64,000 nucleotides of DNA, from the NCBI GenBank assembly GCA_041660165.1, contig JBAZWW010000006.1, forward strand, positions 10,337 to 74,336. The letters are read 5' to 3'. Both the position numbers and the translations under genes were made by a program. This stretch comes from Patescibacteria group bacterium. Its GTDB lineage: Bacteria; Patescibacteriota; Patescibacteriia; UBA9934. Positions 1 to 64,000 of this stretch are shown here, piece by piece (positions within the stretch are counted from its first letter, which is position 1; every line of letters begins with the position of its first letter). The notes below the pieces were generated by a model that was given only the letters and a program-made list of their open reading frames with translations, did no database searches and was not told the DNA's origin.

Positions 1-87
1 GGATAGATAAGACGGGAAAAACACTCTATACCCTCCAAACCGTGAACGGCGTCCCCACCCTTTACCGAAGGAAACTGGTGAAGTAAT

Positions 88-939
88 GTGGGAGTGAATA
101 TGACTGACATCACCATTGTCTTCGTAAATTTCCGCATGAAATCAGACATTCTTCGCGCAGCGAAGGCTGTTTTTGCGGATATTGCGGGCGGTCCGGTAAC
201 GGCCAGCGTGGTGGTTGTTGATAACTCAGATAATGTTGACGGGATCAAAGAGGCGCTAGCCTCTGAGGTTCCGGAAGCCCATTACCTTGATGCCGGCGGA
301 AACATCGGCTTCGGCAAGGGAAACACCTTGGGCTTCAAAGCCTTTCCGGCGAGATATTATTTCGCTTTGAATCGGGATACGGACATTGCTCCTGGCACAA
401 AGGTAATCGAGCGACTCGTCACCTTTATGGATGAGCATCCAACCGTTGGCATCTGCGGGCCCAAACTGCACTATCCGGACGGCCGTCTGCAGTACTCTTG
501 CTATCGATTTGACCTGCCATCGCTCCTCATAAAACCGCTCCGCCACATGGAGATTGATAAGCGTCTTCCCTTTTCAAAAAAATACGTGGACAGATTGCTC
601 ATGACGGACTTCAATCATGAAGAAACCCGGCCCGTTGATTGGGTGCTTGGCGCGGCGCTTGTAGCCCGAAGCGAAGCCGTCCAACAGGTTGGCTGGTTTG
701 ATGACCGCTATTTCATGTACCTTGAGGATGCCGACTGGTGCCATTCCATGTGGGAAAGTGGCTGGAAGGTTTACTATGTACATAACATAGCCATCATGCA
801 TGTGTATGAACGCCAGAGCGCGCAGGTGCCGGGGTTCTTCCGCGCGGTCCTCAAAAATAAACTGGCGAGAATTCACGGCGCAAGCTGGATCCGTTATCTT
901 TTGAAATGGTTTGGCAAACACCGTTCTTATGCCGAGTAA
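88..939 (+). CDS. Glycosyltransferase family 2
   Basis: 283-aa ORF with GT2 hallmarks (VVVDNSDN DXD-type motif, GICGPKL, YLEDADWC). First gene of the glycan locus. Confidence 0.8.
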   Translation: MGVNMTDITIVFVNFRMKSDILRAAKAVFADIAGGPVTASVVVVDNSDNVDGIKEALASEVPEAHYLDAGGNIGFGKGNTLGFKAFPARYYFALNRDTDIAPGTKVIERLVTFMDEHPTVGICGPKLHYPDGRLQYSCYRFDLPSLLIKPLRHMEIDKRLPFSKKYVDRLLMTDFNHEETRPVDWVLGAALVARSEAVQQVGWFDDRYFMYLEDADWCHSMWESGWKVYYVHNIAIMHVYERQSAQVPGFFRAVLKNKLARIHGASWIRYLLKWFGKHRSYAE

Positions 940-2023
940 AAAAGTGGCTGTCATTTACCTCTCTTTTCATTCGGAGCCTTATTTCCCCGATGTAGTTGAG
1001 GCTTTGAAACAACTTAACTACCCCAAAGAACTTGTCGAGTTTGTCATCGTTGATAATCCGCATCCCGTTCATGGCCTGTCTAAGAAATATGTTCAGGATC
1101 TCATCCTGCCAATCTCTGGCACGGAAATCCCTCACGTTACCTATCTCCCCCAGCCAGAGAATGGCGGATTCGGCATTGGCAATAACGCCGGCGTAGCTTG
1201 GGCGCTGGAGCACGGCTTTGACTACGTCTTTTTTCACAACAATGATGCTGCCTTGGGCGAGGATTGTATCCTAAAACTGGTTGAGGCCATGGAGGTAGAC
1301 GCCACGATTGGCATCGCTCAATCAATGGTTCTCCTCTTCAATAACAAAGAGCTCGTGAATACGTCCGGCAATGCTTTTCACTATCTTGGCTTTGGCTACT
1401 GCAATGACTACAAGAAAAATATTGCCGAGCTGAACCTCCCGCCCGTGTATGACGTTCCGTACGCCAGCGGAGCCGCGCTCATGGTGCGCTCAAACATGAT
1501 TCGCGAATACGGCGCGTGGGATGAAAACTTTTTCATGTACCATGAAGATTTGGAATGGTCCTTCCGGCTCAGAATTAACAAATACCGGGCGGTTTGCGTG
1601 CGCGACTCCATCTTCTATCACAAATACGAATTCTCAAAGTCCATTACGAAGTTTTACTGGATGGAGCGGAATCGCTTTGCCATTCTGCTCATGTTCTACA
1701 AATGGCCGACGCTTCTTCTTATTTTGCCGATCCTGATTCCGCTCGAACTCGGCCTCTGGTTCTCCGCCTGGAGAGGCGGATGGTTCAAGGAGCGGGTGAA
1801 AGTGCTCCAATATTGGATTAAACCAAGCACCTGGAACCTTTGGCTGGCCAAGCGCCAGAAGACACAGGCCATGCGTCAGATTCCCGACTCCGCTCTTCTG
1901 GCTAACGCCACAGGCGAGATTCTCTTCCAAGAAGCTGCCATGGAATCCCCGCTGGTCACTAAACTGGCCAACCCAGTCATGAACTTTTATTTCAAGATTC
2001 TCAAATTTATTGTGCGGTGGTGA
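911..2023 (+). CDS. Glycosyltransferase family 2 with C-terminal membrane segments
   Basis: 370-aa ORF (VIVDNPHP, FFMYHEDLEWSFRLR, hydrophobic C-terminal helices). Likely true start at MPSKK (~929), overlapping the upstream stop in ATGCCGAGTAA. Confidence 0.75.
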   Translation: MANTVLMPSKKVAVIYLSFHSEPYFPDVVEALKQLNYPKELVEFVIVDNPHPVHGLSKKYVQDLILPISGTEIPHVTYLPQPENGGFGIGNNAGVAWALEHGFDYVFFHNNDAALGEDCILKLVEAMEVDATIGIAQSMVLLFNNKELVNTSGNAFHYLGFGYCNDYKKNIAELNLPPVYDVPYASGAALMVRSNMIREYGAWDENFFMYHEDLEWSFRLRINKYRAVCVRDSIFYHKYEFSKSITKFYWMERNRFAILLMFYKWPTLLLILPILIPLELGLWFSAWRGGWFKERVKVLQYWIKPSTWNLWLAKRQKTQAMRQIPDSALLANATGEILFQEAAMESPLVTKLANPVMNFYFKILKFIVRW

Positions 2024-2078
2024 GCCTGAGGAGAGTCTTTAAAATAAAGGGAGTGGCCCTCTGGCGAGAGAGGGTCCC

Positions 2079-2102
2079 AGACCCTGACGTGAGGAAGGGT
2101 CT
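2079..2102. repeat. Family-1 hairpin element (stem AGACCCT / AGGGTCT, loop GACGTGAGGA)
   Basis: One of six copies of a short hairpin with a conserved 10-nt loop and variable stems (see findings). Confidence 0.6.
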
Positions 2103-2228
2103 AGAGGTGATGTAAACGGCTTCGCTGTGTTGAGTGCCCGCTGGTCTCCTCGACGAGAATAAATAACTGCGAGCCTGAGACATTAGGCGAATGGGAGGGA
2201 AAGAATCATCATCCGGGAACAAGACACT

Positions 2229-2254
2229 CTGGTGTACACTTAAGTGTACACCAG
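2229..2254. repeat. 26-bp perfect palindrome CTGGTGTACACTTAAGTGTACACCAG
   Basis: Read directly from the sequence; lies in the convergent intergenic region between the GT2 gene and the relE-like gene. Confidence 0.8.
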
Positions 2255-2403
2255 GAAAGAACGCCTTTTTTACATACTACCCCCGCCATATCCGCGTCTA
2301 TTCCCCCTTTGGCCTCCCCCTTTTAAAAGAATCAGAAAATTGCCTCAAGCTCTAAAAGCTTTCGAGCGGAACGGCGGGCGTTCTGCTTTTATCAACTTGA
2401 GAA

Positions 2404-2670
2404 CTAGCCTCGCTTGTACGCATCGTGGTCATCAATAGCCATTAGATAAGCACGGCGGGGATTCCCAATATAGCGGAAGATGATCCGTATCTTATAGTTC
2501 ACGGAAAACGCGTGACGATCATTCATACGCCCATGCAGTTTATGCACCTTTAGCGTCTTGTGATTTTCCGTATCGGCAAAGAGATCGATTTTCTCTAATC
2601 CTTCTTTCTGAAGAGTGACGGGCAACGAATGAAAAGCGCGCAGAAAACTTAGAGCATAGGAAACCTCCAT
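2404..2670 (-). CDS. Type II toxin, RelE/ParE family
   Basis: 88 aa; C-terminal pattern HKLHGRMNDRHAFSVNYKIRIIFRY...AYLMAIDDHDAY is typical of RelE/ParE. Sits immediately downstream of an RHH antitoxin gene. Confidence 0.65.
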   Translation of the reverse strand: MEVSYALSFLRAFHSLPVTLQKEGLEKIDLFADTENHKTLKVHKLHGRMNDRHAFSVNYKIRIIFRYIGNPRRAYLMAIDDHDAYKRG

Positions 2671-2675
2671 ACGGC

Positions 2676-2897
2676 TTACCGCATCCGCTTCAGAATCTCC
2701 CGGAGATCTCCCCGAACCTCCTTCCCTTCCTTCAATTCTTGTTCAGCAAGAAGAACCGACTCGACGAGTTTTTCTTCAGCATAGCGCGAAAGCGCTTGGC
2801 GCACTACCTCGGCCTTCGTTGAGGCAGAGCCATTTTTCACCATGCGATTCACAAATCGTTCAAGCTGGAGCGGGACGGGGATCGAAAGAGTAATCAT
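2676..2897 (-). CDS. Ribbon-helix-helix antitoxin (ParD/CopG-like)
   Basis: 73 aa; N-terminal RHH-like segment (ITLSIPVPLQLERFVNRMVKNG) followed by a helical tail; 5-nt gap to the toxin gene. Confidence 0.6.
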   Translation of the reverse strand: MITLSIPVPLQLERFVNRMVKNGSASTKAEVVRQALSRYAEEKLVESVLLAEQELKEGKEVRGDLREILKRMR

Positions 2898-2915
2898 ATG
2901 ATATGATCATATCAT
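2898..2915. promoter_or_regulatory. 18-bp perfect palindrome ATGATATGATCATATCAT abutting the antitoxin start codon (putative TA operator)
   Basis: Perfect inverted repeat seen in the sequence directly 5' of the antitoxin ATG, the classic position for an autoregulatory operator. Confidence 0.5.
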
Positions 2916-2946
2916 ATCTATCATTCAAAGGACAACGCGTCGGGGT

Positions 2947-4023
2947 CTAGAGCTCTACCCGCGCGTGATCACCTACTACAAGTTTATGCCCGTGCGGTAA
3001 GGATTCCTCGACCCTAGTAACAACGGCATTCTTTCCAATGAGACTGTCAACAATGCGCTTGTTCGCTCTGATGGCGGCGCCGTCAAAAACGATAGAGTGT
3101 TCAATTTCAGTGCCATCGACCACCACGGAATTGCCGATAGAAGTGTAAGGGCCGATGTAGGCGTCATTGATGACGCAACCCTCGCCGATCACGACAGGAC
3201 CTCGGATCAGTACTCGCGAACCAATCTTCGTGCCAGCGCCAATACTAACCTTGCCCTGAATAATCGCGCCGTCCGCAACTTCGCCCTGCATGACCACGCG
3301 CTCCATGGGCATCTCATTTAAGAACAGCGCATTGCCTTCAAGCAAATCTTCTGGGTTGCCCGTGTCCTTCCACCAACCAGTAATTTCCTCGTGCCCGACG
3401 TTATAATTGTTCTGCAAAAGCCAAGTGTGAATGTCCGAGATTTCATACTCGCCCCGGGCCGAAGGCTGGATGTGCTTGAACGCCTCAAAGAAGCTCTTGT
3501 CATACACGTAAATACCGGTCACGGCGTACTGGCTCTTCGGCTCAGCCGGCTTTTCTTCGACACGCACAATCTTGCCGTTCTCAAACACCGGCACGCCAAA
3601 ACGGTTCGGATTCTTTACCTTTGAAAGGGCGAGTAGACAGTTCAATTTCTCGGACTCAAATTTCTCGACAAATCGCCGAAGACTGCCGAGCACAATGTTA
3701 TCGCCCAAAAAGAAAATAAATGGTTCATCCCCAATAAATGCTCTTTGCGCATTGACCGCATGAGCAATGCCGAGCGGACCGCCTGGCTGTTCGAGGTACG
3801 AAAGCTTCGCCCCGTACTTTGATCCGTCACCAAAAGCACCCTGAATTTCTGTGTCGCCAATGTTGACGTTAATACCAATCTCGGTAATTCCAGCATCGAC
3901 CAGTTTCTCAATTGCATAGCCTAACATCGGCCGGTTGGCCAAGGGAATCAGATGCTTGTTCAAGGTCCACGTAATAGGACGCAAGCGCGTGGCGCGCCCT
4001 CCGGCGGTCAAAAGTGCTTTCAT
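2947..4023 (-). CDS. rfbA: Glucose-1-phosphate thymidylyltransferase-like sugar nucleotidyltransferase fused to a C-terminal hexapeptide-repeat (LbH) domain
   Basis: N-terminus MKALLTAGGRATRLRP..., GGPLGIAHAV; C-terminal ~120 aa of left-handed beta-helix repeats (IGxxVxIxxGAVI-type); 358 aa against ~290 for a plain RmlA. Confidence 0.8.
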   Translation of the reverse strand: MKALLTAGGRATRLRPITWTLNKHLIPLANRPMLGYAIEKLVDAGITEIGINVNIGDTEIQGAFGDGSKYGAKLSYLEQPGGPLGIAHAVNAQRAFIGDEPFIFFLGDNIVLGSLRRFVEKFESEKLNCLLALSKVKNPNRFGVPVFENGKIVRVEEKPAEPKSQYAVTGIYVYDKSFFEAFKHIQPSARGEYEISDIHTWLLQNNYNVGHEEITGWWKDTGNPEDLLEGNALFLNEMPMERVVMQGEVADGAIIQGKVSIGAGTKIGSRVLIRGPVVIGEGCVINDAYIGPYTSIGNSVVVDGTEIEHSIVFDGAAIRANKRIVDSLIGKNAVVTRVEESLPHGHKLVVGDHARVEL

Positions 4024-4877
4024 AATTGTTGCGCTTTAATACGAACTGCATATTTTTCCATGGTGTCTCGCAAGGCAATTGCGATGGGTCTCATTGAAAT
4101 TCCAAACTGCGCCAAACGTTCAGACGCCAGAAAATTATTCGAGCGCAGTTTAGTTGCCAGTCCTTGAGCTACAAGATCCTCGGCCGTGATCCACTCATTT
4201 GTATGCGAAGGATCAACCAGCTCAACATACAGCGCCATGAGATCACGGTGCTTCATAGTTCCAGGATTCGTCACGTGAAAAATGCCGGGCGCTTTCTGTT
4301 CAAGCAACTGGTGAAACACCTCGAGCATGTCATCAATCACGGTGACAGAATTCTCAACATCAATAATCTTTGGATAACGCGCCAGCTTGTCAATCAAATT
4401 TCTTGAACCGGGAATGTGATCAATCGGCATGCGCACACGGGCAATGCCCACATTCGGTAAAGTCGACAAAACCAAATCCGCCGCCAGCTTGGTGCGCGAG
4501 TACACTGGCTCCGGATTGCCATGATCATGTTCACGCCAGGCCTTGTCCGGATGCGGGGAGTCCCCGTAATAAATACAACCCGAACCCATATGCAAAAAAT
4601 AAACGCCCGCTTCCTGGCATGCCTCAGCCATAACAATCGGCAAAAGTGTGTTGCCATGGATGGTGGCCAGCCGGTTGTCCGTTACGTCGCACCAATCCAC
4701 ATTCGGCTTTCCAGTAACACCAACGGCATTCAAAACGGCGTCCGGCTGGTACCTGGCAATTTCTGCGAGTGCGTCCTCACGACTTGAAATCCTCTGATCG
4801 GATAGCACCGCCTCGTCTCCCCACGCGTTCTTGGCGCGCTGACCCAAATAGCCTTTGCCGAAAATGAGAATCTTCAT
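4020..4877 (-). CDS. rfbD: dTDP-4-dehydrorhamnose reductase
   Basis: 285 aa; RmlD-like (MKILIFGKGYLG Rossmann motif, YSRTK active-site region). 4-nt overlap with rfbA. Confidence 0.8.
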   Translation of the reverse strand: MKILIFGKGYLGQRAKNAWGDEAVLSDQRISSREDALAEIARYQPDAVLNAVGVTGKPNVDWCDVTDNRLATIHGNTLLPIVMAEACQEAGVYFLHMGSGCIYYGDSPHPDKAWREHDHGNPEPVYSRTKLAADLVLSTLPNVGIARVRMPIDHIPGSRNLIDKLARYPKIIDVENSVTVIDDMLEVFHQLLEQKAPGIFHVTNPGTMKHRDLMALYVELVDPSHTNEWITAEDLVAQGLATKLRSNNFLASERLAQFGISMRPIAIALRDTMEKYAVRIKAQQL

Positions 4878-5893
4878 AGCGAAATGTGATTATTGATGTC
4901 CTTCACGCGCTCAACTGCCCTAGCTGTCCAATCTTGATGCGCCAAAAACCACTCAACCGTCTCTTTCAAACCTTGTTCAAACATCTCGCTCCCGTACTTC
5001 GGCCTCCAGCCAAGCTCGCGCCGAATCTTTTCACTCGATAGCGAGTAACGGCGGTCATGGCCGGGGCGATCAGCTACATAAGCGAGCAAGGTCTCAGGCT
5101 TGCCGAGAATACCCAAAATCATTTTCGCGATATCTATGTTCGCTCGCTCATTGTCCGCGCCGATATTATAAACCCCGCCAAAGACCCCGCGTTCCAGCAC
5201 GGCCAAAATGGCCGAGCAATGATCCCCAACGTGCAGCCAATCACGCACATACTTGCCGTCGCCATAAAGCGGTAACGGTTGATCAGCAAGTGCCTTCGAA
5301 ATAAAAAATGGGATGATCTTTTCCGGGAAATGATACGGGCCGTAATTGTTCGCCGCGTGCGTGACCATCACTGGCGTGCCGTAGGTTTTGAAATACGCTC
5401 GGCACAGCAAATCTCCGCCAGCCTTGCTGGCCGAGTACGGAGAATTCGGCTCGAACGTGTCAGTCTCCACACTCGGAAAACCGGAGTCGAGCGGGTGCGC
5501 GCCAAAGACCTCGTCCGTAGAAATATGTACGAAAGCGGTTGTCTTATGTTTCTTCACGGCCTCGAGCAGAACCTGTACGCCGAGCACGTTCGTGCGCACA
5601 AAATCCGCCGCTCCCCCATGGATAGAACGATCAACGTGCGTTTCCGCGGCAAAGTTCACAATGGCATCCGGTTTAAAATCTTCAAAGACTTTATCGACGA
5701 GTCCAACACTCGTAATGTCCCCCTTCACAAATCTATACCGAGGATCCGACTCAATATCCTGTAAATTTTCCGAATTCCCCGCATACGTCAGCAGGTCATA
5801 ATTCAGCACCTGCACAAACCTCCGCTCATGCAAAACATGACGAACAAAGTTCGACCCAATAAACCCCGCGCCTCCTGTAACGAGCAATTTCAT
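4874..5893 (-). CDS. rfbB: dTDP-glucose 4,6-dehydratase
   Basis: 339 aa; TGGAGFIGSNFV, YSASKAGGDLL (YxxxK), a typical RmlB short-chain dehydrogenase. 4-nt overlap with rfbD. Confidence 0.85.
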   Translation of the reverse strand: MKLLVTGGAGFIGSNFVRHVLHERRFVQVLNYDLLTYAGNSENLQDIESDPRYRFVKGDITSVGLVDKVFEDFKPDAIVNFAAETHVDRSIHGGAADFVRTNVLGVQVLLEAVKKHKTTAFVHISTDEVFGAHPLDSGFPSVETDTFEPNSPYSASKAGGDLLCRAYFKTYGTPVMVTHAANNYGPYHFPEKIIPFFISKALADQPLPLYGDGKYVRDWLHVGDHCSAILAVLERGVFGGVYNIGADNERANIDIAKMILGILGKPETLLAYVADRPGHDRRYSLSSEKIRRELGWRPKYGSEMFEQGLKETVEWFLAHQDWTARAVERVKDINNHISL

Positions 5894-5953
5894 ATCACCC
5901 TATACCTTACTGGAAAACGCCCTTGCCGGTCAATCCTGAATACCTATCTAGGA

Positions 5954-6547
5954 TTAGCCTTGTTTCTGTTCCGCAATAATCTCAAGCGCCTTCTTTTTCG
6001 CAATAGTCCATGTAGCGAGCGACCAGCCATTCGTGATTCTTCCCTCAGCAATCATTTGGTCGATTTCTGCGGGGGTGAACCAAAAGAGCTCAAAATCTTC
6101 CGTTTCGTCTTTAGCTATCGAACATGGAGAGAGATCATAGGCCACAAAAACAGAAGCAACCTGATCAGTGAGCCCGGAACTTGCTTCAAAAAACCCGGCC
6201 CGGTCAACATGCTTTGCTGAGAACTGCGTCTCCTCTGCAAACTCAGCTGAGGCAGTTTCCTCCTCGGTCTTCCCTGATTGCTTGCCACCAGCGGGAAATT
6301 CTAATGATTCCTTATCAATCACCGGGCGGAACTGGTTCACCATGGCAATTTTACCCTCAGCATTCACTCCCACAATCATTGATCCGCCGGCATCATGCGC
6401 GTAGTAGTACTTCACTTCTTTGCCGGAAGAAAGAAGGTGCCTGCTCAGGCGATATTCCCAATAAGGATTTCGAGCGAGTAATTCATCGCTCACTTTTTCC
6501 CATTTCTTGAGAGGCATATTACAACTTACCCCGAATCTCTTCAGCAA
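5954..6547 (-). CDS. NUDIX hydrolase (ADP-ribose / nucleotide-sugar pyrophosphatase-like)
   Basis: 197 aa; degenerate Nudix box GGKQSGKTEEETASAEFAEETQF (GX5EX7..EExG-like). Confidence 0.55.
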   Translation of the reverse strand: MLKRFGVSCNMPLKKWEKVSDELLARNPYWEYRLSRHLLSSGKEVKYYYAHDAGGSMIVGVNAEGKIAMVNQFRPVIDKESLEFPAGGKQSGKTEEETASAEFAEETQFSAKHVDRAGFFEASSGLTDQVASVFVAYDLSPCSIAKDETEDFELFWFTPAEIDQMIAEGRITNGWSLATWTIAKKKALEIIAEQKQG

Positions 6548-7091
6548 CTTTTGCGAGCTCTTCTTGGCTTGGATGCGTCTTTACAAATTTGCGCTCGTCG
6601 CCGTTGTAGCGGGGCATGATATGGAGGTGCGTGTGGAGGACGTCTTGACCGGCGTCTAGGCCGTGGTTCATGCCAAGGTTATAGCCGGAGGCGCCGATGG
6701 CCTTAGTAATTTTTGGGGCGAGGTCATGAATGACGCGCATCAGTTCAACCGCATCCTCCATGGAACTGGCGGCCAGGTCTTGAGCGTGGGCCTTCGGGAT
6801 TAACAGCGTGTGGCCTTTGCTCACCGGGAAGATGTCCAGGAAGGCCAGGACTTTTTCATTCTCATAAATCTTGTGACATGGGATCTCGCCGGACACAATC
6901 TGACAGAAGAGACAGGACATAATTGGGGGCGGGGCCAGCCTTGACCAAAAAGCAAGGAAGCCAGTTAGAAGAATTAAGAGTGGAAAGGGGAAGACGTAGC
7001 TCACAAAGCCCGGGGCTCGCCACTCAATCAGTCCAAAGATGATGGTCGAGATGAACGAAACGAGGAACGCGAATTGGTAGTACTTTTGCAT
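6519..7091 (-). CDS. HIT-family hydrolase with an N-terminal ~57-aa two-helix membrane extension
   Basis: The C-terminal 133 aa form a canonical HIT domain (MSCLFCQIVSGEIPC..., HTHLHIMPR histidine triad). The N-terminal 57 aa are hydrophobic (two predicted TM helices). A soluble form could start at the internal Met (~6920). Confidence 0.7.
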   Translation of the reverse strand: MQKYYQFAFLVSFISTIIFGLIEWRAPGFVSYVFPFPLLILLTGFLAFWSRLAPPPIMSCLFCQIVSGEIPCHKIYENEKVLAFLDIFPVSKGHTLLIPKAHAQDLAASSMEDAVELMRVIHDLAPKITKAIGASGYNLGMNHGLDAGQDVLHTHLHIMPRYNGDERKFVKTHPSQEELAKVAEEIRGKL

Positions 7092-7095
7092 AAGA

Positions 7096-8574
7096 TCAAA
7101 TCAGCTGGAGGACAAAAGCCTTAAGCGCGGATAGGAACGAGTGGAAGGTCATAGCCGGCTTGCGGAACGTGATGTCAATGGAGTGAATGTCCACGTTCCC
7201 CGCGGTCTCTTTTACAAACGGCGCCGAAAGCACGAACTTGTATGCTCCGCGTTCTTTGGCGAGCGTACGCAAATCAAACTGCGCTGAAGCGTCGCGCCAC
7301 TGGCCGTTCCTTAACTGCGGAGGAAAGTACGCCACGAGCGCTTTATACTCGTCCGGCGCCGTCACAAAATTTGAAAAGCCCGCCGGTTCTGGCGACCAGA
7401 ATGAGGCATTCGCCAGGGCAAAGAATCCCTCGGCGGTTATTTTTTCGCTCCCCCCCGGTAAGACGAGCGGAGAAATAACTCGATGCACGGACGTACCCGT
7501 CATTTTCTTATGAACGGTCTCAAGCATGATCGGCGACCCGCCAAACATAGCCGAACCGAGCCCTTCGGATGCGAGAGGCTCAAGTGTTACTTTCTTGGCG
7601 TTGGTGTTGAGGGCGATTGCTCCTGTCTGTGGTGCCAGCGTGAGAGCATTTTTTGCCACAAGATATTTCGCCTTGGTCACAAATTCGTCGAACACAATGT
7701 CAGAGGTGGACGAAAGCGTAATGCGGTACACGCCAGCCGGAAGTCCCTCGGGAGCGATCGTCACCGATCTTTCTGCCGTACTCGCAGAATCACCGAGCGC
7801 GTCCCCGTCATCAGCAAACGGCGCTTCAGCCAGCATCTCGCCGTTTTGGGCGAATATTCGAACAGTCCCCTCATCAGAACCAACGGCCTGATTGAGGTCA
7901 TGGAATTTCACCTCAACTCGCAGGGCTTCTTTATTGCCAACGGCTGTGAACAGCTCTTGGGAACCCTTGAGCGGAAGGGCGTACGTGTTGTCCTTCTTGG
8001 TCATGGTTGCACCCGTTGGCATGGCCCAGGGAAGCGAAGCGCGGTAAACGGCGATATCTGTATCCTTAATAGCAGAAGGATCAGCACCGAGATATTCGTT
8101 GCGAAGAAAGACGTTCACATTCGGGCCGAGCTTCACCAAGGGACGGCCGGTCCAACCATGCGTTTCCAGGTGCTCCACGATCGTATTAGCAAACGGCCGG
8201 AAATCAAAGGCTTGCGCGAACAAATCCTTTAAGGCGCCAAGCTCAAGCACCGCACTGTCCCCCGTATGAAATGAGACCTGCACGTCTGCCGTTTGCCAGT
8301 TGCCTGGAGGAGCGAACACGGAAAAATACACCGGCTCGTCCACGAGCGACACAAACTTGCCGTCTTTCGAGTCCATGACCTGGCTCACTCTGTCATTCGG
8401 CAAAAGGCTTTGCACAAAGGGCGAGGAGTCACCGGCGGTGTAATGCACGATCTTATCGCCATTCATGCCGAGATAATTCCAGAGAAGACCGCCAAATAGA
8501 ATAACCGGCAATAGCACGATAAATATATATAAGAATCTTATATATTTTATTCGGAGAAGAAGCCGGTTCAACAT
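7096..8574 (-). CDS. Hypothetical membrane-anchored (signal-anchor) extracytoplasmic protein
   Basis: 492 aa; one N-terminal TM helix followed by a large non-repetitive domain; no recognisable motifs; lies inside the glycan locus. Confidence 0.4.
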   Translation of the reverse strand: MLNRLLLRIKYIRFLYIFIVLLPVILFGGLLWNYLGMNGDKIVHYTAGDSSPFVQSLLPNDRVSQVMDSKDGKFVSLVDEPVYFSVFAPPGNWQTADVQVSFHTGDSAVLELGALKDLFAQAFDFRPFANTIVEHLETHGWTGRPLVKLGPNVNVFLRNEYLGADPSAIKDTDIAVYRASLPWAMPTGATMTKKDNTYALPLKGSQELFTAVGNKEALRVEVKFHDLNQAVGSDEGTVRIFAQNGEMLAEAPFADDGDALGDSASTAERSVTIAPEGLPAGVYRITLSSTSDIVFDEFVTKAKYLVAKNALTLAPQTGAIALNTNAKKVTLEPLASEGLGSAMFGGSPIMLETVHKKMTGTSVHRVISPLVLPGGSEKITAEGFFALANASFWSPEPAGFSNFVTAPDEYKALVAYFPPQLRNGQWRDASAQFDLRTLAKERGAYKFVLSAPFVKETAGNVDIHSIDITFRKPAMTFHSFLSALKAFVLQLI

Positions 8575-8576
8575 AA

Positions 8577-10253
8577 TTATTTACTCTTCGTTATCCGATA
8601 AAGGCTTTCCTCGTCCATGGTTTGCACCAGCTCGAACCTCAGCTCATCGGCCTTGAATCTCTCATTGTTCAAGAAATCAAGGTCTGTCTGCGGGAAGGTA
8701 ATACCAAAGTAATACGTTGGAGCGTGAGCCACAAGGGCCGGCAGTGCAGAATATGTTTGGTCATCACGAAGCGGTGTGACAACTGCCCGCTTGGGAAATA
8801 GATATTTATCTGCACGATCAACCACGATAATCGAGTTCAGTTCTGTGTGCGAGAGAATCTGATAGCGTTTGCTGATGAATGAATTGAGCGCCGAGCGAGA
8901 TTCGATAAGGCCATCGTGGCCGTTCAAAACAAGATCTGTCGAGTTCACACAACCGGCGAGGACTAGGACTGCAAGCATCGCTCGCCAAGCCATTTTGTAC
9001 ATTTTGTACATTTCGTATCTGATCGAGATGTAACGCCATGCGGATATGAACAGGTACCCGGCGAATGGCATCGATAAGGCAAACATGGGCAGCCAATAGC
9101 GAACGTAGGAATTTCCTATGGAAATAATCTTCAGATCCGGGTTGTCATGAATATTCGCGCTTCCATAAAAAGCTACGAGCCAAGCGCTTACAAAAACCGT
9201 AATCGCGAACAGCACCTTCCAGGCCTTCTTTTTTTCAAATTTTCGGACAATGAGCAGAAGCGCGCCAAGGAGAGACGGGATGGTCATCCATGGGTACAAC
9301 ACAATGCCGTAGGACCAGAAGTTGCGGAGAATAGCGCGGGGGTGGAGGCCGAAGGGAAGTGAGAAGGTTAGAAAGGGTGAGAGAGGGTGAGAGAGGGTTG
9401 AATCCGAGGCGGTACTTGAAATCACGGTGGCTACAGGGGCGGAGACATGAACCGTGTACCCCGTGGTAAGCATGGAGCCGTATACCCAGGAGTTCATTCC
9501 TAAAATCACCACGCAAAGCGCGCCAAAGCCAAGGAGCGAGTAAAAAATATTGCGCCAGCCCAGTTCATTGCGATAGACAATGAGTAAGATTGCAAAAACC
9601 GGGATCACCCACGGCGCCTCGGCCGTCCGAATGAGAAGAGCTGTACCGATCATGGTGCCGGCCAAGAAAAACTCGATCCTGCGGAAATCCTTTGCCAGCA
9701 CTGATTTCAATCCCAGCGGGCGGGCCACGGCAAAATATAGACCAAAAATAACGAAGGCGAGAAAAGCAACATTGTGAAGCATCACTCGCCCGCTGAAATA
9801 AAGGAACGAGGGATGGATCATGAGGAACAGCGCGGACAGATCCGCCAGCGCTTCATCCTCAAAGAGTTTGTTAATGACTGATCGAAAGGCAAGGACAGCG
9901 AGCAGTGCGAGAAACGGAGTGACGAGAAGCGCGCCCGTGTCCCCCGCGAATCGGTACACAGCGCCGGCCAAGAGAGGCAGGCCAAGAAAACTTCCTGGCA
10001 ATAATCGCTCGCCAACGGCCACTATGCTTCGGGGGTGTAATACTTCGGTGTTCAGATTGCCACGCGTTCCCGAATCAGGCATGACCGGCGCGGACAGCTC
10101 CCCCGTATTTCCAAATGTTTGGGCAAAGTAGAAATTAGCGCTTTCGTCAGGAGAGAGGAAGACGCGTTCGGAAAAACTCGACAAAAAAAGCGTGGACACA
10201 AAAAACGCCACCAAAAGCGCACCGCGCAACAGATCCTTCAGCCACGTTTGCAT
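8577..10253 (-). CDS. Polytopic membrane protein, putative GT-C-fold glycosyltransferase (PMT/ArnT-like)
   Basis: 558 aa with >=10 predicted TM helices; DE-containing first loop (SPDESANFYFAQTF) reminiscent of GT39/GT83 enzymes; context among glycosyltransferases. Confidence 0.4.
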   Translation of the reverse strand: MQTWLKDLLRGALLVAFFVSTLFLSSFSERVFLSPDESANFYFAQTFGNTGELSAPVMPDSGTRGNLNTEVLHPRSIVAVGERLLPGSFLGLPLLAGAVYRFAGDTGALLVTPFLALLAVLAFRSVINKLFEDEALADLSALFLMIHPSFLYFSGRVMLHNVAFLAFVIFGLYFAVARPLGLKSVLAKDFRRIEFFLAGTMIGTALLIRTAEAPWVIPVFAILLIVYRNELGWRNIFYSLLGFGALCVVILGMNSWVYGSMLTTGYTVHVSAPVATVISSTASDSTLSHPLSPFLTFSLPFGLHPRAILRNFWSYGIVLYPWMTIPSLLGALLLIVRKFEKKKAWKVLFAITVFVSAWLVAFYGSANIHDNPDLKIISIGNSYVRYWLPMFALSMPFAGYLFISAWRYISIRYEMYKMYKMAWRAMLAVLVLAGCVNSTDLVLNGHDGLIESRSALNSFISKRYQILSHTELNSIIVVDRADKYLFPKRAVVTPLRDDQTYSALPALVAHAPTYYFGITFPQTDLDFLNNERFKADELRFELVQTMDEESLYRITKSK

Positions 10254-10270
10254 AGGAAATCCAGAGGAGC

Positions 10271-10858
10271 TTACAAGGAATACGTGATCACGGCAATAAG
10301 AGAGAAAACAAGCGCCACGGCCAATACCGCCTGGCCTAGGCTGATAAGAACGGGCAGGCTTAAAAGAATGCCAAAAAGAAGCAGGGTAATTGAAGAAACC
10401 TGGAGCACCATTTTTATCTTACCCCAAATGTTCGCCATCATAATCATGCCGGATCGCCGGGTACTTGCCCAAAGGACGGACGGAAGAATATCCAAAATAA
10501 TCGCGGTGAAGATTAAGACGGGATGAAAATATTTGAGCGCCACCACAAGCGCTACTCCGCCAATCAATAATTTATCCGCTACGGGATCAAAGAAAATACC
10601 CCATGCAGTAATCTGGTTCCGGACACGAGCAATTGATCCATCAAGCGCATCCGTAAAGGCGGCGAATAAAAAGACAGGAATGCCAATGGCATAATTTTCG
10701 CTGAACAGAAGCCAAAGTACAAACGGAATCAACAGCAACCGCAAAGCGGTCACGTGATTCGGCCGAACAAACTGCGGAACGAACGGCAGGATGACTGCCT
10801 TCATAACGCGGTCATGCGGATAGAGCTTTGGATGATTGTATTGCGAAGAACCGTCCAT
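10271..10858 (-). CDS. CDP-alcohol phosphatidyltransferase family protein
   Basis: 195 aa; motif DALDGSIARVRNQITAWGIFFDPVADKL matches D-G-x2-A-R...G-x3-D-x3-D. Confidence 0.8.
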   Translation of the reverse strand: MDGSSQYNHPKLYPHDRVMKAVILPFVPQFVRPNHVTALRLLLIPFVLWLLFSENYAIGIPVFLFAAFTDALDGSIARVRNQITAWGIFFDPVADKLLIGGVALVVALKYFHPVLIFTAIILDILPSVLWASTRRSGMIMMANIWGKIKMVLQVSSITLLLFGILLSLPVLISLGQAVLAVALVFSLIAVITYSL

Positions 10859-10877
10859 AGTGTAAGATCATTTTCAC

Positions 10878-12854
10878 ATGTTTAGCCGTCTTCTTCAAGT
10901 GATTATAGCAATAGGCGCCGGAATCGCCCTTTTTAGCGTGCTCTCAACGGGAATGTACTACGTCATGCCGGTGACGAGTGCAGGACTCGCCATCTGTGCA
11001 GTCGTAGCCGTCGGGCTCATCATCGTCATCCCGAGGAGCTCAAACCCACCCCCTTTAACCCGTCAAACAGGTTTCAGGATGACAACAGCGCTTCTTCTCT
11101 TCATCTCGCTCGTCTCCCTCACCTTCTGGTGGCACGCAGTTCTTACACATCCTATCGTCGAGTCCATTCGGTCGCCGTGGCTCGCAATTGATCCCTCAAA
11201 TCTCATCACGCTCTTTGTCCCGTTTGTAATCGGCGTGGTGCTCTTCAACAAATCGCGCACGGCGAGTTTTTTGATCTTCGTGCTTACCATATTTTCGGCG
11301 CTCTCACTGGTGGCTGTTGCGTATCCGCTTGGCTACGGGTTTGATCCATTTTTACACAGGGCAACAATTCAACACATAGCGGACTATGGAACCATCACAC
11401 CAAAACCGCTCTACTACATTGGCGAGTACATGATCGAGTTATTTGCGCTGAAGATTCTGCATCTGCCATTATTTTTGGTGGATGTGTATTTGGTGCCATT
11501 GCTTGCGTCCATCCTGATTCCAACGGCGGTGTTCGTTGGGATGGGGTCGGGATCCGAGACGGGGTCGATACATGGATCGACCCCTACGGCGATGCTCGTT
11601 CTCCTCTTTCTTCCCCTCTCTACGTTCATCCAAACCACTCCGCAGGCGTTGGCGTTTGTGTTCACGGCGGTGGTAATTTTTCTGACGGCGCCTGAATTAT
11701 TTCGCGGACCAAAAGACGGGCCAACGCATTGGTCGGCCCCTACGTCGCTTGCGCTTCCGGGGATTTTCGCACTCGCGGCGCTTGTTGCCCACCCGCTCGC
11801 TGGTCTCTCAGCGGTGTTTTACGTGGCCATGATTGCGGTTGCGTCATTGAAATTTACGCGGGGTGGCGGGGTTAAAACCCCCGCCTTGGCGGTTGGTGTT
11901 GTCGCGTGTGTCTCGGCGGTCGCCCTACCGATGGCGTTCATGGTGCAATCCATCAAAGCGCATCTCCCGCTTGGGTTCGCGTTACCAACCCTCGGAAAAA
12001 TTTCCTCGCTTCCATTGACGGCTTTTTTGGGAACGCATTTCAATGCCTGGGGCGATACGGCGTATCTGGTGATTGGCAATTTATTTTTGGTGACGGTCGG
12101 CCTGGGAATTTTCGGGGCGTGGCGAATGCGCGGAGCAATGGGGACGAGGCGAGCCTCGTCCGTACGGCAATTCATTCCATTGATCGCCGCCGGCATTGCC
12201 TTCGCGAATTTCCTGATCCTTGGTCTCTTCTTTGATTTTCCGTTCTTGATCGCTTACGAACGAGCGGATTTTGCGGGCAGGATGCTGACGCTAACGGCGT
12301 TGTTCCTGTTGCCGTATGTGCCGGATGCGTTGCGTCGTAGGGGAGGGTCTGAGACCCTCCCCTACGCCACGCAACGCACGTTCACAACGATCATCATCGG
12401 CATCGTTTTTGTGTCGAGCGTCTATGGCGCATATCCGCGGTATGACGCCTACGCCAGCTCGGCAGGATTCAATGTGACAAAGGCAGATGTTGAAGCCGTG
12501 CAAGCCATTGAGAAATATGCAGCCGGTCGCGACTACGTTGTGCTCGCAAACCAAGCTACCTCATCTTCGGCAATTTCAGAACTCGGCTTCAAAAAATATT
12601 ATCACGGGGATATGTTCTTCTACCCTATCCCCACCGGCGGTCCCCTCTATCAGCTTTTTCTTACAATGAGCAGTACGCCAAATAAAACGACAATTGAAAA
12701 AGCCCGCGAAATCACGGGCGCTCATCTGGTCTTCTTTGTCATGAGCGATTACTGGTGGGACGCGAATCGAGTGATCGAACAAACAAAACCGCTCGCAGAT
12801 GCTGTGTGGACTTTTGAAAATGGAAACGTAACGGTGATGGTGTTTGAAAAATAA
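10878..12854 (+). CDS. Large polytopic membrane protein with C-terminal soluble domain (possible GT-C-type transferase)
   Basis: 658 aa; ~12 N-terminal TM helices plus a ~190-aa C-terminal domain; no diagnostic motifs recognised. Confidence 0.35.
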   Translation: MFSRLLQVIIAIGAGIALFSVLSTGMYYVMPVTSAGLAICAVVAVGLIIVIPRSSNPPPLTRQTGFRMTTALLLFISLVSLTFWWHAVLTHPIVESIRSPWLAIDPSNLITLFVPFVIGVVLFNKSRTASFLIFVLTIFSALSLVAVAYPLGYGFDPFLHRATIQHIADYGTITPKPLYYIGEYMIELFALKILHLPLFLVDVYLVPLLASILIPTAVFVGMGSGSETGSIHGSTPTAMLVLLFLPLSTFIQTTPQALAFVFTAVVIFLTAPELFRGPKDGPTHWSAPTSLALPGIFALAALVAHPLAGLSAVFYVAMIAVASLKFTRGGGVKTPALAVGVVACVSAVALPMAFMVQSIKAHLPLGFALPTLGKISSLPLTAFLGTHFNAWGDTAYLVIGNLFLVTVGLGIFGAWRMRGAMGTRRASSVRQFIPLIAAGIAFANFLILGLFFDFPFLIAYERADFAGRMLTLTALFLLPYVPDALRRRGGSETLPYATQRTFTTIIIGIVFVSSVYGAYPRYDAYASSAGFNVTKADVEAVQAIEKYAAGRDYVVLANQATSSSAISELGFKKYYHGDMFFYPIPTGGPLYQLFLTMSSTPNKTTIEKAREITGAHLVFFVMSDYWWDANRVIEQTKPLADAVWTFENGNVTVMVFEK

Positions 12855-13018
12855 ACAGGAACTGTCTTATCGCGACTGAGTTGCGTTAGCAAAAGCTACA
12901 GTGTAGCGATAACATAAGACACCGGAGAGCAAACCAATAACCCACCTGTAGATCCTTCGTCTACACTCAGGATCTGGCTCACGGTATGGCCCTTCCCACT
13001 TTAAAAGTTCCCTACTGA

Positions 13019-14233
13019 TTACGTCCCACTGTGCTTGCGGATCGCCTCCTCACACGCCTTCACCAAACGCTCAGCATACTTTGGCAATGAGTAGTCGGCC
13101 ACAGTTTCTCTGATGATATTCCGATTATTCGCAAAGTCGTCTTTTCTAGCGTCGAGCAAAGAAAGTGCCCGGAGAAAATCTCCTTTGTCCCCCGGCGTGA
13201 ACAAATAGCCATTCTTGCCCTCTTCAACCAGCTCGCCCACTCCCCCGATTCTCGACGCAAGAATCGGCAGACCTGCTTGAAGTCCCTCATAGATTACTGT
13301 TGGCGAGTTTTCATAACACAGGCTTGGCACCACAAGCGCGTCAGCTACTCGCAACACATTAACCAGCTCTTCCGGGGGCATGTAACCCAGATAGGTGATC
13401 CGCTTGCTTGTGGCCGAGTGTTTCTCCGTCCACTTGCGAAGCGGGCCATCCCCCGCTATCAACAGGCTCATTTCACCCGGCAAAGATTCCACCGCTTCAA
13501 TCAAAAAAACTAAACCTTTATGCTGGCTCAGCTGGCCAACAAACAACAGCTTGATCGGCCCTTCCGGACGTCCGATTTTTGGCGTCACGTCATACGTTGG
13601 CGCCGGATTCGGAATGACTTCAATGTTTGTCCCGCGGAAAAAACCCGCTTCCCGATACATCTTTTCTAAATAGTGTGAAGGAGAAATCACCATGTCCGGG
13701 TTCTTAAACTTCAGCCGGCAAATGAGCTGATACAATTTATAAAATGGCTTGGCAAACCACGGCGTCTCTTCATGGCCGAACATGACCAGTCCGGAAGGAA
13801 CCACCAGTTGGAGATCATGGATGACGTGAATGTGCGGGACTCCGCGCGCGCGAATGGCCCTTGGGATAGAGAGACCGAGTCCTTTTAAATTGTGCGTGAT
13901 GACCACGTCCGGCTGTTCATTACCCAAAATGGTGCTCACCACATCTCTGCCATATCCGGAAAATCCATCAATCGCGTGCCAAAAAAAACGGACAAACCAG
14001 GGATACTTATAATCGTTTAGCGTGAAATAAATATTTTTGGCAAAGAATCTATAAATCCGCTCTGTGCTTGATCTGTCGAGTTTGATTTCTTTCCCCTCGC
14101 TCCGCGGTTGGCCCGTGATCACAAAAACATCATGGCCCTTGGCCAAGAGTTCTTCAACGGTGCGTACAATAACCGCCTCTGCGCCACCTCTGGCAAACGG
14201 CGGATACAGGTTTGTGATGATGCCTATCTTCAT
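13019..14233 (-). CDS. Glycosyltransferase family 4
   Basis: 404 aa; GT4 C-terminal signature EGLQAGLPILASRIGGVGELVEEGKNGYLF. Confidence 0.8.
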   Translation of the reverse strand: MKIGIITNLYPPFARGGAEAVIVRTVEELLAKGHDVFVITGQPRSEGKEIKLDRSSTERIYRFFAKNIYFTLNDYKYPWFVRFFWHAIDGFSGYGRDVVSTILGNEQPDVVITHNLKGLGLSIPRAIRARGVPHIHVIHDLQLVVPSGLVMFGHEETPWFAKPFYKLYQLICRLKFKNPDMVISPSHYLEKMYREAGFFRGTNIEVIPNPAPTYDVTPKIGRPEGPIKLLFVGQLSQHKGLVFLIEAVESLPGEMSLLIAGDGPLRKWTEKHSATSKRITYLGYMPPEELVNVLRVADALVVPSLCYENSPTVIYEGLQAGLPILASRIGGVGELVEEGKNGYLFTPGDKGDFLRALSLLDARKDDFANNRNIIRETVADYSLPKYAERLVKACEEAIRKHSGT

Positions 14234-14243
14234 AATCCGGTTC

Positions 14244-14267
14244 CCATCCCGACGTGAGGAGGGATAG
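14244..14267. repeat. Family-1 hairpin element (CCATCCC-GACGTGAGGA-GGGATAG), 11 nt upstream of the GT4 start on the minus strand
   Basis: Identical 25-mer also present at 45131-45155. Confidence 0.6.
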
Positions 14268-14285
14268 AATTGGATGCATCCTTGC

Positions 14286-14310
14286 TACCCCTCCTATCGT
14301 CGGGGTGGGA
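14286..14310. repeat. Family-1 hairpin element, inverted copy (ACCCC-TCCTATCGTC-GGGGT)
   Basis: Second copy in opposite orientation ~20 nt from the first; the stem covaries (ACCCC/GGGGT). Confidence 0.55.
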
Positions 14311-14313
14311 GCA

Positions 14314-15396
14314 TTAGCGCTCTCCTTGTAGAATTCCGTTATACGCCTGCAGTAATGAGCGCGCAAGAGCGCTGTTGTCATATCTTTCCATGACGCGGGC
14401 GCGGGCAGCTGCGCCCATAATCACAGCGTCTTCTGGATGCTCTACAAATCGGCATATTTGGAGCGCCAAATCTGCGGGATCGCCAGCTTTTGCTACATAT
14501 CCTGTTCGCTTGGCGTCAACCAGTGTTCTGACACCTGGGAGGTCGCTGACAATTGACGGCAAACCGGAAGCCGCGGCCTCCAGCGTAACCAACCCGAAGG
14601 CCTCTCCCCGATTTATCGCTGGCAGCACATGAACATCTGCGGAGCGATAGGCACCCGGCAATTCCTCAGCCGAGATCCCGCCAAGGAAATGCACGCGCTC
14701 GTTTATCATGAGCTCGACGGCCAGCTTTTCATAGAACGGTTTAAGATCGCCACTGCCAACAATCGTCAGATGCACACTTGTCGGGACCATCAAGAGTGCT
14801 CGAAGCAACACGTCAACACCCTTAAAATCATGCGCCTTATCAAGCCCGCCGACAAAAATAATGTTCAACGCCTCCCGCGGAATGCCGAGCGTCTCTCGCA
14901 GTGCACTATTTTGTCCCGGAGAGAATCGGGTAGCGTCTACGCCGAAGGGCATCTGTATAAGACGCTTGTGTTTTATGTTTGCTTCTTGTGCGTATTCTGA
15001 CGAGCTCACGAATACGCATTTTGCAACTGCAAAGATAATCGGTTCAATCACCGCTCGGTGGATAGAGAAAATAACATTTCGCCAATCACTCGAGACCGCC
15101 TTCATATGATACGTAAGGACGAGCGGGGTGCGCCAGATGACTGAGGCAATGGCCGAAAAAATATCCATGCCATAACACGGATAGTGGACATGAATGATGT
15201 CGAAACCTTTCAACGCTCGAACGAGCCCCGGCATAACAGCGGCGTTGCCATAGGCGAAAAGTGGCCGAGCGGTACTCGGCGCAAACACTCTAACCTCATG
15301 GCCGATGGCCTTGAGTGCATTGGCCTGGGCCTCAGCCACAGCGCCAATCCCGCCCTTATACGGAGGAAAAACGGGAGTAACGATGGCGATTTTCAT
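14314..15396 (-). CDS. Glycosyltransferase family 4
   Basis: 360 aa; MKIAIVTPVFPPYKGGIG..., EAFGLVTLEAAASGLPSIVSD. Confidence 0.8.
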   Translation of the reverse strand: MKIAIVTPVFPPYKGGIGAVAEAQANALKAIGHEVRVFAPSTARPLFAYGNAAVMPGLVRALKGFDIIHVHYPCYGMDIFSAIASVIWRTPLVLTYHMKAVSSDWRNVIFSIHRAVIEPIIFAVAKCVFVSSSEYAQEANIKHKRLIQMPFGVDATRFSPGQNSALRETLGIPREALNIIFVGGLDKAHDFKGVDVLLRALLMVPTSVHLTIVGSGDLKPFYEKLAVELMINERVHFLGGISAEELPGAYRSADVHVLPAINRGEAFGLVTLEAAASGLPSIVSDLPGVRTLVDAKRTGYVAKAGDPADLALQICRFVEHPEDAVIMGAAARARVMERYDNSALARSLLQAYNGILQGER

Positions 15397-15412
15397 AAAA
15401 TCTTCTTATCTC

Positions 15413-15482
15413 CACCCTGAACGACAGTGAAGGGTCCGACCCTCACCAGTGAAAGTCGGATCCTTCGCATAGCTCAGGATGG
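15413..15482. repeat. Family-2 ~70-nt imperfect palindromic intergenic element
   Basis: CCACCCTGAAC...GAAGGGTCCGAC-CCTCACCAGTGAAA-GTCGGATCCTTC...GCTCAGGATGG; related copies at 31248-31319 and 32175-32247. Confidence 0.65.
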
Positions 15483-15495
15483 TAACCATTCAGAG

Positions 15496-15840
15496 TTAAC
15501 CCCCTTTTTCAACATTCTGAATAGCAATCGCCCGCACAAGATCCGTCATCTCCGCAGACAGCTTTTGCTGTTTCAACATGAGCCGGTAGACAACATAGGT
15601 GAGAATGACGATGGCCGAGTACACAATCACGTCAGCGCCACGGCCAACACCAACGGCGTTAGCAACGATGCTCGTGATATTCGGAACCGCAACCACGATG
15701 ATGACCACCGTCCACAGAATGGAAAAAGCAATGACCCAATATTTTGAAGCTTCTTTTTTCTGATACTGCTTCCACGTTTTCAAGATGGCAAAAAGGGCAA
15801 AGGCGATGAGGGCAATTTGAAAAATCATATTAGCCAACAA
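15496..15840 (-). CDS. DUF2304-like small membrane protein (companion of GT2 genes)
   Basis: 114 aa, 3-4 TM helices; 11-nt overlap with the adjacent GT2 gene. Confidence 0.5.
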   Translation of the reverse strand: MLANMIFQIALIAFALFAILKTWKQYQKKEASKYWVIAFSILWTVVIIVVAVPNITSIVANAVGVGRGADVIVYSAIVILTYVVYRLMLKQQKLSAEMTDLVRAIAIQNVEKGG

Positions 15841-16507
15841 ATTTCTTTTTCAAAATATCAATCGCCGTGGCCACCGCCTTAAAGGTGGACTGTCCTTTAC
15901 CGAGTGTTTCTGCCGAGTACCAAATGGTAACGGGACGCTCGACATACCTTAAGCGCTTGGCCACAATGAGATCAAGAATTTCCGAAGCGTGCGCCATTCT
16001 GTCGAGCGTAATCCTAATCAACTTTGCACCACTGGCCGAAAAAGCTCGAAAACCATTATGCGTGTCCGTCACTCGAATACCCGAAAGAAGAACAGTAAAC
16101 AACACGCCAAGCCGAATCATCATCTGCCGAACGGCCGGCATGTTTTCTGCCGAGCGCCCAAGAAAACGGGAGCCAAGCACCGCCTCAGCCTCGCCCTTTT
16201 CTATCGGCTCTAGCATCATGGGAATTTCACTGCCGAGCATCTGGCCATCTGCGTCAAAATGAACAATCGCCTCAGCACCGAGTACCTGTAAAGCATAATC
16301 CATGCCTGTCTGGAGCGCCGCCCCCTGCCCGCGGTTAATAATATGAGTCAGCACATGCGCGCCCGCCTCCTTGGCCCGCTGACCGCTCTGATCACGGCTC
16401 CCGTCATCAACCACCACCACGGCCGACACATACGGCAAAGCATCGCGAACACTCGCGGAAATTCTGACTTCTTCATTATAACAAGCGATGACGGCAACAG
16501 CTCTCAT
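15830..16507 (-). CDS. Glycosyltransferase family 2, dolichyl/polyprenyl-phosphate sugar synthase-like
   Basis: 225 aa; AVIACYNEE, VVVDDGSRD, DADGQ (DPM1-like GT2). Confidence 0.8.
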   Translation of the reverse strand: MRAVAVIACYNEEVRISASVRDALPYVSAVVVVDDGSRDQSGQRAKEAGAHVLTHIINRGQGAALQTGMDYALQVLGAEAIVHFDADGQMLGSEIPMMLEPIEKGEAEAVLGSRFLGRSAENMPAVRQMMIRLGVLFTVLLSGIRVTDTHNGFRAFSASGAKLIRITLDRMAHASEILDLIVAKRLRYVERPVTIWYSAETLGKGQSTFKAVATAIDILKKKFVG

Positions 16508-16519
16508 ACTCGCCCTCTT

Positions 16520-17536
16520 TTACCCTCCATTCCCTCCATTTGTCAAAAGCAATTTGTTGGCGCGAACGTAGTCAATCGTTTTCTTCAAACCGTCCTCAAG
16601 CCTGACCAGCGGAATCCAGCCCAGCTGTTCCCTGGCTTTATCAAGAGCGGGCAAACCCAGGTTCACCATGTGCGGAGGAAGATTTTCATACTCAATATCT
16701 ACTTTAGATTCCGCAAGCTCCATGATCATCTTTGCCACATCAGAAATCTTCATCTCCACATCACTGCCAAGGTTCACGGGACCAATGGTTTTTCCGGCGC
16801 GCAAAAGACGAATCATCCCATCCACAATATCCGTTGCGTACGACAGAGAGGTAGTCGAATTTTCATCCCCCATAATAACCACCGGCTTGCCATCAAGAAC
16901 GTTCAACACGAAATCGGGAATCTGATGGCCCTGAAATAACGGCATCCTTGGTCCATACGTTCGGAAAATTCGGGCGATCTTTGCATCAATCCCGTGGACG
17001 TCTGCATACGTCTGGAACATGGTCTCCGCAAATTTCTTTCCTTCGTTGAAGCAAGCCCGAGGGTTCAAGTGATCCATAACCCCAAGCTCAGCCTCATGAA
17101 TGCCGGTTCCAGTCTTTGCCTCATGGTTTCCGTAGACAGTAGCTGACGACGCCAACAAAATTTTCGCCTTATATTTAACAGCTATCTCCAGCGCGTTCCT
17201 GGTTCCCACTGAATTCGTGAGAAGCGCAGACATGCGGAATTTTTCAAAACCTTTAACCGCCGTAGGGAGCGCCAAGTGATAAATCTCTTGCACGCCAAGG
17301 AACTTCACCTTAAAAGGTTCGAGTTCCGGATATGCTTCAAGGTCAAACGGCTGGCTAATGTCGAGCTTGAGAAATTGAAAATCGGGATTACGCAACAACG
17401 GCTCCACGTTGCGAACATGACCGGTTGAAAAATTATCAATTGCAATCACGTGGTTACCCTCCTTCAATAATGCGTCGCAGAGGAATGAACCAAGAAATCC
17501 CGCTCCGCCCGTCACGAGTACATTTTTTTTGTCCAT
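16520..17536 (-). CDS. UDP-glucuronate decarboxylase (UDP-xylose synthase)-like NAD-dependent epimerase/dehydratase
   Basis: 338 aa; VLVTGGAGFLGS, PRACFNEGKKFAETM and ARIFRTYGPRM closely resemble UXS enzymes. Confidence 0.75.
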   Translation of the reverse strand: MDKKNVLVTGGAGFLGSFLCDALLKEGNHVIAIDNFSTGHVRNVEPLLRNPDFQFLKLDISQPFDLEAYPELEPFKVKFLGVQEIYHLALPTAVKGFEKFRMSALLTNSVGTRNALEIAVKYKAKILLASSATVYGNHEAKTGTGIHEAELGVMDHLNPRACFNEGKKFAETMFQTYADVHGIDAKIARIFRTYGPRMPLFQGHQIPDFVLNVLDGKPVVIMGDENSTTSLSYATDIVDGMIRLLRAGKTIGPVNLGSDVEMKISDVAKMIMELAESKVDIEYENLPPHMVNLGLPALDKAREQLGWIPLVRLEDGLKKTIDYVRANKLLLTNGGNGG

Positions 17537-17546
17537 AAAATGTGTA

Positions 17547-19658
17547 TTACCAAGCAGAAAGTTCTGTTCCTTTTAAACCTACAAGATTCGTGCCAATGAT
17601 TCCTTCAAGCTTGCCGTGCGGGCCAAAGACTCGAACATTTCCCGACCCGCCAGCGGGCGCAACCACAATGTCATTCTGGCCATCCACGTCAATATCCGTA
17701 ACAGAGACTACGGCGCCGGTAGTCACGGTTTGCGAAGCGGCAATAAAATCTCCCCACAGCGAGCCAATCTTGTTAAAGGCGCGGATATGCTCTGATCCGC
17801 CGTTGCCCGGAGAGACCACAATCTCATCGCGAGAGTCTCCATCAAGGTCGCCAGCAGAAAGCGAGATGCCCGCGGTCATGTTTTGCGCATAGGCCAGGAA
17901 GGCCACAATGGCTTTGCCGTCATTATCATACACGGAAACGCGCGGTTCACCCGAACGGGGCGCCACCACAAACTCGGATTCAAAATCCTCATCAACATCC
18001 GCCAGGATGGCGGTCAATGGAATACCCGCCGAATACCCGCTTGCGGTAAAGCGAAATTTCTCAATTCCGTCGAGTCCGTACACTATTACGTCATCACTCA
18101 CGCCTGCACCAACTGAGGTCAGAATGTCCAGACTTTTGTCGCCATCCCAGTCGCCAAGCGCCACGCTCACGCCCGCGCGGGAGTCCGGATCATACGCCAT
18201 GAAGGACCTGATGAGCGCGCCCGAAGCTGTGAAGACGCGCACATTTGGCCCTCCGCCCGCGCCCGCGCCGGCCACAATTTCCGGAATTCCATCGCCATCA
18301 AGATCACCCACGGCAACATGAACACCGCCCAAGAAGGCGGGCGCATAAGCCATAAACTCCGCATACGGGGTTCCGTTGGCCTTATACACTCTGATGAGCG
18401 GAGGCTCTCCCTTCTTGGCGCCGAGAGCTATGAACGAGTAGGCCGAACGCGTGAGAAAATCGTCCGTGTTCGTGATGGGCTTCGCCGTTGGGACGGGCGT
18501 AGGTGCCGAAGCGATTGGCGGAGCGCCGTGCGAGAGGCCCCCGGCAACCGTGAGCGACTTGGCCACGTTCAATCGGCCAACGCCAAGCGCGCCACTACCG
18601 GAAACCGTTTGATAGATGGGATCGACTGAGAGTTTGATGGCGCTCCTTACTTCATTCGGCGTTAAGTCGGGGTAGACCGAAAGAATGAGCGCCACGGCTC
18701 CGGCCACCATCGGACTCGCTGCCGACGTGCCATCCCACAGCGATTGCGCATCAGAGAGACCAATGGAACCGTCGCTCAAACCAAGACCCTGGATGCCCGT
18801 TCCCGGGGCGCTCAAGTCCGCACAGTTACTGCCAAAATTTGTAAACTCCGTCTCCGTGTCATTCTCATCCGTGGCCGTCACGCCAATCACCCAGTCTTCA
18901 ATGTCGCTCCTGTAGCAGGCGGGATAGACCGGGGCAATATTCACGTCCCGGCCATCATTTCCAAGAGCGGCTACAATCACCACGCCGGCGTTATGCGCAT
19001 TTTCCACGGCGTTCTTCAGTGCCGGTCCGGATTCATCGCCCACAAAACTCAAATTGATTACCTTGGCCCCGTTTTTAACTGCGTAGTTAATGGCTGCTGT
19101 GGCTTCCCCCTCTCCCCCAGCGCCTGCTTCATCCAAAATACGCAAGGGCATTATTTTGGCATGCCAATCAATGCCCGCATAACCAATGGCGTTGTTTGTT
19201 TGCGCCCCAATGATGCCGGCAATGAGCGTGCCATGGGACAAAGCCGCGTCTGAAGCATTCGGCGCCAGTCCCCCACCAGTAGGCGTAGGGTCATTATCAT
19301 CATCAACAAAATCCCAACCGTTCACATCATCAATATAACCGTTGCCGTCATCATCAGCTCCGTTCCCCGGTATTTCTTTCGAGTTCTTCCACAAATTGCC
19401 GACAAGGTCAGGATGATCAAGATCAACCCCGGTATCGAGTACCGCCACAATCACGCCCGCACCTTCTGAGGTGTCCCAGGCGCTTGGCGCTTGAATCTTA
19501 TCTAAATACCATTGATCAGAAAAAAACGGATCATTCGGCGTCCTGGCAAAAACCGGCAAAGCTGTTGAAAGAAAAACCGTTCCCACGGCTATCACCGCGG
19601 AAAACTTCCGGAGAGAGGGCATATGGGGGAAGTATACCTGAAATAGGTTATAACCCAC
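17547..19658 (-). CDS. Secreted subtilisin-like serine protease (S8) with C-terminal FG-GAP/VCBS repeats
   Basis: 703 aa; signal peptide; Asp (VLDTGVDLDHPDL), His (HGTLIAGIIGA), Ser (GTSAASPMVAGAVALI) triad motifs; four DGDG-containing FG-GAP-like repeats (VGDLDGDGIPEIV, LGDWDGDKSLDIL, AGDLDGDSRDEIVV, TDIDVDGQNDIVV). Confidence 0.85.
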   Translation of the reverse strand: MGYNLFQVYFPHMPSLRKFSAVIAVGTVFLSTALPVFARTPNDPFFSDQWYLDKIQAPSAWDTSEGAGVIVAVLDTGVDLDHPDLVGNLWKNSKEIPGNGADDDGNGYIDDVNGWDFVDDDNDPTPTGGGLAPNASDAALSHGTLIAGIIGAQTNNAIGYAGIDWHAKIMPLRILDEAGAGGEGEATAAINYAVKNGAKVINLSFVGDESGPALKNAVENAHNAGVVIVAALGNDGRDVNIAPVYPACYRSDIEDWVIGVTATDENDTETEFTNFGSNCADLSAPGTGIQGLGLSDGSIGLSDAQSLWDGTSAASPMVAGAVALILSVYPDLTPNEVRSAIKLSVDPIYQTVSGSGALGVGRLNVAKSLTVAGGLSHGAPPIASAPTPVPTAKPITNTDDFLTRSAYSFIALGAKKGEPPLIRVYKANGTPYAEFMAYAPAFLGGVHVAVGDLDGDGIPEIVAGAGAGGGPNVRVFTASGALIRSFMAYDPDSRAGVSVALGDWDGDKSLDILTSVGAGVSDDVIVYGLDGIEKFRFTASGYSAGIPLTAILADVDEDFESEFVVAPRSGEPRVSVYDNDGKAIVAFLAYAQNMTAGISLSAGDLDGDSRDEIVVSPGNGGSEHIRAFNKIGSLWGDFIAASQTVTTGAVVSVTDIDVDGQNDIVVAPAGGSGNVRVFGPHGKLEGIIGTNLVGLKGTELSAW

Positions 19659-19664
19659 TCTCTC

Positions 19665-20387
19665 TTACTTACACGTCCCTTCTATTGTCTGAAGCTCCTC
19701 TCCAATAGACGTATTCTTAGGCGAAAGTGATTGCGCTACTTTGAAGTGCTCAATGGCTGACTGACAGTCGCCATGTACGTTATACCAACGGCCGAGCATG
19801 ACCATGTTCCAAGAGGTCTGGCCTTTGGTGGACAGAGCGAGCTCAAGCACGGCCTTGATCTTATCTTGCTCGCCGGCAAAATGCGCTTCAAGGATGTTCA
19901 CCTCATCAATGTAAAACTTTTCCGGGCCCTTCCCTGCACTCACGTCCAGCGCCTTCTCGTAGGATGCTCGAGCGTTCTTAAAATCGCCCATGGCTTCAAG
20001 AACTGATCCCAAGTTATTCCAAGCGCCGTAGTTAATCGGGTTAGCCTTCAGCTCGGCGTCTAGAGCTTCTTTTGACACAGCCAGCCAACCCAAAGAGTAG
20101 GCGTTGGAGCTGATGGATGCGTAAAGGTTCAGATCAACCTCCTTGCCAGCAAGTTTGGCCGCGTTTACGGATGCTTGGTCAGTCTTGATCTGGTTTTCAA
20201 GGTAGGCGCGAGTAGCGTCATCTATCTGCACGTCAAGGCGCGTGGTCAGTCCCCGGTACTTGGCCGAGGGGCCAAATTGGAGCCAACCTCCGTACAGAAT
20301 TGCCACCAAGCACACAAGTACCAAAACACCACCAATCATCTTTTCTCTAGAGAAAGCCATATGGGGGAAAGTATAGAAAAAGTCCAT
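19665..20387 (-). CDS. Membrane-anchored tetratricopeptide-repeat protein
   Basis: 240 aa; N-terminal TM helix; TPR-like helices (AWNNLGSVLEAMGDFKNARASYEKAL). Confidence 0.6.
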   Translation of the reverse strand: MDFFYTFPHMAFSREKMIGGVLVLVCLVAILYGGWLQFGPSAKYRGLTTRLDVQIDDATRAYLENQIKTDQASVNAAKLAGKEVDLNLYASISSNAYSLGWLAVSKEALDAELKANPINYGAWNNLGSVLEAMGDFKNARASYEKALDVSAGKGPEKFYIDEVNILEAHFAGEQDKIKAVLELALSTKGQTSWNMVMLGRWYNVHGDCQSAIEHFKVAQSLSPKNTSIGEELQTIEGTCK

Positions 20388-20473
20388 AAAATAAGCAATA
20401 CCGCCAACCTGCTTGCGCTATGTCCTCCAAATCGTTGGAGGGGCAAACAAGGGGCGGTATTTCGTGCCAGACG

Positions 20474-23122
20474 TCAGAACGACGCCCGGCTAAACCAAAG
20501 GTGTGTCAGACTGCCAGAACCTGTCCAGCGTCCGGTGCAGATGATCAGATCAAGCGCCGTCTGCGCCGACCCCGTCGTAAACCCACCCACCACGCGCACC
20601 TCGCTGTTGGCAGACGGAGCCTCTTGCTCATTCCACAGCGTGCTGGAGGGAGTCCAGCTGGCTCCGTTGTACACCTGTACGAAGTTTCCTACAGCGGAAC
20701 TCGCATTACGGACCACGAAGCTGAATCCGTACTTGGTGCTCGGTAGAACCACCAGGCTCTTGAGCGAGACGCACTCCGTGGCGCCGAAACCTGGAGAAGC
20801 CGGCACAAGCACCCCGAGCGCGTTTACGGAGAGGCCGGTCAAACCGCCCGCCACCGTACCCGCATAGGGAGCAACCGTGAGCGCGGTGGATGTGTACCCG
20901 GAAGCCGAGTAATGCACGACCCAGTTACCCCTGGTTCCACCCGGGAAGTAGGACGACTCTGCCCCGAACTGGCTCTCAATGAGGTTTGGTCCAGTGTAGG
21001 TCACTGGACCAGCATCGGAGGTTGCACCCCCGTACGCCAAACCATCATCCATCGCCTTGCCGTTGCAATCGTCATCCCACACACTCGCTGGCCGCTCAGC
21101 CACGCCGGGGTTCACCGCCGCCAGACTGTCGTTACAGTCGCCGGCCACCGCCACGTATCCCGCTGGTTGTGAACAGGCGGTGACGTTCTTGGTTGCGTCC
21201 CCATACGTATCGGTATCAAGGTCTGCGTAGTACGCAGTAGCACCGACGCCATCGTCAATCAGCACATTGCAGTTGTCATCCTTCCCGTTGCACGTCTCTA
21301 CGGCCCCGGGGTGAATGAGATTCGTGGTGTCATCGCAGTCAGAACTATTGGTCGAGTATCCCGTTGGCACGGAGCACGCGTCCTTTGTCCCGAGCGGGGT
21401 ACCGTACGTGTCATTGTCGTTGTCCACGTAGTACGTGATCTTCACGCCTTCGTCAGTTCCACCTGCGCAGTTGTCGTCTTTCCCGTTACAAACTTCCGTC
21501 TGCCCGGGATACACGAACTTGTCGCTGTCAAGGCAATCCGTAGGATCAAGCACATACCCCGCGGGAGGCGAACACTGGACGGCTGACTTGGTGATGTCAC
21601 CGTAGCCGTCCTTGTCACTGTCCGCATAGTACGTATTACTGCCAATGGCCCCGTTGTCCACGGCGCCATCACAGTTATCATCCTTCCCGTTGCAGACTTC
21701 CGTGCCCGTGGGACTCACGCTCACATTGGCGTCATCGCAGTCCGTGGAAGTGGACACATACCCGGCTGGCGCCAGGCACGCTTTGGTCGAGGTAGAACCC
21801 CCGTACCCATCTTTGTCCGCATCCTGGTACCACGTTTTCGCATCTACCGCACCAATGTCAGTCGTGCCATCGCAGTTGTCGTCCTTGCCGTTGCAAGTTT
21901 CAACCGCGCCCGGAAACACGAGTTTGTCCGTATCATTGCAGTCGCTCTCATTGGCCACGTACCCAGCCGGCGGAGTGCAGGCTTCCGTAGAAGTCCCGCC
22001 CCCGAACCCGTCCGTATCTGCGTCCTTGTAGAACGTCAGCAACACGCCTTCGTCAATGACGCTGTTACAATCGTCATCCCGATCGTTGCAGACCTCGCTG
22101 GCACCAGGGTTCACCGTGGCCCGCGCGTCGTCGCAATCCCCGCTCTGAAGCACGTAGCCCGCAGGCGCGGAACATGCCTCCTTGGCCGGGCCAGATCCGT
22201 AACCGTCCTGATCCGCGTCTTGGTAATAGGCGGTCAAGACGCCATTATCGATTCCACCGACGCAGTCATTGTCCGTCCCGTCGCACACCTCTGTGGCGCC
22301 GGGATTCACTGCAAAGTTGGAATCATCGCATTCCTGGCAAGCAAAGTAGCCATCGCCGTCATTGTCCGTAGCCCCGTACGAGCCATCGCAATTCAGATCT
22401 ACGAAGTCCGTACAGGTCTCAACCGCACCGGGATGAACAGTGTAATCACCGTCATCGCAGTCCTCGTTGTTCGTTGCATAACCGTCCGGCAACTTACAGG
22501 CCATGACCGTCCTGTCGGCCCGTCCGTAGCCGTCTTTGTCCGAGTCCTTGTAGAACTCGTCCTGGCCGGCCACGCCCGTGTCCGCGTCATCCGTCAGCTC
22601 ATCACAGTCGTCGTCAAACCCGTTACAGGTTTCAACGGCGTCCGGATGAATGGCTGAATTGTCATCATTGCAGTCAACGTCGGCGCTGTAACCGTCCTCG
22701 TCTGCATCGATGATTTCGATCTCGCCATCTTTCCCGTCACAGTCCTCGTCAATCCCGTTTCCGGGAACCTCGACCGCGTCAGGATTGATATCCGGGTCCG
22801 CGTCATCGCAATCGCTCGCGTTCTGCACGAGTCCGGCCATGACGAGCGCGTCGCAACCCTCAAAATACGATGCGCTGTCGCCGAAACCATCGCCGTCTAC
22901 GTCCGAATACCAGAGCAAGCGCGGAACCGCTTCGTCTGGCTGTCCGTCACAATCCTCATCCACCCCGTTGCACGGAATCTCTTCCGCGCCCGGGTTGATG
23001 TCCGCGTTGTCGTCATTGCAATCCTCATAGCTCCAGAAGCCGTCGCCGTCCGCGTCCACCAGCGGGTGGCGCCCAACACAGCCGGCAAGCAACAGAAGAA
23101 CTGAACACGTAAAAGAACGCAT
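20474..23122 (-). CDS. Secreted/lipoprotein-like protein with ~10 tandem MopE-type putative metal-binding repeats
   Basis: 882 aa; signal peptide with LLLLAGC; ~70-aa repeat YxDxDxDGYG...AC..P.GYV....DC.D......PG..E.CNG.DDNCDG..D.G, iterated; non-repetitive ~280-aa C-terminal domain. Confidence 0.75.
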   Translation of the reverse strand: MRSFTCSVLLLLAGCVGRHPLVDADGDGFWSYEDCNDDNADINPGAEEIPCNGVDEDCDGQPDEAVPRLLWYSDVDGDGFGDSASYFEGCDALVMAGLVQNASDCDDADPDINPDAVEVPGNGIDEDCDGKDGEIEIIDADEDGYSADVDCNDDNSAIHPDAVETCNGFDDDCDELTDDADTGVAGQDEFYKDSDKDGYGRADRTVMACKLPDGYATNNEDCDDGDYTVHPGAVETCTDFVDLNCDGSYGATDNDGDGYFACQECDDSNFAVNPGATEVCDGTDNDCVGGIDNGVLTAYYQDADQDGYGSGPAKEACSAPAGYVLQSGDCDDARATVNPGASEVCNDRDDDCNSVIDEGVLLTFYKDADTDGFGGGTSTEACTPPAGYVANESDCNDTDKLVFPGAVETCNGKDDNCDGTTDIGAVDAKTWYQDADKDGYGGSTSTKACLAPAGYVSTSTDCDDANVSVSPTGTEVCNGKDDNCDGAVDNGAIGSNTYYADSDKDGYGDITKSAVQCSPPAGYVLDPTDCLDSDKFVYPGQTEVCNGKDDNCAGGTDEGVKITYYVDNDNDTYGTPLGTKDACSVPTGYSTNSSDCDDTTNLIHPGAVETCNGKDDNCNVLIDDGVGATAYYADLDTDTYGDATKNVTACSQPAGYVAVAGDCNDSLAAVNPGVAERPASVWDDDCNGKAMDDGLAYGGATSDAGPVTYTGPNLIESQFGAESSYFPGGTRGNWVVHYSASGYTSTALTVAPYAGTVAGGLTGLSVNALGVLVPASPGFGATECVSLKSLVVLPSTKYGFSFVVRNASSAVGNFVQVYNGASWTPSSTLWNEQEAPSANSEVRVVGGFTTGSAQTALDLIICTGRWTGSGSLTHLWFSRASF

Positions 23123-23404
23123 TGAAGCACCCCTAAAAAGGCCCCCTAAAATTAGCCCAAAAACGGGGCTTCGTCAATAAATACCGGTCCAATCTCCGAG
23201 CTGAGGATGAAGAGGAGAGAGAGGAACGAATGAGAAAATTCTTTAAAGAATTGATTCCATCCTCTCTCTCCTCTCCATCCTCAGTCGACGGCGCTTAGTT
23301 ACAAAACCAAACTCCCTCACACCTTTCGGCATGAGGGAGCTGGTAGACCCGTCGAACGGGTCTAGGGCTGAGAACCTTTCGGCTGTCAGGCAGGCAAGCG
23401 AGTC

Positions 23405-26400
23405 TTAGAAGACCAGCGTACCGCCGTTGACCGTCAAGTTATCAACCAAGTAGGAACCCCAGAAATCATCAACGCTACCAGTAACGCCCGTTACGCCGTC
23501 ATCCTTCCAGACCAATGAGCTTGGCATGCGGAGGATAGCGTCGTTAACGCTTACGTTGGCTGCGATGGCGTGCAACGTGTTCAGGTAACCGCGGACAACC
23601 GAGATGGTGTCAGTGGCGACCAAGGTCACGAGCATAGCTTCGTCACCAGAGGAGAACAAGCTATTGTCATCTACGTCGAGAACCAGGATATCACCCACTG
23701 TGTACGAGGCTCCAAGACCACCGTCTACGTCAAAGCTTGTGGCTGTAGCTGCAAGTGATGCAGTAGCCATACCGGCGTCGTTGACTACGAGGTACGTGGA
23801 GTTAATCGGATCAGTTGGGAGATCTACGCGGATGGAGTCATCCGAGCTTGAGCTTGCGCCAGTTGTATCAATGTACAAGGCGAAGGTCTGAGAAACGCCC
23901 TTTGGCACGATTTCAACCGATGGGAGAGTGATACGAGCAAAGCCCACTGAAGCTTCAGTCGTGTCACAAACTGCACCGGACGCCTTCATGAGGGTCCAAT
24001 CAGCATCAGCCGTATCCAACGTGGTGGAAGTTCCATCCGTGGTCAGGTTGTAGAGATCGAAGTCAGACGTGCGCATTTCGCCAAGGTCCTGATCCGTGTC
24101 ACAAGCGTTCCAAGAGGCAGTTGCGATTGGCGCGTTGTCCGTGGTGCTGAGCTTGAAGATAAGCTCCTGGAGCACAACGTCTTCGTTTGCGGAAGCAGCT
24201 ACGTTGAAGCGCAAAACCTCTGAACGGCCCACCACTGCGCTACCCGATGGGGATGAAGCGCTGAGCGTGATGGTTGGCTTTGTTTCCTTCACCACGAAGG
24301 TGGCTACACCGTCCGTGGAGAATGGATCATTACCAACTGCAGCCTGGTCATCATCATCAAGCGTAGCACCTGAGCCAGCGCCGACGATCTTATAGTTGTC
24401 GTCATTCGTGGTGTCAACGAAGAGACCCATGCGGATCCTTTCATTTGACGTGGCAGAGCCACCGGAATCACGGTCAGTTCCCGGAACGTTCACGTATACC
24501 TTTACATCCTTAGGAGTACCGGTTGGGACGTACATGAGCAGGCTTGAGAACTTAGCCTCATTGCCTGACATGCCCGTAGTAGCCGTACCCGTTGTGCCGT
24601 CAGCCTTAGGATAGGTGATGGTCACAAGTGAGATGTTGTTAGCGTAGGTGCTCTCGTTGGTGTTCGTCGTTACGCCGACGCCGTTTGTGTCATCTTCGGC
24701 CTGCTCTTCAGAGAAGGTCAAAGTCTGCACGTTAAAGGCTTCGTTCGTAGCGGTGAAGCGGTACGTAGCTACCTGGTTGTTGTTGCTTCCGTCAAGCACA
24801 AAGTCAGCGCTTGGCGTATCTGCGCCTACAGCCACTGCCAATGTACCAGAGTCAGCAAGCGTTACGAAGCGAGTAGCCGCAGTAGCCGTTGCACCCGCGG
24901 TGAGATCACCGTTCAGGTCGCTACCCGTTACCGTAAACGTATCGCCGGAAGAATCTTCCGCAACCACATCAGTGGAAGCATCCTCAATGTCAAACGCGAA
25001 GTACGCGCTTCCGGAAGTAGAAGTGTTGGCAAAGTTACACTTCGCGGTCAACTGCTTCACGGAGCCGTGTGCAAGCGTCCAACGGATGGTGTCAAACCTG
25101 ACGGTCTGTCCGTTCGTGCTTGGAGCCTCAGGGCCGGCCAAGAGCGTGGTGCCGTCATAGAGTGAGCAAGATTCAACGTAGTCGTTGATATCTGATGCCG
25201 TTTCTCCACCAGAGGTCATGGAGGCGTTTGCCGCGTCATCACCGTATGCGTTCAAGGTGAAGTCCGTGACCGTCACGTCAGAAGCATCGCCAGCCGTAGC
25301 CGTGAAGCCAATGACAGAAACGTTCTGCGTACCGTCAACCGTGGTCACGCTGGAAGGCGTGCTGGCCAAGGCAAAGGCCAAGGTAGCGGCACGGGCAACC
25401 TGGTTGTAACCAGTCATGTCTGATCCCGGAACGATATCTGAAGTGGCCAAGGCATCACCGTTGGAATCTTCCGTGGTCAAGCCACTGATGTCGAAGATGG
25501 CGGCAACTGCCGTAGCGGAAGCGATACCGTTGTCAATATCCGCAGTGACAGCCAAATTGATGGTTTCACCTGCGTTTGCTGACCAATCATCAGTGAAGTC
25601 AATGGTCTGGCGGGCATCATTTGTGCCATCAGCGCCACAAACCAACGTTACGCAGTCAAGCTCCATCGGACCCATGACCACAGCTCCGGTGTCGGAGTTA
25701 ATGATCTTGATGTCCTTAAGGTTTCCTTCTGCGCCCGTGTTGATAAGACCTGCGGTGTCATCTGAAGAATCATCACCGGTATCGGTAGCATCACCATCAG
25801 CGTCGTCATCGGCGCCAACAATAATGTCCATATCCTTAATAGTGACGAACTGGGAAGCTGTCATGGAAAACTTCAGGAGAACCTGATCCTGGGAATCCGT
25901 CTGGATGTCTCCAGCAGACGGGCCATTGAAAGCAAACGTCAGTTTGCCTCCCTTAACCGTGCTCCAGGAGCACTTGCCAGAAGCGGACGTACAGGTTGTA
26001 CCGTCATAGGTACCGGAGGTACCCGTGTCAACGGAGAGTCCAAAGCCGAAGTCACCGCCAATGGCGATCACGTCAACATCATTGTCAATGAAGACATGGA
26101 CTTCATCATTTGCCTGACCGCCAACGTCTGCAGTAACGGAGAAGATGTTATTTCCACCTTCTGCGATTGCAAACGGATGAGCGGAGAGATCAAACAATAC
26201 TGCATCACCAGACGTGTTCACGCCCTGTGCCACGAGGACGGTGCCGTCCCAAAGGCGGTAATCAGCGTGATCAGCTGCATTATCAATCTTGAGCGTGACG
26301 CTCGTGACGGATGCAGACTCAGAACCGTTAGCAGCTATCTTGAATTCACCAATCTTGGCGTCCTGCTGGCCAATCGTCGGGCTGGAAATGGTTCCAGTCT

Positions 26401-27610
26401 TTGTGATGAGCAACGTGCCTGCATCAGAACCGGTGAAGGTAAAGATGTTGCCCGTGATTGGGAAGGAACCGGAAACCGCGCCTCCTGACACAACGTCAGC
26501 AGCGGCGGTGATCTTGAAACCAATGGTATCAGCGGCTACCTGGGAGGTGGAAGTGGTGATGCGCACCGTGTAGGTGTGCGTTGCACCGGCCGCGATAGCC
26601 TTGTTCAAGTTGTTGAAGGAAACCTGGCGAGTGGAAGAGTTCACCGTGCGGGACTCCGTCAAACGCGTGCTGCCCTCATAGAGGTACGTGTTGCTGATGT
26701 TGTTGGTGGAACCAGCTCCAATCATGGAGAGGGTTACGCCATTGAACGTAGCAGCTTCCGTACCTGCCTTCACCGTGAAGCGGAAAGCCTCAACAGCGTT
26801 GGCGCCACCCGGGAGGGAAGCACCGGCGGGCATGGAGGAAGCAGCGGAGACCGTGAGGCCACCCGTTGTTACACCAGAACCCGATTCTGTCTGAGCGCCA
26901 TCAACCACGGAGAGTTCCTTGATTGTGAGGTCAGTACCTGCGGTAAGAGCGGCGTCATCAACTCCGGATCCATCCATGACGAACATGGTGTTAAATCCGT
27001 TAGCTGAGAAACCAGCCGTGGAAACCAAGCGCTTTGCACCATCCCACGCGAGATAGGTGTTGCCGGCCTTGGAGTACAACATACCGTTATACGCCGTGGA
27101 GGTCATGAGTGACGTACCAACGGTGTAATCCGTGAAGAACACATCTGGGACGTCAGTGATACGCTGATTCCAGTCGGAACCTGCGTAACCAACTGCTACG
27201 GCCTCAGATTCAATCCAATGCATCATACCGTTGCGAGCAACGGCGTATACCTTTGGATCTGAAGTCACCTTTACCCAATACGTACCCGGGCGCATTTCTA
27301 CGTTACCACCAAGGGTGATATCGGAGATCGTGCTGTCAGAAACCGTCATGACATGGCTGAAATCCGGAGCTCCGGAGGCAGTCATGTACCAAGACTTATA
27401 GGTGCTCACGTTTGGAAACGTGTAGCGCATACCATCGTAACCGTAGTAGTAGACCGTTGAGAGCGAAGCGCTCCTAATCAGGTCTCCAGCGGAGGCTGCT
27501 TGTGTCGTACCAGGGTTCACGAGAACGCCAGCACCGATAGAGAAAGCGATCGTGGCCGCAGCTACTGCTGCGGAAAGCGCGCGCTTACCCGTGTCTAGAA
27601 CATGTTGCAT
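23405..27610 (-). CDS. Giant secreted cell-surface protein (1401 aa; T/S/G/A/D-rich, Ig-like/beta-rich repeats)
   Basis: Signal peptide MQHVLDTGKRALSAAVAAATIAFSIGAGVLVNPGTTQAASA; long low-complexity beta-strand-rich sequence. Confidence 0.7.
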   Translation of the reverse strand: MQHVLDTGKRALSAAVAAATIAFSIGAGVLVNPGTTQAASAGDLIRSASLSTVYYYGYDGMRYTFPNVSTYKSWYMTASGAPDFSHVMTVSDSTISDITLGGNVEMRPGTYWVKVTSDPKVYAVARNGMMHWIESEAVAVGYAGSDWNQRITDVPDVFFTDYTVGTSLMTSTAYNGMLYSKAGNTYLAWDGAKRLVSTAGFSANGFNTMFVMDGSGVDDAALTAGTDLTIKELSVVDGAQTESGSGVTTGGLTVSAASSMPAGASLPGGANAVEAFRFTVKAGTEAATFNGVTLSMIGAGSTNNISNTYLYEGSTRLTESRTVNSSTRQVSFNNLNKAIAAGATHTYTVRITTSTSQVAADTIGFKITAAADVVSGGAVSGSFPITGNIFTFTGSDAGTLLITKTGTISSPTIGQQDAKIGEFKIAANGSESASVTSVTLKIDNAADHADYRLWDGTVLVAQGVNTSGDAVLFDLSAHPFAIAEGGNNIFSVTADVGGQANDEVHVFIDNDVDVIAIGGDFGFGLSVDTGTSGTYDGTTCTSASGKCSWSTVKGGKLTFAFNGPSAGDIQTDSQDQVLLKFSMTASQFVTIKDMDIIVGADDDADGDATDTGDDSSDDTAGLINTGAEGNLKDIKIINSDTGAVVMGPMELDCVTLVCGADGTNDARQTIDFTDDWSANAGETINLAVTADIDNGIASATAVAAIFDISGLTTEDSNGDALATSDIVPGSDMTGYNQVARAATLAFALASTPSSVTTVDGTQNVSVIGFTATAGDASDVTVTDFTLNAYGDDAANASMTSGGETASDINDYVESCSLYDGTTLLAGPEAPSTNGQTVRFDTIRWTLAHGSVKQLTAKCNFANTSTSGSAYFAFDIEDASTDVVAEDSSGDTFTVTGSDLNGDLTAGATATAATRFVTLADSGTLAVAVGADTPSADFVLDGSNNNQVATYRFTATNEAFNVQTLTFSEEQAEDDTNGVGVTTNTNESTYANNISLVTITYPKADGTTGTATTGMSGNEAKFSSLLMYVPTGTPKDVKVYVNVPGTDRDSGGSATSNERIRMGLFVDTTNDDNYKIVGAGSGATLDDDDQAAVGNDPFSTDGVATFVVKETKPTITLSASSPSGSAVVGRSEVLRFNVAASANEDVVLQELIFKLSTTDNAPIATASWNACDTDQDLGEMRTSDFDLYNLTTDGTSTTLDTADADWTLMKASGAVCDTTEASVGFARITLPSVEIVPKGVSQTFALYIDTTGASSSSDDSIRVDLPTDPINSTYLVVNDAGMATASLAATATSFDVDGGLGASYTVGDILVLDVDDNSLFSSGDEAMLVTLVATDTISVVRGYLNTLHAIAANVSVNDAILRMPSSLVWKDDGVTGVTGSVDDFWGSYLVDNLTVNGGTLVF

Positions 27611-27803
27611 AAATTTACCTAATCCTTTTTATCCCCGTAAAGGGGTAAAGAATAGAGGCAATCACCAGACCATGCGGTCTCGACCTTTGAAAGTGTTACC
27701 CGGGACGCGATAACGCGATCCCTTTCCGAGAGACGTCTGTGGGACATCTCCCGTGAAGGAAGTGGGTTATGAGGTGGGTTATTGAGTAGGTTATGGAGTG
27801 GGT

Positions 27804-27829
27804 TAGACCCTGACGCTAGGAAGGGTCTA
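27804..27829. repeat. Family-1 hairpin element (TAGACCCT-GACGCTAGGA-AGGGTCTA) containing the anti-sigma gene stop codon in its loop
   Basis: 8-bp stem; loop variant GACGCTAGGA; followed by GAGGTG as at 2103. Confidence 0.6.
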
Positions 27830-28961
27830 GAGGTGGTGCTATTGGAACTTCTTTTTTGACGGCTTCCTCAGTTGCTTTCGCGGCGGCTGCGGTGGCGGCA
27901 TCTTTAGCGGCCTGGACGTCATCAAGCGTGGTTGTAATCATGAACTCTATGTCGGCAAGTTTTCCTTCAAGGGCTAAGAGCTCGCTGTCCACTCCTTGTA
28001 ATGTGTCAAAGGCTGATCTGTATCCTCCGGCTGCAAAGCCGTTCATGGCTTCCGGAATTTGCAGGCGGGTTTGTTTAATGATGAGGGTCATGTGCCGGAG
28101 ATCATCCGCCGTTGGCACTCCACCAATGCCTTTGAAGACCACGTTGCCACTGATGGTGTCGGTAATTGTGGCGATTCTATGCTCGTCAAATGTTTGTCTT
28201 GCCTCAATTGCGCCAAGTTCTTTCTTAAACATTTCTTTCAATTCTTGGCCTGAGCGCTGGGTGGCTGAAGCTTCATGGACGTCTACCGCAACGGTAGTGG
28301 CGGCTTCCTGTGTATCTTTTGCGGCCTGTTTGGCTACCAGCGCTTCCTGCCCCGCCTCTGGCTGTTCACTAGCGGCCGCGTTCTGATCAATCACGGTCTT
28401 CATGGCATCAATTTTGTTCTGCACATCTGTAACAACCGCAAGGGCTTGGCCAGATTCAACCGTGCCCTTCAAACTCTTGAGATCGGCTGAAGCCTGAGAA
28501 AGTTCAGTAGCGTATTCATGCATTGCAGTCTTGGCCAATTCGAGGTGGGCGACGCGAGCGTCGCCCGTACTACGCAGTTGCGTTGCTTCGTCCAATCGGC
28601 GCTCAGCGAATTCCGTGTGGAGGACTGCCCTTCTATCAAGTGAGGCAAGTCTTAGCTGGGCTTGTTCAGTGATTCGCTTCACCGAGTAGAGCGTATCGCC
28701 AGGAAGGCTGTTTGAGGCCGCGCTCACGGTAGAAAGACTGCCGGAGAAAAGGACAAGGGCGGAGACACCAATGGTGACGGGCTTTGAGATGAAAGAACCA
28801 AGATACCAAGAGACATATGAAGGAGCGGTCTTCTGAACTGGAGCATCAACAGAAATACGGGCCATGAGGCGGGACTTCATTGCCTCATGCGCAGAAAACG
28901 AAAGCGCCCCGGCCTTGGGGTCATTTTTCAAACTGCTTAATTTAGCGAAGAGGTTTGACAC
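27816..28961 (-). CDS. Putative anti-sigma factor (single-pass membrane, DUF5667-like extracytoplasmic helical domain)
   Basis: 381 aa; cytoplasmic N-terminus, one TM (VTIGVSALVLFSGSLSTVSAA), helical/coiled-coil C-terminal domain; 25-nt overlap with the upstream ECF sigma gene. Confidence 0.55.
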   Translation of the reverse strand: MSNLFAKLSSLKNDPKAGALSFSAHEAMKSRLMARISVDAPVQKTAPSYVSWYLGSFISKPVTIGVSALVLFSGSLSTVSAASNSLPGDTLYSVKRITEQAQLRLASLDRRAVLHTEFAERRLDEATQLRSTGDARVAHLELAKTAMHEYATELSQASADLKSLKGTVESGQALAVVTDVQNKIDAMKTVIDQNAAASEQPEAGQEALVAKQAAKDTQEAATTVAVDVHEASATQRSGQELKEMFKKELGAIEARQTFDEHRIATITDTISGNVVFKGIGGVPTADDLRHMTLIIKQTRLQIPEAMNGFAAGGYRSAFDTLQGVDSELLALEGKLADIEFMITTTLDDVQAAKDAATAAAAKATEEAVKKEVPIAPPLDPS

Positions 28962-29485
28962 AGGTCTTGTAGGGCTTTTTTTGCTCGGTGAAGTAAGACG
29001 CGGACACTATTAGGAGTTCTGTCGAGTATGCCGGCCATCTCACCCACGCTCATCTCATTTAAGTAACGGAGGACGAGTACTTCTCTAAACTCGTCTTTCA
29101 AGGACTTGAGCTTGTCGAGCAAATCGTCACTCTCAAGCTTGCTAGCTACGTTGTCTTCGAGCGCTTCTTTCGAGGGGACCCGTTCAAGGACTTCCTCAGA
29201 CACTTGATCCACGGGCGAGTTTCGACGATAGAAATCGGCGACAAGGTTTCGAGCTATGCGAAAGAACAGGGCGCCAGCGTTATCAACACTGCTTGAAGTC
29301 ATGTACTCCCAGCTTCTCAAAAATACCTCGCTTGTCAGCTCATCTGCATCTTCTGCGCGCGGGACCTTGAACACAAGGAACCGGCGGACGCGATCAGCGT
29401 GCATGTCATAGAGCTGGCCATACGCGTCTGTGTCTTTAAAACGATAGACGCGGAAGGCAAGAAATTTTTGGCGGTACGCTGACAT
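28937..29485 (-). CDS. RNA polymerase sigma-70 ECF-subfamily sigma factor
   Basis: Region 2 (YGQLYDMHADRVRRFLVFKVPRAEDADELTSEVFLRSW) and region 4 (LRYLNEMSVGEMAGILDRTPNSVRVLLHRAKKAL). Start reassigned to Met28 (~29485) because the longer ORF would run into its own promoter. Confidence 0.8.
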   Translation of the reverse strand: MSAYRQKFLAFRVYRFKDTDAYGQLYDMHADRVRRFLVFKVPRAEDADELTSEVFLRSWEYMTSSSVDNAGALFFRIARNLVADFYRRNSPVDQVSEEVLERVPSKEALEDNVASKLESDDLLDKLKSLKDEFREVLVLRYLNEMSVGEMAGILDRTPNSVRVLLHRAKKALQDLCQTSSLN

Positions 29486-29537
29486 GTATATAGTCGTTTG
29501 GAAAGAGAAAACATTACAGCCGGAGTAATAAGGGGCT

Positions 29538-29566
29538 AATGTAACAAGCGAATCGTGCATGGTCAA
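29538..29566 (-). promoter_or_regulatory. Sigma-70-like promoter TTGACC-17-TACATT for the ECF sigma operon
   Basis: Read on the minus strand; ~50 nt upstream of the reassigned start. Confidence 0.4.
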
Positions 29567-29586
29567 CGGTTCTGCTCATTACACGC

Positions 29587-29615
29587 TTGACCACTCCCCC
29601 AGCATTGTCTACACT
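29587..29615 (+). promoter_or_regulatory. Sigma-70-like promoter TTGACC-17-TACACT for the HTH gene
   Basis: Divergent from the ECF promoter; a GCATGGTCAA decamer occurs twice (29556-29565, 29618-29627). Confidence 0.4.
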
Positions 29616-29658
29616 GGCATGGTCAAAGAAAAAGTTTGTCCACACTAGTGTAACGCTT

Positions 29659-29934
29659 ATGCAAACCCCTATCCGCCTCTCAGTCTCAGAAGCTGCTAAA
29701 CTTTTTGGCGTAAGTGCCAGAACTGTTCGGCGAGCGATCACAGACGGGGCTGTAACCTATATAGTCGTTCAAGGGCGGTATAAAATTACATTCGACTCCC
29801 TTTTGAAGTGGAGCCAGGAAACCACCACAGTCAAAAACAAGATGAACAAAACCGGCCTTGGCCAATACGTAGACCGCTGGAAGATCAAGAACAGGCTGTA
29901 CTCGCCCAATCCGAAGGCGCTGGAAAATGAGTAA
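29659..29934 (+). CDS. Helix-turn-helix DNA-binding protein, excisionase/MerR-like (HTH_17)
   Basis: LSVSEAAKLFGVSARTVRRAITDGAV...; ~91 aa from the internal Met. Confidence 0.6.
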   Translation: MQTPIRLSVSEAAKLFGVSARTVRRAITDGAVTYIVVQGRYKITFDSLLKWSQETTTVKNKMNKTGLGQYVDRWKIKNRLYSPNPKALENE

Positions 29935-29935
29935 T

Positions 29936-29968
29936 ACAAAAACCGCCACTTCAGGCGGTTTTTGTATT
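29936..29968. terminator. Bidirectional intrinsic terminator AAAAACCGCC-ACTTCA-GGCGGTTTTT
   Basis: 10-bp GC-rich stem flanked by an A-tract and a T-tract, between convergent genes. Confidence 0.8.
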
Positions 29969-31136
29969 ACTCAACCGCCAGTGCGGGCTTGAGGTGCGAG
30001 GTCTTGTCCTCGTAAACCTTCACCGTCTTTTGCGCGATGCCGTCCCAGTTGAAAGTGTCTTCTACGTAGGTGCGGGCCACGTGGCCTATGGCGGCGGCTT
30101 TCATAGGTTCAGCCGTGAGCTCAATCATTTTGTTCTTAAGATCGTCGATGTTGCCGACCTTGAATGGCAAGCCGTTGTCACCTATGGCTTCCATGTTCTC
30201 AGGAATGTCTGAGGCAATAACGGCCTTGCCATAACTCATAGCTTCAAGAAGCGCAATGGACATGCCCTCGCTCGTGGACGGATTCACAATAAAGCGAGCG
30301 CCCATAAAAAGAGATTCAAGCGTGTCCCCGCGCTGGTAGCCGGTGAAGACCACAGATTCATCGCCAGTAGACATGCCCTTCAGTTCGCGCACATAGTCAT
30401 CTGTAAAGGCGGAGTCGCCAACAATCGCGAGTTTAAGCGAGTGAAAAAGCTTTGGCTGTTCAGCGCGCGCTTTCTGCCAAGCGGAAATGAGCGTGTGCTG
30501 ACCCTTGTGACGGACAAGACGAGCAACAACAGCAATATAGCCAAAAGGTTCAAGGCCAAAAGGCTTGAGCAAAATAGGGTCAGCAGAACAACGGCGCGGA
30601 GTGATACCGTTTGGAATAAACGTGGCCTGCACGCCGTATTCTGCAAGTACGTAATCTCGAAGTACTTTAGAGACCGTAATTGTTTCGTGCGGAAACGTCA
30701 CCGCGGCCCGCTCGCCCATACGCAAGACCCAACGCGCAAAGCGGTTCCACTTTTCATGGAAGCGATCAATAGCATGGAAGGTCACAATCACTCTGGCACC
30801 CGGAGCAAGAATTCTTGGAATAAACGAAAGCAAGGCCTGGCCTACGCTGTGAAAATGGTACACATCTGGACGCACGAAAAGCACGGCGTGCATAGTGGCC
30901 AAAAACGTATGCGAAATTGCATCAAAATATTTTGTCTTAATGGACGGCAAGCGAATAATGCGAATGCCGTTATAGGCCTTCGTTCCACGGGGCGTGTACC
31001 AGTTTCTGGCATACGCAATGACCGTGTGGCCAGAGCGCACCAGGCGAGTACTCAATTCAGTGACGTGGGTTTCCACCCCGCCAAAGATACTCGGCACACC
31101 TTTTTGTCCAATCATGACAATTTTCATAACCGCCAA
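29967..31136 (-). CDS. Glycosyltransferase family 4
   Basis: 389 aa; STSEGMSIALLEAMSYGKAVIASDIPENMEAIGDNG. Confidence 0.8.
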   Translation of the reverse strand: MAVMKIVMIGQKGVPSIFGGVETHVTELSTRLVRSGHTVIAYARNWYTPRGTKAYNGIRIIRLPSIKTKYFDAISHTFLATMHAVLFVRPDVYHFHSVGQALLSFIPRILAPGARVIVTFHAIDRFHEKWNRFARWVLRMGERAAVTFPHETITVSKVLRDYVLAEYGVQATFIPNGITPRRCSADPILLKPFGLEPFGYIAVVARLVRHKGQHTLISAWQKARAEQPKLFHSLKLAIVGDSAFTDDYVRELKGMSTGDESVVFTGYQRGDTLESLFMGARFIVNPSTSEGMSIALLEAMSYGKAVIASDIPENMEAIGDNGLPFKVGNIDDLKNKMIELTAEPMKAAAIGHVARTYVEDTFNWDGIAQKTVKVYEDKTSHLKPALAVE

Positions 31137-31247
31137 TCTTAGCAGAAAAATGGGCTTTTGTCAAGCCAAAAACCACATTTCTTCGCTATTGTCAGCGGCA
31201 AGTATACCCTGATTCAAATGCTTGAAATTCCCATATCCCTCTCTTCT

Positions 31248-31319
31248 CCATCCTGAGCGAGAGCGAAGGATCCGCCCCTCACACGTGAAAGTCGGACCCT
31301 TCGCATAGCTCAGGGTGGG
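31248..31319. repeat. Family-2 ~72-nt palindromic intergenic element
   Basis: CCATCCTGAGCGAGAGCGAAGGATCCG-CCCCTCACACGTGAAAGT-CGGACCCTTCGCATAGCTCAGGGTGGG. Confidence 0.65.
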
Positions 31320-31332
31320 AATAATACTCAAG

Positions 31333-32166
31333 CTATTTGGGTTCAAGGACAATCACCCTCTTCGCGCCGTGTTCAGGATCCCCGCTGTTCCAATCGCCAA
31401 TGGCGTTCATGAAGACGGAAGTGTTGTAGGAATAATTCTCGCCGTGCCTGGTGCCGGGGTCATTCGTAATGAAGGTGTCTTTCGTGTACCCGCGGATGAC
31501 AAGCATGTGATAGAGCGGGCCCTCGCCAGTGAAAAACGGGTTGCCCAGCTTCCGGCCGGCAGCGGGAGCAACGATGGGATCGCCTTTTTTGATCAAGGCT
31601 TTAAGCTCGTCAACTGTCGGATTATCGATCACCCTGGCCGTAAACTTATCCGAATATTTTTCGAGTGTGGCCACCGTCTCGGCCGACGTCATACTCAAAC
31701 CATAGCCGAGTGAATTCTCGATGTCCGTCATCTTGGCGTATTCATCTTCTGCAAACTGCGGGTCAAGCGTTTCAGCTTTTGTGCCTTGGTAATACTCGAC
31801 GGCCATTAACAGCGAGGCCTCTTCACATGTTTCTTCATGGTAGGCGTCCCATTTCATAAAGGGAGCCTGCGAAGAGAACGGGACGGAGAGATTGAATTCG
31901 ACGGCTGAGGGAGGAGGAACCACCGGTGGAGCTGTTGGAATTATCGAGGGGACCAATGCCGGAGGCAAGGCTACCCCTCCTGGCGTCGGGGTGGGAGTGG
32001 TTGAGTTATCGCTAGAAACAACCTCGTCGTGCGTAACCGAAGGGACAGTGGCGGTGGGAACGGTGGGACGCGAAAAGTACGCCTGGATTCTTAATCCGCC
32101 GGCCACCACAAGAACAATGAGAAGCGGAATAAATGCCTTCCAAGAAATCGGTGTTCGCGTTTGCAT
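31333..32166 (-). CDS. Membrane-anchored peptidase C39-like (YvpB-like) domain protein
   Basis: 277 aa; N-terminal TM, Pro/Thr-rich linker, then SQAPFMKWDAYHEETCEEASLLMAVEYY (Gln/Cys of the C39_2 fold) and a later His (HMLVIRGY). Confidence 0.5.
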   Translation of the reverse strand: MQTRTPISWKAFIPLLIVLVVAGGLRIQAYFSRPTVPTATVPSVTHDEVVSSDNSTTPTPTPGGVALPPALVPSIIPTAPPVVPPPSAVEFNLSVPFSSQAPFMKWDAYHEETCEEASLLMAVEYYQGTKAETLDPQFAEDEYAKMTDIENSLGYGLSMTSAETVATLEKYSDKFTARVIDNPTVDELKALIKKGDPIVAPAAGRKLGNPFFTGEGPLYHMLVIRGYTKDTFITNDPGTRHGENYSYNTSVFMNAIGDWNSGDPEHGAKRVIVLEPK

Positions 32167-32174
32167 ATAAGTTT

Positions 32175-32247
32175 CCCATCCCGAGCCATGCGAGGGATCC
32201 GACTCTCACATGTGAGGGGCGGATCCTTCGCTCTCGCTCAGGATGGG
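32175..32247. repeat. Family-2 ~73-nt palindromic element, inverted relative to the 31248 copy
   Basis: The reverse complement is ~90% identical to the 31248-31319 element; lies 8 nt upstream of the C39-like gene start. Confidence 0.65.
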
Positions 32248-32256
32248 AACCGTCAA

Positions 32257-33642
32257 TTATCTAAGATGTTTCTCGGCCCATTCTTTCAAAACGAGCGTGG
32301 CCCGCACGTCATCTTCGTTGTACTCGATAATATCTTTGAGCGAGGCCTCATCAGCCTGTGTCAACCACTTCTCAAACCATAGCACGGAATTCAAACCAGA
32401 GGCATCTTCATGGCGCCAGCGGAAACCAAGAAACTGAGCAATATCCTTGAGGCTGTAAAACGACAGCGGGAAAACCACGGCCTCGCGCAGACGCACAAGC
32501 AAATCTACGCCCTGCTCTTCGAGCATGGAAATGACTTCAATCGGCGTGTCATATTTCTCGCCCAGCTCTTTGAAAGTCGCTTGTTCGCTCCAGCCGTAGT
32601 GATACATGGGCACGCCGGGATACTTTTTCATGAAATCAACAAACTCTTCCCAGGCTCGGCGTTCATCCTTCGGATCTTTCGCCAGGAAGGAGTGATACAC
32701 ATCAATGCCATGACCCTTCTCAAGCACTCCAAAAAGATAATGCACGTTGCGCAAGGGATCGCTTTCTACATCGACAATAAGAATGAGTTCTGACTCCGGC
32801 AGATCAATTGCGCCAACGCGAAGATACCGGTTTTCAGCGAGTGCTCGCGCCTGGAGATGCAGGAAGTCGAGACGATCCCTCGTCACGCCGGTAACTCGAG
32901 CCGCCACGAGATCAACGTTCACGCGAGCGAGCTCGGACACCGTTTTGAAACCGGCAGATTCAAGCTCCTTCACTTCGCTTCGCCAGATGCGGTTCAACCT
33001 GGAGAGCGAGTCGCACTCGATTGATTCATTTTTGCAGACAGAAAACCAAGGCGACTGTTTGCAATCGCTCGTCAAAAAATGGGGCTCTTCGCTTCCGTCG
33101 AGGATCCGCTCAATCGCATCGAGGGTCAACCGGTATTTCACAAGCGTGTCCTCGAGCAAGTATGACTCTATCTCCCCCGTGGCCCGCATCACGTACCCCT
33201 GCACTGGTTTTGTCCCCTGGAGCAGGCCGAGCAATTCCGCGTAAAAACAACCCTGCATTCTGAACTCGTCCTTCAAGTGTCTTGAGCGCTTGATGTCGCA
33301 CGCTACATAGTAATAGTTGCCGAGCTTGGACTTCCCTTCTACGCGCTCTAACAGGTCAGGACGAGCCACAAATCGGCCGTGCACAAGAGCCCCCGAGTAG
33401 ATGCTCGGCGTTCCCTTTTTCATTTCAGCGAGGGTTTGCTCAAAAGCGAGTTCAATATCGTCGGCCGAAATTTCCACAACATTGCGAGTCTTCAAAAGCT
33501 CGCGCTCTACAACTGGCAAAAGACCGTCCTGCTGGAGACGGTCTTTCAAATCGTTCTCTCTGCCCTCCCCCTTGGCGTCATGCGCAATCCAAGATGGGCA
33601 TTTGAGATACTGGTAGAAATGTCTTTCGCTGATGGTTTTCAT
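32257..33642 (-). CDS. TM0106-family predicted nuclease (RecB-like PD-(D/E)xK domain plus RNase-H-like/DnaQ-like domain)
   Basis: 461 aa; YYVACDIKRS (D/E-x-K), ILIVDVESDP and YNEDDV exonuclease-like motifs. Confidence 0.5.
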   Translation of the reverse strand: MKTISERHFYQYLKCPSWIAHDAKGEGRENDLKDRLQQDGLLPVVERELLKTRNVVEISADDIELAFEQTLAEMKKGTPSIYSGALVHGRFVARPDLLERVEGKSKLGNYYYVACDIKRSRHLKDEFRMQGCFYAELLGLLQGTKPVQGYVMRATGEIESYLLEDTLVKYRLTLDAIERILDGSEEPHFLTSDCKQSPWFSVCKNESIECDSLSRLNRIWRSEVKELESAGFKTVSELARVNVDLVAARVTGVTRDRLDFLHLQARALAENRYLRVGAIDLPESELILIVDVESDPLRNVHYLFGVLEKGHGIDVYHSFLAKDPKDERRAWEEFVDFMKKYPGVPMYHYGWSEQATFKELGEKYDTPIEVISMLEEQGVDLLVRLREAVVFPLSFYSLKDIAQFLGFRWRHEDASGLNSVLWFEKWLTQADEASLKDIIEYNEDDVRATLVLKEWAEKHLR

Positions 33643-34319
33643 TTTGCATCTTCAACCGTCACTTTCACCATCTTCTGTTCTGCACGCGGACGGTCACTGC
33701 CGTCAACGGGAGTTTCTGCGATGGCATCCACGAACTCCATGCCCGAAATCACTTTGCCAAAAATGGTGTAGAGATGATCCAACGGTACGTCTTTATGCAT
33801 GATGAAGAACTGACTGCCATTGGTATTCGAACCGGCATTAGCCATAGCGAGTGTTCCGCGCGTATACGTTCTGGCGTCCTTCAGCTCGTCAGCGAACTGG
33901 TAGCCAGGACCGCCGGATCCCGTTCCTGTTGGATCTCCGCCCTGGATCATAAAATCTTTGATCACTCGATGAAAAATCAGGCCATCGTAATAGCCCTGCT
34001 TAGCCAGCGAGATAAAGTTGGACACGGCCAGCGGAGCGGTGTCCGGATAAAGTTCGAGCACGACGTCGCCCTTTGCGGTAGTGATGCGAACTTGCTTCTT
34101 CTCAATTTCGCTTGCCGGCAACTTACCAACTGACGAATATGCCTTCATAGGTTCGGTTGTTTTTTGAGACAAAGAATCCGACGCTGGTTTTACCACAACA
34201 TCGGAAATTCCGGTAGGTTCGTCTTTCGAGGTCGTCAAATCAGTCGTAGAACTCTGGACACAACCGGCGCCCAGCGTCATGACAAGAAAGGCAACAGAAA
34301 CAAGAGGCGCGAATCGCAT
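33639..34319 (-). CDS. Secreted peptidyl-prolyl cis-trans isomerase, cyclophilin type
   Basis: 226 aa; signal/lipoprotein N-terminus (LGAGC); FHRVIKDFMIQGGDPTGTGSGGPGYQF. Confidence 0.85.
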   Translation of the reverse strand: MRFAPLVSVAFLVMTLGAGCVQSSTTDLTTSKDEPTGISDVVVKPASDSLSQKTTEPMKAYSSVGKLPASEIEKKQVRITTAKGDVVLELYPDTAPLAVSNFISLAKQGYYDGLIFHRVIKDFMIQGGDPTGTGSGGPGYQFADELKDARTYTRGTLAMANAGSNTNGSQFFIMHKDVPLDHLYTIFGKVISGMEFVDAIAETPVDGSDRPRAEQKMVKVTVEDAK

Positions 34320-34330
34320 ATTGTGGAAAA

Positions 34331-34585
34331 TTATCTGGAAGAAAGCATGGTCTGAAGCTGAGCAACCTTGGCCTGCTGGAGGTTCAGAGCGTAGACCGTA
34401 GTAAAGAGCACAGCGGAGAGCGAGAAGACCAGAACGAGCATGAGCGCAGTCAGATCATGAGAGCCGATCGGCAACATGTTACAGCTAGAACACGTACCGC
34501 CGGCATGTGATTTTGCGGACACGGACACGGTTTTTGTTTTCATAGATGCGCGCGGTTTTTTGATTGATGTAATAGGTGTAGACAT
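34331..34585 (-). CDS. Small tail-anchored membrane protein (hypothetical)
   Basis: ~84 aa from the Met preceded by AAGGAGG; single C-terminal TM (LTALMLVLVFSLSAVLFTTVYAL). Confidence 0.4.
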   Translation of the reverse strand: MSTPITSIKKPRASMKTKTVSVSAKSHAGGTCSSCNMLPIGSHDLTALMLVLVFSLSAVLFTTVYALNLQQAKVAQLQTMLSSR

Positions 34586-34694
34586 AGCCTCCTTGTTATT
34601 AAACGGGGACAAAGAAAATTTCGTCCCTGAAGAATGTTGATTACCGCGAAAGTATATCATAGCTCTTAGCGCTCATTATACACGCCCTCTGCTC

Positions 34695-34718
34695 CCACCC
34701 CGACGTGAGGAGGGGTAG
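34695..34718. repeat. Family-1 hairpin element (ACCCC-GACGTGAGGA-GGGGT)
   Basis: ~110 nt upstream of the small membrane protein start; followed by a perfect TATAAT. Confidence 0.55.
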
Positions 34719-34741
34719 TATTTCTAGGGCTCGAGGTTTGT

Positions 34742-35572
34742 TTAGGCGATACTCTTTTTTGTTGGCTGTTTCAAAAAGTTTTGCTTTGACACAATCGGCC
34801 GGCCAAGTTTTTTCTCAAGTTGTTTTCTTGCACCGCCGGCAATTGTGCCACCGGCTCTGGCGTCGGCTTTGAGTTTCTTTACGCCTTTCGAATTCTCGTT
34901 GCGATGGATCTCCGTAGTCGAACGCTCACCGAGCATGTTAAAGATGAGCTCGAAATCATCCATATGATCGCGCAGATTCTCGCGTTTCAAGCCCTTGAGC
35001 TTTTTGTACTCAGTTGGCGTAACCCCAAAAGTGGCTTTAGAGATTTCTGCCGTCAAAATCTCATAATCGCCACTTTCTTTGGCCCCGCGATTTTTCCATT
35101 CGTCCGTAAGCTCTTCGCGGATGACGATTCCGCGCATGCGCTTCTCAATCCAGTCTTCGTTGTATCCCTTCAGCTTGTAGAGTATGCGGGTACGCTTTGT
35201 TGCGAGTTCGGGATTCTCGATCTCCTGCACACGCTCAAATCCAACCTTGGCAAGCCAACGCTTGAAGGGTTCTGCTTTAGGAGAAGGAACAGATTGAATT
35301 ATGCGAAACATGCCCTCAATATCAGCACAATCCGTCTCTCGCATCTTCCCGTCCGGAGCTTCCAATTTCAACTGGTGACATTTTGTCACCACTTCACTTC
35401 CCTCTTCTCGTAGCCGTTGAGATAACTTATTCCAATATTTTCTCGCCACATAATCATCCTCCTGGTCAATGAGCGCCCGAATAACATCCACCACCGAAAA
35501 CCACCACTCACCATTGACAAGTGCCTTGCGTATCTCCTTACCCTTGAACAATGCAATGTGGTTGTTCGTCAT
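34742..35572 (-). CDS. DinD-like DNA-damage-inducible protein (N-terminal Bro-N domain)
   Basis: 276 aa; Bro-N signature LFKGKEIRKALVNGEWWFSVVDVIRAL; C-terminal half parallels E. coli DinD (GLKRENLRDHMDDFELIFNMLGERSTTEI...). Confidence 0.65.
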   Translation of the reverse strand: MTNNHIALFKGKEIRKALVNGEWWFSVVDVIRALIDQEDDYVARKYWNKLSQRLREEGSEVVTKCHQLKLEAPDGKMRETDCADIEGMFRIIQSVPSPKAEPFKRWLAKVGFERVQEIENPELATKRTRILYKLKGYNEDWIEKRMRGIVIREELTDEWKNRGAKESGDYEILTAEISKATFGVTPTEYKKLKGLKRENLRDHMDDFELIFNMLGERSTTEIHRNENSKGVKKLKADARAGGTIAGGARKQLEKKLGRPIVSKQNFLKQPTKKSIA

Positions 35573-35581
35573 ATGTTCGTA

Positions 35582-35806
35582 TCATACCACATCTGAAACA
35601 CTTCCCTGCCAGCCCCAATCTTTAATAACTTTCGCCAGCTCCTCCTTCAAATCCGCTTTGCCAAGTTTGCACTCCTGAAACGGCCCGCTAAAAAATGGCT
35701 TCATCTTGTCCCATATAATGCCGTAGGCTTCCTGGATACGAGCCGAGAATTTCGGCGAGAGAAGCGTCATGCCGTCGGCGTCAAAGAGAATAGCCTTGTA
35801 GGTCAT
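35582..35806 (-). pseudogene. HAD-superfamily hydrolase N-terminal fragment (74 aa; motif I only)
   Basis: AILFDADGMTLL is HAD motif I (DxDG[TV]); the ORF stops before cap/motifs II-IV; wedged between the Fic and DinD-like genes with 3-nt and 9-nt gaps. Confidence 0.4.
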
Positions 35807-35809
35807 AAA

Positions 35810-36427
35810 CTATGATTTTGGTTTTCGACTCAGCCCGGCGTAAACAATCCTCTCCATCGGTAAATACTGCTTGGACATGCCTTTAATACACGCATGGATA
35901 TATTCATCTTGAGTTTTCTTGGCCCAGTCAATCGGATAGTATCCACTGTTTACTACCAAGAGATCAAGGAACAGACGAATCGTTCGGCCATTTCCTTCCC
36001 GGAAAGGATGAATCGCATTCAGCTCGCTATGTAAGAACGCAACCTTCTTTGCCATCTGCCTCTTAGTATCACTGTCCTTCGGGGTGTTGAGCTTAAAACT
36101 AGCCTCAAACTCTTTCAGTGAGGTTGGCAAATGAGCCAAAGCGGCAAACTGCATTCCATTCTTAGCAATGTCCACCGTTCTCACCTTTCCTGCCCAAGTA
36201 TAGAGCGGGGAAAGAAAATACTGATGAATCTCAAAAAGTGTCTTGGGGCCAAATCTCATTCTACCCTGAGCAAGCAAATCAAAAAAATACTCGTATGCAT
36301 CAGAAAAAAGATGTGTTTCGGCATCATCAAGCGCTGCTTGAGTATGAATTCCGAGTTTATTTTTCAAAACTTTACCATCCATCCCAGATGCTTCACCGCC
36401 TACACTATAGCGAGAATGCTCTGCCAT
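35810..36427 (-). CDS. Fic/Doc-family protein (putative AMP/phospho-transferase)
   Basis: 205 aa; canonical Fic motif HPFREGNGRTIRLFLDLL. Confidence 0.8.
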   Translation of the reverse strand: MAEHSRYSVGGEASGMDGKVLKNKLGIHTQAALDDAETHLFSDAYEYFFDLLAQGRMRFGPKTLFEIHQYFLSPLYTWAGKVRTVDIAKNGMQFAALAHLPTSLKEFEASFKLNTPKDSDTKRQMAKKVAFLHSELNAIHPFREGNGRTIRLFLDLLVVNSGYYPIDWAKKTQDEYIHACIKGMSKQYLPMERIVYAGLSRKPKS

Positions 36428-36616
36428 AGCGTTTTAATACCTTAATAATTGAGGCGTTATTCCTCGCTCTGGCCACGCTCTGCCCCTCCATTTTTGAAGA
36501 TTGAGCCACGGCCTTCTTTATAGCAATTTTGGAAATTGAGACGCCTTTGGTCATACAAAAACCATCTTTATATTATCTATATTCTATCATTAGCTACTTA
36601 TAATATCAATCTACCC

Positions 36617-37162
36617 TTAGCGTTTCAAATATTCCTCCCGGCTCATCACCTTTCTCAGGTCAGTAAATTTGTCGAGACAGACGATTCCCTGCAGATGATC
36701 ATACTCATGCTGAATACATTTTGCGAGTAAGCCGTCCGCGGAAACGGTGAACGGTTTTCCGTCAGCATCGTATGCTTGAATGGTAATTTTTGACGGTCGT
36801 TTCACGGGACCGAATAATTGGCCATGCGCTAAACTTCCGCAACCTTCGTACAGGAGAGTTTTGGTTTTCGATAAAGCAATGATCCGCGGATTTATGTAGA
36901 CGCAAAGTACTGAAGCTTCTTTGACTGCTTTTCGCGTAGCGGTCTTTCGTATTTCCGTCACAAAAATCTGCAACTCACTCCCAATCTGCGGGCCGGCCAT
37001 GCCGATCAATCCGTGATGGCGCATGTGGGCAATGAGGGACGCAATGACTGATCGAGTTTCTGGCGAGGAAATATCTGTCACTCGACGAGCCTTCTGTCGG
37101 ATAATCGAGTTCCCCACTTGAATGATGGGTTTCATTTTGAGGCTCATAGAATGTTGCATCAT
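36617..37162 (-). CDS. def: Peptide deformylase
   Basis: 181 aa; GLIGMAGPQIG (motif 1), EGCGSL (motif 2), QHEYDHLQG (motif 3). Confidence 0.85.
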   Translation of the reverse strand: MMQHSMSLKMKPIIQVGNSIIRQKARRVTDISSPETRSVIASLIAHMRHHGLIGMAGPQIGSELQIFVTEIRKTATRKAVKEASVLCVYINPRIIALSKTKTLLYEGCGSLAHGQLFGPVKRPSKITIQAYDADGKPFTVSADGLLAKCIQHEYDHLQGIVCLDKFTDLRKVMSREEYLKR

Positions 37163-37278
37163 CTAAAGCTACACGGTAGCGATAGCGGAACTACCGTCTT
37201 CACAATAGATACATAAGACTCTTATGTATTTTTATTTCGCCCTCATTTTCCCCCTTCCTTTAGAAGATTCAGGATGAC

Positions 37279-38316
37279 CTATTCCTCCCACGGCACTCCC
37301 CCACGGCCGAACATTCCATACGTCGCAGACGCGGCATATAACGGCCGACGGAGATTGAAACGCTCGACAATAGCTTCGGCGCGGAAATCAAAACGGTCTT
37401 TGACGAGATCCGAGAGATCCGTGCCGTCGCCACCGAGGGCCGAAAGCAAAACGGGATCGGCAATGCCAACGGCGTAGACGGCGTGAACAAGAACATTATT
37501 AGCGAGACCTTCTTTCACAAGTTCGCGCGCCACGTAGCGCGCCATGTACGTGCCGGCACGCGCGGGCTTCTGCGGGTCTTTGCCGGCCAGGGCCATACCG
37601 CCGTGCGGGAGCAAACCGCCGTACGCATCGGCGAGAATTTTTCGACCGCTAACTCCGGCGTTCAACGAAAAACCGCCGGCAGTAAACGGCCCGCCGGGGT
37701 TAATGAATAATTTTGCGCCTTCAACATCGCCAAGGATTGGTTTGACGGCATGCTCGAGCAAAAGATTTTGCACTTGCGAAAGCTCCATGTCTGCGCGGTG
37801 AGCGGCAATGACGGTCACGTGCTCGATTTTCTTTCCCGACATAGCCAACTGAATTTTGCCATCGGGCTTGAGCCAGGCAAAGTTCGGATCGCTACGCCGT
37901 AGATCGTCGATCCTTCGCGCGAGCGCGTGCGCGAAGACAACCGCGGGCGGAAGCATCTCACGCGTTTCGCGCGTAGCGTAACCATAAATGATCGCCGTGC
38001 CGTGCGCGCCCGCCACCCTGGGCATCATGGGCTTCAAGTTGTGCGTTGAGCTGGGTTTTTCAAGGTTTACAAAAAATTCAACTGGCTCGTTATAGCCCAC
38101 GTCTTCATAGGCTTTGCGGGCAATCTCAGCCACGTCAAAGTCGGCCTTGGACTCGGCCACTCCCCCAAGCATGACCATCCCGTTAGAACCAAGGGCCTGA
38201 ATGTCCATCCGGCTGACCGGATCCCGGCGCAAATACTCGTCCACCACGGATTCAACAATAATGTCGCAAATTTTGTCAGGATGACCAGCGAGCGGTGCCT
38301 CAACAGCCTTGAACAT
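37279..38316 (-). CDS. metK: S-adenosylmethionine synthetase
   Basis: MFKAVEAPLAGHPDKICD...GGGAFSGKD-like core and C-terminal FGRGGVPWEE. The 484-aa track ORF has a ~139-aa spurious N-terminal extension; true start at MFKAV (~38316). Confidence 0.85.
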   Translation of the reverse strand: MFKAVEAPLAGHPDKICDIIVESVVDEYLRRDPVSRMDIQALGSNGMVMLGGVAESKADFDVAEIARKAYEDVGYNEPVEFFVNLEKPSSTHNLKPMMPRVAGAHGTAIIYGYATRETREMLPPAVVFAHALARRIDDLRRSDPNFAWLKPDGKIQLAMSGKKIEHVTVIAAHRADMELSQVQNLLLEHAVKPILGDVEGAKLFINPGGPFTAGGFSLNAGVSGRKILADAYGGLLPHGGMALAGKDPQKPARAGTYMARYVARELVKEGLANNVLVHAVYAVGIADPVLLSALGGDGTDLSDLVKDRFDFRAEAIVERFNLRRPLYAASATYGMFGRGGVPWEE

Positions 38317-38377
38317 AGATAGGGAGAGTTTAGAGCAGGCCGTCCATTGACGCAATGCCCTCTTTTCCTTAGGATCT

Positions 38378-39367
38378 TTGTCTCGTTCCTTCCCACAGGA
38401 GTTTCCCATGGTCCCCAAGCGAGCAGACCCTGCGCGCCTGGCCAGGCCGCGCGCGAAAACCAAGACCCAACAGAACCGCGAGCTCTTTGAAGAGTTGGCT
38501 AAAGCCGACAAAGCCACGGCGGTCAGGCTACGGAATGAAATAGCTACTTTCAATCTGCCGCTCGTGACCACCCTGGCGAAGCAACAGCTTTGGCGCGCCG
38601 AGATGTCCAATATGACCCTGGAAGATCTCATCCAGGAGGGCTGTTTTGGCCTCATGACAGCCATAGACAAATTCGACCTCAGCCGGAACAAAGCGTTTAG
38701 CACCCACGCGGGCTGGTGGATCAGGCAGGTCATTTGCCGAAAGCTCGACGAAAATAGCGGTCAGCATGGCGGACGCATGCCCACCACCAAAGCCCAATTG
38801 ATCGCCACGGTTAGGCGAGAGAAAACAAAGTTGGAACAGCAACTTGGCCGAATGCCCACGGAACAGGAGATCGTTAATCGCTTCGTGGATCCCGCTGATG
38901 CGGGCCAAAGGCGGTACAACACCGCGCAAAAGAACGTTCGCGGAGCACTCCGCCTGGCGGAACAACGCATCTTTGCTCTAGACATGGCAAATGATGAGGG
39001 CGAATTCCCTGGCCACAGCCTGATCCCGAGCGAGATAATATCGCCCGAAACGATTGCTACCGCCAGATCGGAACTAGCTGAACTCAATGATCTGCTGGCC
39101 ACCATAAAAAGCCTCCTGGAAACACATGGCCACCGTGACGCGGATATCATGCGTCTCCGTCTAGGGATGGACGACGAAGAGATCCCTCCCCTTGAGTCCC
39201 TGGGAGAAAAATACGGCGTGAGTCGCGAAAGAATCCGGCAAGTGGAGCTGAAGGTCAATCGGCACATTAACCGCGTCATTCGCCCAAGAACAAGCTCATC
39301 GGCCGCTGAGCTGGTGCGTCGCCGTAGAAAAATCCTTGACCTTCTCAAGGGCAGTTACGTCTTTTAG
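38378..39367 (+). CDS. RNA polymerase sigma factor, sigma-70 family (compact RpoD/group-3-like)
   Basis: 329 aa; region 2 (QEGCFGLMTAIDKFDLSRNKAFSTHAGWWIRQ), regions 3 and 4 (LESLGEKYGVSRERIRQVELKVNRHINRV). Confidence 0.75.
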   Translation: MSRSFPQEFPMVPKRADPARLARPRAKTKTQQNRELFEELAKADKATAVRLRNEIATFNLPLVTTLAKQQLWRAEMSNMTLEDLIQEGCFGLMTAIDKFDLSRNKAFSTHAGWWIRQVICRKLDENSGQHGGRMPTTKAQLIATVRREKTKLEQQLGRMPTEQEIVNRFVDPADAGQRRYNTAQKNVRGALRLAEQRIFALDMANDEGEFPGHSLIPSEIISPETIATARSELAELNDLLATIKSLLETHGHRDADIMRLRLGMDDEEIPPLESLGEKYGVSRERIRQVELKVNRHINRVIRPRTSSSAAELVRRRRKILDLLKGSYVF

Positions 39368-39429
39368 CGCCCCGCCTCTCACCGGTCGATACCGGAACGG
39401 AGAGATGCCCGGGGCGTTTGTTGTTTTAT
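39366..39429. repeat. 64-bp direct repeat copy 1 (embedded intrinsic terminator: long GC hairpin + TTTGTTGTTTT)
   Basis: AGCGCCCCGCCTCTCACCGGTCGATACCGGAACGGAGAGATGCCCGGGGCGTTTGTTGTTTTAT; identical copy at 40468-40531. Confidence 0.85.
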
Positions 39430-39503
39430 TGACTTTTTCTCTTATTTTTGTTATTATTTTTGGTTACTCGTTCTGTAAAAAACCCTTTTGTTCGGAGGAT
39501 GCT

Positions 39504-40445
39504 GTGAACAATAAATCCACGCTCAACGCCTGGCGGAACCCTACGGCCGTGCAGATGATCGCGGAAACCTGCCCGCACGACCAGGGAGACCTGATCAGCC
39601 TGCGGCAGCTCATCATGCTCGCCGTGGAAATCGAAGAGTGGTCGCGTTTTGAACGCCTGCTTTTCGCCGTTGCTGACCTGGCCGTGAAGCGCGCCGGCAG
39701 CAACGACTGGCGCGCAAAAAGCGTCCTCGACATGGGCACGGCATGGGGCATCGCAAAAACGAATGACGGATTCGCGCTGAAGCTCTCAGATGAGATCAGC
39801 CTGAAACTCATGCCCGAAATCATGCCCAAGGAATACCGGGACTCCCCAGCCCTGCGGGCCATCCTGCAGTTCCCGAACGGGAAGGCCGGCAAAAAGTTCA
39901 AAGACGCCGTGACCGAGCGCAAGAAACTGAACCGCTCCGTGTTCGGCAACGTCATCATGGGAGGCGTTCAGTTCTCTCCTGAACTCTACGTTCAAGGTAC
40001 AGATGAATACGACATGATCTTCAGCCGGGAAGGCAGGGAACGGCTCGGCGGGCGCGCAACCGTAGTCAACCAGAACGTCTGGAATCGCGGTTCGTCAATC
40101 TTCATGATCGAACCGCTCCCCGGCGAAGCGCCAATCGTCTTCTACACGAACGGAAACGCCACCGGCCTGCTCGGCCTTCCCGAACCAAGCGAAGGAGTGA
40201 AACTCGTGCACTCCGACACGAGCGTGTTCGCCTCCGTGGGCCCGTTCTCGCTCGCCCTGCAGATCGATGACCGGCCTCAGCGATTCGCGCATCAGCGTCG
40301 GCGCGACCTGATCGCAGTCTTCGAGGACATGACGTTGCCCGTCGTTCCTACACGGCATGAGGACGAACTCGCAGGACTCGAAATGAGCTACGAGGATCTT
40401 CAGCCGAATCCGGATATTCGGGAACCGTCCGAAGACGAATACTAG
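39504..40445 (+). CDS. Hypothetical protein (no recognisable domain; acidic C-terminus), bracketed by the duplicated terminator
   Basis: GTG start 7 nt after a GGAGG RBS (the ATG of the longer track ORF lies inside the terminator); ~313 aa. Confidence 0.5.
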   Translation: MNNKSTLNAWRNPTAVQMIAETCPHDQGDLISLRQLIMLAVEIEEWSRFERLLFAVADLAVKRAGSNDWRAKSVLDMGTAWGIAKTNDGFALKLSDEISLKLMPEIMPKEYRDSPALRAILQFPNGKAGKKFKDAVTERKKLNRSVFGNVIMGGVQFSPELYVQGTDEYDMIFSREGRERLGGRATVVNQNVWNRGSSIFMIEPLPGEAPIVFYTNGNATGLLGLPEPSEGVKLVHSDTSVFASVGPFSLALQIDDRPQRFAHQRRRDLIAVFEDMTLPVVPTRHEDELAGLEMSYEDLQPNPDIREPSEDEY

Positions 40446-40467
40446 CGCGAAAAAATACACGCGCCTG

Positions 40468-40531
40468 AGCGCCCCGCCTCTCACCGGTCGATACCGGAAC
40501 GGAGAGATGCCCGGGGCGTTTGTTGTTTTAT
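40468..40531. repeat. 64-bp direct repeat copy 2 (terminator), shared convergently with hicA
   Basis: Identical to 39366-39429; ends at the hicA stop codon. Confidence 0.85.
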
Positions 40532-40758
40532 AACAGCTTTATAAACTCCTCACGGCTCAAACCTGCTTGGACCATAATTGATGCAACCACATCTCCGGGT
40601 AAATCAAACTTTGTATGAAAAGGAATCGTTACTCGAAGGGCGGATTTTGAAGAATGGCGAAGTTGGACATGGCTTCCCTTCTGATGATGGATGACGAACC
40701 CGGCGCGGAGCAGGGCTTGCAATACTTTTTTCGGCTTCAAGGACGGCAGCTTGCTCAT
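40528..40758 (-). CDS. hicA: HicA-family mRNA interferase toxin
   Basis: From the internal Met: MSKLPSLKPKKVLQALLRAGFVIHHQKGSHVQLRH... (YcfA/HicA fold with the GSH motif). The N-terminal 47 aa of the track ORF are probably not translated. Confidence 0.7.
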   Translation of the reverse strand: MSKLPSLKPKKVLQALLRAGFVIHHQKGSHVQLRHSSKSALRVTIPFHTKFDLPGDVVASIMVQAGLSREEFIKLL

Positions 40759-40762
40759 ATCA

Positions 40763-41011
40763 CTAGACTGCAACAAGCATCTCTTCATGAATGAACGAGC
40801 GAGACGGGTGGAGCGTTTGCTTATCTTTACGTAAACCCTCAAGATGGCACGCAATCGCCTCATGAGCCATGTCACGAGCCTCTTCAAACGTTCGACCAAA
40901 AGTCACTACTCCTGGCAACGAGGGAGCCGTTACCTGATAACCCCCGCGCACTTTTTCATAAAGCACGGTCACCGCAAATTCTTCTGTGGTTGTAACCGGT
41001 TTAGACTTCAT
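40763..41011 (-). CDS. hicB: HicB-family antitoxin (UPF0150)
   Basis: 82 aa; YQVTAPSLPGVVTFGRTFEEARDMAHEAIACHLEGL matches the HicB RNase-H-like fold; 4-nt gap to hicA. Confidence 0.7.
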   Translation of the reverse strand: MKSKPVTTTEEFAVTVLYEKVRGGYQVTAPSLPGVVTFGRTFEEARDMAHEAIACHLEGLRKDKQTLHPSRSFIHEEMLVAV

Positions 41012-41048
41012 ATATTCAAAGAATAGCGGATGGAAGCAGGAGCGTCAA

Positions 41049-41078
41049 TTTGACCGTTCTCTGTTTCTCGTGTATACT
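41049..41078 (+). promoter_or_regulatory. Sigma-70-like promoter TTGACC-18-TATACT upstream of the DEAD-box helicase gene
   Basis: Followed by a ~100-nt structured 5' UTR. Confidence 0.45.
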
Positions 41079-41178
41079 CCTCTCTTAGATATTTGTGCCA
41101 TTTCAGGCACCTCGAACTCCGTTTTTTTGCAGATTTTGCAGCTAAAACATAGGGGTCCGGGTATCATCTAATACCCCT

Positions 41179-42693
41179 ATGGTTAACGCCTCAGAGGCCC
41201 AAAGCGTCAGCTTTGATGACCTCCCATTGGCGCCCCAGATCAAAGAGATCTTGGCCGCCCTCAAGTTTGTTACGGCTACTCCTATTCAAGCAAAAGCAAT
41301 TCCCGTGGCCATGGCCGGCACGGACGTTATTGGCATTGCGCAAACCGGCACGGGCAAAACGCTTGCGTTTGGCGTGCCAATGATTGAACGCCTGGCGCGC
41401 CACAAGGGTCGAGGCCTCGTAATCCTGCCAACGCGCGAGCTTGCCCTCCAAGTTGAGGAAGAGCTCCACAAAATTGGCGGAAAAATTGGCATGAAGACGG
41501 TTGTCCTGATCGGCGGTGCCAACATGGGCAAGCAGATTCGTGATCTAAAAGCCAAGCCCCACGTCATCGTGGCTACTCCCGGTCGTTTGATTGACCACAT
41601 GGAGCAGAAGACCGTCAGACTCGACGAAGTAAAAATTCTTGTCCTCGACGAAGCTGACCGCATGCTGGACATGGGTTTCGCTCCCCAGCTTAATAAAATT
41701 TTGATGACGGTGCCGAAGGAACGCCAGACGCTCCTTTTCTCTGCCACTATGCCCCAGGACATTGTGTCCATTGCCACCAAACACATGAAGACGCCGGTCC
41801 GCGTGGAAGTGGCCCAACAGGGTACGGCCGCTGAACGTGTTACGCAGGAACTCATCATGACGGAAAAAGTAAACAAGCTGTCATTGCTCGCGGCCCTTCT
41901 TAAGGAGTACGCCGGCACAGTCCTTGTCTTCTCCCGTACCAAACACGGTGCTACCAAAATTTGCACGGCCGTAAAAAAGATGGGCCACACAGCTGCCGAG
42001 TTGCACGCTAACCGCTCACTCAGTCAGCGCCGTGAGGCATTAGACGGTTTCAAGATTGGCAAATACCGCGTCTTGATTGCTACGGACATCGCCGCTCGCG
42101 GAATCGATGTTAAGGGAATCGAACTGGTTATCAACTACGATCTCCCTGATGCTTCAGAAGATTACGTCCACCGCATTGGCCGTACCGGCCGTGCTGGTAA
42201 GGAAGGTAAGGCAATTTCTTTTGCTACACCTGACCAGATGCAGGATATTCGTTCGATCGAGCGCCTCATCCGCATGAAGCTCCCGGTGTCCCGCCGTACA
42301 AACTTGCCGCGCGTGGATTTCCCCGCCTCTACGTACGCTCCATCAGCACCTACGTCATCCCGCCCACCGTACCGGAAATTCGGTTCGTCTCAGGGAGGAG
42401 AGCGTTCAGCTCCGCGTTCACGCCCGTTTGGTGCCAAGCGGTTTGCACCCGACCAAGGCGGGGTTTCAAGCCCCGCATTCGTACAGGGCAAAACAACCCC
42501 AACCGTGGCGCAATCAACCGCCCCGCGTACTGAAGGCTCCCGCCCGCCGTTCAAACGCGACGGCTTCAAAAAGTCCGGCCCAGGAGGCAAAAAGCCCCGC
42601 GGTTTCCGCAAGTATGAACCCGCCGCCCGCTTTGATGAAGACTCTGACAAGGGTCCCTCAACCGGCCAGTACTCGTTCAAGACAACGATCTAA
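41179..42693 (+). CDS. DEAD-box ATP-dependent RNA helicase with RG/P-rich C-terminal tail
   Basis: Q-motif, AQTGTGKT, PTRELA, DEAD (VLDEADRMLDMGF), SAT, HRIGRTGRAG; ~130-aa basic Arg/Gly/Pro-rich C-terminus. Confidence 0.9.
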   Translation: MVNASEAQSVSFDDLPLAPQIKEILAALKFVTATPIQAKAIPVAMAGTDVIGIAQTGTGKTLAFGVPMIERLARHKGRGLVILPTRELALQVEEELHKIGGKIGMKTVVLIGGANMGKQIRDLKAKPHVIVATPGRLIDHMEQKTVRLDEVKILVLDEADRMLDMGFAPQLNKILMTVPKERQTLLFSATMPQDIVSIATKHMKTPVRVEVAQQGTAAERVTQELIMTEKVNKLSLLAALLKEYAGTVLVFSRTKHGATKICTAVKKMGHTAAELHANRSLSQRREALDGFKIGKYRVLIATDIAARGIDVKGIELVINYDLPDASEDYVHRIGRTGRAGKEGKAISFATPDQMQDIRSIERLIRMKLPVSRRTNLPRVDFPASTYAPSAPTSSRPPYRKFGSSQGGERSAPRSRPFGAKRFAPDQGGVSSPAFVQGKTTPTVAQSTAPRTEGSRPPFKRDGFKKSGPGGKKPRGFRKYEPAARFDEDSDKGPSTGQYSFKTTI

Positions 42694-42733
42694 ATAACCG
42701 AAAACCACTCGCCATAAACGAGTGGTTTTCTCT

Positions 42734-42901
42734 TTATCCCCACCTCGATAACGAATCGCTTAAAACCATGTTGCAATAGAAGGGTCAGAAATAGCAAACT
42801 CCCCATTTAGTTGGCGGAGTTTTTGTTTGTTTTATTCGATAAAAGGAGGCCTATGTAGAAAACTATCCGTGAGCTATACTTTATTCAGTAATACCTTTCG
42901 T
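42734..42901. repeat. ~165-bp direct repeat copy 1 (promoter/leader region of a small-protein gene)
   Basis: ~90% identical to 43723-43889 (TTATCCCCACCTCG...ACCATGTTGCAATAGAAGGGTCAGAAATA...TTTTGTTTGTTTTATTCG.TAAAAGGAGGCCTATGTA...). Confidence 0.8.
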
Positions 42902-43108
42902 ATGGATAAACAGGAATTTACACAGATACTCACCCAGGCTCTCTCCGACCAATCTCGCGATCTGCGCGAGTACACTGATCAGCGCGTCTCTGCTTCGGAA
43001 AGACGAATCCTTGATGGCGTGGGCGAAATGTTCGATGGCCTGAGTCCGCAGTTCAACAATCACGAGCGCCGAATTCTAAAACTTGAGAAACTCGTCCACG
43101 CCACATAA
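42902..43108 (+). CDS. Small conserved hypothetical protein, paralog 1 (68 aa)
   Basis: C-terminal 38 aa nearly identical to the paralog at 43890-44153 (DQSRDLREYTD...GVGEMFDGLSPQFNNHERRILKLEKLVHA). Confidence 0.6.
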   Translation: MDKQEFTQILTQALSDQSRDLREYTDQRVSASERRILDGVGEMFDGLSPQFNNHERRILKLEKLVHAT

Positions 43109-43119
43109 TGCCCCACAAA

Positions 43120-43150
43120 AATCCCGCCGTGAGGCGGGGTTTTGTTATTT
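43120..43150. terminator. Bidirectional intrinsic terminator (CCCGCCGTGAGGCGGGG + TTTTGTTATTT)
   Basis: Between the convergent small gene and lipoprotein gene. Confidence 0.7.
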
Positions 43151-43675
43151 CGCCTTGAACGAAGCGAAGATTTGATCAATGTCCTTCATCTGCTCCACAT
43201 ACTTGTCCTGCCGACCGTCATAAATGTAGGACCAAGGACCGGTTTTCGCCACGACGCCTCCGTAGAAAGCGCTCGTCGCATTACTGCCGAGGAGTTTCTC
43301 TGTTGGGTACTTGGCCATCTTTGACTGGTCTTTCAAGTCGATCGACATGATGGCAAACAAGTACAACAAGTCCTCGCCCTTTGGTTCGTAATAAAATGCG
43401 CGGGATTTTCCAGGCACGTCATAGGCCAAAAATTCTTCCTTTGGCCCATAGCCGTCAAAGTCCTCAAAGTTCTTAATCCCCATCCAACGTTCCGGAAATG
43501 AAAACGAATAGCGAGGATCCTCCGTAAACTCGAAGGTCAAAACCTTGCTCGGTGGTGTCTCAATGACAACGTCAGGAACAGTGTAGTTCGAAGCCGGCGC
43601 TGGAATGGTCGAGGACTGAGCGCACCCGACGCCGAGGAGCATGAGAAGCGCGATCGACAAAAGTGATTTTTGCAT
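43145..43675 (-). CDS. Putative lipoprotein / secreted protein
   Basis: From the internal Met: MQKSLLSIALLMLLGVGCAQSS (signal peptide with Cys). The longer track ORF runs into the repeat. Confidence 0.55.
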   Translation of the reverse strand: MQKSLLSIALLMLLGVGCAQSSTIPAPASNYTVPDVVIETPPSKVLTFEFTEDPRYSFSFPERWMGIKNFEDFDGYGPKEEFLAYDVPGKSRAFYYEPKGEDLLYLFAIMSIDLKDQSKMAKYPTEKLLGSNATSAFYGGVVAKTGPWSYIYDGRQDKYVEQMKDIDQIFASFKAK

Positions 43676-43722
43676 ATGGGGAGATGGTAGCACAAAAATA
43701 GCCAGCGGACGGAGAAGTAAAC

Positions 43723-43889
43723 TTATCCCCACCTCGCCCAGCAAACACCTTAAACCATGTTGCAATAGAAGGGTCAGAAATATCAAACTCCCCATTTACT
43801 TGGCGGGGTTTTTGTTTGTTTTATTCGGTAAAAGGAGGCCTATGTAAGAAATCGTCAGTGCGTTATACTTTATTCAATAAGCATCTCAT
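43723..43889. repeat. ~165-bp direct repeat copy 2
   Basis: See copy 1. Confidence 0.8.
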
Positions 43890-44153
43890 ATGAATGAACA
43901 GATAATTCAGAAATTACTAACCCAGGCGCTTACGACCAATAACAAGGTCCTTCTTGGCCAAGTCAAGGAATATACCAATCAGGCCTTGGCCGATCAATCC
44001 CGAGATCTCCGAGAATATACCGATATGGAACTTAAAAGAACAAGGCAAGAAATCCTCGAAGGCGTAGGCGAAATGTTTGATGGCCTGAGCCCGCAGTTCA
44101 ATAACCACGAACGGAGAATTCTCAAACTAGAAAAACTTGTTCATGCATCGTAA
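43890..44153 (+). CDS. Small conserved hypothetical protein, paralog 2 (87 aa)
   Basis: Same family as 42902-43108 with a 20-aa insertion; followed by the terminator CTCCGCTCCACATGGGCGGAG + TTTTAG. Confidence 0.6.
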   Translation: MNEQIIQKLLTQALTTNNKVLLGQVKEYTNQALADQSRDLREYTDMELKRTRQEILEGVGEMFDGLSPQFNNHERRILKLEKLVHAS

Positions 44154-44210
44154 CAACCTAGCAAAACTCCGCTCCACATGGGCGGAGTTTTAGTTATCCC
44201 CATGACATTC

Positions 44211-44265
44211 TTGCGTTCGGTTTCCGTTCGGTTATGATAAGGGTAGACAAGAACAGATCGCGAAC
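44211..44265 (+). promoter_or_regulatory. lexA promoter (TTGCGT-16-TATGAT) overlapped by two direct-repeat boxes, GTTC-N7-GTTC (44215-44229) and GAAC-N7-GAAC (44251-44265): candidate LexA operators
   Basis: Motifs read from the sequence. GTTC-N7-GTTC is the alphaproteobacterial-type LexA box (established knowledge); its relevance here is inferred. Confidence 0.4.
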
Positions 44266-44292
44266 AAGTGATCTGAGATAATTTACACATAT

Positions 44293-44913
44293 ATGGCTCC
44301 TCTGCCGCCACTCACTAAGAGACAGCGAGACGTGCTCGACTGTATAGAAGCCTTTGTGAGAAAGAACAGCTACACGCCGTCGTACCGAGAGATCGCCGAG
44401 AAGCTGGGTCTCTCTTCACCGGCCACTGTTCATCAGCACATTAAGGCGCTGTGTGAGAAGGGCATCATCAATACGGGCGAGCACGGGATCGCGCGCTCGA
44501 TCGAAGTCGTCGAGACAGAACTCGTCTCCCCGCTCGCCATCATGCTCCCGCTTTCAGGATTGATTACCGCGGGCGAACCGATCGAAGCGATCGAAGACAG
44601 GGAGACGATCGCCGTGCCAACAGACTTCGTGCTTGACCCAATGAATTCGTACGTGCTCAAAGTGAAAGGACGATCAATGATTGAGGACGGGATTTTTGAC
44701 GGAGACTTCGTCGTCATCGAAAGAAATCCTTCGCCGAAAAATGGAGACATTGTCGTGGCCTTACTCGACAATGCATACGCAACGCTCAAACGTTTCTACC
44801 GAGAGAAAGACCATATCCGTTTACAACCCGCCAACAGCTCAATGAAACCTTTCATTATCAAAGGGGACATCAATATCCAGGGAATAGTAAGAGCAGTGTT
44901 AAGAAAGTTCTAA
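44293..44913 (+). CDS. lexA: LexA repressor (S24 peptidase)
   Basis: 206 aa; N-terminal winged HTH (YREIAEKLGLSSPATVHQHIKAL); C-terminal S24 domain with Ser (VKGRSM) and Lys (TLKRF). Confidence 0.9.
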   Translation: MAPLPPLTKRQRDVLDCIEAFVRKNSYTPSYREIAEKLGLSSPATVHQHIKALCEKGIINTGEHGIARSIEVVETELVSPLAIMLPLSGLITAGEPIEAIEDRETIAVPTDFVLDPMNSYVLKVKGRSMIEDGIFDGDFVVIERNPSPKNGDIVVALLDNAYATLKRFYREKDHIRLQPANSSMKPFIIKGDINIQGIVRAVLRKF

Positions 44914-45130
44914 AAAACTCATATGTCAATCCTCGCCTTACGCCGCTACCAAGTGGCGCCGGATTATTGCATCTCAGTTGTGACCGTGAGGGATAAGAAA
45001 CAGCGAGTTTCAAAACTCAGAATTCACCGCCGAAGAATAAGACAAACGTTTCGAACGATCCTCGCGCAGGTTTCGCTGCCCCGATACGTCACGTTCAAGC
45101 ATAAGCTCCGATAATTCATAGCAACCAATA

Positions 45131-45154
45131 CTATCCCTCCTCACGTCGGGATGG
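45131..45154. repeat. Family-1 hairpin element (CTATCCC-TCCTCACGTC-GGGATGG), 12 nt upstream of the orfX start codon
   Basis: Reverse complement identical to 14243-14267. Confidence 0.6.
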
Positions 45155-45411
45155 GAATAAATCCTATGCACGAATACGTGAATGATCCGATTGATGTGTC
45201 CGTGGATTTTGCGGGACGGAAGGTACGGCCCAATAAGGTTCGCTGGGGGCAACGGGATTACTTGATCAATAAGATCAATTTAGTTCACGGCGCCAGAGAG
45301 GGAGCCAAGCGAATCTTTTACTTCTCGGTCTCGGACGCCGCGAACTTTATGAAATTACGGCTTGATACGGAAACGCTTGAGTGGAGGCTGGTCGAGGTTT
45401 ATTCGTCCTGA
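45151..45411 (+). CDS. Hypothetical 86-aa protein, translationally coupled to dinB (orfX)
   Basis: Stop TGA overlaps/abuts the dinB start (TGATATG); no domain recognised. Confidence 0.45.
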   Translation: MGINPMHEYVNDPIDVSVDFAGRKVRPNKVRWGQRDYLINKINLVHGAREGAKRIFYFSVSDAANFMKLRLDTETLEWRLVEVYSS

Positions 45412-45412
45412 T

Positions 45413-46708
45413 ATGCCCATCATCCTGCACATCGACTTCAACTCATTCTTTGCGTCAGTCGAACAGCAGGCGAATCCCTTTCTTAGAGGAAAAGCAATCG
45501 CTGTAGCGGGTAAGGGCCGAGAGACCATCGACCCCCTCCCGGCCTCCCCCTTGGAAAGGTGGAGGGGCCATACTGAACGAGTCGACATCGGCAAACTTCA
45601 GTTTGCTAGATCTGTAGTCACTACTGCCTCACGCGAGGCGAAGAAGCGCGGGGTAAAAACCGCCATGGCCACGTGGGAAGCCAGGAAACTGGTACCCGAT
45701 TTACTCATCATCCCCGGAGATCCGCACAAATACAGCGAAATCACCGCCCGGATGATGGCCATTCTTCGCAGATACGGTGACGCGGTAGAACAGTTCAGTG
45801 CGGATGAAGCCTTTGCGGACATCACCTGCGCCTCAGGCGGAGATTATTTTGGCGCAGCTCTTTTAGCCGAACGCATTCGCGCGGATGTGCGCGCAGAATG
45901 CGGAGAGTGGTGCACCGCCTCACTCGGAGTCGCGCCAAACCGCCTTGTAGCAAAACTGGCAAGCGAATCTCAGAAGCCGGACGGACTGACGATTGTCCCG
46001 CCGGATGACGTGCTTTCTTTTATTGACTCTCGACCGCTCGCTGATTTCTGCGGTATCGGCCCGCGCATCGAACAGAGGCTCGCGTCTCTTGGCGCAACCT
46101 CAACAAAAACTCTGCGAGAACTTCCCCGCGAAAGACTGCTCGTAGCCTTCAAAAAGAGTTACGGTGACTGGCTGTACTTCGCGGCTCGCGGTATGAGCGA
46201 CGACAGAGTGGTTGACGAAACCGAGGATCCCAAATCTGTCGGTCACTCGTACACCTTTCCGCAAAGTCTAGAAACCGAAAATGACGTTCGCCGTCACCTC
46301 CTTGGTCTGGCCGATCGCGTCTCTTGGCGGATGCGAAAACAGGGACTCGCCGGAACGCACATCAGCGTCTATGTCCGCTATGACGACATGGACAGTGTGG
46401 GGCTCGGCAAAAAATATAAAGAGCCAATGTTTGATGGCTTAACGATTACAAAAACGGCGCTCGCCCTTCTTCTCCCTCGGCTATCCCTCCCACGAGGGAT
46501 CCGTCTCCTTGGCGTCTCAGTATCCGGCCTCGTGAAACTTCCTGGAGCGAATCCGCTTTTGCGAGCTGAGGCAAGAAACCAAAGCGCGCTCCGGTCGCTC
46601 GACAAAATCTCCGAGAGATATGGCAACGGGACATGGCAACGCTTGAGTACGCTTGGCGTCATCTTTAAGGAGCGGACAAGCGGATGGCATTATGACCATG
46701 AAGTTTAA
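45413..46708 (+). CDS. dinB: DNA polymerase IV (Y-family)
   Basis: MPIILHIDFNSFFASVEQ (DxD motif), SADEAFADIT, thumb/little-finger region; ~25-aa insertion after AVAGKG relative to canonical DinB. Confidence 0.85.
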   Translation: MPIILHIDFNSFFASVEQQANPFLRGKAIAVAGKGRETIDPLPASPLERWRGHTERVDIGKLQFARSVVTTASREAKKRGVKTAMATWEARKLVPDLLIIPGDPHKYSEITARMMAILRRYGDAVEQFSADEAFADITCASGGDYFGAALLAERIRADVRAECGEWCTASLGVAPNRLVAKLASESQKPDGLTIVPPDDVLSFIDSRPLADFCGIGPRIEQRLASLGATSTKTLRELPRERLLVAFKKSYGDWLYFAARGMSDDRVVDETEDPKSVGHSYTFPQSLETENDVRRHLLGLADRVSWRMRKQGLAGTHISVYVRYDDMDSVGLGKKYKEPMFDGLTITKTALALLLPRLSLPRGIRLLGVSVSGLVKLPGANPLLRAEARNQSALRSLDKISERYGNGTWQRLSTLGVIFKERTSGWHYDHEV

Positions 46709-47970
46709 CCGCCCACTTCTTCTTCAATCTCAAGCAGTCTATTATATTTTGCCAACCGTTCAGATCGCGACGGCGCGCCCGTCTTGATGTACTCGGCATT
46801 CACGGCAACCGCAAGATCAGCAATGGTTGTATCAGTTGTTTCTCCCGAACGGTGCGAGATGACAATTTTGTAGCCGTTTTTTTGCGAGTACTGAATAGTG
46901 TCCATGGTCTCAGATAGCGTGCCAATTTGATTGGGTTTGACGAGAACCGCATTAGCAATCCCCTCGCTAACCCCGCGCTTCACGCGCTCAATGTTCGTTA
47001 CGAACAGATCGTCCCCGATAAGCAACAACTGGTCGTTAAGCCGTTTGGTCATCTTCTTCCACTCATCCCACGAATCCTCAGACAAACCATCCTCGATGGA
47101 TAGCATTGGGTACTTTTCAAGCCACTCTTCATACAGCGCGATCATTTGATCGGCGGTAAGTTTTCGGCGATCGGTATTCAAAATGTACAGGCCGGTGCGC
47201 TCGTCAAAAAACTCGCTGGCCGCTACGTCAATACCAAAATGAATCTGCTTGCCCGGTTTGTAGCCGGCCGACTTAACCGCTTTGAGCAAATACTCGAGCG
47301 CCTGCTCGGTCTTGCCAACATCCGGCGCGTATCCGCCCTCGTTGCCGACATCTGTATCGAGCCCATCCTTCTTCAAGACATCGCCGAGCGCGTGGAAAAT
47401 CTCACTCCCTGCCTGTAACTGTTTCGAGTACTTCTTAATGCCGTCGGGAATGATGATGAACTCCTGCATGTCGAGGTTAGTATCCGCATGACGCCCGCCG
47501 TTAAAAACGTTCATGAGCGGGATCGGCAACTTATAGGTTCTGTGCTTAATGCTGTAAACATCGCGCAAGTACACATACAGCGGAAGCTTCGCTCGGCGAG
47601 CACCCGCGTGCGCACAGGCCATGGAGACGCCAAGGATAGCGTTCGCACCCAGCTTACGTTTGTTATCCGTGCCGTCGAGAACGCGCATCGCATCATCGAT
47701 ACCTTTCAAATCGAAAACATCCATCCCCCGCAACGCTTTGTTGATCGGCCCGTTCACATTCGCCACCGCTTTCAATACGCCCAGCCCGCGATAGCGCTTC
47801 TTATCGCCATCGCGTAATTCTAGCGCCTCATGCACGCCAGTCGACGCGCCCGAAGGAACGGAAGCGTTCCCTCTGGTGCCATCTCGAAGCGTCACCGTGA
47901 CGTGAACGGTGGGGTTGCCTCTTGAATCGAGGATCTCATGCGCATGAATGTTATCTAGGCGATCTAGCAC
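46705..47970 (-). CDS. eno: Enolase
   Basis: 421 aa; HAHEILDSRGNPTV..., SHRSGETTDTTIADLAV. Confidence 0.95.
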   Translation of the reverse strand: MLDRLDNIHAHEILDSRGNPTVHVTVTLRDGTRGNASVPSGASTGVHEALELRDGDKKRYRGLGVLKAVANVNGPINKALRGMDVFDLKGIDDAMRVLDGTDNKRKLGANAILGVSMACAHAGARRAKLPLYVYLRDVYSIKHRTYKLPIPLMNVFNGGRHADTNLDMQEFIIIPDGIKKYSKQLQAGSEIFHALGDVLKKDGLDTDVGNEGGYAPDVGKTEQALEYLLKAVKSAGYKPGKQIHFGIDVAASEFFDERTGLYILNTDRRKLTADQMIALYEEWLEKYPMLSIEDGLSEDSWDEWKKMTKRLNDQLLLIGDDLFVTNIERVKRGVSEGIANAVLVKPNQIGTLSETMDTIQYSQKNGYKIVISHRSGETTDTTIADLAVAVNAEYIKTGAPSRSERLAKYNRLLEIEEEVGG

Positions 47971-47975
47971 AGTAA

Positions 47976-48761
47976 TTATTGAATGGCGAACTCGATAGTT
48001 ACGGTCTTGGAAACTTCCGTCTGGCCTGGCTGTAAAGAAGGAACCATACCGTTGCCGGCACCTCCCAACATATCCTTAGAAGAAAAATACGGAAGTGGCG
48101 AAGAGTTGTCGTATTCCGAATAGGAAATAACATGGCCGAGCTTGGCGTGCATAGCAGTGGCAATAGCCGTCCCCTGTTCGTAGGCTTTGGCGATAGCATT
48201 CTGTCTGGCTTCCGCTTCAACCGCCGCTGGATCATCCACCGTGTATTGCAAACCGTTAATATTCGTAGCGCCAAGAGAGAGCGCCTTATTCAAAATGGCT
48301 CCTGCATCTGCCGTCTTCCTAACCTTCACCGTGATTGTTTCATTAGCCTCATAGCCAACTACTTTGGCCGGCGAGGAGTTGTAATCATAAGAAGGGTTCA
48401 CGCTGTAGTTGCTAGTCTGAATATCCTTTGCGTCAACGCCCATGGCCTTGACCGCCTCAACGATCAAGTTCGTCTTTACGGCATTGTCACTGCCGGCTTT
48501 CTCAGCAGTTGAGGCAGTATTGGTAACGCCAAGATCTGCTGTCACTACATTCGGCGTAGCGCTGGCCTTATCTGTGGCCGAAACTGAAATCATCGGCGCT
48601 TGGCGATCCGCAATACCAACATGGTTCAGCTCAAGCATTTGCTTCTTGATGAGCACTCCCGCATAGACAATTCCGTACACCAGCGCAATGGCAAGCAACA
48701 GCGCAAACAATTTATTTTCCTGCCACTGTGGCCAAAACCCGCCCGAGGATTCTTTTGCCAT
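47976..48761 (-). CDS. SIMPL-domain (DUF541) periplasmic protein
   Basis: From MAKESSGG: signal anchor, then a SIMPL-like domain (NLIVEAVKAMGVDAKDIQTSNYSVNP...ARQNAIAKAYEQG). Confidence 0.55.
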   Translation of the reverse strand: MAKESSGGFWPQWQENKLFALLLAIALVYGIVYAGVLIKKQMLELNHVGIADRQAPMISVSATDKASATPNVVTADLGVTNTASTAEKAGSDNAVKTNLIVEAVKAMGVDAKDIQTSNYSVNPSYDYNSSPAKVVGYEANETITVKVRKTADAGAILNKALSLGATNINGLQYTVDDPAAVEAEARQNAIAKAYEQGTAIATAMHAKLGHVISYSEYDNSSPLPYFSSKDMLGGAGNGMVPSLQPGQTEVSKTVTIEFAIQ

Positions 48762-48861
48762 AAGAAAAAAATAATGAAGATTTGATAAAAGTATAACATG
48801 CAAAGATCCTCCGGCATCCGCGCGAGCGAATCCGGAGGATTGAAAATTGAACGAGGACTAA

Positions 48862-49449
48862 CTACCGGCGGAAAACCACCGTGCCGAACCGAGAACTCGC
48901 AACGCGAACGCTACCCCCAACGCTACACAACTTCGGCACGCCGTACCATATGCCGAGGTCCGCACAATGGCGACGAACAACTGAACCGGGGAGAGTCATG
49001 TAATGCTCGTTCTCCACTACCACGTTCTTGTCCTTGTGATGAATGTAGATGGCGAGTCCAACCTCGGCGGTCCCGGCGTAAAGCCCACGCTTAATAGCTT
49101 CAGCACGGCATTCGTTCGGTCTCTTCATGTGATTCACACGACCGTCAAGCGCGCAGATCCAATGAGGGTATGCCGGGGTAACGTCACGCAGGCTGTACGG
49201 CGCCAGTTTGGCCGTACCAAGGCCTCTGACCTGAGCCAACGACAAAGATCTCATGAGCCCCGGTCGCGGATCCACCAGCGCGAGCAATGGGAATTCGCCA
49301 TCATGCGCCATTCCCGGAGGCACCAAAGGAATGGACGCCAGGTAGACGTCGATTGACGCAATGCGGAGCGCGTCCGCAAACCCGAGGCGAAAATTGCGCT
49401 CCATCTGCTCTTCTCGAACTTCAGCCAAGCTGGCCATAAAACACCTCAC
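48862..49449 (-). CDS. Hypothetical protein (possible dUTPase/dCTP-deaminase-like beta-barrel; weak)
   Basis: 195 aa; SIDVYL... and GLAIYIHHKDKNVVVENEHYMTLPG are faintly reminiscent of the Dcd/Dut fold; candidate promoter TTGACG-17-TAGTAT upstream (minus strand, 49480-49508). Confidence 0.3.
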   Translation of the reverse strand: MRCFMASLAEVREEQMERNFRLGFADALRIASIDVYLASIPLVPPGMAHDGEFPLLALVDPRPGLMRSLSLAQVRGLGTAKLAPYSLRDVTPAYPHWICALDGRVNHMKRPNECRAEAIKRGLYAGTAEVGLAIYIHHKDKNVVVENEHYMTLPGSVVRRHCADLGIWYGVPKLCSVGGSVRVASSRFGTVVFRR

Positions 49450-49533
49450 GCAAATGGGTTTTAGAAAGAAACTAGCCGGATACTAGCCAAAAACGGAGGC
49501 TTCGTCAACCTCAAGTGTCCTTCCCTAAATAAA

Positions 49534-49585
49534 CTCGACAAGTAAGAAAAATGTGGTATGATGCAAATATCACCACGAAAAAGAC
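49534..49585. terminator. Hairpin + T-tract terminator downstream of the NYN gene (bidirectional-looking)
   Basis: AAAAAGACCCTTATACGG-TTCCGT-CCGTATCGGGGGCTTTTTCTTTTT. Confidence 0.5.
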
Positions 49586-49587
49586 CC

Positions 49588-50112
49588 TTATACGGTTCCG
49601 TCCGTATCGGGGGCTTTTTCTTTTTGGATATGAGATTGAACGGAGGTCAAATACGTAATAGGAGCGCCGGTTCGCTTTAACAAAATTGAGCATTTCCGCT
49701 CGTTCGCCGGAGACAAAACCGCTCGTAAAGCCAGACGAGCCTTCAAGAATGAAACGAGGCTCGCATAATCGCCGTCGCTCGTAACTAGGACTATTTGCTC
49801 ACATGTCTTTTGAAAATGGTCGGCCATAGCCCGCACTACAAGATCAGCATCACAATTTCCCTTTGGCTTTCCGGCGCTGTCATACACTACCTCTTTGTAG
49901 ACCAATAAAAATCCAGCCTTCTGCAAATCTTCATAAAGTTTCTTGTACTTGGGGATCAAACCGATAAATAAGTAGGCCTCAGATACGCCATATTTTTCTC
50001 TCAACCATACTCGGAATCTTTCATAATCCAAAATCCATCCCTGGGCATGGATGCCCTTATGGAGATTTGCTCCGTCAACGTACGCAAAAGTTTTCTTGCT
50101 CGATTGATGCAT
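49588..50112 (-). CDS. NYN-domain (LabA-like PIN-fold) protein
   Basis: 174 aa; FAYVDGANL, NCDADLVV, LVTSDGDYASL acidic motifs of NYN/LabA. Confidence 0.7.
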   Translation of the reverse strand: MHQSSKKTFAYVDGANLHKGIHAQGWILDYERFRVWLREKYGVSEAYLFIGLIPKYKKLYEDLQKAGFLLVYKEVVYDSAGKPKGNCDADLVVRAMADHFQKTCEQIVLVTSDGDYASLVSFLKARLALRAVLSPANERKCSILLKRTGAPITYLTSVQSHIQKEKAPDTDGTV

Positions 50113-50118
50113 AAAAGG

Positions 50119-51246
50119 CTAAACACGTAGCGCCTCAAGTCCTGGCAATTTCTCACCGGAAAGGAAGGCGAGCATAGCGCCTCCGCCAGTAGAAACATGA
50201 GTAAAGCCACCGAGCAATTTTGCAGACTCAAGGAACTCGATTGAGTCTCCCCCGCCAACAATCGAGTGATCTAGTTTGCGCTTGAGAATTGCTCGGCCAA
50301 TAGCTTTAGTGCCGGCCCTGCCTTTTGCTTCTTCAATGATTCCCATGGGGCCGTTCCACAAAACGGATCTGGCGCGCTCGATCTCCGCTGTAAAAAGAGC
50401 AATCGAGTTCAGGCCAATGTCTGAGGCCCGGCCCTTGCTGTCAATGACAAGATCTTCGGGAAGTACGAGCTTATCCATAAAATCGCGCAGAACTCTTTCA
50501 GCACCCCGCACATCTTCTTTGTCGATAGTCTTCTTAACGCTCGCGGGAACAGGCCGATTAAGCGCAAGCAAGAATGGGAGCGAGATGGCCCCGCCGAGCA
50601 AGATACGATCAGTCTTCCCGCCGAGATGCTGAAGAATCGGGATTTTCGTTTTTAGCTTTGCTCCGCCCATGATGAGCAGAAATGGATGGGTTGGCGGTTC
50701 GTCGAGTTCTCGAATCTCGCGTTCAACGAGCTCGCCGGCAAAGCTTGGTAAGTATTTTGTGATACCGGCAACCGAAGCATGAGCTCGATGACAGACGCCA
50801 AAGGCATTGTTCACATACACGTCCGCCAGGTGCGCGAGGGATTTTGCAAACGCCGGATCATTCGCCTCCTCACCCGGATCAAAGCGCAAATTTTCGATCA
50901 TCAAAATCTCACCCGCGTCTGCGCCCAGAATTTCGCGCTCAATTGAGGCACCGATGAGACCGTCAAGTACTCTGATAGGCCGGCCGAGCTTTTGCGCAAG
51001 CAACTTTGCGACGGGTTTTACCGAAAACTTCGGATCAACCTTCCCGCCGGGGTCGCCCAAATGCGTAGCGAGAATAATGCGCGCGCCATGTGCTCGCAGT
51101 TTCACAATCTCAGGGATAGTTTGCGAAAGCCGTCCCCTGGAACCGTCAAAAGCTCGACCATTTTTCAAAGGTACGTTGCCATCAATACGCAAAAAGACTC
51201 TGGTGCCGAGATGCAGATCTTTGCTTGTCCACGTTTTCAATTTCAT
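50119..51246 (-). CDS. pgk: Phosphoglycerate kinase
   Basis: MKLKTWTSKDLHLGTRVFLRIDGNVP..., hinge and ATP-binding motifs. Confidence 0.95.
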   Translation of the reverse strand: MKLKTWTSKDLHLGTRVFLRIDGNVPLKNGRAFDGSRGRLSQTIPEIVKLRAHGARIILATHLGDPGGKVDPKFSVKPVAKLLAQKLGRPIRVLDGLIGASIEREILGADAGEILMIENLRFDPGEEANDPAFAKSLAHLADVYVNNAFGVCHRAHASVAGITKYLPSFAGELVEREIRELDEPPTHPFLLIMGGAKLKTKIPILQHLGGKTDRILLGGAISLPFLLALNRPVPASVKKTIDKEDVRGAERVLRDFMDKLVLPEDLVIDSKGRASDIGLNSIALFTAEIERARSVLWNGPMGIIEEAKGRAGTKAIGRAILKRKLDHSIVGGGDSIEFLESAKLLGGFTHVSTGGGAMLAFLSGEKLPGLEALRV

Positions 51247-51251
51247 ACAAA

Positions 51252-52517
51252 TCACGCATCATTCTTATCGTAGATAATAACGCCCCTCAGCCACTTCTTA
51301 AGCGCCATTGGCCACGGCAAAATGTGAAAGAAATACCGAAAGTCAACAAAACGACGCAAATAAAAAGCGAGCGGACCGGAAAAAGTAATGCCCCTAATAT
51401 TTCCTACGCCAAATTTTCCGCTAAGCGCAATCAGCACGTCCCAACGCTTGCGGAACGGAAACGGCTTCAAAGGCAATCCCTTGAGATCCCGCAAAATATT
51501 TACAGCGATCCATCGCCCCTGTCCTATGGCCGATTGGGCAGTCATAGGTTCAAGCGTGTTCGTCAAAGGGTTGCAAAACGCAATGCAATCGCCGGCCGCA
51601 TAAACGTGATCTGCATCCTTCACCGCAAAAGTCGGCTCAACAAGTATTCGGCCCTTCTCATCATGAGGAAAAACCATGTCTCTGGATACTTTCCCCGGCG
51701 TAACCCCCCCGGCCCAAACGCAAAGGTCGCACGGAAGGTCTGCAATCGACCCATCTTTCTCTTTCAAAACGAGCATCTTCGGCCTGGCCTCCATAACAGA
51801 AAAACCAGACAACACATGGACACCAATTTTCTTTAATCGCTTCACAGCAATTCGCGACATCGCTTTTGGAAAAACGGATAAGGGCGCCAATCGGTCAACA
51901 AGCGAAACACGAACCGTTCCCCGAATAAGCTGCTCCATTCTCTCTAACCGAGTCACGGCTCCCATGATCTCCCCGGCCAATTCAACGCCCGTTGGCCCTC
52001 CCCCCACAATAACAATGTTCCGCCGGTCATGCTTCATAGCGCCCTTCATGATCTCAGATGCCCGACGTTCAATCGCTATGGCGTCAGACGCGGACTTAAG
52101 CGGAAAACAATGCTCCGGAAATCCGGGAATTCCAAAATAGTTTACTTCAGAGCCAAGCGCTACCACCAGCGTGTCATAGGCAATAGTCAAACCATCTTCT
52201 AAGAAAACAATCTTCCGTGCGGGATCAACGCTTTTCACGCTCTCATGGCGGAAATGCACCTGCTGATATCCGGGAATTCCATGGAATGGAACGCTCGCAG
52301 AAACAAAAAGCGCATCATGATCTTTTTTTTGTCCTTGGGCATCGAGTATGCCCGAAGCAACCTCATACAGCCACGGCGTATACGCGTGCGCCGGCGAGCG
52401 GTCGATAATTGTTACCTCGCACGTCTTGCCGACTACCCCAGCCTGCACCAGCCTCCTGGCCGTCATCAAACCCGCAAACCCTCCGCCAAGAATGACAATT
52501 TTCGGGAGCGCGGACAT
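51252..52517 (-). CDS. ndh: Type II NADH dehydrogenase (NDH-2) / FAD-dependent pyridine nucleotide-disulfide oxidoreductase
   Basis: 421 aa; two Rossmann GxGxxG motifs (ILGGGFAGL, IVGGGPTGVE); C-terminal membrane-anchoring helices. Confidence 0.8.
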   Translation of the reverse strand: MSALPKIVILGGGFAGLMTARRLVQAGVVGKTCEVTIIDRSPAHAYTPWLYEVASGILDAQGQKKDHDALFVSASVPFHGIPGYQQVHFRHESVKSVDPARKIVFLEDGLTIAYDTLVVALGSEVNYFGIPGFPEHCFPLKSASDAIAIERRASEIMKGAMKHDRRNIVIVGGGPTGVELAGEIMGAVTRLERMEQLIRGTVRVSLVDRLAPLSVFPKAMSRIAVKRLKKIGVHVLSGFSVMEARPKMLVLKEKDGSIADLPCDLCVWAGGVTPGKVSRDMVFPHDEKGRILVEPTFAVKDADHVYAAGDCIAFCNPLTNTLEPMTAQSAIGQGRWIAVNILRDLKGLPLKPFPFRKRWDVLIALSGKFGVGNIRGITFSGPLAFYLRRFVDFRYFFHILPWPMALKKWLRGVIIYDKNDA

Positions 52518-52520
52518 AGG

Positions 52521-53012
52521 TTATGAAAACAATGTTCGGACAATCATGCCCGGATGTGAAATGTTGCGCAGTATCAAACCGTTAAGTCCGGCAGCGTGGC
52601 CTAGTCCGCCTGATAAACCCATAAGCGCCAGGCTCATCATCATGAGTTCTGGCCAGAAAATTGTTTTCACCGTGACCAAAGGCAAAAGCACTGTGTCAAT
52701 AACTGCCAATATTATGAATATCAGGATGCTCGCTGGCTTAGTGAATAGGCCGAGCACGAAACAGACCGCCACGACCAACAAAGGAAGCACTAACCAAGAA
52801 ATAGTTGAGGCGTGAGGAACTGCCAGAGATCTCACTATATCAAGTGGCAAAATCCCGTTAGCCATAGGCGTATGACCATGGGCCCAAGCGATCTCAAGTG
52901 AGAATTTCGCTAGAGTAGCCCCAAAGGCAACACGCAAGAGTACTAATGCTGGACCAAAAAATTTTTCGTTTGTACCGGCCGAAATTCTACCAAACATTGT
53001 TTGCACGCGCAT
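52521..53012 (-). CDS. DoxX-family membrane protein
   Basis: 163 aa, four TM helices, LLRVAFG motif. Confidence 0.5.
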   Translation of the reverse strand: MRVQTMFGRISAGTNEKFFGPALVLLRVAFGATLAKFSLEIAWAHGHTPMANGILPLDIVRSLAVPHASTISWLVLPLLVVAVCFVLGLFTKPASILIFIILAVIDTVLLPLVTVKTIFWPELMMMSLALMGLSGGLGHAAGLNGLILRNISHPGMIVRTLFS

Positions 53013-53013
53013 A

Positions 53014-54051
53014 TTAAAGATTCCGCGCTCCGGCCATCAAAACAACCTCGACTAATCTGTTCGAGTACCCCCACTCATTGTCATACCACGCCACAACCTT
53101 AACAAGATTACCTGCCACCACGTTCGTCAGCTCAGCATCAACGATAGCTGATCGTGTATCGCCGATATAGTCACTCGACACGAGCGGTTCAAAACTGACG
53201 CCAAGAATCCCTTTGAAGCGCGGGGTCTCACTTGCTTTGACGAGTGCCTCATTCACTTCGTCAATGGTGACGTCTCGCTTCAGCACAAAGGTCATGTCAG
53301 ACAGCGACACCGTTGGCAACGGAACACGAATCGAGAGACCATCGAACTTCTCTTTGAGCGAAGGAATGGTTTCGGTTACGGCGATGGCGGCTCCCGTTGA
53401 GGTTGGCACGAGGTTCTCTGCGGCGGCCCTCCCCTCACGCACGTCCTTCCTTGGCGAATCTACAAGAGCTTGCGAGGCAGTGTAGCCGTGAACCGTGGTC
53501 ATGATCGCTTTTTCTATGCCGAACGCTTCCTCAATGACTGCAGTCACGGGCGCCACGCAATTGGTGGTGCAAGAGGCATTGTTAATGACCGCGTGACGAT
53601 CCGTTTTTATCCCCTCGCAGTTCACTCCGCGAACATACGTAGGCACGTCTCCGCCCTTAGCTGGGGCCGACATCACGACACCCTTAGCACCAGCCTTAAT
53701 GTGGGCCTCGGCTTTTTCTTGCGTGGTAAACAAACCCGTTGACTCGATGACAATATCAATCCCCATCTTCTTCCACGGCAACATGGCCGGATCTTTTTCG
53801 GCAAGCAACTCGACCTTCTTCCCGTCAATCATGAGCGAGTTCCCCTCAGCCACAACTGGCACCTTCCATTTCCCATAGTTCGTATCATGTGTCAGCAAAT
53901 AGGCGAGTGTTTTCGCATCAGTTAAATCGTTGATCGCTACCACCTCAAACCCCGGCTGTCCCCAACCAACCTTAAGCGCACTCCGACCGATTCTTCCAAA
54001 TCCGTTAATCGCAATTTTTGGCATAGAAAAAAAGAATGCTGTTGCTTGCAT
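53014..54051 (-). CDS. gap: Glyceraldehyde-3-phosphate dehydrogenase, type I
   Basis: 345 aa; INGFGRIGR, ASCTTNCVAPV. Confidence 0.95.
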   Translation of the reverse strand: MQATAFFFSMPKIAINGFGRIGRSALKVGWGQPGFEVVAINDLTDAKTLAYLLTHDTNYGKWKVPVVAEGNSLMIDGKKVELLAEKDPAMLPWKKMGIDIVIESTGLFTTQEKAEAHIKAGAKGVVMSAPAKGGDVPTYVRGVNCEGIKTDRHAVINNASCTTNCVAPVTAVIEEAFGIEKAIMTTVHGYTASQALVDSPRKDVREGRAAAENLVPTSTGAAIAVTETIPSLKEKFDGLSIRVPLPTVSLSDMTFVLKRDVTIDEVNEALVKASETPRFKGILGVSFEPLVSSDYIGDTRSAIVDAELTNVVAGNLVKVVAWYDNEWGYSNRLVEVVLMAGARNL

Positions 54052-54098
54052 TTTATCACACTATATGAGAATATTCTCTGTTCGAAAAGGAGTGCTTC

Positions 54099-54527
54099 AT
54101 GAAACGTCTTCTCTGCCTTTGTTTTGGAAACACGTGCCGGAGCCCGCTCATGCAGGTAGTATTCCAGCGCGAGCTTGGCGAGGGCTGGATCGTGGAATCG
54201 GCCGGGCTCATTGAAAAAAGGGTGCTCGCTAAGCACGCCACGGACGAATCAATCCTCGTGGCCGCGGAACGCGGTCTGGACGTCAGCAATCATCGTCCCC
54301 GGTCAATCCGCGGGCTGACTGAGGCATACGACTTCGATCGCTACCTCGTCACGGATCAGGACATCTGCCACGGGCTAGTCACAGTCGGGATCCAACGGCA
54401 CAGAATCATGATCCTGAACGGATCAATCGGGATTCCCAGTCCGTGGCATCGATCGATAGAAGATTACCGCTTGTACATGGATCGGCTTGAAGCCACCGCG
54501 AAGGAACTCGCCGTGCGCCTCGCGTGA
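54099..54527 (+). CDS. Low-molecular-weight protein-tyrosine phosphatase / arsenate-reductase-fold protein
   Basis: 142 aa; P-loop CLCFGNTCRS (CX5R). Confidence 0.8.
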   Translation: MKRLLCLCFGNTCRSPLMQVVFQRELGEGWIVESAGLIEKRVLAKHATDESILVAAERGLDVSNHRPRSIRGLTEAYDFDRYLVTDQDICHGLVTVGIQRHRIMILNGSIGIPSPWHRSIEDYRLYMDRLEATAKELAVRLA

Positions 54528-54587
54528 TCCAGAAATACATCGCGTCGGAAGAGGGAGCCCCTAAGCTCCCTCTTATGTATTACAAAA

Positions 54588-54618
54588 GCGGACCCTTCTG
54601 GATCCGCGTTTTGTTGTT
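54588..54618. terminator. Bidirectional intrinsic terminator (GCGGACCCTTCTGGATCCGC flanked by A- and T-tracts)
   Basis: Between the convergent LMW-PTP and tsf genes; a second 10-bp-stem hairpin lies just upstream at 54547-54576. Confidence 0.7.
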
Positions 54619-55210
54619 AGGCCCCAAGTTGCATGCGAACGAACCGTCCAATTTTGAGACTCTCGCCAATAGAGAGCACCTTGCTATCTATGAGCTGAGT
54701 GATGGTCATTGAGTCATCTTTGACGAAGGCCTGATCCATGAGACAAATTTCCGAGAAATACTTGGCCAGCTTGCCCTCAATGATCTTGGCCGTCACTTCT
54801 GCCGGCTTGCCTTCGGCTGCCAACTGCTCTTGATAGATTGCTTTCTCCCTATCAACCACCTCCTGCGGGACTTCGTCCTTGGTGCGGTACATTGGCGCCG
54901 CGGCCGCAATATGCATAGCCAGGTCCTGACAGAGGTCTTGGAACTGTGAGGTGCGGGCCACAAAGTCCGTCTCGCACATCACCTCTACCATCACTGAGAG
55001 CTTGCCTGTGCCATGCGTGTAGCAATGCACTCGGCCCTCAGCAGTTACTCTGTCAGATTTCTTAGCCGCCTTCATGGCGCCGGACTTTCGCAAAATATCA
55101 ATCGCCTTCTCCATGTCTCCGTCAGCCTCCGTGAGCGCTTTCTTGGCATCCATCATGCCCGCGCCCGTCATGTCACGCAGTTTAGCTACGTCACCTGCGG
55201 TAATTGTCAT
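54617..55210 (-). CDS. tsf: Elongation factor Ts
   Basis: MTITAGDVAKLRDMTGAGMMDAKKAL...; start reassigned to the Met preceded by AAGGAGG (7-nt spacer). Confidence 0.95.
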   Translation of the reverse strand: MTITAGDVAKLRDMTGAGMMDAKKALTEADGDMEKAIDILRKSGAMKAAKKSDRVTAEGRVHCYTHGTGKLSVMVEVMCETDFVARTSQFQDLCQDLAMHIAAAAPMYRTKDEVPQEVVDREKAIYQEQLAAEGKPAEVTAKIIEGKLAKYFSEICLMDQAFVKDDSMTITQLIDSKVLSIGESLKIGRFVRMQLGA

Positions 55211-55226
55211 AGTGTGCCTCCTTTTT

Positions 55227-56063
55227 TTAAGCCTTAGTGGCCTCACGAGCCTTGGCCGCGAGTTCTTCCTTCACTTTCTCATCCATGTCTTCAACCAGGT
55301 TCTGCGCTTTCTCAGAAACCTTCATATCCTCTTCCGCGGACTGTTGGACCGGAAGAGAAGCGGCGCGCATAGTGAGCGCTTTTTCCCCTCCTTCCTTGAC
55401 TGCCTCTGAAACAAGTTTCGTAATCATCTCGATGCTGGCGGATGCGTCATCGTTACCTGGAATGATATGCGCAATTCCGGTCGGGTTCACGTTGCTATCA
55501 ACAAGGGCCACAATTGGGATGTGAACGCTGGTCGCTTCACGAACCACGGTCTTCTCAGCACGGGCGTCAAGAATGAAGACGGCGTCAGGCAGACGGGTCA
55601 TGATAGAAATACCGCCGATCTTTTCGTCGAGTTCGGCAATTTCACGATCAAACTGCAACTGTTCCAGCTTTGTGTACTTACGCAACTCACCCTTCTCGCG
55701 CTTATCTTTAAGGTCGAGATAGTGACGGATCAAGCGCTGAATCTGTGGGAAGTTCGTCAAAGTTCCACCGAGCCAACGGACGTTCACGTACGGCATACCG
55801 CACTCTGAGGCGTACTTGGCCACAATTTCTTGCGCCTGGCGCTTGGTACCAACAAAAAGAATATTTCCGCCCTTCGCCACCACGTTCGTCACAAACGACA
55901 ACGTCTTCTCAAGCTCAATCTGCGTCTTCTCAACGTTGATGACGTGAACGCCCTGACGCTCGCCAAAAATGAACTGCTTCATCTTAGGGTGCCACTTTGA
56001 GGACTGGTGTCCAAAGTGCACGCCTGCCTTTAACATTTCAACCACGCTTGGAATCTTAACCAT
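55227..56063 (-). CDS. rpsB: 30S ribosomal protein S2 (with acidic C-terminal extension)
   Basis: 278 aa; HFGHQSSKWHPKM...; ~40-aa E/D/K-rich tail. Confidence 0.95.
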   Translation of the reverse strand: MVKIPSVVEMLKAGVHFGHQSSKWHPKMKQFIFGERQGVHVINVEKTQIELEKTLSFVTNVVAKGGNILFVGTKRQAQEIVAKYASECGMPYVNVRWLGGTLTNFPQIQRLIRHYLDLKDKREKGELRKYTKLEQLQFDREIAELDEKIGGISIMTRLPDAVFILDARAEKTVVREATSVHIPIVALVDSNVNPTGIAHIIPGNDDASASIEMITKLVSEAVKEGGEKALTMRAASLPVQQSAEEDMKVSEKAQNLVEDMDEKVKEELAAKAREATKA

Positions 56064-56228
56064 AGGTACTTTTCCTTTTTAACCTCGATCCCCGGTGGTG
56101 CGCCCGCAATGCGGGAAGGTGCAGCCACGATTTTGGTGGGAATCTGTGAGATAACATGTATTAAATGCCCCGAATGGGACGGCGGAAGAGTACGCCCGCC
56201 CTGCTGTACCGTCAAGTTTTCGCTCGGG
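56064..56228 (-). promoter_or_regulatory. rpsB-tsf promoter and ~130-nt structured leader (candidate S2 autoregulatory element)
   Basis: TTGACG-17-TACTCT on the minus strand; GC hairpins (CCCGCATTGCGGG) in the leader. The S2 leader feedback mechanism is known from other bacteria. Confidence 0.3.
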
Positions 56229-57236
56229 TTAGCGGATAAACATGGCATCACCGAACGAGAAAAAACGATAACCATTTTCCTTCGCCTCTTCGTAGGCATG
56301 CAAAATATGCTCCCGCGTAGAGAAGGCTGAGACTAAAACGAGCAACGTCGATTTCGGCAAATGGAAATTTGTGATCAAGCCGTCTATCACTTTGAACTCA
56401 AAACCCGGAGTAATGAAGATGTTTATTTCTCCTTCATATCCGGAAAGCATGCCTTGGGTCGCCACAATCCCTTCAAGCACTCGCGTCGTGGTCGTACCGA
56501 CTGCAATCACTCGGCGTCCCTCGCGCTTGGCAGTGTTGAGGCGTTCGGCGGTCTTGCTCGAAAGACTGACCCACTCTGAGTGCATCTCGTGTTCTTCGAG
56601 CGTCTCGGTCTTGACCGGACGAAACGTACCGATGCCGACGTGAAGGATGACGTGCTCGATCTGAACGCTCTTCGCTTTTATCTTTTCGAGGAGTTCCTCG
56701 GTGAAATGAAAACCCGCGGTAGGGGCCGCCACCGAGCCGACCTGCTTTGCGTAAACGGTTTGATACTGAGAGGGATCTTTTATAGAAGAAGAAACGTAGG
56801 GAGGCGTGGGGATCTGACCATGTTCATCACAAAAAGCGTGCATCTCGGGGGCGGTCATGTTGGTTCTGAGAGTGACGATTCCTAATTGCAACATTGTAGC
56901 GATAAGGAAATCATGACCGTACAAAGAGATAGTGTCCCCCGGCTTGAACTTTCGACCGGGCTTGATTAAGGCCTCGACCTCCCCATCTTTTATTCTCAAA
57001 ATGAAGACTTCAACTCCCTCCTTTAAAAGACGGGCCTTAAAGACTTTTGAGGTATTAAAAACGAGCACGTCCCCGGCCACTAGCTCGTCCAAAATGGCGT
57101 CAAAGCGGGTATGGCGGATCTCCCCCGTTATTCTATCGAGAATCATCAATTTACTGTGATCCCGAGGCTCAACCGAAGATTGGGCAATAAAATGCTCCGG
57201 AAGATCATAGGAGAAGAGGCCGATGGGCGTGGACAT
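56229..57236 (-). CDS. queA: S-adenosylmethionine:tRNA ribosyltransferase-isomerase
   Basis: 335 aa; LFSYDLPEHFIAQ..., VGTTTTRVLE. Confidence 0.9.
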   Translation of the reverse strand: MSTPIGLFSYDLPEHFIAQSSVEPRDHSKLMILDRITGEIRHTRFDAILDELVAGDVLVFNTSKVFKARLLKEGVEVFILRIKDGEVEALIKPGRKFKPGDTISLYGHDFLIATMLQLGIVTLRTNMTAPEMHAFCDEHGQIPTPPYVSSSIKDPSQYQTVYAKQVGSVAAPTAGFHFTEELLEKIKAKSVQIEHVILHVGIGTFRPVKTETLEEHEMHSEWVSLSSKTAERLNTAKREGRRVIAVGTTTTRVLEGIVATQGMLSGYEGEINIFITPGFEFKVIDGLITNFHLPKSTLLVLVSAFSTREHILHAYEEAKENGYRFFSFGDAMFIR

Positions 57237-57286
57237 AGTTGACAGAAGATAGCCTATTTTGTACTATTTCGGCAATCATTTCCCCT

Positions 57287-57601
57287 ATGAAAGCCGATAT
57301 CCACCCAAAGTATTTCCCAAACGCCGTCATCGCTTGCGCCTGCGGTGCTCAATATAAGACCGGTTCCACCCAGGAACGGATTGAGATTGAACTTTGCGCC
57401 GCCTGCCACCCATTCTTCACGGGCAAGCAAAAGATCATTGACTCCGCGCGCCGGGTGGAAAAGTTCGGCACCCGCACGGAAGCCAAATCCGTCACAGTCA
57501 AAAACGCTGCGGATAAGGCGGCAGACCGAGTTGTTCGCGCCAAGGCAAAGGAAGCGAAGCGCGCTGCCCGGGACACGAGCATCAAATCTACACGCGTTTA
57601 G
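57287..57601 (+). CDS. rpmE: 50S ribosomal protein L31 with Lys/Ala-rich C-terminal extension
   Basis: MKADIHPKY...CACGAQYK...CAACHPFFTGKQK (zinc ribbon); ~35 extra C-terminal residues. Confidence 0.9.
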   Translation: MKADIHPKYFPNAVIACACGAQYKTGSTQERIEIELCAACHPFFTGKQKIIDSARRVEKFGTRTEAKSVTVKNAADKAADRVVRAKAKEAKRAARDTSIKSTRV

Positions 57602-57664
57602 CTACGGAAAACACAACGCTTCGCCAACAGGTGAAGCGTTTTGTTATTCTATGAGCAACACCCT

Positions 57665-58753
57665 ATGGAATTCGCAAACATCATCAAAGAAAAACGTGCG
57701 GAATACGCCCGCCTAGAACAGGCCCTCATGAGTCCTGAAATTTTGGGCGATCGAAAAAAACTCAAGGAGACAAACCAGGCGTATCAAGGAATGCGCAAAA
57801 CCATTGAGGCCTCGGATGCATATGAACACGTGGTGAGCGATCTGAAATCTGCTCGCGCAACTCTGCAGGATCCGGATCCTGATATGCGCGCCCTAGCGCA
57901 AGCAGAAATTGACGAACTTGAACCAAAGCTCCCCGCGCTTGAAAAAACGCTTGAACTTGCCCTCGTTCCCAAAGATCCCATGGACGATAATGACGCGATC
58001 GTGGAAATTCGCGCCGGAGCAGGGGGTGATGAAGCCGCCCTCTTTGCATCTGAGCTATTCCGCATGTACGTACGCTATGCTGAACGTCATAACTGGAAGG
58101 CCTCGGTTATTTCCCAAAGTCAAAACGACCTGGGCGGATTTAAAGAAGTCATCCTTGAAATAAAAGGGCCGGGCGCTTACGGCACCATGAAACTTGAAAG
58201 CGGTGTCCACCGAGTACAGCGAGTGCCAGAGACTGAAAAGGCCGGGCGTATCCATACCTCGACCGTCACTGTTGCTGTTTTGCCGAAACTTGAAGAAGAG
58301 GATTTCGCCTTAAACCCCAAGGACGTTACGGTTGAAGCAACCACGAGCCAAGGCGCAGGAGGGCAGTCAGTCAACACCACCTACTCGGCCTGCAGACTTG
58401 TGCACATCCCAACGGGCACCATGGTGACCTGTCAGGACGAACGCTCCTTCAGCCAAAACAAAGAACGCGCCATGTCCGTACTCCGGGCTCGCGTCTACGC
58501 ACTTGAACAGGAAAAGAAACGCGCCGCGCTTGAAGCCGAGCGCCGGGGTCAGATTGGCACAGGCGACCGGTCCGAAAAAATCCGCACATATAACTTCCCG
58601 CAAGACCGCGTTACCGATCACCGCCTAAAACAGTCCTGGCATAATTTGCCCGGCATCATGGACGGCGATATTGCAGAAATCCTAGAAGCCTTGCGCCTGG
58701 CCAGCCGTGATGAGAAATTCGGAGCGATCTCTGAAAGTGAAGATGAAGAGTGA
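57665..58753 (+). CDS. prfA: Peptide chain release factor 1
   Basis: GGQ motif ([13 protein letters not shown]); the tripeptide anticodon region reads PET ([16 protein letters not shown]) in place of the canonical PxT (PAT/PVT). Confidence 0.9.
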
Positions 58754-58761
58754 TTCTGAAC

Positions 58762-58853
58762 GGGCGGGAGCATATGTTATTTCTAAAATTTGAGTCGGCT
58801 TCGCGCTGGAAGGGCCCTCCTAAAAATTTTATAAACAACATATGCTCCCGCCC
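58762..58853. repeat. 17-bp perfect inverted repeat (GGGCGGGAGCATATGTT ... AACATATGCTCCCGCCC) with 58-nt spacer between prfA and prmC
   Basis: Read directly; predicts a long-stem hairpin in the prfA-prmC intergenic region. Confidence 0.8.
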
Positions 58854-58966
58854 TTAAAAACCCTGATCTGACGATATTCGAAGCACTTAATTCCGGGGCC
58901 GAGCAGCTCAAAGCTACTCTGCACGAAAAACACCAGGCCCCGGGCAATCCCAAGCTGGATGCTCAG

Positions 58967-59764
58967 GTGCTTTTGTCGCACCTCATCAAGAAGCCATCAA
59001 GCTATTTGTTCGCACATGGCGAAGAAGTTCTCTCGTCGGAAATCGAACATTCATACCTCGAACTCATCGCCAGGCGAACTCTTCATGAACCCGTAGCCTA
59101 CATTACGGGTGAGAAAGAATTCTTCGGCCGAGCATTCCAAGTGAACCAAGCAACCCTGATCCCTCGTCCCGAAACCGAGCTCCTAGTCGAACGTGCTCTC
59201 GATGGCGCGGGCTTTGCACCCGTGTTCGCGGACATTGGCACAGGAAGCGGAGCGATCGCCGTGACACTCGCAGCTCAATCCGGTGGGTTTGTCTTCGCAA
59301 CGGACGTCTCGAAAGACGCACTCGATGTTGCAAAAACCAACGCCGCCATACATGACGTCAGCGACCGCATCTTTTTCCTGGAAGGCGATCTCCTCCTCCC
59401 CTTTTTACAAGATCTTCAGGCCTGGATGAAGCGCGCTGAACTCAAGGCGCTGACCATTGTTGCGAACCTCCCCTATATCTCCAGACGCCAGTACGAAAAT
59501 CTGGACCCCGACGTCAAAAATTTTGAACCACAATCCGCACTGCTCGCCGGAATAGACGGACTCGACCTGTACGACCGCCTGCTCCAACAACTAAAAAACG
59601 CCCGGGGATTATTCCCCGCGCGCCTCAAGCTCCTCATGGAAATTGACCCGGCCCAATCATTTTCGGCCGTGCGCTTAGTCCTTCACTATTTCCCGCGGGC
59701 CACGACTACAACAATAAACGACCTATCAGGCAAAGCCAGAATTATTGAAGCGTTTATTCCGTAA
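58967..59764 (+). CDS. prmC: Release-factor glutamine N5-methyltransferase
   Basis: IGTGSGAIAVTLA (SAM binding), NLPY (NPPY variant). The homologous N-terminal helix (TIFEALNSGAEQLKATLHEKHQAPGNPKLDAQVLL) is encoded in-frame upstream from ~58868 but has no ATG/GTG/TTG start. Confidence 0.8.
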   Translation: MLLSHLIKKPSSYLFAHGEEVLSSEIEHSYLELIARRTLHEPVAYITGEKEFFGRAFQVNQATLIPRPETELLVERALDGAGFAPVFADIGTGSGAIAVTLAAQSGGFVFATDVSKDALDVAKTNAAIHDVSDRIFFLEGDLLLPFLQDLQAWMKRAELKALTIVANLPYISRRQYENLDPDVKNFEPQSALLAGIDGLDLYDRLLQQLKNARGLFPARLKLLMEIDPAQSFSAVRLVLHYFPRATTTTINDLSGKARIIEAFIP

Positions 59765-60746
59765 CTGCCGTGATGTCCGGTACGACCTCAATCCACGTCT
59801 TGCCGGCGTTCATCACGATCTCCTTTCCTGCTTGGTCGAAAAACTTTAAACGATCCGTGCGCGTGGGCTTTTTCCACGTTCCAACAATCTTCGTCCCGTT
59901 CTCATAAACAATGGCGTCGCCCTGGCCAACGGTGCGGATGTGACGCCGACCGGTTGCATCAACCACCGTAATGTCAGAAGCGATCACGGCAACGTTGTTC
60001 GCTTCGATGGTTGAACCGGAGCTAGTTTTTACATCTGACCAGCCGCTCATTCTGATATACAGATTCTTATCCGTTGCGTATTCCCAAATAACGTCATACA
60101 CACTGCCACTGGCCCAATTAATCTTGGGCGACAATCTTTCACCAGACGGTACGCCATCCTTGAACTGCCAAGGATCAATTATCTTTACAGTTTTGCCAAC
60201 TTCTTTGACCGCATCATCAAGCAAGGCACCCGAGGTGTAGACATTGTGCGGAGCAAAACGGTTAACCTCATCCCGCCAGAAATACTCGCTCTGAAAAAAT
60301 TGGTTCAAATCTTTGGTCGTGCCGTTTGCCTTGATGAGATCAAGGGCCTCAGGGCTGCCACCGACATGAGCATAAATCGCTCCGAGTTCGTCAGCCCAAT
60401 CCAGGTAATACGGCCGAGCAGAACGAACGGGACCGATCTTTTTTACGTCAGTCCCCTGCTCAAAGAAAGAGATGAAACGCGGAATGTTTCCTTCAACGGG
60501 CGCTTCAATCACTAGAAAAGCCTGATCAAGCCCAGACAACGGCCAGGCTTCATACGAGTTTTCAACCATGACGGCAAATACCTGAGGTAACTCAACTAAC
60601 GGCGCCGCAAGCTTGGCGCCTGTCAGCGGATTGCGATTCTCTACGGTGCTCGGTATCTGCTGGTCAATGACCGCCAACGAATTATTCTGTGCGTTGAATG
60701 ATCGGTGAAGAAAAAAAGCGGACGCGACCAGCGTGAGAAACGCCAC
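59754..60746 (-). CDS. DUF3048-domain (YerB-like) secreted/membrane-anchored protein
   Basis: 330 aa; N-terminal anchor; NPLTG, conserved RP/GLDQA-type segments of DUF3048 N- and C-domains. Confidence 0.6.
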   Translation of the reverse strand: MAFLTLVASAFFLHRSFNAQNNSLAVIDQQIPSTVENRNPLTGAKLAAPLVELPQVFAVMVENSYEAWPLSGLDQAFLVIEAPVEGNIPRFISFFEQGTDVKKIGPVRSARPYYLDWADELGAIYAHVGGSPEALDLIKANGTTKDLNQFFQSEYFWRDEVNRFAPHNVYTSGALLDDAVKEVGKTVKIIDPWQFKDGVPSGERLSPKINWASGSVYDVIWEYATDKNLYIRMSGWSDVKTSSGSTIEANNVAVIASDITVVDATGRRHIRTVGQGDAIVYENGTKIVGTWKKPTRTDRLKFFDQAGKEIVMNAGKTWIEVVPDITAVTE

Positions 60747-60887
60747 GGCACCAAGTCCGCCAAGTACCTTAGGCCATGATGCCTTTTTAGCAAAACCGAC
60801 AAACGCTCCACGGAGTTCGGGGAGCGTTTGCTTGAATCTTCCTTGAATGTATTTAATGCGGGGCGTGATAGGAGACTAGTATACCTC

Positions 60888-61607
60888 TTACTTTTTCTCC
60901 TTTTTCTCTGGCTTTTTGTCAGCCTTCTCTGTCTTGTCTCCGGCGGAAGCAGTTTCGCCCTCAGCACCCGGCTCTTCCTTCTTCTCTGTTAATACCTCAA
61001 CCTTTGAAACGTCTGCGTCAACAGCTACATCAAGTTCAGCCATTTCAGCTTCAGAACGAGGCGGTTGAACGGAAGCGACCAGCATATCCAAACCGGTCTT
61101 CAGTTCAATACCCTCTGGGACAACAACGTCCTTCACACGGAGCACCTGTTCAAAATCTGAAAGGGATGAGATATCGATAGTGATTTCGTGAACAAGCGCG
61201 TCCGGAAGCGACATCACATCTAACTCTTCCATAGCCTGCACAAGAATTCCGCCAAGAGTCTTCACGGCAAAACTCTCGCCGATAAGCTTCAACGGAATCT
61301 TGGCTTCAATCTTTCGCTTCGGGTCAACCCGGCGGAAGTCCACATGCGTGAAAAAGTCCGTCAACGGATCGCGCTGAATTTCCGCAATGAGCACAATGTG
61401 CGTCTTGCCATCTACAGCGAGTTCCACCACCGTTGATTCTCCGGACTGGGCGTAGACCTTGCCAAAAGCATTCCGATCAACTGTCAGGTTGATTGGTTCC
61501 GTTTCAAAACCGTACATCACCGCAGGGACTTTTCCCTCTGCGCGCAAAATGTTCGTTTTACCTCCCTTCTCTTGCCGGGTTACGGCTTCCATGCGTGCGT
61601 GCGTCAT
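60888..61607 (-). CDS. rplY: 50S ribosomal protein L25 / general stress protein Ctc
   Basis: MEAVTRQEKGGKTNILRAEGKVPAVMYG...; acidic/lysine-rich C-terminal tail; the upstream part of the track ORF would overlap rodA. Confidence 0.85.
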   Translation of the reverse strand: MTHARMEAVTRQEKGGKTNILRAEGKVPAVMYGFETEPINLTVDRNAFGKVYAQSGESTVVELAVDGKTHIVLIAEIQRDPLTDFFTHVDFRRVDPKRKIEAKIPLKLIGESFAVKTLGGILVQAMEELDVMSLPDALVHEITIDISSLSDFEQVLRVKDVVVPEGIELKTGLDMLVASVQPPRSEAEMAELDVAVDADVSKVEVLTEKKEEPGAEGETASAGDKTEKADKKPEKKEKK

Positions 61608-61641
61608 AATGCGCGGTATTTTACTGAAGTTGGCGGTAATG

Positions 61642-62709
61642 TCAAGTTCGAGCAGCCACACTCTCCACCGTACCTAAAAGAGCCAAAGAAAGAAGGAGTG
61701 AAGTTCCTCCATAGCTCACCAAAGGAAGCGGGATGCCTGTAGCCGGCATAACGGCCAAATTAGCCCCAATGTGGATAACGATCTGCATAAAAAAGAGAGC
61801 AAAAATACCGATCACGAGCGAAGAGGCAAAGTAATCCCGGCTTTGATAGGCAAGCTTAAGCATCCTTGATAGCAAAAGTGCATAACCGGTAAAAATGAGG
61901 AGGATGCCCAAAAATCCAAGTTCCTCGGCAATAACGGCAAAAATAAAGTCCGACTGGCTTTCCGGCAGAAAACGAAGCTGGCTCTGACTGCCACCGCCTA
62001 AACCTCGACCAATAAAACCGCCGGCTCCAATAGCCACCTCCGCCTGCAAGACGTTATAGCCGGACACGAGCGGATCTGAGGCTGGGTACAAAAAGTTTCG
62101 AATACGATCCTTTTGATAATCCTGAAAGAGCCCAAACCAACCAATCAGAAAGCCAAGGGCAACGATGGCTGCCAGAACGGCGGCGTGCCGGAGTTCAAGC
62201 CCCGCAAAGAAAGCCGTAATCGCCCAAATGCCAAGAAGCAGGATGGCACTGCCGAAATCTGGTTGAAGAAGAACAAGGAAAAGCGGAACCGCCAGACGGA
62301 TGCCGCTTCCTAAAAACTCCCGCGAACCAAACGGGCGCCGAGCATCATCTGCAAAATAGCGGGCAAGTTCCAAAATGAGGCCAAGCTTCATGACCTCAAC
62401 AGGCTGAAAAGCGAATCCACCGATGATATACCAACCAGTGGTTCCGTTTAGCGTAGAGCCAAAAAGAAAGAGGCCCAAAAGCAGAATGATTCCTCCAAAA
62501 TACGCTATCCGAGCATATGACCTGAAGAGCTGAAAGTTTGCCCGAGCAGCAAAAACACCAAGAGCAAGTCCGATGCCAAGAGCAACGAGCTGTTTTTCAA
62601 CGAACGCAAAATGCCCCCCGCGGGATAGTTCAACGGAGGCAATGGCTGCCAAGCCAAGGGAAAACAACAAAAAGGCTGCTAAGATGAGAATCCAGTCGTA
62701 CCGGCGCAT
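61642..62709 (-). CDS. SEDS-family peptidoglycan polymerase (RodA/FtsW)
   Basis: 355 aa; ~10 TM helices; QPVEVMKLGLIL, conserved C-terminal PLPLVSYGGTSLL. Confidence 0.85.
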   Translation of the reverse strand: MRRYDWILILAAFLLFSLGLAAIASVELSRGGHFAFVEKQLVALGIGLALGVFAARANFQLFRSYARIAYFGGIILLLGLFLFGSTLNGTTGWYIIGGFAFQPVEVMKLGLILELARYFADDARRPFGSREFLGSGIRLAVPLFLVLLQPDFGSAILLLGIWAITAFFAGLELRHAAVLAAIVALGFLIGWFGLFQDYQKDRIRNFLYPASDPLVSGYNVLQAEVAIGAGGFIGRGLGGGSQSQLRFLPESQSDFIFAVIAEELGFLGILLIFTGYALLLSRMLKLAYQSRDYFASSLVIGIFALFFMQIVIHIGANLAVMPATGIPLPLVSYGGTSLLLSLALLGTVESVAART

Positions 62710-62724
62710 ACAGGATCTATCCTG

Positions 62725-63618
62725 CTACGACTGAGGCTTCATGTAAACAGCGGGGTCAAACAAGTTCAGCACAGGAACAACACGGACAGTGGCACCCGTA
62801 GGAATGGTTTGGAACCAACGCACGCTGACCGGGCGGGATTCATCAGACAAAAATTGAGACAACGTGACTTCTGAAACGGAAACGGCAGACCCTCCCCGCT
62901 CAAGAAGAATGAGAAACCTTGGATCCCAATAGCTATACGCCGTCTTATTCGCCACCGTAAAATTTGTCTCCCCCAAAGCGCCATGATCAAGCGCGATACT
63001 TGAGGTAGAAACCGCGGAGATAGGGAACGCGTCATGTTCCGCCAGCCATCTAGTGATTTCCGGCACCGCGTGGCGGTCAACCCGATGCCAAGCAAGATTT
63101 TCAATCACAAGACGGGCATTGCGCGGGACAGCGTCATTCTTTATGCCAAGCTGGGCGAGCGGACGAGATTCTGAAGGATTCAAAAATCCCGGCATCTTTT
63201 CCGTTCCCCCTCCGTCAAAACTAAATGAGTAGGAAAATGTAACGTACCAGTTTGCATTTGGATTGCTGGCATCGGCCAAAAAGTCATATGCCCCCGGAGC
63301 ACCCGTCAGCGTCTTTGCGGAACCAAGCGTGAGCGATGCCGGAGCTTGGGCAAGCGATAACGAGTGTGTTGTGACAGCATTCCGCACAAGTCCAGCCGTG
63401 CTTCTCACGTCCACAAAATTTCCGGACACAATATACAAAGGAGCGCCAATGACAAAAACGACCAGGAGGGCGATATCAATCACCGCCCAAAGTCCAAAAG
63501 CCACCCGCTCCACCTTTGGAACATTCTCCAAAATAGCCACGTCTCGGCGATACTGGCTTTCAATTGCTTGATACTCTTGCTCAAGCGGGGTTTTGACAAT
63601 CTTTTTTTTCTCCTCCAT
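62725..63618 (-). CDS. Hypothetical bitopic membrane protein (cytoplasmic N-terminus, one TM, extracytoplasmic domain)
   Basis: 297 aa; immediately upstream of the SEDS gene. Confidence 0.4.
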
Positions 63619-63706
63619 AAACTCATTGCTCAGGCCATTTTACCACATCTTCTCCTTGTTCGGTCTTAACGGTCATGGTAATGTATTGCCGATATCCCAT
63701 ATCCCT

Positions 63707-64000
63707 ATGCCCCCAAAACCCGACGCAAAATCATCGTCTTACAGCGCGAAAAACATTACCGTCCTTGAAGGACTTGATCCGGTGCGCAAGCGCCCGGGCA
63801 TGTACATTGGCTCAACCGGCCCAGAAGGACTTCATCATCTTATCTGGGAAGTTGTTGACAACTGTTTTGATGAAGCCATGGCCGGCCACGCCACCATGAT
63901 CACGGTTCACGTCCAGGCAGATAACTGGATGAGCGTTGAAGATGATGGCCGAGGAATCCCTGTGGACATTCACCCGGAGCAGAAAATCTCGGCCCTTGAG
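63707..64000 (+). CDS. gyrB: DNA gyrase subunit B (N-terminal fragment; continues beyond the window)
   Basis: ...[51 protein letters not shown]...[11 protein letters not shown]; frame not listed in the ORF track because it runs off the end. Confidence 0.85.

What the first reader, a model, noticed from the sequence alone, without database searches (positions are those of the whole stretch)
38378..40531. Unknown gene bracketed by a perfectly duplicated 64-bp terminator, downstream of a sigma-70-family gene and abutting hicAB
The identical 64-mer AGCGCCCCGCC...GTTTGTTGTTTTAT occurs at 39366-39429 and 40468-40531. It carries a long hairpin plus a T-tract. Between the copies sits a single ~313-aa ORF with no recognisable domain. 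It has a GTG start with a GGAGG RBS and an acidic C-terminus, and it is noticeably GC-rich. A perfect direct duplication of a terminator flanking one gene is the footprint expected from a recent cassette insertion or tandem duplication. The second copy also serves as the convergent terminator for hicA, so the toxin-antitoxin pair and the unknown gene form one accessory patch next to a sigma factor. The ORF could be a sigma-factor partner or a horizontally acquired defence or effector gene.
Basis: partly seen in the sequence, partly recalled or inferred. Interest (0 to 1): 0.7.

Follow-up and report, generated by a model that had tools for sequence, protein, structure and literature searches.

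The report
Strain-variable orphan gene between duplicated terminators
In an uncultured Patescibacteria genome, one self-contained gene of unknown function sits between two identical copies of a 64-base terminator; a sister strain has one copy and no gene, and the protein belongs to a rare, oddly GC-rich family that elsewhere lies next to DNA-recombination genes.

Summary
The 64-mer occurs exactly twice (39366-39429, 40468-40531), folds into a long hairpin followed by a T-tract, and brackets one real 313-aa gene with its own promoter, RBS and GTG start.

A related metagenome contig (L013; flanking MetK 99% and DEAD helicase 97% aa identical) has MetK-sigma-R-DEAD with a single R, no ORF313 and no hicAB. 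So ORF313 plus one R copy, and hicAB, are strain-variable. R is not a dispersed repeat. Whether this was a gain here or a loss in L013 is not resolved, because R is so constrained that identical copies do not prove recency.

The protein matches no Pfam, NCBIfam, PHROG or PADLOC family and no solved or viral fold. It has 13 distant relatives, two of them labelled Patescibacteria. None of the nine loci examined has a sigma factor next to the gene. Three have recombination genes as immediate neighbours (RecO/RuvX, DprA, RecG/RadA), and RecA or LexA-DinB lie nearby in three more.

Most members carry a disordered acidic tail ending in an aromatic residue. Most are also the most GC3-rich gene of their locus, which is unexplained. 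The sigma-partner and defence readings are not supported. A recombination or repair accessory role is the best, still weak, guess.

The parts
38408..39367 (+). Sigma-70-family gene (319 aa). Its TAG stop overlaps the first two bases of R copy 1.
   Evidence: Pfam Sigma70_r2, r3 and r4. Its positional counterpart in L013 is only 45% aa identical. The nearest database relatives are at most 35% identical.
39366..39429 (+). R copy 1: a 64-nt intrinsic-terminator-like hairpin plus T-tract, at the end of the sigma gene.
   Evidence: The same element sits at the same position after the sigma gene in L013.
39429..39457 (+). Promoter-like site TTGACT-17-TATTAT with a TG extended -10. The -35 hexamer starts on the last base of R copy 1.
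   Evidence: Homologues have the same promoter type, TTGACA-N17-TAtatT with an upstream TG.
39494..39498 (+). GGAGG ribosome-binding site, 5 nt before the GTG start.
   Evidence: Read directly from the sequence.
39504..40445 (+). ORF313 (P0001). It has an N-terminal ferredoxin-like domain and a conserved C-terminal domain with invariant R184, P204, E208, H236 and D268. Residues 284-313 form a disordered acidic tail ending in DEY.
   Evidence: There are 13 homologues at E <= 1e-3, aligned. The AF2 model has pLDDT 81 and pTM 0.75, with the tail below pLDDT 50. No known family or fold matches. It has the highest GC3 in the window.
40446..40467 (+). 22-nt spacer after the stop codon, containing a small GCGCG/CGCGC hairpin.
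   Evidence: Sequence and fold.
40468..40531 (+). R copy 2, identical to copy 1. It would terminate ORF313, and its last 4 nt overlap the hicA stop codon and last codon.
40528..40758 (-). hicA toxin gene (76 aa).
   Evidence: Pfam HicA_toxin, E = 2.6e-15. Absent from L013. GC3 is 0.49.
40763..41011 (-). hicB antitoxin gene (82 aa).
   Evidence: Pfam HicB_lk_antitox, E = 2.4e-9. Absent from L013. GC3 is 0.46.
41050..41178 (+). DEAD-box helicase promoter (TTGACC-17-TATACT) and leader. This is the right-hand conserved anchor of the variable patch.
   Evidence: There is 1 mismatch in 108 nt against L013, while the coding part is 90% identical.

Best explanation
R is the intrinsic terminator of the sigma-70-family gene and is present in single copy at that position in a sister lineage. 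In this genome a minimal stand-alone transcription unit lies immediately 3' of R, and R is repeated at the unit's own 3' end. That unit consists of an extended -10 sigma-70-type promoter, a 46-nt leader, GGAGG, a GTG start and the 313-aa ORF. As a result, sigma and ORF313 each end in the same terminator, and the convergent hicBA operon abuts the second copy.

Shown:
- The [ORF313 + one R] unit of 1102 bp, and hicAB, are strain-variable.
- They lie between conserved anchors (MetK, R, and the DEAD-box helicase leader).

Inferred:
- The unit was gained, or can be lost, by RecA-type recombination across the 64-bp repeat. Recombination between the two R copies would delete exactly ORF313 and leave the arrangement seen in L013. 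The reverse reaction would be Campbell-type integration of a circle carrying R.
- I favour gain in this lineage (about 0.6 against 0.4 for loss in L013), because the gene family sits in a different genomic context in every genome examined.

The protein:
- Shown: it is a real, folded member of a rare family seen so far in Patescibacteria-type genomes. The fold matches nothing known. The C-terminal domain carries conserved charged residues. The C-terminal tail is disordered and acidic and ends in an aromatic residue.
- Inferred, at about 0.3 confidence: it is an accessory factor of recombinational DNA repair or natural transformation. It may dock onto a partner protein through an SSB-like tail. 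This rests on its neighbours in other genomes and on the tail.
For: Repeat and anatomy.

The arrangement is real. It appears in three assemblies, including one at k=141, and the k=31 contig breaks exactly at R.

Sister lineage L013:
- MetK is 342/346 aa identical and DEAD is 96.6% aa identical.
- There is a single R (0 substitutions, 1 indel), then 55 nt, then the DEAD promoter.
- There is no ORF313 and no hicAB.

R is not dispersed. No integrase or transposase was called within +/-10 kb. There are no terminal inverted repeats.

Family and fold: 13 homologues at 25-36% identity and a confident AF2 model with a disordered tail.

Context of homologues (window context):
- RecO | gene | RuvX (L009).
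- Pth | gene | DprA (L012).
- RecG | gene | RadA (L016).
- RecA three genes away (L010).
- LexA and DinB within 3-5 genes (L008 and the window).
- 4-5 of 16 immediate flanking genes are recombination genes, P about 3e-5 to 7e-3. This uses an assumed 2-5% background, which I did not measure.
- At locus level, 3 of 8 loci have such a neighbour, P about 0.006-0.04.

Tail: the last 30 aa have net charge -7 to -13 in 9 of the 11 members that are not obviously truncated. The tail ends in Y or F in 11 of 14 members.

Each homologue has its own strong promoter, so these are stand-alone units like the one here.
Against: - Polarity is unresolved. There is no outgroup. R is so conserved between lineages that two identical copies are expected with P about 0.3-0.4 even if the duplication is old. 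A weak 8-nt match (p about 0.03) between the L013 spacer and the hicA 3' end could be a deletion scar.
- Recombination across R does not explain how the first R-gene-R arrangement arose.
- In this window the immediate neighbours of ORF313 are a sigma gene and hicA, not recombination genes.
- Two other homologue loci (L005, L004) show no repair neighbour. One (L018) lies beside a mobile-element module with ImmR/ImmA, a rolling-circle Rep and a methylase.
- No GTTC-N7-GTTC LexA box lies upstream of ORF313 or any homologue.
- The family's high GC3 is not explained by this account.
Confidence: 0.6

Rival explanations
1. The arrangement is ancient and the polarity is reversed. R-ORF313-R (and hicAB) were ancestral at this locus. 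The sister lineage L013 lost ORF313 cleanly by homologous recombination between the two R copies, and lost hicAB separately.
For: Recombination between the two R copies would leave exactly the single R seen in L013. R is under strong constraint, with 0 substitutions against about 27% divergence at third codon positions. Perfect identity of the two copies therefore does not imply a recent event. There is a weak possible hicA remnant in the L013 spacer (p about 0.03).
Against: Every family member sits in a different context, and the family is extremely sparse: 14 clusters among 1.84 billion representatives. That pattern fits repeated gain better than vertical inheritance at one locus. ORF313 and hicAB are both compositional outliers, in opposite directions.
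Confidence: 0.3
2. ORF313 is a partner of the adjacent sigma factor, such as an anti-sigma factor or a regulon member.
For: It lies directly downstream of the sigma gene on the same strand.
Against: None of the nine homologue loci has a sigma gene beside the family gene. L013 keeps the sigma gene without ORF313. A terminator and a separate housekeeping-type promoter lie between the two genes. No anti-sigma domain was found.
Confidence: 0.04
3. ORF313 is a horizontally acquired defence, anti-defence or effector gene travelling with the hicAB module as one accessory island.
For: It is strain-variable, a compositional outlier, and adjacent to a toxin-antitoxin pair. Both are absent from L013. One homologue lies beside a mobile-element module. 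Other GC-rich orphan genes sit next to homologues in L008 and L010.
Against: There are no PADLOC or PHROG hits and no relatives in phages, plasmids or IMG/VR. hicAB accompanies none of the homologues. The GC3 of hicAB deviates in the opposite direction, which argues for separate origins.
Confidence: 0.12
4. ORF313 is itself a novel nuclease or recombinase that mobilises its own one-gene element and targets terminator hairpins. Class C group II introns and some IS families also target such structures. In this reading the insertion generates long target duplications.
For: - It is a one-gene unit inserted exactly at the 3' edge of a terminator hairpin, with a 64-bp flanking repeat.
- The L010 homologue is also flanked by a 38-nt direct repeat at 89% identity, next to terminators.
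- The family has invariant E, H, D and R residues.
- Genomic context is variable.
Against: - The gene is single-copy in the window and in each locus examined.
- The family is extremely rare, and its members are only 25-36% identical to ORF313. This is unlike an active mobile element.
- There are no terminal inverted repeats.
- Seven of nine homologue loci have no convincing flanking repeat.
- No nuclease or recombinase fold was detected.
Confidence: 0.06
5. The arrangement is an assembly artefact. The 1102-bp unit could be a separate circle, or could come from another strain and have been joined through the shared 64-mer.
For: A 64-bp repeat is ambiguous in a de Bruijn graph when k is below 64, and the k=31 contig breaks there.
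Against: A k=141 MEGAHIT contig and the NCBI MAG contigs (80-82 kb) all carry the identical arrangement. A 141-mer spans R plus both flanks, so both junctions must exist in reads.
Confidence: 0.03

Closest known systems
Indels bounded by direct repeats, or Campbell-type integration and excision (as in repeat-flanked genomic islets and translocatable units)
   Same: A segment is flanked by identical direct repeats and a related genome carries a single repeat copy. Recombination between the repeats would interconvert the two states.
   Different: The repeat is a complete 64-bp intrinsic terminator rather than a tRNA end, IS copy or att core. The bracketed segment is one 1-kb gene, and no recombinase lies within +/-10 kb.
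Integron gene cassettes with attC sites, including CALIN arrays
   Same: A single-ORF unit of about 1 kb is bounded by copies of a 60-nt imperfect-palindrome element. A toxin-antitoxin pair lies next door, as in sedentary chromosomal integrons (my own knowledge).
   Different: R has no RYYYAAC/GTTRRRY core sites at its ends. The unit carries its own promoter. No integron integrase was called nearby. hicAB is not followed by a third R. I did not run a covariance model for attC.
Acidic C-terminal tails ending in an aromatic residue, as in ssDNA-binding proteins (bacterial SSB ...DDDIPF; phage T7 gp2.5 and gp4, both ending in F). This comparison is from my own knowledge.
   Same: The tail is disordered and strongly acidic, with a terminal Y or F. 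Neighbours in other genomes (RecO, RecG, DinB, DprA, RecA) include proteins known to act with SSB.
   Different: No OB fold was detected. There is no sequence similarity to SSB families. Binding to DNA or to partners is untested.
Mobile elements that insert next to terminator hairpins (class C group II introns; IS families that target REP or hairpin structures). This comparison is from my own knowledge.
   Same: The insertion junction lies exactly at the 3' edge of a terminator stem-loop and T-tract.
   Different: There is no reverse transcriptase, ribozyme or transposase. There are no inverted ends. The gene is single-copy.
HicAB type II toxin-antitoxin module
   Same: hicB and hicA are found by Pfam with typical sizes, arranged as a two-gene operon.
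   Different: It is only the neighbour of the feature, not part of the bracketed unit. Its composition suggests a separate origin.

Membership tests
Intrinsic (Rho-independent) terminator | G+C-rich stem-loop directly followed by a U-tract on the transcribed strand | tested here: met
   Hairpin of -27.8 kcal/mol followed by UUUGUUGUUUUAU. The scan flags both copies on the + strand.
Intrinsic (Rho-independent) terminator | Located just 3' of a stop codon, and conserved at the orthologous position | tested here: met
   R1 overlaps the sigma stop codon. R2 starts 22 nt after the ORF313 stop. L013 has R directly after its sigma stop.
Intrinsic (Rho-independent) terminator | Works in both directions, and so terminates hicA on the minus strand | tested here: inconclusive
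   The minus-strand hairpin forms, but it is followed by CUCAGGCGCG. The U6 run lies 12 nt away, inside a second small hairpin. The scan finds no minus-strand terminator there.
Intrinsic (Rho-independent) terminator | Measured termination of transcription | not testable with these tools
   Needs Term-seq, RNA-seq or an in vitro assay.
Integron cassette / attC | R'' (RYYYAAC) and R' (GTTRRRY) core sites at the two ends of the element | tested here: not met
   R starts with AGCGCCCC and ends with GTTGTTTTAT. There is no inverse core-site pair (by reading the sequence). An attC covariance model was not available.
Integron cassette / attC | Integron integrase nearby, or an array of three or more attC sites | tested here: not met
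   Only two copies occur in 64 kb. No integrase was called within +/-10 kb.
IS or transposon | Transposase gene, terminal inverted repeats and a short target duplication | tested here: not met
   The only ORF has no transposase domain. No terminal inverted repeats were found. The flanking repeat is 64 bp.
Integrase-driven integrative element (attL/attR) | Tyrosine or serine recombinase encoded within the bracketed DNA | tested here: not met
   The bracket holds only ORF313, which has no recombinase family or fold match.
SSB-like ssDNA-binding proteins | OB-fold DNA-binding core | tested here: not met
SSB-like ssDNA-binding proteins | Disordered acidic C-terminal tail with a terminal hydrophobic or aromatic residue | tested here: met
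   Residues 284-313 have pLDDT below 50. Net charge is -9 and the protein ends in DEY. The feature is shared by most homologues.
Anti-sigma factor or sigma-factor partner | Conserved co-occurrence with a sigma-factor gene | tested here: not met
   0 of 9 homologue loci have a sigma gene alongside. L013 has the sigma gene without ORF313.
Known anti-phage defence systems (PADLOC) | Match to a defence-system protein model | tested here: not met
   No PADLOC hit for ORF313.
LexA (SOS) regulon of these Patescibacteria | GTTC-N7-GTTC operator upstream of the gene | tested here: not met
   Boxes lie upstream of lexA in the window and in L008. None lies upstream of ORF313 or any homologue.
HicAB toxin-antitoxin (neighbouring genes) | HicA_toxin and HicB-like antitoxin domains in an adjacent gene pair | tested here: met
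   Pfam E = 2.6e-15 and 2.4e-9.

The most novel reading that the evidence does not exclude
ORF313 may represent an undescribed, Patescibacteria-restricted protein of homologous recombination or natural transformation. It would use an SSB-like acidic tail with a terminal aromatic residue to dock onto recombination proteins. Its gene would be a self-contained, GC3-rich unit that relocates between genomes and loci by recombination at terminator-sized homology blocks. The persistently high GC3 in AT-richer hosts might then be a footprint of very frequent recombination (GC-biased gene conversion), or of a shared GC-rich mobile gene pool.
Probability: 0.2. Interest if true: 0.75.

Novelty: new variant of a known kind. 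Interest (0 to 1): 0.5.

Why it matters
The bracket itself is a clear natural example of a 64-bp terminator doubling as a portable homology block. A single gene can be gained or lost precisely through it without any dedicated recombinase, and each transcription unit stays insulated.

The more interesting part is the cargo. It belongs to a very rare protein family with no known fold. So far it is seen in Patescibacteria-type genomes, a group thought to depend heavily on DNA uptake and recombination. The family repeatedly sits next to RecO, DprA, RecG, RadA, RecA or LexA-DinB, and carries an SSB-like tail.

If it is a lineage-specific recombination or transformation factor, it would fill a gap in how these reduced genomes handle incoming DNA. 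The family-wide excess of GC3 over the host genome (up to 0.86 against 0.35) goes against the usual AT bias of transferred genes and is unexplained.

Tried and rejected
- More family members: the 5.8-billion-protein word-indexed search found only the query and P0043. GTDB representative genomes and IMG/VR gave none. One alignment was too divergent to use as a query.
- Close relatives of the sigma factor for synteny comparison: none above 35% identity. The empty-site comparison came instead from searching for R itself.
- SOS regulation: I identified the LexA operator of these genomes (GTTC-N7-GTTC) upstream of lexA. It is absent upstream of ORF313 and its homologues, so I dropped this idea.
- Rfam: nothing in the region or anywhere in the window.
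- Terminal inverted repeats: none.
- A conserved companion gene: the GC-rich orphans next to homologues in L008, L010 and L016 are unrelated to each other and to the window.
- hicA remnant in L013 as a test of polarity: only an 8-nt match, p about 0.03, inconclusive.
- High expression as the cause of high GC3: ribosomal-protein genes in L009 have ordinary GC3 (0.57 +/- 0.03, against 0.82 for the family gene), so I rejected it.
- Literature on Patescibacteria genomic islands gave nothing specific.
Full report
**1. Observation**

- The 64-mer AGCGCCCCGCCTCTCACCGGTCGATACCGGAACGGAGAGATGCCCGGGGCGTTTGTTGTTTTAT is present at 39366-39429 and 40468-40531 at 100% identity. No further copy occurs in the 64-kb window even with 3 mismatches allowed, and none is expected by chance.
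- As RNA it forms a long imperfect hairpin (-27.8 kcal/mol, z = -2.3) followed by UUUGUUGUUUUAU. The terminator scan flags both copies on the + strand only.
- Copy 1 begins inside the TAG stop of a sigma-70-family gene (38408-39367; Pfam regions 2, 3 and 4). Copy 2 begins 22 nt after the stop of the bracketed ORF, and its last bases overlap the stop codon of hicA (40528-40758, minus strand; hicB is at 40763-41011).
- The bracketed ORF (39504-40445, 313 aa) has GGAGG 5 nt before a GTG start. It also has a promoter-like TTGACT-17-TATTAT with a TG extended -10, and the -35 hexamer starts on the last base of copy 1.
- Its GC3 (0.748) is the highest of about 58 ORFs in the window (mean 0.569, sd 0.051). 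GC1 and GC2 are ordinary.

**2. The arrangement is real**

- The window is a Patescibacteria MAG contig (GCA_041666805.1). An independent ENA MEGAHIT k=141 contig is identical across the region. A 141-mer spans R plus both flanks.
- A Logan k=31 contig ends exactly 30 nt into R. That is the signature of a genuine repeat with two left-hand contexts in the reads.

**3.

- Searching JGI metagenomes for the 49-nt core of R returned one contig, L013 (Ga0315281_10108767). It comes from a sister lineage.
- In L013, MetK is 342/346 aa identical. The DEAD-box helicase N-terminus is 96.6% aa identical, with 55 of 62 nucleotide differences at third codon positions.
- The L013 order is MetK - sigma - one copy of R - 55 nt - DEAD promoter. 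ORF313 and hicAB are both absent.
- So [ORF313 + one R] (1102 bp) and hicAB are strain-variable, and R sits at the sigma gene's end in both lineages.
- R is not a dispersed repeat. There was no other JGI hit and no hit to a 29-nt core in 185,579 GTDB representative genomes.

**4. What cannot be concluded**

- *Recency.* R differs between the two lineages by one indel and no substitution, although third codon positions next door differ by about 27%. The DEAD leader is similarly conserved (1 of 108). With that constraint, two identical copies are expected with P about 0.3-0.4 even if the duplication predates the split.
- *Polarity.* Recombination between the two R copies would delete ORF313 and give exactly the L013 state. 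The reverse, integration of a circle carrying R, would give the window state. Without an outgroup the direction is open. An 8-nt match between the L013 spacer and the hicA 3' end is too weak to count as a deletion scar (p about 0.03). I lean towards gain here (about 0.6) because the gene family occupies a different locus in every genome sampled.
- *One event or two.* hicA and hicB have GC3 of 0.49 and 0.46, below the genome mean, while ORF313 lies far above it. The two modules probably have separate histories.
- *Mobility machinery.* No integrase or transposase was called within +/-10 kb and there are no terminal inverted repeats. R lacks attC-type core sites when read by eye. This is therefore not an IS, an integrase-driven island or an integron cassette by their defining features.

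**5. The protein**

- *No known family or fold.* ORF313 matches nothing in Pfam, PHROGs, PADLOC or NCBIfam. It matches no PDB sequence and has no relatives in phage, plasmid or IMG/VR collections.
- *A small family.* An exhaustive HMMER search of 1.84 billion cluster representatives found 13 relatives (E = 5e-17 to 2e-4; 25-36% identity to ORF313). Two carry the label 'Patescibacteria group bacterium'. One locus shows S5 directly followed by L15 with no L30 gene between them, which is a pattern typical of this group (my own knowledge).
- *Conserved residues.* The alignment shows a variable N-terminal half and a conserved C-terminal domain. Motifs include PLxGE, HPDxxVFASVGPFSLAL and RDRIxVFxDxxLPI. 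R184, P204, E208, H236 and D268 are invariant.
- *Tail.* A low-complexity acidic tail ends in Y or F in 11 of 14 members. The last 30 aa have net charge -7 to -13 in 9 of the 11 members that are not obviously truncated.

**6. Context of the family**

I fetched nine homologue loci. None has a sigma factor or hicAB beside the gene.

| Locus | Neighbours of the family gene |
|---|---|
| L009 | RecO and RuvX, immediate |
| L012 | Pth and DprA, immediate (TopA further on) |
| L016 | RecG and RadA, immediate |
| L010 | RecA three genes away |
| L008, and the window itself | LexA - small ORF - DinB, 3-5 genes away |
| L018 | a mobile-element module: ImmR/ImmA, rolling-circle Rep, HTH_17, C5 methylase |
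| L005, L004, L014, L015 | uninformative or too short |

- I assumed that 2-5% of genes are recombination or repair genes (my estimate, not measured). On that basis, 4-5 recombination genes among 16 immediate neighbours has P about 3e-5 to 7e-3. Three of eight loci has P about 0.006-0.04.
- This is suggestive, not proof. The contexts are not syntenic with each other, so shared descent does not explain it.
- Every homologue has its own TTGACA-N17-TAtatT promoter with an upstream TG, so these are stand-alone units.
- The acidic tail with a terminal aromatic residue resembles bacterial SSB and phage T7 gp2.5 and gp4 (my own knowledge). That makes docking onto recombination or replication proteins the most economical hypothesis.
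- There is no OB fold, and no LexA box (GTTC-N7-GTTC, which I found upstream of lexA here and in L008) precedes any family gene.
- I put the recombination or repair accessory reading at about 0.3.

**7. An unexplained family trait**

- In seven of nine loci the family gene has the highest GC3 of the locus, and in the other two the second highest.

| Locus | Family gene GC3 | Other ORFs, mean GC3 |
|---|---|---|
| L012 | 0.86 | 0.35 |
| L009 | 0.82 | 0.57 |
| L010 | 0.78 | 0.41 |
| L005 | 0.67 | 0.37 |
| L016 | 0.92 | 0.63 |
| L008 | 0.75 | 0.49 |

- Only the most divergent member examined, in L018, is near its host's value.
- Ribosomal-protein genes in L009 are not GC3-rich, so high expression is not the cause.
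- Transferred genes are usually AT-richer than their hosts (my own knowledge). A family whose members share only about 30% identity yet stay GC-rich in AT-richer genomes therefore needs another explanation. Candidates are repeated transfer from an unsampled GC-rich pool, GC-biased gene conversion from frequent recombination, or selection on the mRNA.
- In L010 the gene lies in a GC-rich islet after three tRNA genes and is itself flanked by a 38-nt direct repeat at 89% identity. L008 and L010 have other, unrelated GC-rich orphans alongside.

**8. How it most likely works**

- *Shown.* R terminates the sigma transcript by anatomy and by its conservation in position. A complete promoter-to-stop unit follows, and R recurs at its end. 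The unit is present or absent between lineages, with a single R in the empty state.
- *Inferred.* The second R terminates ORF313 and keeps it from reading antisense into hicBA. The 64-bp identity is long enough for RecA-dependent deletion or re-integration, so the gene can be lost or regained precisely without a dedicated recombinase. R, the 5' end of the sigma gene and the DEAD leader act as conserved anchors. Between them, both the sigma allele (45% aa identity between lineages) and the downstream cargo vary.
- *Not explained.* How the first R-gene-R arrangement was created. Template switching at the hairpin during replication is one possibility, but I could not test it.

**9. Verdict**

- The cassette-indel interpretation is supported, except for 'recent'.
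- The sigma-partner and defence ideas are not supported.
- The bracket is a modest variant of a known kind of event.
- The cargo is an uncharacterised Patescibacteria-type protein family with a suggestive recombination link and an odd compositional signature. This is the part worth following up.

Noticed in passing
window 38408-39367 versus L013 837-1736 (minus strand): The sigma-70-family gene is only 45% aa identical between the two lineages, although the flanking MetK (99% aa) and DEAD helicase (97% aa) are nearly the same. Homology resumes about 30 nt into the gene and again at R. This looks like a hypervariable or replaced allele between conserved anchors.
   Followed up: partly
window 41071-41178: The leader and promoter of the DEAD-box helicase gene have 1 mismatch in 108 nt against L013, while third codon positions of the gene differ by about 27%. 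The 5'UTR is strongly constrained and may be regulatory. There is no Rfam match.
   Followed up: partly
window 44215-44229 (+), 44251-44265 (-), 35564-35578 (+); L008 3576-3590: GTTC-N7-GTTC direct repeats, the LexA operator type known from Alphaproteobacteria, occur twice upstream of lexA here and once upstream of lexA in L008. A third copy in the window overlaps the start of a Bro-N-domain gene, next to a Fic gene.
   Followed up: partly
window 42734-42953 and 43723-43940: There is a second 'A-X-A' arrangement 2 kb downstream. Direct repeats of about 220 nt at 82-86% identity contain the starts of two paralogous small coiled-coil ORFs (42827-43108 and 43890-44153). They flank a 216-aa gene on the opposite strand (43145-43795).
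   Followed up: no
L004 ~60-98, L005 ~1345-1380, L009 7944-8000, L012 ~5995-6030, L014 ~615-650, L015 ~55-90: Six homologues of ORF313 share a conserved 5'UTR element directly before the start codon, CGTGCAyCCyGCAyGwGAAGArGGAG. It is a 5-bp hairpin whose CCC loop could pair with the GGG of the RBS, and it is duplicated in tandem in L009. It is absent from the window's gene. It may be a translational operator.
   Followed up: partly
L010 7758-7795 and 9049-9086; L010 6403-6726; L010 6929-7621: The L010 homologue is flanked by a 38-nt direct repeat at 89% identity. It lies in a GC-rich islet just after tRNA-Ala, tRNA-Phe and tRNA-Pro, together with a GC-rich 230-aa orphan carrying an HEMGH motif.
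   Followed up: partly
L010 8939-8958 and L018 ~1895-1920: The 3' flanks of two distant homologues share a CCCCGACACGT...TTCGGGG hairpin followed by a similar AAAGCAG...GGCTGCTTT terminator.
   Followed up: no
window 15404-15485, 31240-31321, 32192-32231; 2079-2112, 27805-27838; 14242-14271, 34693-34722: Three small families of dispersed hairpin repeats (30-82 nt, 80-91% identical) lie in intergenic positions. They are REP-like elements unrelated to R.
   Followed up: no
window 21600-22556, within ORF 20474-23122 (minus strand): A 33-nt motif recurs five times at intervals of about 200 nt inside an 882-aa GC-rich ORF (GC3 0.69, second highest in the window). This suggests a protein of repeated domains.
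   Followed up: no
L008 6246-7511 (minus strand): A 421-aa orphan with GC3 of 0.82 and no Pfam domain lies between DinB and the ORF313 homologue. It is unrelated to the other GC-rich orphans.
   Followed up: partly

Follow-up and report, generated by a model that had tools for sequence, protein, structure and literature searches.

In the window, a 64,000-nucleotide stretch of a Patescibacteria group bacterium contig, two direct repeats (42734-42901 and 43723-43889, ~85% identical) stand one ahead of each of two small ORFs. Each repeat may well be a complete, ancient expression module for a Patescibacteria-specific small protein, an interpretation that we hold with middling confidence. The module would start with a TTATCC(C/A)CA box, followed 29-30 nt on by a promoter-like TG-N-TGCAAT element (P1) and, 18 nt past this element, by a 9-bp bulged hairpin with a U-run, predicted to form an intrinsic terminator in the + strand RNA. 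After the hairpin, the proposed order continues with the gene's own TATAAT-like -10 box (P2), a ~14-nt leader without a ribosome-binding site, the ORF and the ORF's own terminator. The upstream element may fire an RNA of ~45-50 nt that stops at the hairpin, conceivably a small RNA; or else the hairpin may serve as a built-in insulator, keeping outside transcription and P1 transcription from the gene's own promoter. The protein itself may be an oligomeric scaffold or adaptor whose C-terminal PQxDxHExR(L/I)xKLE motif would be the working surface, the function being a guess.

Patescibacteria (CPR) have small genomes, in which gene content is largely, and regulation almost wholly, uncharacterised. 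The locus offers a widespread unnamed small-protein family with clear purifying selection, a non-coding element of ~56-73 nt that is absent from Rfam and constrained beyond silent coding positions, and a DnaA-consensus-like box placed alike before the small genes and lexA. It also displays the expression style of its genome, in which starts are promoter-proximal and ribosome-binding sites nearly absent. The hairpin RNA or the DnaA link, if true, would count with the earliest regulatory RNAs or circuits to be defined in Patescibacteria; if neither is, what remains is an old gene duplication of an ordinary kind.

Two repeat units and the slot between them

The small ORF of copy 1 occupies 42902-43108 on the + strand (68 aa; NCBI tag WC802_04690) and that of copy 2 occupies 43890-44153 on the same strand (87 aa; NCBI tag WC802_04700). 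Ahead of them, the ungapped match between 42734-42891 and 43723-43880 reaches 86% over 158 nt, and global alignment of the two units over the stretch from TTATCCCCA to the ATG gives 143/169 identical positions (85%); the earlier note had recognised the repeats and set their identity too high, at ~90%. A 28-mer taken from the core is found at just two sites in the 64 kb, both in the repeats, where 0 are expected. As that note had proposed, promoter region, gene and terminator travel together in each unit, and each small ORF has its own terminator, with hairpins and T-runs at 43118-43143 and 44171-44188. The former is bidirectional and common to copy 1 and a convergent lipoprotein-like gene, while the latter hairpin and its following T-run form the + strand terminator of copy 2 (44164-44192). 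The slot between the units holds this lipoprotein-like gene on the minus strand (43145-43675; 176 aa from MQKSLLSIALLMLLGVGC); its opposite orientation is borne out, but its identity as a lipoprotein gene is a resemblance, Pfam giving no match. Directly downstream of the second unit lies lexA (44293-44913), as first described, with matches to the Pfam domains LexA_DNA_bind and Peptidase_S24; its start is 140 nt from the end of copy 2, and dinB is located downstream. The two-unit layout recurs in a related organism (L001) whose assembly is independent, so it is not an assembly artefact.

Sequence comparison shows that the duplication is old and that the slot enclosed by its copies holds different genes in different genomes. 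In L001, the order is DEAD-box helicase, unit, kinase-like gene and membrane protein gene, unit, lexA; in L003, a unit is followed by a lipoprotein homologue 44% identical to the product of 43145-43675. The hairpin and the TG-N-TG(C/G)AAT block predate the duplication, as their single-copy occurrence in other lineages shows, and the window-type leader is carried by three organisms only. Judged from its two halves, copy 1 is a chimera: the N-terminal half is close to the position-1 type (L003 and L001 copy 1), the C-terminal half to the copy-2 type.

The earlier note had read the locus as a segmental duplication placed around the lipoprotein gene. Had this happened recently, the similarity of the copies would be neutral. 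Direct repeats that span both non-coding and coding parts agree with such a recent event, but it is rendered extremely improbable by the silent sites, which are saturated between the copies (pS 0.64) and mark the duplication as not recent, by the related genome with the same layout and other genes between the units, and by a conservation that is not even but focused on a core of 56 nt and on the C-terminal codons. Barely credible is the idea that the repeats are the ends of a mobile or dispersed element (REP/MITE-like, or a hairpin-end transposon) with cargo between them. Two hairpin-bearing direct repeats do flank a segment with genome-specific genes; yet the repeat is present in two copies in 64 kb and in none elsewhere in the loci examined, is always attached to a small ORF, occupies a syntenic position as a single copy in distant lineages, and has no transposase or integrase in its unit. 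Nor does the possibility, raised at the outset, of a generic dispersed repeat with no ORF association hold: a covariance model matches only the known leaders, all of them ahead of small ORFs, and all eight matches of the hairpin pattern in viral contigs are generic terminators unrelated to it, whose inner stems differ and which come with no family ORF.

The small-protein family

The small ORFs are real genes. Comparison of coding changes shows them to be under strong purifying selection, with pN 0.04 against pS 0.64 between the two copies and pN 0.01 against pS 0.67 between copy-2 orthologues. The two proteins are 72% identical (BLASTP, E 2e-34). Their C-termini are nearly identical, as noticed earlier, with an unchanged DQSRDLREYTD block and 2 differences in the last 33 residues; the insertion in copy 2 is likewise present, at 19 extra codons instead of the 20 first counted. 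Both copies are recovered by hmmsearch with the family profile, copy 1 at E 1e-22. The earlier statement that the proteins have no known family is right in that no named family is matched, but homologues exist, and the suspicion that the ORFs might lack them falls: at E<=1e-3, the family comprises 77 cluster representatives, almost all 70-110 aa long. The small proteins belong to an unnamed family of Patescibacteria. Pfam, PHROGs and NCBIfam yield nothing meaningful for the two proteins of the window or for 50 family members: the best Pfam match scores 18 bits, below the cut-off of 35, and no Pfam, NCBIfam or PHROGs family is matched by more than 5 of 50 family members. Gene neighbourhoods vary across the family, distant relatives lying between leuS and gdh and others elsewhere. 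Protein-pattern and DNA-pattern scans of GTDB representative genomes return no match, and the DNA-pattern scan of metagenome contigs returns contigs of the L001 organism only.

The helical, heptad-like character predicted in the earlier note is reproduced by the AlphaFold model, a single helix spanning residues 3-86 (pLDDT 92), together with a 3-4 hydrophobic spacing; in the C-terminal 33 residues of copy 2, the residues at this spacing read, by sequence, L, V, F, L, F, H, I, L and V. With a continuous helix and this spacing, the small protein probably forms a coiled coil. The conserved family motif PQxDxHExR(L/I)xKLE is C-terminal, and its conserved His is positioned in the core register. The protein is hydrophilic, a soluble amphipathic helix with no hydrophobic stretch or membrane segment. 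A type I toxin-antitoxin system was considered and rejected, the protein being hydrophilic and helical and no antisense partner being identified. In a sequence-profile search of the PDB, the best E-value is 0.015, for the influenza HA2 coiled coil, which is not significant, and Foldseek of the AlphaFold model against the PDB yields zero matches. ZapB is a small all-helical coiled-coil protein. The present proteins resemble ZapB-type proteins in their length (~70-110 aa), their one continuous helix and their 3-4 hydrophobic spacing, but differ from them in having no sequence or profile similarity to named families and a motif of their own, PQxDxHExR(L/I)xKLE with its His.

The leader core and its hairpin

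The upstream repeat had been described as promoter and leader, which is correct but incomplete, since a deeply conserved hairpin element also lies inside it. A non-coding core of 56 nt is identical at 51-55 of 56 positions (91-98%) in all 10 pairs of the five close leaders, against 55-83% identity in the leader segments flanking it. The alignments show the core to be under nucleotide-level selection, as it is better conserved than silent coding positions. A conserved ORF running across the leader was rejected, the reading frames differing between the copies.

The hairpin and its U-run extend on the + strand from 42796 to 42836 in unit 1, where AAACTCCCC, the loop and GGCGGAGTTT occupy 42796-42822, and from 43785 to 43825 in unit 2 (hairpin part 43785-43811). 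The hairpin consists of 9 bp with one bulged base, and 98.8% of cells are paired across 9 sequences; the bulge is C, U or absent, and the loop measures 6-9 nt. The sole stem changes, A-U to G-U and U-G to U-A, pair on the + strand and would form C-A mismatches on the minus strand. No base pair has changes on both sides, and covariation therefore neither supports nor tests the hairpin structure. Folding energies of hairpin-containing segments range from -15 to -22 kcal/mol (z about -2 to -5), and the + strand folds are more stable than those of the minus strand. A stable G+C-rich stem-loop followed by a U-run (TTTTTGTTTGTTTT) has the form of an intrinsic terminator, and the hairpin would act as such in the + strand RNA. 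A hairpin function on the minus strand was rejected, being unneeded in the window lineage and faced with stem substitutions that mismatch on that strand; in the leuS-gdh lineage, a minus-strand hairpin could terminate the convergent gdh.

Beyond the close leaders, the hairpin is found in L006, L007, L010/L011 and L017, whose proteins are ~40-47% identical to those of the window, and the distant hairpin-bearing family members sit between leuS and gdh. In L019, the 3' arm of the hairpin is lost through decay and the TATAAT-like box is retained; in L013, L020 and L021, there is no hairpin and the gene's TAnnnT box is present. Rfam gives no match in the whole window at gathering thresholds. At relaxed thresholds, the best matches to the leaders are the rimP leader (E 5.6-6.2) and, on the minus strand, rnk_pseudo (E 3.2); the best sub-threshold match in the region, rnk_pseudo at E 0.01, covers the 3' end of ORF 1 and the terminator. 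Literature searches found nothing on the leader element. In its G+C-rich stem, its U-run and the separate promoter just downstream, the hairpin resembles intrinsic terminators placed before promoters and short terminated sRNA genes, and in the leuS-gdh lineage an A-rich 5' flank pairs with the U-run, as in bidirectional terminators. It differs from plain intrinsic terminators in that its stem is invariant across lineages with ~40% identical proteins, that the ~30 nt upstream of it are equally conserved, and that Rfam contains no match. As a simple gene-end signal, the unit 1 hairpin would be redundant, because another terminator lies only 65 nt upstream. An invariant stem is atypical of plain terminators; it could be due to sequence-specific recognition of the DNA.

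Promoter-like elements lie on both sides of the hairpin. P1, an extended -10-like element (TGTTGCAAT), is located on the + strand at 42769-42777 in unit 1 and 43758-43766 in unit 2, and TG-N-TG(C/G)AAT is kept in 9/9 distinct leaders. In the leuS-gdh lineage, it stands 17 nt downstream of TTGAC(C/G); in the window lineage, P1 has no -35 element. Sigma-70 promoters almost always carry an A at hexamer position 2, and P1 is non-canonical because it has none there. With no position-2 A and, in the window lineage, no -35 element, P1 may lack promoter activity, and the hairpin would then have no obvious source of transcription. A sigma-54 promoter reading of TTGCA was rejected by eye, there being no GG 10 nt upstream. 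P2, the gene's own -10 box (TATACT), is found on the + strand at 42875-42880 in unit 1 and 43864-43869 in unit 2. In 14/15 family genes, hairpin-less ones included, a TAnnnT box precedes the ATG, its end 7-21 nt away, an arrangement that is common among the genes of this genome (13 of 33, 4.6 expected). SD-like motifs are rare in this genome, and promoter-proximal starts without a ribosome-binding site are its norm.

Boxes shared with lexA and other readings of the locus

The TTATCCCCA box stands at 42734-42742 in unit 1 and at 43723-43731 in unit 2, in each case 29 nt upstream of TGCAAT. A third box, also on the + strand (44194-44202), lies 30 nt upstream of TATGAT in a distal lexA promoter-like site (TTGCGT at 44211-44216, 16 nt, TATGAT at 44233-44238), and this region is identical in L001. 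The exact 9-mer is thus present three times in the window, all within the locus, against 0.36 expected. The DnaA-box consensus is TTATCCACA, and the three boxes, at one mismatch from it, qualify as DnaA boxes when up to one mismatch is allowed. The box reads TTATCCACA in L001 copy 1 and in L003, and TTATCAACA in L017; in L006 it reads TTATAAACA, which has two mismatches from TTATCCACA and falls outside this definition. Five leaders and two lexA promoters all keep a spacing of 29-30 nt between box and promoter element, with variable sequence in between. TTATCC(C/A)CA may be where a regulator common to the small genes and lexA binds, DnaA being the obvious candidate. The locus resembles DnaA-box-controlled promoters in that each of three neighbouring promoter-like sites is preceded, at a fixed distance, by a 9-mer that equals the consensus or departs from it at one position; it differs from them in having no origin context or GC-skew switch, and its boxes, most commonly of the form TTATCCCCA, are candidate sites. 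A replication origin was rejected: the cumulative GC skew falls steadily with no switch, and DnaA-like boxes are overall at chance level.

A more ambitious picture can be drawn from these elements, and we regard it as a long shot. The core would be a gene for a ~45-50 nt hairpin RNA or a regulated terminator, its activator-dependent promoter switched by DnaA through TTATCC(C/A)CA; together with the coiled-coil protein and lexA it would make up a Patescibacteria replication-stress module parallel to the LexA response, and the repeats would be a recombination slot that exchanges cargo.

Alternatively, the leader might be an attenuator, with the upstream element as sole promoter, the hairpin as a regulated terminator and read-through setting how much small protein is made; an SD-like AAAGGAGG and an ATG-stop would then, in the window lineage, form a start-stop mini-ORF within the leader. 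The succession of promoter-like element, hairpin with U-run and ORF in 9/9 leaders fits this arrangement, as does a AAAAGGAGG-N3-ATG-TAG/TAA block kept in 4/5 close leaders despite the genome-wide rarity of SD motifs. An attenuator or riboswitch has no promoter between terminator and ORF, however, and here a TATAAT-like box lies between hairpin and ATG, persists in the hairpin-less family members (14/15 genes) and is kept in L019, whose hairpin has no 3' arm. Minimum-energy and centroid folds, moreover, display the terminator only, with no competing structure among these folds, and L003 has CTG in place of the start-stop ATG, so that attenuation is possible but unlikely. Rather doubtful is a control region acting at the DNA level, in which the inverted repeat AAACTCC...GGAGTTT, TGTTGCAAT and TTATCC(C/A)CA would be sites for transcription factors on double-stranded DNA and the potential to form a hairpin would be incidental. 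It would account for a stem that is invariant across lineages with no compensatory changes, for a TTATCC(C/A)CA box that recurs at fixed spacing in the lexA promoter, and for the non-canonical nature of P1. Against it, the distance between the arms differs by up to 3 nt (loops of 6-9 nt) and the bulge is inconstant; a dimer site would have its helical phase altered by such shifts, and an RNA hairpin would be unaffected. Both stem substitutions, in addition, allow wobble pairing on just one of the strands, and the U-run always follows the stem.

The AAAAGGAGG block itself occupies 42841-42858 in unit 1 (AAAAGGAGG-cct-ATG-TAG) and 43830-43847 in unit 2 (AAAAGGAGG-cct-ATG-TAA), both on the + strand, and is conserved in the 5 window-lineage leaders. 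Its reading as a start-stop mini-ORF is weakened by the CTG of L003, by a frame that is inconsistent relative to the main ORF and by TATGTA (42852-42857 in unit 1), which is followed by the -10 box at a distance of exactly 17 nt. In the expression module that we favour, the block has no role.

The position beside lexA invites one further comparison. YneA, SosA, DivS and ChiZ are products of Gram-positive, lexA-adjacent SOS genes; they are membrane proteins, and their genes are divergent from lexA and carry LexA operators. A small gene of an unnamed family immediately beside lexA is what the locus shares with them, copy 2 being only 140 nt from the lexA start with dinB downstream, and the TTATCCCCA box is common to the small genes and the lexA promoter; beyond adjacency and this one shared box, no SOS link of the small genes was found. 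Here, by contrast, the product is a soluble helix with no membrane segment, the gene has the same orientation as lexA with its own terminator in between, and the adjacency is not conserved in the Patescibacteria family, in which other members are located between leuS and gdh or at further sites. Neither leader contains GTTC-N7-GTTC or GAAC-N4-GTTC, even with one mismatch allowed, whereas such a motif is present upstream of lexA in the putative operator. An SOS-controlled small gene akin to the Gram-positive lexA-adjacent cell-division inhibitors is therefore very improbable. The candidate LexA operators span 44215-44265 upstream of lexA, with GTTC-N7-GTTC at 44215-44229 and an inverted copy at 44251-44265. 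This operator type is described for Alphaproteobacteria (PMC8565304); the likeness lies in the two direct-repeat boxes, opposite in orientation, that stand upstream of lexA in both the window and L001. The present boxes occur at lexA only, and the consensus may not be that of this lineage.

The two-unit locus and its relatives

The locus consists of two units, each comprising a leader, a small ORF and a terminator-like structure, placed on either side of a minus-strand gene, with a DEAD-box helicase gene upstream and lexA downstream; it is genuine and no artefact. The leader repeats (42734-42891 and 43723-43880) match at 86% without gaps, and from the TTATCCCCA box to the ATG at 143 of 169 positions (85%), somewhat below the ~90% given in the earlier note. 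A 28-mer of the leader core occurs at only two places in the 64 kb, with none expected. The leaders precede, as that note described, small ORFs of 68 aa (copy 1, 42902-43108, NCBI tag WC802_04690) and 87 aa (copy 2, 43890-44153, WC802_04700), both annotated by NCBI in a Patescibacteria MAG, and each ORF has its own hairpin and T-run (43118-43143 and 44171-44188). The ORFs share 72% identity (E 2e-34), and the insertion in copy 2, previously put at 20 residues, spans 19 codons. The gene between the units encodes a 176-aa product with a lipoprotein-like N-terminus and no match in a Pfam search. A HicA toxin/HicB antitoxin pair (40528-41011, minus strand) lies just upstream of the helicase gene.

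L001, assembled independently from a related organism, runs from a DEAD-box helicase gene through a leader with a 115-aa ORF (copy 1), two minus-strand genes (a P-loop one that is thymidylate-kinase-like, and one for a membrane protein) and a leader with a 101-aa ORF (copy 2) to lexA. In L003, the other close relative, a leader and an 82-aa ORF are followed by a homologue of the window lipoprotein (44% identity). The unit positions are thus conserved and the genes in between differ, and by this comparison the two-unit duplication is of old date, with a slot of variable content between its copies. A segmental duplication carrying leader and gene around the lipoprotein gene had been proposed; the duplicated units stand, within a locus more structured and much older than supposed, with saturated silent sites and the same layout around other slot genes in L001.

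The proteins fall into two types by their C-terminus: type A, GVGEMFDGLSPQFNNHERRILKLEKLVHA, in both window copies and L001 copy 2, and type B, ...HPR(I/F)xDHERRLLKLEAK, in L001 copy 1 and L003. Window copy 1 combines a type-B-like N-terminal half (MDKQEFTQILTQAL..., compare MEKQEFKQML...ILTQAL in L003) with a type A C-terminal half and is thus a chimera, probably the product of an old conversion with copy 2 as donor. The chimeric structure accounts for the nearly identical C-terminal residues already remarked on, where 29 codons hold 12 silent and 3 replacement differences (silent divergence pS 0.64, replacement divergence pN 0.04). Copy 2 and its L001 orthologue give pS 0.67 and pN 0.01. The silent divergence shows that the C-terminal identity is now maintained by selection and does not reflect recency, and the low pN beside saturated silent sites amounts to strong purifying selection on the small protein.

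The small-protein family

Word-indexed searches return only the five close proteins, and an exhaustive profile search extends these to 77 cluster representatives (E<=1e-3), nearly all of them 70-110 aa long, with the consensus ...RDxxRQEIxASExR...EILxGVxExxD...PQxDxHExR(L/I)xKLE. The small ORFs therefore do not lack homologues, an outcome the earlier note had allowed for; the family it proposed to look for exists elsewhere, and the family profile finds only two members encoded in the window. On these comparisons they are genuine genes and members of a family. Source annotations list only hypothetical proteins from Patescibacteria or unclassified bacteria, and searches of Pfam, NCBIfam, PHROG and PDB reveal no relative, as anticipated. 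The small ORFs thus constitute a new family without a name, accompanied by a candidate new non-coding element.

The AlphaFold model (34 homologues) is one continuous helix over residues 3-86 with a mean pLDDT of 92, for which a Foldseek search finds nothing. In the C-terminal third, hydrophobic residues recur at 3-4 spacing with a conserved His in the core register, in agreement with the helical, heptad-like pattern predicted before, and a coiled-coil oligomer is likely. A role as a coiled-coil scaffold or adaptor is probable for the protein; the neighbouring genes vary, so they do not reveal its function. The N-terminal part of L001 copy 1 (L001 1120-1210) contains three tandem 11-residue repeats (KQGFAEQDxRI), and such repeats account for the differing lengths of N-terminal halves across the family.

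Leader core, hairpin and promoter-like elements

A 56-nt core (CATGTTGCAAT to GGCGGRGTTT) is identical at 51-55 of 56 positions in every pair of the five close leaders, whereas the flanking segments show 55-83% identity; with silent sites saturated, the non-coding core is thus under nucleotide-level selection. The 3' portion of the core makes up a hairpin, AAACTCCCC / loop / GG-C-GGAGTTT, and a U-run comes after it. Distant family members, whose proteins are 40-47% identical, have this hairpin upstream as well, with TG-N-TG(C/G)AAT before it. Hairpin-bearing family genes stand between leuS and gdh at L007, L010 and L011; the family gene lies between gdh and an unnamed ORF downstream of leuS at L006, and between an unnamed ORF and a DUF218 gene at L017. 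L019 carries the 5' arm only, and the element is absent from family loci L013, L015 and L021. In the window and 12 other loci, all matches of a covariance model are small-ORF leaders, which is not the behaviour of a generic dispersed repeat, the other possibility raised earlier; an Rfam search gives no match.

Upstream of the hairpin, TTGAC(C/G) stands 17 nt before TG-N-TG(C/G)AAT in L006, L007, L010 and L017 across variable spacer sequences, a promoter-like arrangement with the usual footprint (P1). The P1 hexamer is without the A at position 2 that is normally essential, and the window lineage has no -35 element upstream of P1, having a TTATCC(C/A)CA box instead. Downstream of the hairpin, all family genes but one have a TAnnnT box, mostly (G/T)GTATAAT, the gap from its end to the ATG being 7-12 nt in distant lineages and 20-21 nt in the window lineage; judged by sequence, it is the small gene's own promoter (P2). 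Ribosome-binding sites precede 6 of 52 window genes, and TAnnnT boxes end 5-24 nt upstream of the ATG in 13 of 33 (4.6 +/- 1.9 at random positions). Genes that start close to their promoter and have no ribosome-binding site are thus ordinary in this genome, and the organism's mRNAs seem as a rule to be leaderless or to have very short leaders.

Across nine distinct hairpin sequences, 98.8% of stem cells are paired, the only substitutions being A-U to G-U and U-G to U-A; the bulge is C, U or absent, and the loop measures 6-9 nt. These sequences contain no double compensatory changes, so covariation statistics are uninformative in both directions. Read on the minus strand, the one-sided changes become C-A mismatches, and the plus-strand folds are the more stable. 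Most likely, the hairpin acts in plus-strand RNA as a terminator, and would either stop P1 transcription after a very short stretch or shield P2. It is possible that the hairpin is instead an attenuator, or that the inverted repeat serves as a DNA operator, but the varying spacing of its arms speaks against a double-stranded dimer site. The best-supported reading of the whole is an old self-contained module, duplicated in this lineage with copies bracketing a variable slot, in which a box, a P1-like element, the terminator hairpin, P2, an ORF without a ribosome-binding site and a terminator would follow one another.

Within the window leaders, an SD-like AAAAGGAGG, three nucleotides, an ATG and an immediate stop occur at 42841-42858 and 43830-43847. 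This block is kept in four of the five close leaders, in a genome otherwise without such motifs, and aligns with the -10 box and start codon position of distant members. Members of the leuS-gdh lineage have a 4-nt overlap between the 3' end of the small ORF and that of the convergent gdh (L007 491-751 / 748-1953; L010 4001-4285 / 4282-5436; L011 3001-3252 / 3249-4454), leaving no terminator space, so each mRNA must enter the other gene antisense; gdh transcripts would encounter no terminator-like structure before the leader hairpin.

A box shared with lexA, candidate LexA operators and a second dispersed motif

The window contains three exact copies of the 9-mer TTATCCCCA (0.36 expected), two at leader starts and one upstream of lexA. 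In each of the five close leaders, 29-30 nt of varying sequence separate the TTATCC(C/A)CA box from TGCAAT downstream of it; in the window and L001 lexA promoters, arranged as TTGCGT-16-TATGAT, the box precedes TATGAT by 30 nt. The DnaA-box consensus is TTATCCACA, which the boxes of L001 copy 1 and L003 match perfectly; TTATCAACA in L017 and TTATAAACA in L006 each stand 33 nt upstream of the hexamer. From these placements we infer a common regulator, possibly DnaA. No GC-skew switch is found at the locus, which rules out a replication origin there.

Upstream of lexA, GTTC-N7-GTTC (44215-44229) and an inverted copy (44251-44265), both exact, are candidate LexA operators of this lineage, a motif type known from Alphaproteobacteria (PMC8565304). 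Neither this motif nor GAAC-N4-GTTC is present in the small-gene leaders even with one mismatch allowed, and the family gene is not near lexA in other lineages; the SOS link once envisaged has nothing behind it beyond lexA adjacency and the shared box. A further exact GTTC-N7-GTTC (35564-35578), likewise a candidate operator, overlaps with the start of a gene with a Bro-N domain (34742-35572) at its start codon. Between 44923 and 46708 (plus strand), lexA is followed by two small ORFs without a name, of 63 and 86 aa, and by a gene for a Y-family polymerase (IMS/DinB); these may form one damage-response operon.

A second dispersed motif, AAT(A/T)CTATCCCTCCTCACGTCGGGATGGGAA, has a 5-bp stem, ATCCC/GGGAT, and lies at 45134-45157 (plus strand) and at 14241-14264, 34692-34715 and 32173-32184 (minus strand); its 24-mer occurs three times in the window with <=3 mismatches, none being expected. 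One copy reads ACCCC/GGGGT, a compensatory change. The motif stands just upstream of a glycosyltransferase gene and of a Peptidase_C39-like gene, and a third copy, between lexA and dinB, overlaps the ATG of an 86-aa ORF.

Follow-up and report, generated by a model that had tools for sequence, protein, structure and literature searches.

The lexA gene of a Candidatus Uhrbacteria (Patescibacteria) genome is preceded by a promoter that carries two GTTC-N7-GTTC direct repeats, one on each strand, and these repeats are very probably the operators through which LexA would repress its own promoter. In the reading that we hold with high confidence, LexA dimers would bind the head-to-tail repeats flanking the -10 element and keep the lexA-orfX-dinB operon repressed until RecA-stimulated self-cleavage of LexA. 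We take LexA to be the protein that binds here because the boxes are positioned on its own promoter, because their strong matches are specific to lexA promoters and because of the nature of their half-site. The system is an autoregulated lexA promoter with direct-repeat boxes, which is an already known kind, and it belongs to a lineage for which an earlier SOS study exists.

The lexA locus and its promoter

The window, by which we mean the whole 64 kb stretch of this Uhrbacteria genome that was analyzed, contains the following features at the lexA promoter (positions are those of the window):

44171..44188, plus strand: terminator-like hairpin from a terminator scan, sequence AAAACTCCGC...GCGGAGTTTT, at the end of the upstream small ORF 43890-44153
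44194..44202, plus strand: DnaA-box-like 9-mer TTATCCCCA, an 8/9 match to the consensus TTATCCACA, 8 nt upstream of the -35
44211..44216, plus strand: -35 element TTGCGT, read from the sequence; TTGCGT/TTGTGT is conserved in orthologues
44214..44230, plus strand: box 1, predicted LexA operator 1, CGTTCGGTTTCCGTTCG, a GTTCG direct repeat with an 11-bp period that fills the spacer, 25.5 bits
44233..44238, plus strand: -10 element TATGAT, read from the sequence; orthologues have TATAAT-like hexamers here
44250..44266, minus strand: box 2, predicted LexA operator 2, TGTTCGCGATCTGTTCT, the repeat of box 1 inverted, 18.9 bits, over the predicted early transcribed region
44254..44275, plus strand: inverted repeat CAGATC-N10-GATCTG (CAGATC at 44254-59, GATCTG at 44270-75), a 5′ leader hairpin
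44293..44913, plus strand: lexA, 206 aa, with the Ala93-Gly94 cleavage site, Ser128 and Lys166

The terminator-like hairpin closes the small ORF that precedes lexA, and lexA therefore has a dedicated promoter. The original prediction had described this promoter as TTGCGT-16-TATGAT, overlapped by two GTTC-N7-GTTC boxes, one per strand. Both promoter elements lie where it had put them, 16 nt apart, with the -10 ending 54 nt 5′ of the lexA ATG at 44293, and both are conserved among the 81 promoters compared here. The two boxes are likewise present. The core of box 1, GTTCggtttccGTTC (44215-44229), shares the last two bases of the -35, while the core of box 2, GAACagatcgcGAAC (44251-44265), indeed follows the -10 but begins 12 nt past it and not at the ~15 nt originally given. 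LexA bound to box 1, which lies in the spacer and overlaps the -35, and to box 2 would exclude RNA polymerase from the promoter or block its escape.

Within the window, the bare GTTC-N7-GTTC pattern was not significantly enriched, with 5 matches versus 2.3 expected and 6 of 100 shuffles reaching 5. A generic sigma-70 scan of the window did not call the lexA promoter, because TTGCGT fits just three of the six positions (TTG) of TTGACA. With the bare pattern not enriched and the scan silent, the case was built on cross-genome comparison: a 17-mer matrix, derived from the orthologous sites with the window left out, replaced the bare pattern and was combined with conservation, and the -35 and -10 were judged from the 81 conserved promoters.

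Conservation of the boxes and their specificity for lexA promoters

The sample comprised 80 lexA loci, one genome per species, nearly all of them Uhrbacteria or Patescibacteria MAGs; counts out of 81 promoters refer to the 80 orthologous promoters plus that of the window. The regions upstream of lexA were unalignable save for a single block, cTTGCGTTCGgTTTtTGTTCGgtcTATAAT-ACGAACAnAnnnCGAACA. Box 1 scored at least 20.4 bits in all 80 orthologous promoters, as it did in the window, and its register relative to the -35 and the -10 was always the same. The -35 was TTGCGT in 56/81 promoters and TTGTGT in 16/81, followed by a spacer of 16-17 nt. Box 2 (Uhrbacteria consensus ATACGAACAnAnnnCGAACA) reached at least 12 bits in 57 of the 81 promoters and began 1 nt past the -10 in 50 of these 57; the other 24, which include the closest relatives of the window (L001 and L012), had no recognizable box 2. 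The 17-mer common to both boxes is yGTTCGnnTTnTGTTCG; most of its information lies in the two GTTCG units, and the positions between them are less constrained.

A count of all dyads of the form 4-mer-N(0-12)-4-mer in the 150 nt upstream of lexA, which used no prior motif, led to the same element. The top dyads were GTTC-N7-GTTC and its frame-shifted versions, found in 72 of the 80 upstream regions versus 1.3% of 1,335 background windows, and no other palindrome appeared among the top 30 dyads of these 80 regions. A different conserved palindrome upstream of lexA orthologues, which the original prediction had named as evidence that would speak against it, was thus not among them. Its remark that the operator type would be unexpected for this lineage is not supported, as the architecture is the rule in Uhrbacteria, with box 1 in 80/80 promoters and its repeat as the top dyad.

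The four half-sites show two-fold symmetry about the -10 in most promoters (TGTTCG-N10-CGAACA), and LexA palindromes with a long spacer are known, such as GGTT-N10-AACC in Geobacter (PMC8565304). LexA might on these grounds bind in the conventional way, as a dimer on a palindrome formed by the inner GTTCG of box 1 and the inner CGAAC of box 2 and centered on the -10, with the outer half-sites being auxiliary. We consider this quite improbable. The N7 spacing within a box, and with it the 11-bp period, was invariant across the 81 promoters, while the gap between the two 17-mers varied, being typically 9-10 nt, with 8 and 14 nt occurring too and 19 nt in the window. Box 1 stands alone in the 24 promoters that lack box 2. 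Moreover, the three sites outside lexA promoters, one at a Bro-N gene and two at tRNA-Asp genes (see below), each consist of one direct repeat that lacks an inverted partner. The fixed spacing within the box, the variable gap between boxes and the single boxes elsewhere therefore argue for the head-to-tail repeat as the functional unit, which would consist of a (T/C)GTTCG half-site repeated with an 11-bp period.

The promoter of the window departs from the usual arrangement in one respect: its 17-mer of box 2 begins 11 nt past the -10 instead of the usual 1 nt. As this shift is 10 bp, or one helical turn, the same face of the DNA is kept. The CAGATC-N10-GATCTG palindrome, which had been noted as overlapping the second box, is present there but is not conserved, being absent even from the closest relatives L001 and L012. 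It folds as an RNA hairpin of -12 kcal/mol (z = -4.1), and given this fold and its lack of conservation in the nearest relatives it was rejected as a protein site. It appears to be a hairpin in the leader that is specific to the window, and we regard it as a side effect of the 10-bp displacement of box 2.

The matrix proved to be highly selective. At a threshold of 16 bits or more, it found 140 matches in 479 kb of Uhrbacteria loci versus 0-2 in shuffles, and 136 of the 140 were located at lexA promoters; unrelated metagenomic loci totalling 225 kb gave none. Three matches in the 64 kb window reached at least 8 bits, namely box 1 and box 2 of lexA and a third site at 35563-35579, and the other annotated genes of the window (glycolysis enzymes, glycosyltransferases, a release factor, FtsW and others) had no site. 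These results bear on the idea that the repeats are bound by no dedicated protein and are conserved simply as promoter sequence, such as a spacer or discriminator composition that sets promoter strength. Box 1 does coincide with the -35 and the spacer, and a promoter missed by a generic scan could conceivably have unusual sequence requirements, yet the inverted 17-mer recurs downstream of the -10, where it cannot serve as a spacer, it is GTTCG that is strongly conserved and the bases in between much less so, and the motif is absent from the other promoters of the window. We regard this explanation as extremely unlikely, and the repeats remain best read as binding sites of LexA.

The LexA protein and related LexA systems

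Judged by its sequence, the lexA product is a complete, genuine LexA with a Ser-Lys dyad and an Ala-Gly self-cleavage site. The N-terminal DNA-binding domain matched PF01726 (3.9e-20, residues 6-62) and the C-terminal S24 peptidase domain matched PF00717 (1.5e-30) in Pfam, and the protein scored 186 bits against TIGR00498, for which the cut-off is 111. In the alignment to the E. coli LexA structures 7b5g, 1jhh and 3jso, ITAGEP corresponded to VAAGEP, GRSM to GMSM and ATLKR to VTVKR. The positions of the cleavage site, the serine and the lysine were invariant across 25 Uhrbacteria LexA sequences, and the nearest LexA proteins, with 75-90% identity, were all labelled Candidatus Uhrbacteria or Patescibacteria. 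Upon DNA damage, RecA filaments would stimulate LexA to cleave itself at Ala93-Gly94, with Ser128 and Lys166 as the catalytic dyad.

Helix 3 reads SPATVHQH in the window protein versus SPNAAEEH in E. coli, and it resembles the recognition helix of B. subtilis LexA (SSSTVHGH). The N-terminal domain is approximately 51% identical to that of B. subtilis versus approximately 34% to that of S. meliloti. The recognition helix, as read from these alignments, is Firmicutes-like and not alphaproteobacterial. The original prediction had named a comparison with alphaproteobacterial LexA as a check, and in this comparison the protein does not look alphaproteobacterial in type.

The likeness of the operators themselves to those of Alphaproteobacteria was correctly recognized from the beginning. 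GTTC-N7-GTTC is the established alphaproteobacterial LexA box, and the same geometry, GTTC head-to-tail with 7 bases between, is found there on SOS promoters including that of lexA (PMC8565304). A box of this alphaproteobacterial type has been reported for Acidobacterium capsulatum as well, in a paper that appears in the reference list of PMC7739468. Compared with alphaproteobacterial LexA, the Uhrbacteria protein has no long linker, and its conserved unit, yGTTCGnnTTnTGTTCG, is longer. In this approximate comparison, the protein did not appear to be of alphaproteobacterial descent, neither vertical nor lateral as proposed for Acidobacterium. Because of the non-alphaproteobacterial protein type, the longer unit and the Patescibacteria lineage, the resemblance of the two boxes is most likely convergent.

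The half-site points to another group. The Cheo box of Firmicutes and Actinobacteria LexA (DinR), CGAAC-N4-GTTCG, has the half-site TACGAACAT (CGAACA) in common with the Uhrbacteria box; the consensus of Firmicutes lexA promoters is TACGAACATATGTTCGTA, the core of which is the Cheo box GAAC-N4-GTTC (PMC2248561), and the box 2 consensus of Uhrbacteria matches it in the half-site CGAAC(A). Firmicutes LexA also has a similar recognition helix and likewise represses its own gene from sites that cover the core promoter. The two systems differ in the arrangement of the half-sites: the Cheo box is an inverted repeat with 4 bp between its halves, whereas the Uhrbacteria boxes are head-to-tail with an 11-bp period. 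A Cheo-type palindrome had no exact match in the window, where 30 matches with up to two mismatches were found versus 38 expected, and it did not rank among the top dyads upstream of lexA. The LexA of the window looks like a Firmicutes-type protein that would read two copies of its usual half-site, both pointing the same way.

LexA has independently evolved the recognition of direct repeats several times according to PMC7739468, which cites papers on Verrucomicrobia, Patescibacteria and Acidobacterium. The Patescibacteria SOS study (Sanchez-Osuna, Barbe and Erill, Environ Microbiol 2017;19:3465) is cited there among the direct-repeat LexA cases, and PMC8565304 cites it for a documented SOS response. 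As far as these citing papers describe it, the Patescibacteria SOS network has the superphylum and the regulator in common with the window.

The operon and sites beyond the lexA promoter

Two genes follow lexA:

45151..45411, plus strand: orfX, a conserved 86-aa protein between lexA and dinB, family unassigned
45413..46708, plus strand: dinB, Y-family DNA polymerase IV (Pfam IMS, IMS_C and IMS_HHH; NCBIfam DNA polymerase IV)

The orfX product had no match in Pfam (even at E = 10), NCBIfam or PHROGs; it is 81-86 aa long across loci and is present in 66 of the 80. In the window, the dinB ATG lies 1 nt past the orfX stop codon, and neither a box nor a terminator-like site is found between lexA and dinB. 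The order lexA-orfX-dinB is kept in 64-66 of the 80 loci, with dinB in the lexA operon in 64 of them, and in four further loci. The probable last gene of the lexA operon is dinB, and one transcript would most likely span lexA, orfX and dinB. Once the boxes are empty, the cell would produce the repressor and the translesion polymerase jointly. At one locus (L191), a divergent uppS separates dinB from lexA-orfX, and that dinB has no box; a second protein search for stand-alone dinB genes and four look-ups yielded lexA-orfX-dinB clusters throughout.

The third matrix match in the window is associated with a phage-type gene:

35563..35579, plus strand: third box, 24.1 bits, lying over the Bro-N promoter and start codon
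34742..35572, minus strand: gene for a Bro-N domain protein, phage antirepressor-like (PF02498; phrog_15286, 5e-91; weak Ant matches)

Read on the minus strand, this box is part of TGgTATGAT-ACGAACATATGACGAACA, which is the layout of a -10 plus box 2 as in a typical lexA promoter, and the start codon of the Bro-N gene falls inside it. Together with the adjoining Fic gene and a deformylase gene (def), the Bro-N gene forms an insertion relative to the usual synteny. DinD was considered as an identity of the protein and was rejected for lack of an NCBIfam match. LexA-controlled phage antirepressor genes are known, such as Tum of coliphage 186 and the antirepressors of the Gifsy prophages, and the arrangement is like theirs in that a phage-type, Bro-N/Ant-like gene carries a LexA-type box on its promoter. 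Unlike those cases, no prophage is evident around the Bro-N gene, whose neighbors are the Fic gene and housekeeping genes, and the site is not kept in homologues: it was found at none of the 80 closest metagenome homologues. These are all AT-rich and come from other lineages, and the missing box neither confirms nor refutes the Bro-N site.

A perfect box was also found in the spacer of a tRNA-Asp promoter in two related genomes (L018 and L021), and it was absent from three other tRNA genes in the Uhrbacteria loci. Its presence on tRNA-Asp promoters is not obviously explained by an SOS operator. Neither recA nor uvrA was found in the window or in the fetched Uhrbacteria loci. Two pattern scans of viral contigs returned 22 heterogeneous matches and no clear Uhrbacteria phage target; in one phage family, iteron-like arrays of the LexA-box half-site were observed. 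Support for a regulon beyond the lexA operon is thin, and for this reason, together with the unexplained tRNA-Asp site, our confidence in the LexA model is high but stops short of near certainty.

Direct repeats with an 11-bp period are typical of the sites of OmpR/PhoB-type response regulators. The original prediction had left room for the repeats to bind something other than LexA, and a winged-helix response regulator or another direct-repeat regulator might occupy the boxes, in which case LexA would not be autoregulated through them; the boxes on the two tRNA-Asp promoters and the lack of one at the stand-alone dinB of L191 would fit such a regulator. Several lines of evidence make this reading very improbable, including the location of 136 of the 140 strong sites in 479 kb at lexA promoters and the identity of the half-site with half of the Firmicutes LexA box, matched by a recognition helix of the corresponding type. 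Furthermore, the sites lie over the spacer and the start region, where those of a repressor are expected, whereas activator sites sit upstream, and the lexA promoters conserve no alternative LexA-like palindrome. The repeats are the best candidates for LexA operators.

The conserved block of the lexA promoters extends upstream to a further element. In 71 of the 80 orthologues, a DnaA-box-like 9-mer lies at a fixed place 8-9 nt before the -35 (TTATCCACA in 48 and TTATCCCCA in 23). It is kept when the upstream neighbor gene changes, and it marks the exact upstream limit of conservation. The strict form TTATCCACA occurred 48 times at lexA promoters versus 3 times elsewhere in the 479 kb, and a second DnaA-type box was nearby in just 2 of 79 promoters. 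Judged against TTATNCACA, the 9-mer is a candidate DnaA site. That DnaA and LexA can act together on one SOS gene is known from E. coli uvrB (PMC6015884).

A wider scenario can be drawn from these data, which we put forward tentatively and consider less likely than not. In this scenario, a LexA with a Firmicutes-type helix reads the Cheo half-site head-to-tail, with an origin independent of Alphaproteobacteria; its regulon has shrunk to lexA-orfX-dinB plus a few acquired targets (Bro-N and tRNA-Asp); and DnaA co-controls the promoter via the fixed TTATCCACA about 8-9 nt upstream of the -35. If true, this co-control would couple the SOS repressor directly to the replication status of the cell.

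The finding as such is ordinary, and new leads could come from the DnaA-box 9-mer and from the tRNA-Asp sites. For an uncultured, genome-reduced lineage that is beyond the reach of genetics, it provides a well-supported operator model for the DNA-damage repressor: a 17-bp direct repeat that occurs twice, in opposite orientations, around the -10. The matrix presented here can be used for mapping the SOS regulon in complete Uhrbacteria genomes. With regard to the evolution of LexA specificity, the comparison suggests that the half-site and the recognition helix stayed as in Firmicutes and that the change lay in how the second half-site is oriented and spaced. This supports the published picture in which LexA changed more than once from palindromic to direct-repeat targets or back.

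Predicted LexA boxes outside the lexA operon

The 17-mer box built on the direct repeat GTTC-N7-GTTC, which we regard as the predicted LexA operator of the Uhrbacteria, also occurs at a tRNA gene in two of the comparison loci.

L018 6415-6531, minus strand: tRNA-Asp gene with a box promoter
L021 6334-6454, minus strand: tRNA-Asp gene with a box promoter

In both, the promoter spacer consists of the perfect box TGTTCGTTTTCTGTTCG (28.7 bits), placed exactly as box 1 is in the lexA promoter. Three other tRNA genes within the loci (Ser, Ala and Thr) lack the box. ARAGORN assigned the L018 tRNA-Asp the anticodon ATC, not GTC.

Within the window, a LexA-type box marks a phage-type gene.

34742-36427, minus strand: Bro-N (phrog_15286) gene and Fic-domain gene
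36617-37162: downstream deformylase gene def

Synteny with the loci L009, L161 and L164 identifies the Bro-N, Fic and def genes as an insertion between the gene for a small membrane protein and metK. The LexA-type box contains the start codon of the Bro-N gene, which falls only ~8 nt past the -10 element, a spacing that suggests a leaderless mRNA. The Bro-N protein family is very widespread, with >589 metagenome relatives at 64-82% identity.

Box-like elements were also found on IMG/VR viral contigs. Members of one phage family (L168, L169, L171, L172, L176, L177, L179 and L180; GC ~0.39) carry arrays made up of four to five tandem copies of the 11-bp unit GTGTTCGnnTT, with TAAAAT after the last copy. 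The arrays share the half-site and period of the Uhrbacteria box and look like iterons. A further contig holds a lexA-promoter-like element.

L174 ~12,521-12,545, minus strand: lexA-promoter-like element CTTGTGTTCGCTTTTTGTTCGCTATAGAAT on an IMG/VR contig (GC 0.60)

This element is situated 132 nt upstream of the gene for a 991-aa protein that, judged by eye, resembles a helicase or restriction enzyme.

orfX and other genes of the window

45151-45411: orfX, encoding an 86-aa protein
42731-42870 and 43720-43860: duplicated segment of ~140 nt, one copy in each interval
20474-27610, minus strand: two very large ORFs

The gene orfX is retained at the lexA/dinB junction in 66 of the 80 Uhrbacteria loci, and in the window the dinB ATG follows its stop codon by 1 nt. 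Its product, which had zero matches in Pfam, NCBIfam and PHROGs, may act as an accessory protein of polymerase IV. A MazG-like gene is additionally present at this position in some genomes.

Both copies of the duplicated segment start with CTTATCCCCACCTCG and include a hairpin. Each is placed upstream of a different small ORF (42827-43108 and 43890-44153), and these two ORFs are paralogues that have the C-terminal sequence GVGEMFDGLSPQFNNHERRILKLEKLVHA in common. The large ORF of 882 aa encodes 11 MopE-type metal-binding repeats, and that of 1,401 aa had no match in Pfam.

The region upstream of lexA and a putative DnaA-box 9-mer

The sequence preceding lexA varies. Some genomes whose LexA is identical to that of L164 hold an inserted diversity-generating retroelement (RVT_1 and bAvd) between metK and lexA.

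L166 4621-5592: diversity-generating retroelement
L167 547-894: diversity-generating retroelement

In a few other loci (L029, L059, L073 and L074) the promoter and boxes are located ~100-500 nt upstream of lexA, and the long leader is packed with short tandem repeats, e.g., TTTCCAT, ACTTTCCAC and CAATCACTC.

A 9-mer with the DnaA-box consensus occupies a fixed position at the lexA promoter in 71 of the 80 Uhrbacteria loci.

Window 44194-44202: DnaA-box 9-mer
L001-L080: DnaA-box 9-mer in 71 loci, ~8-9 nt ahead of the -35 element of lexA

Two variants were observed, TTATCCACA (n = 48) and TTATCCCCA (n = 23, the version at the window lexA promoter). The strict TTATCCACA occurs 48 times at lexA promoters versus three times elsewhere in the 479 kb of these loci. 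Where the upstream neighbour has changed, as in the window, L166 and L167, the 9-mer is still kept with lexA. This fixed, lexA-linked placement suggests that DnaA may co-regulate lexA in the Uhrbacteria.
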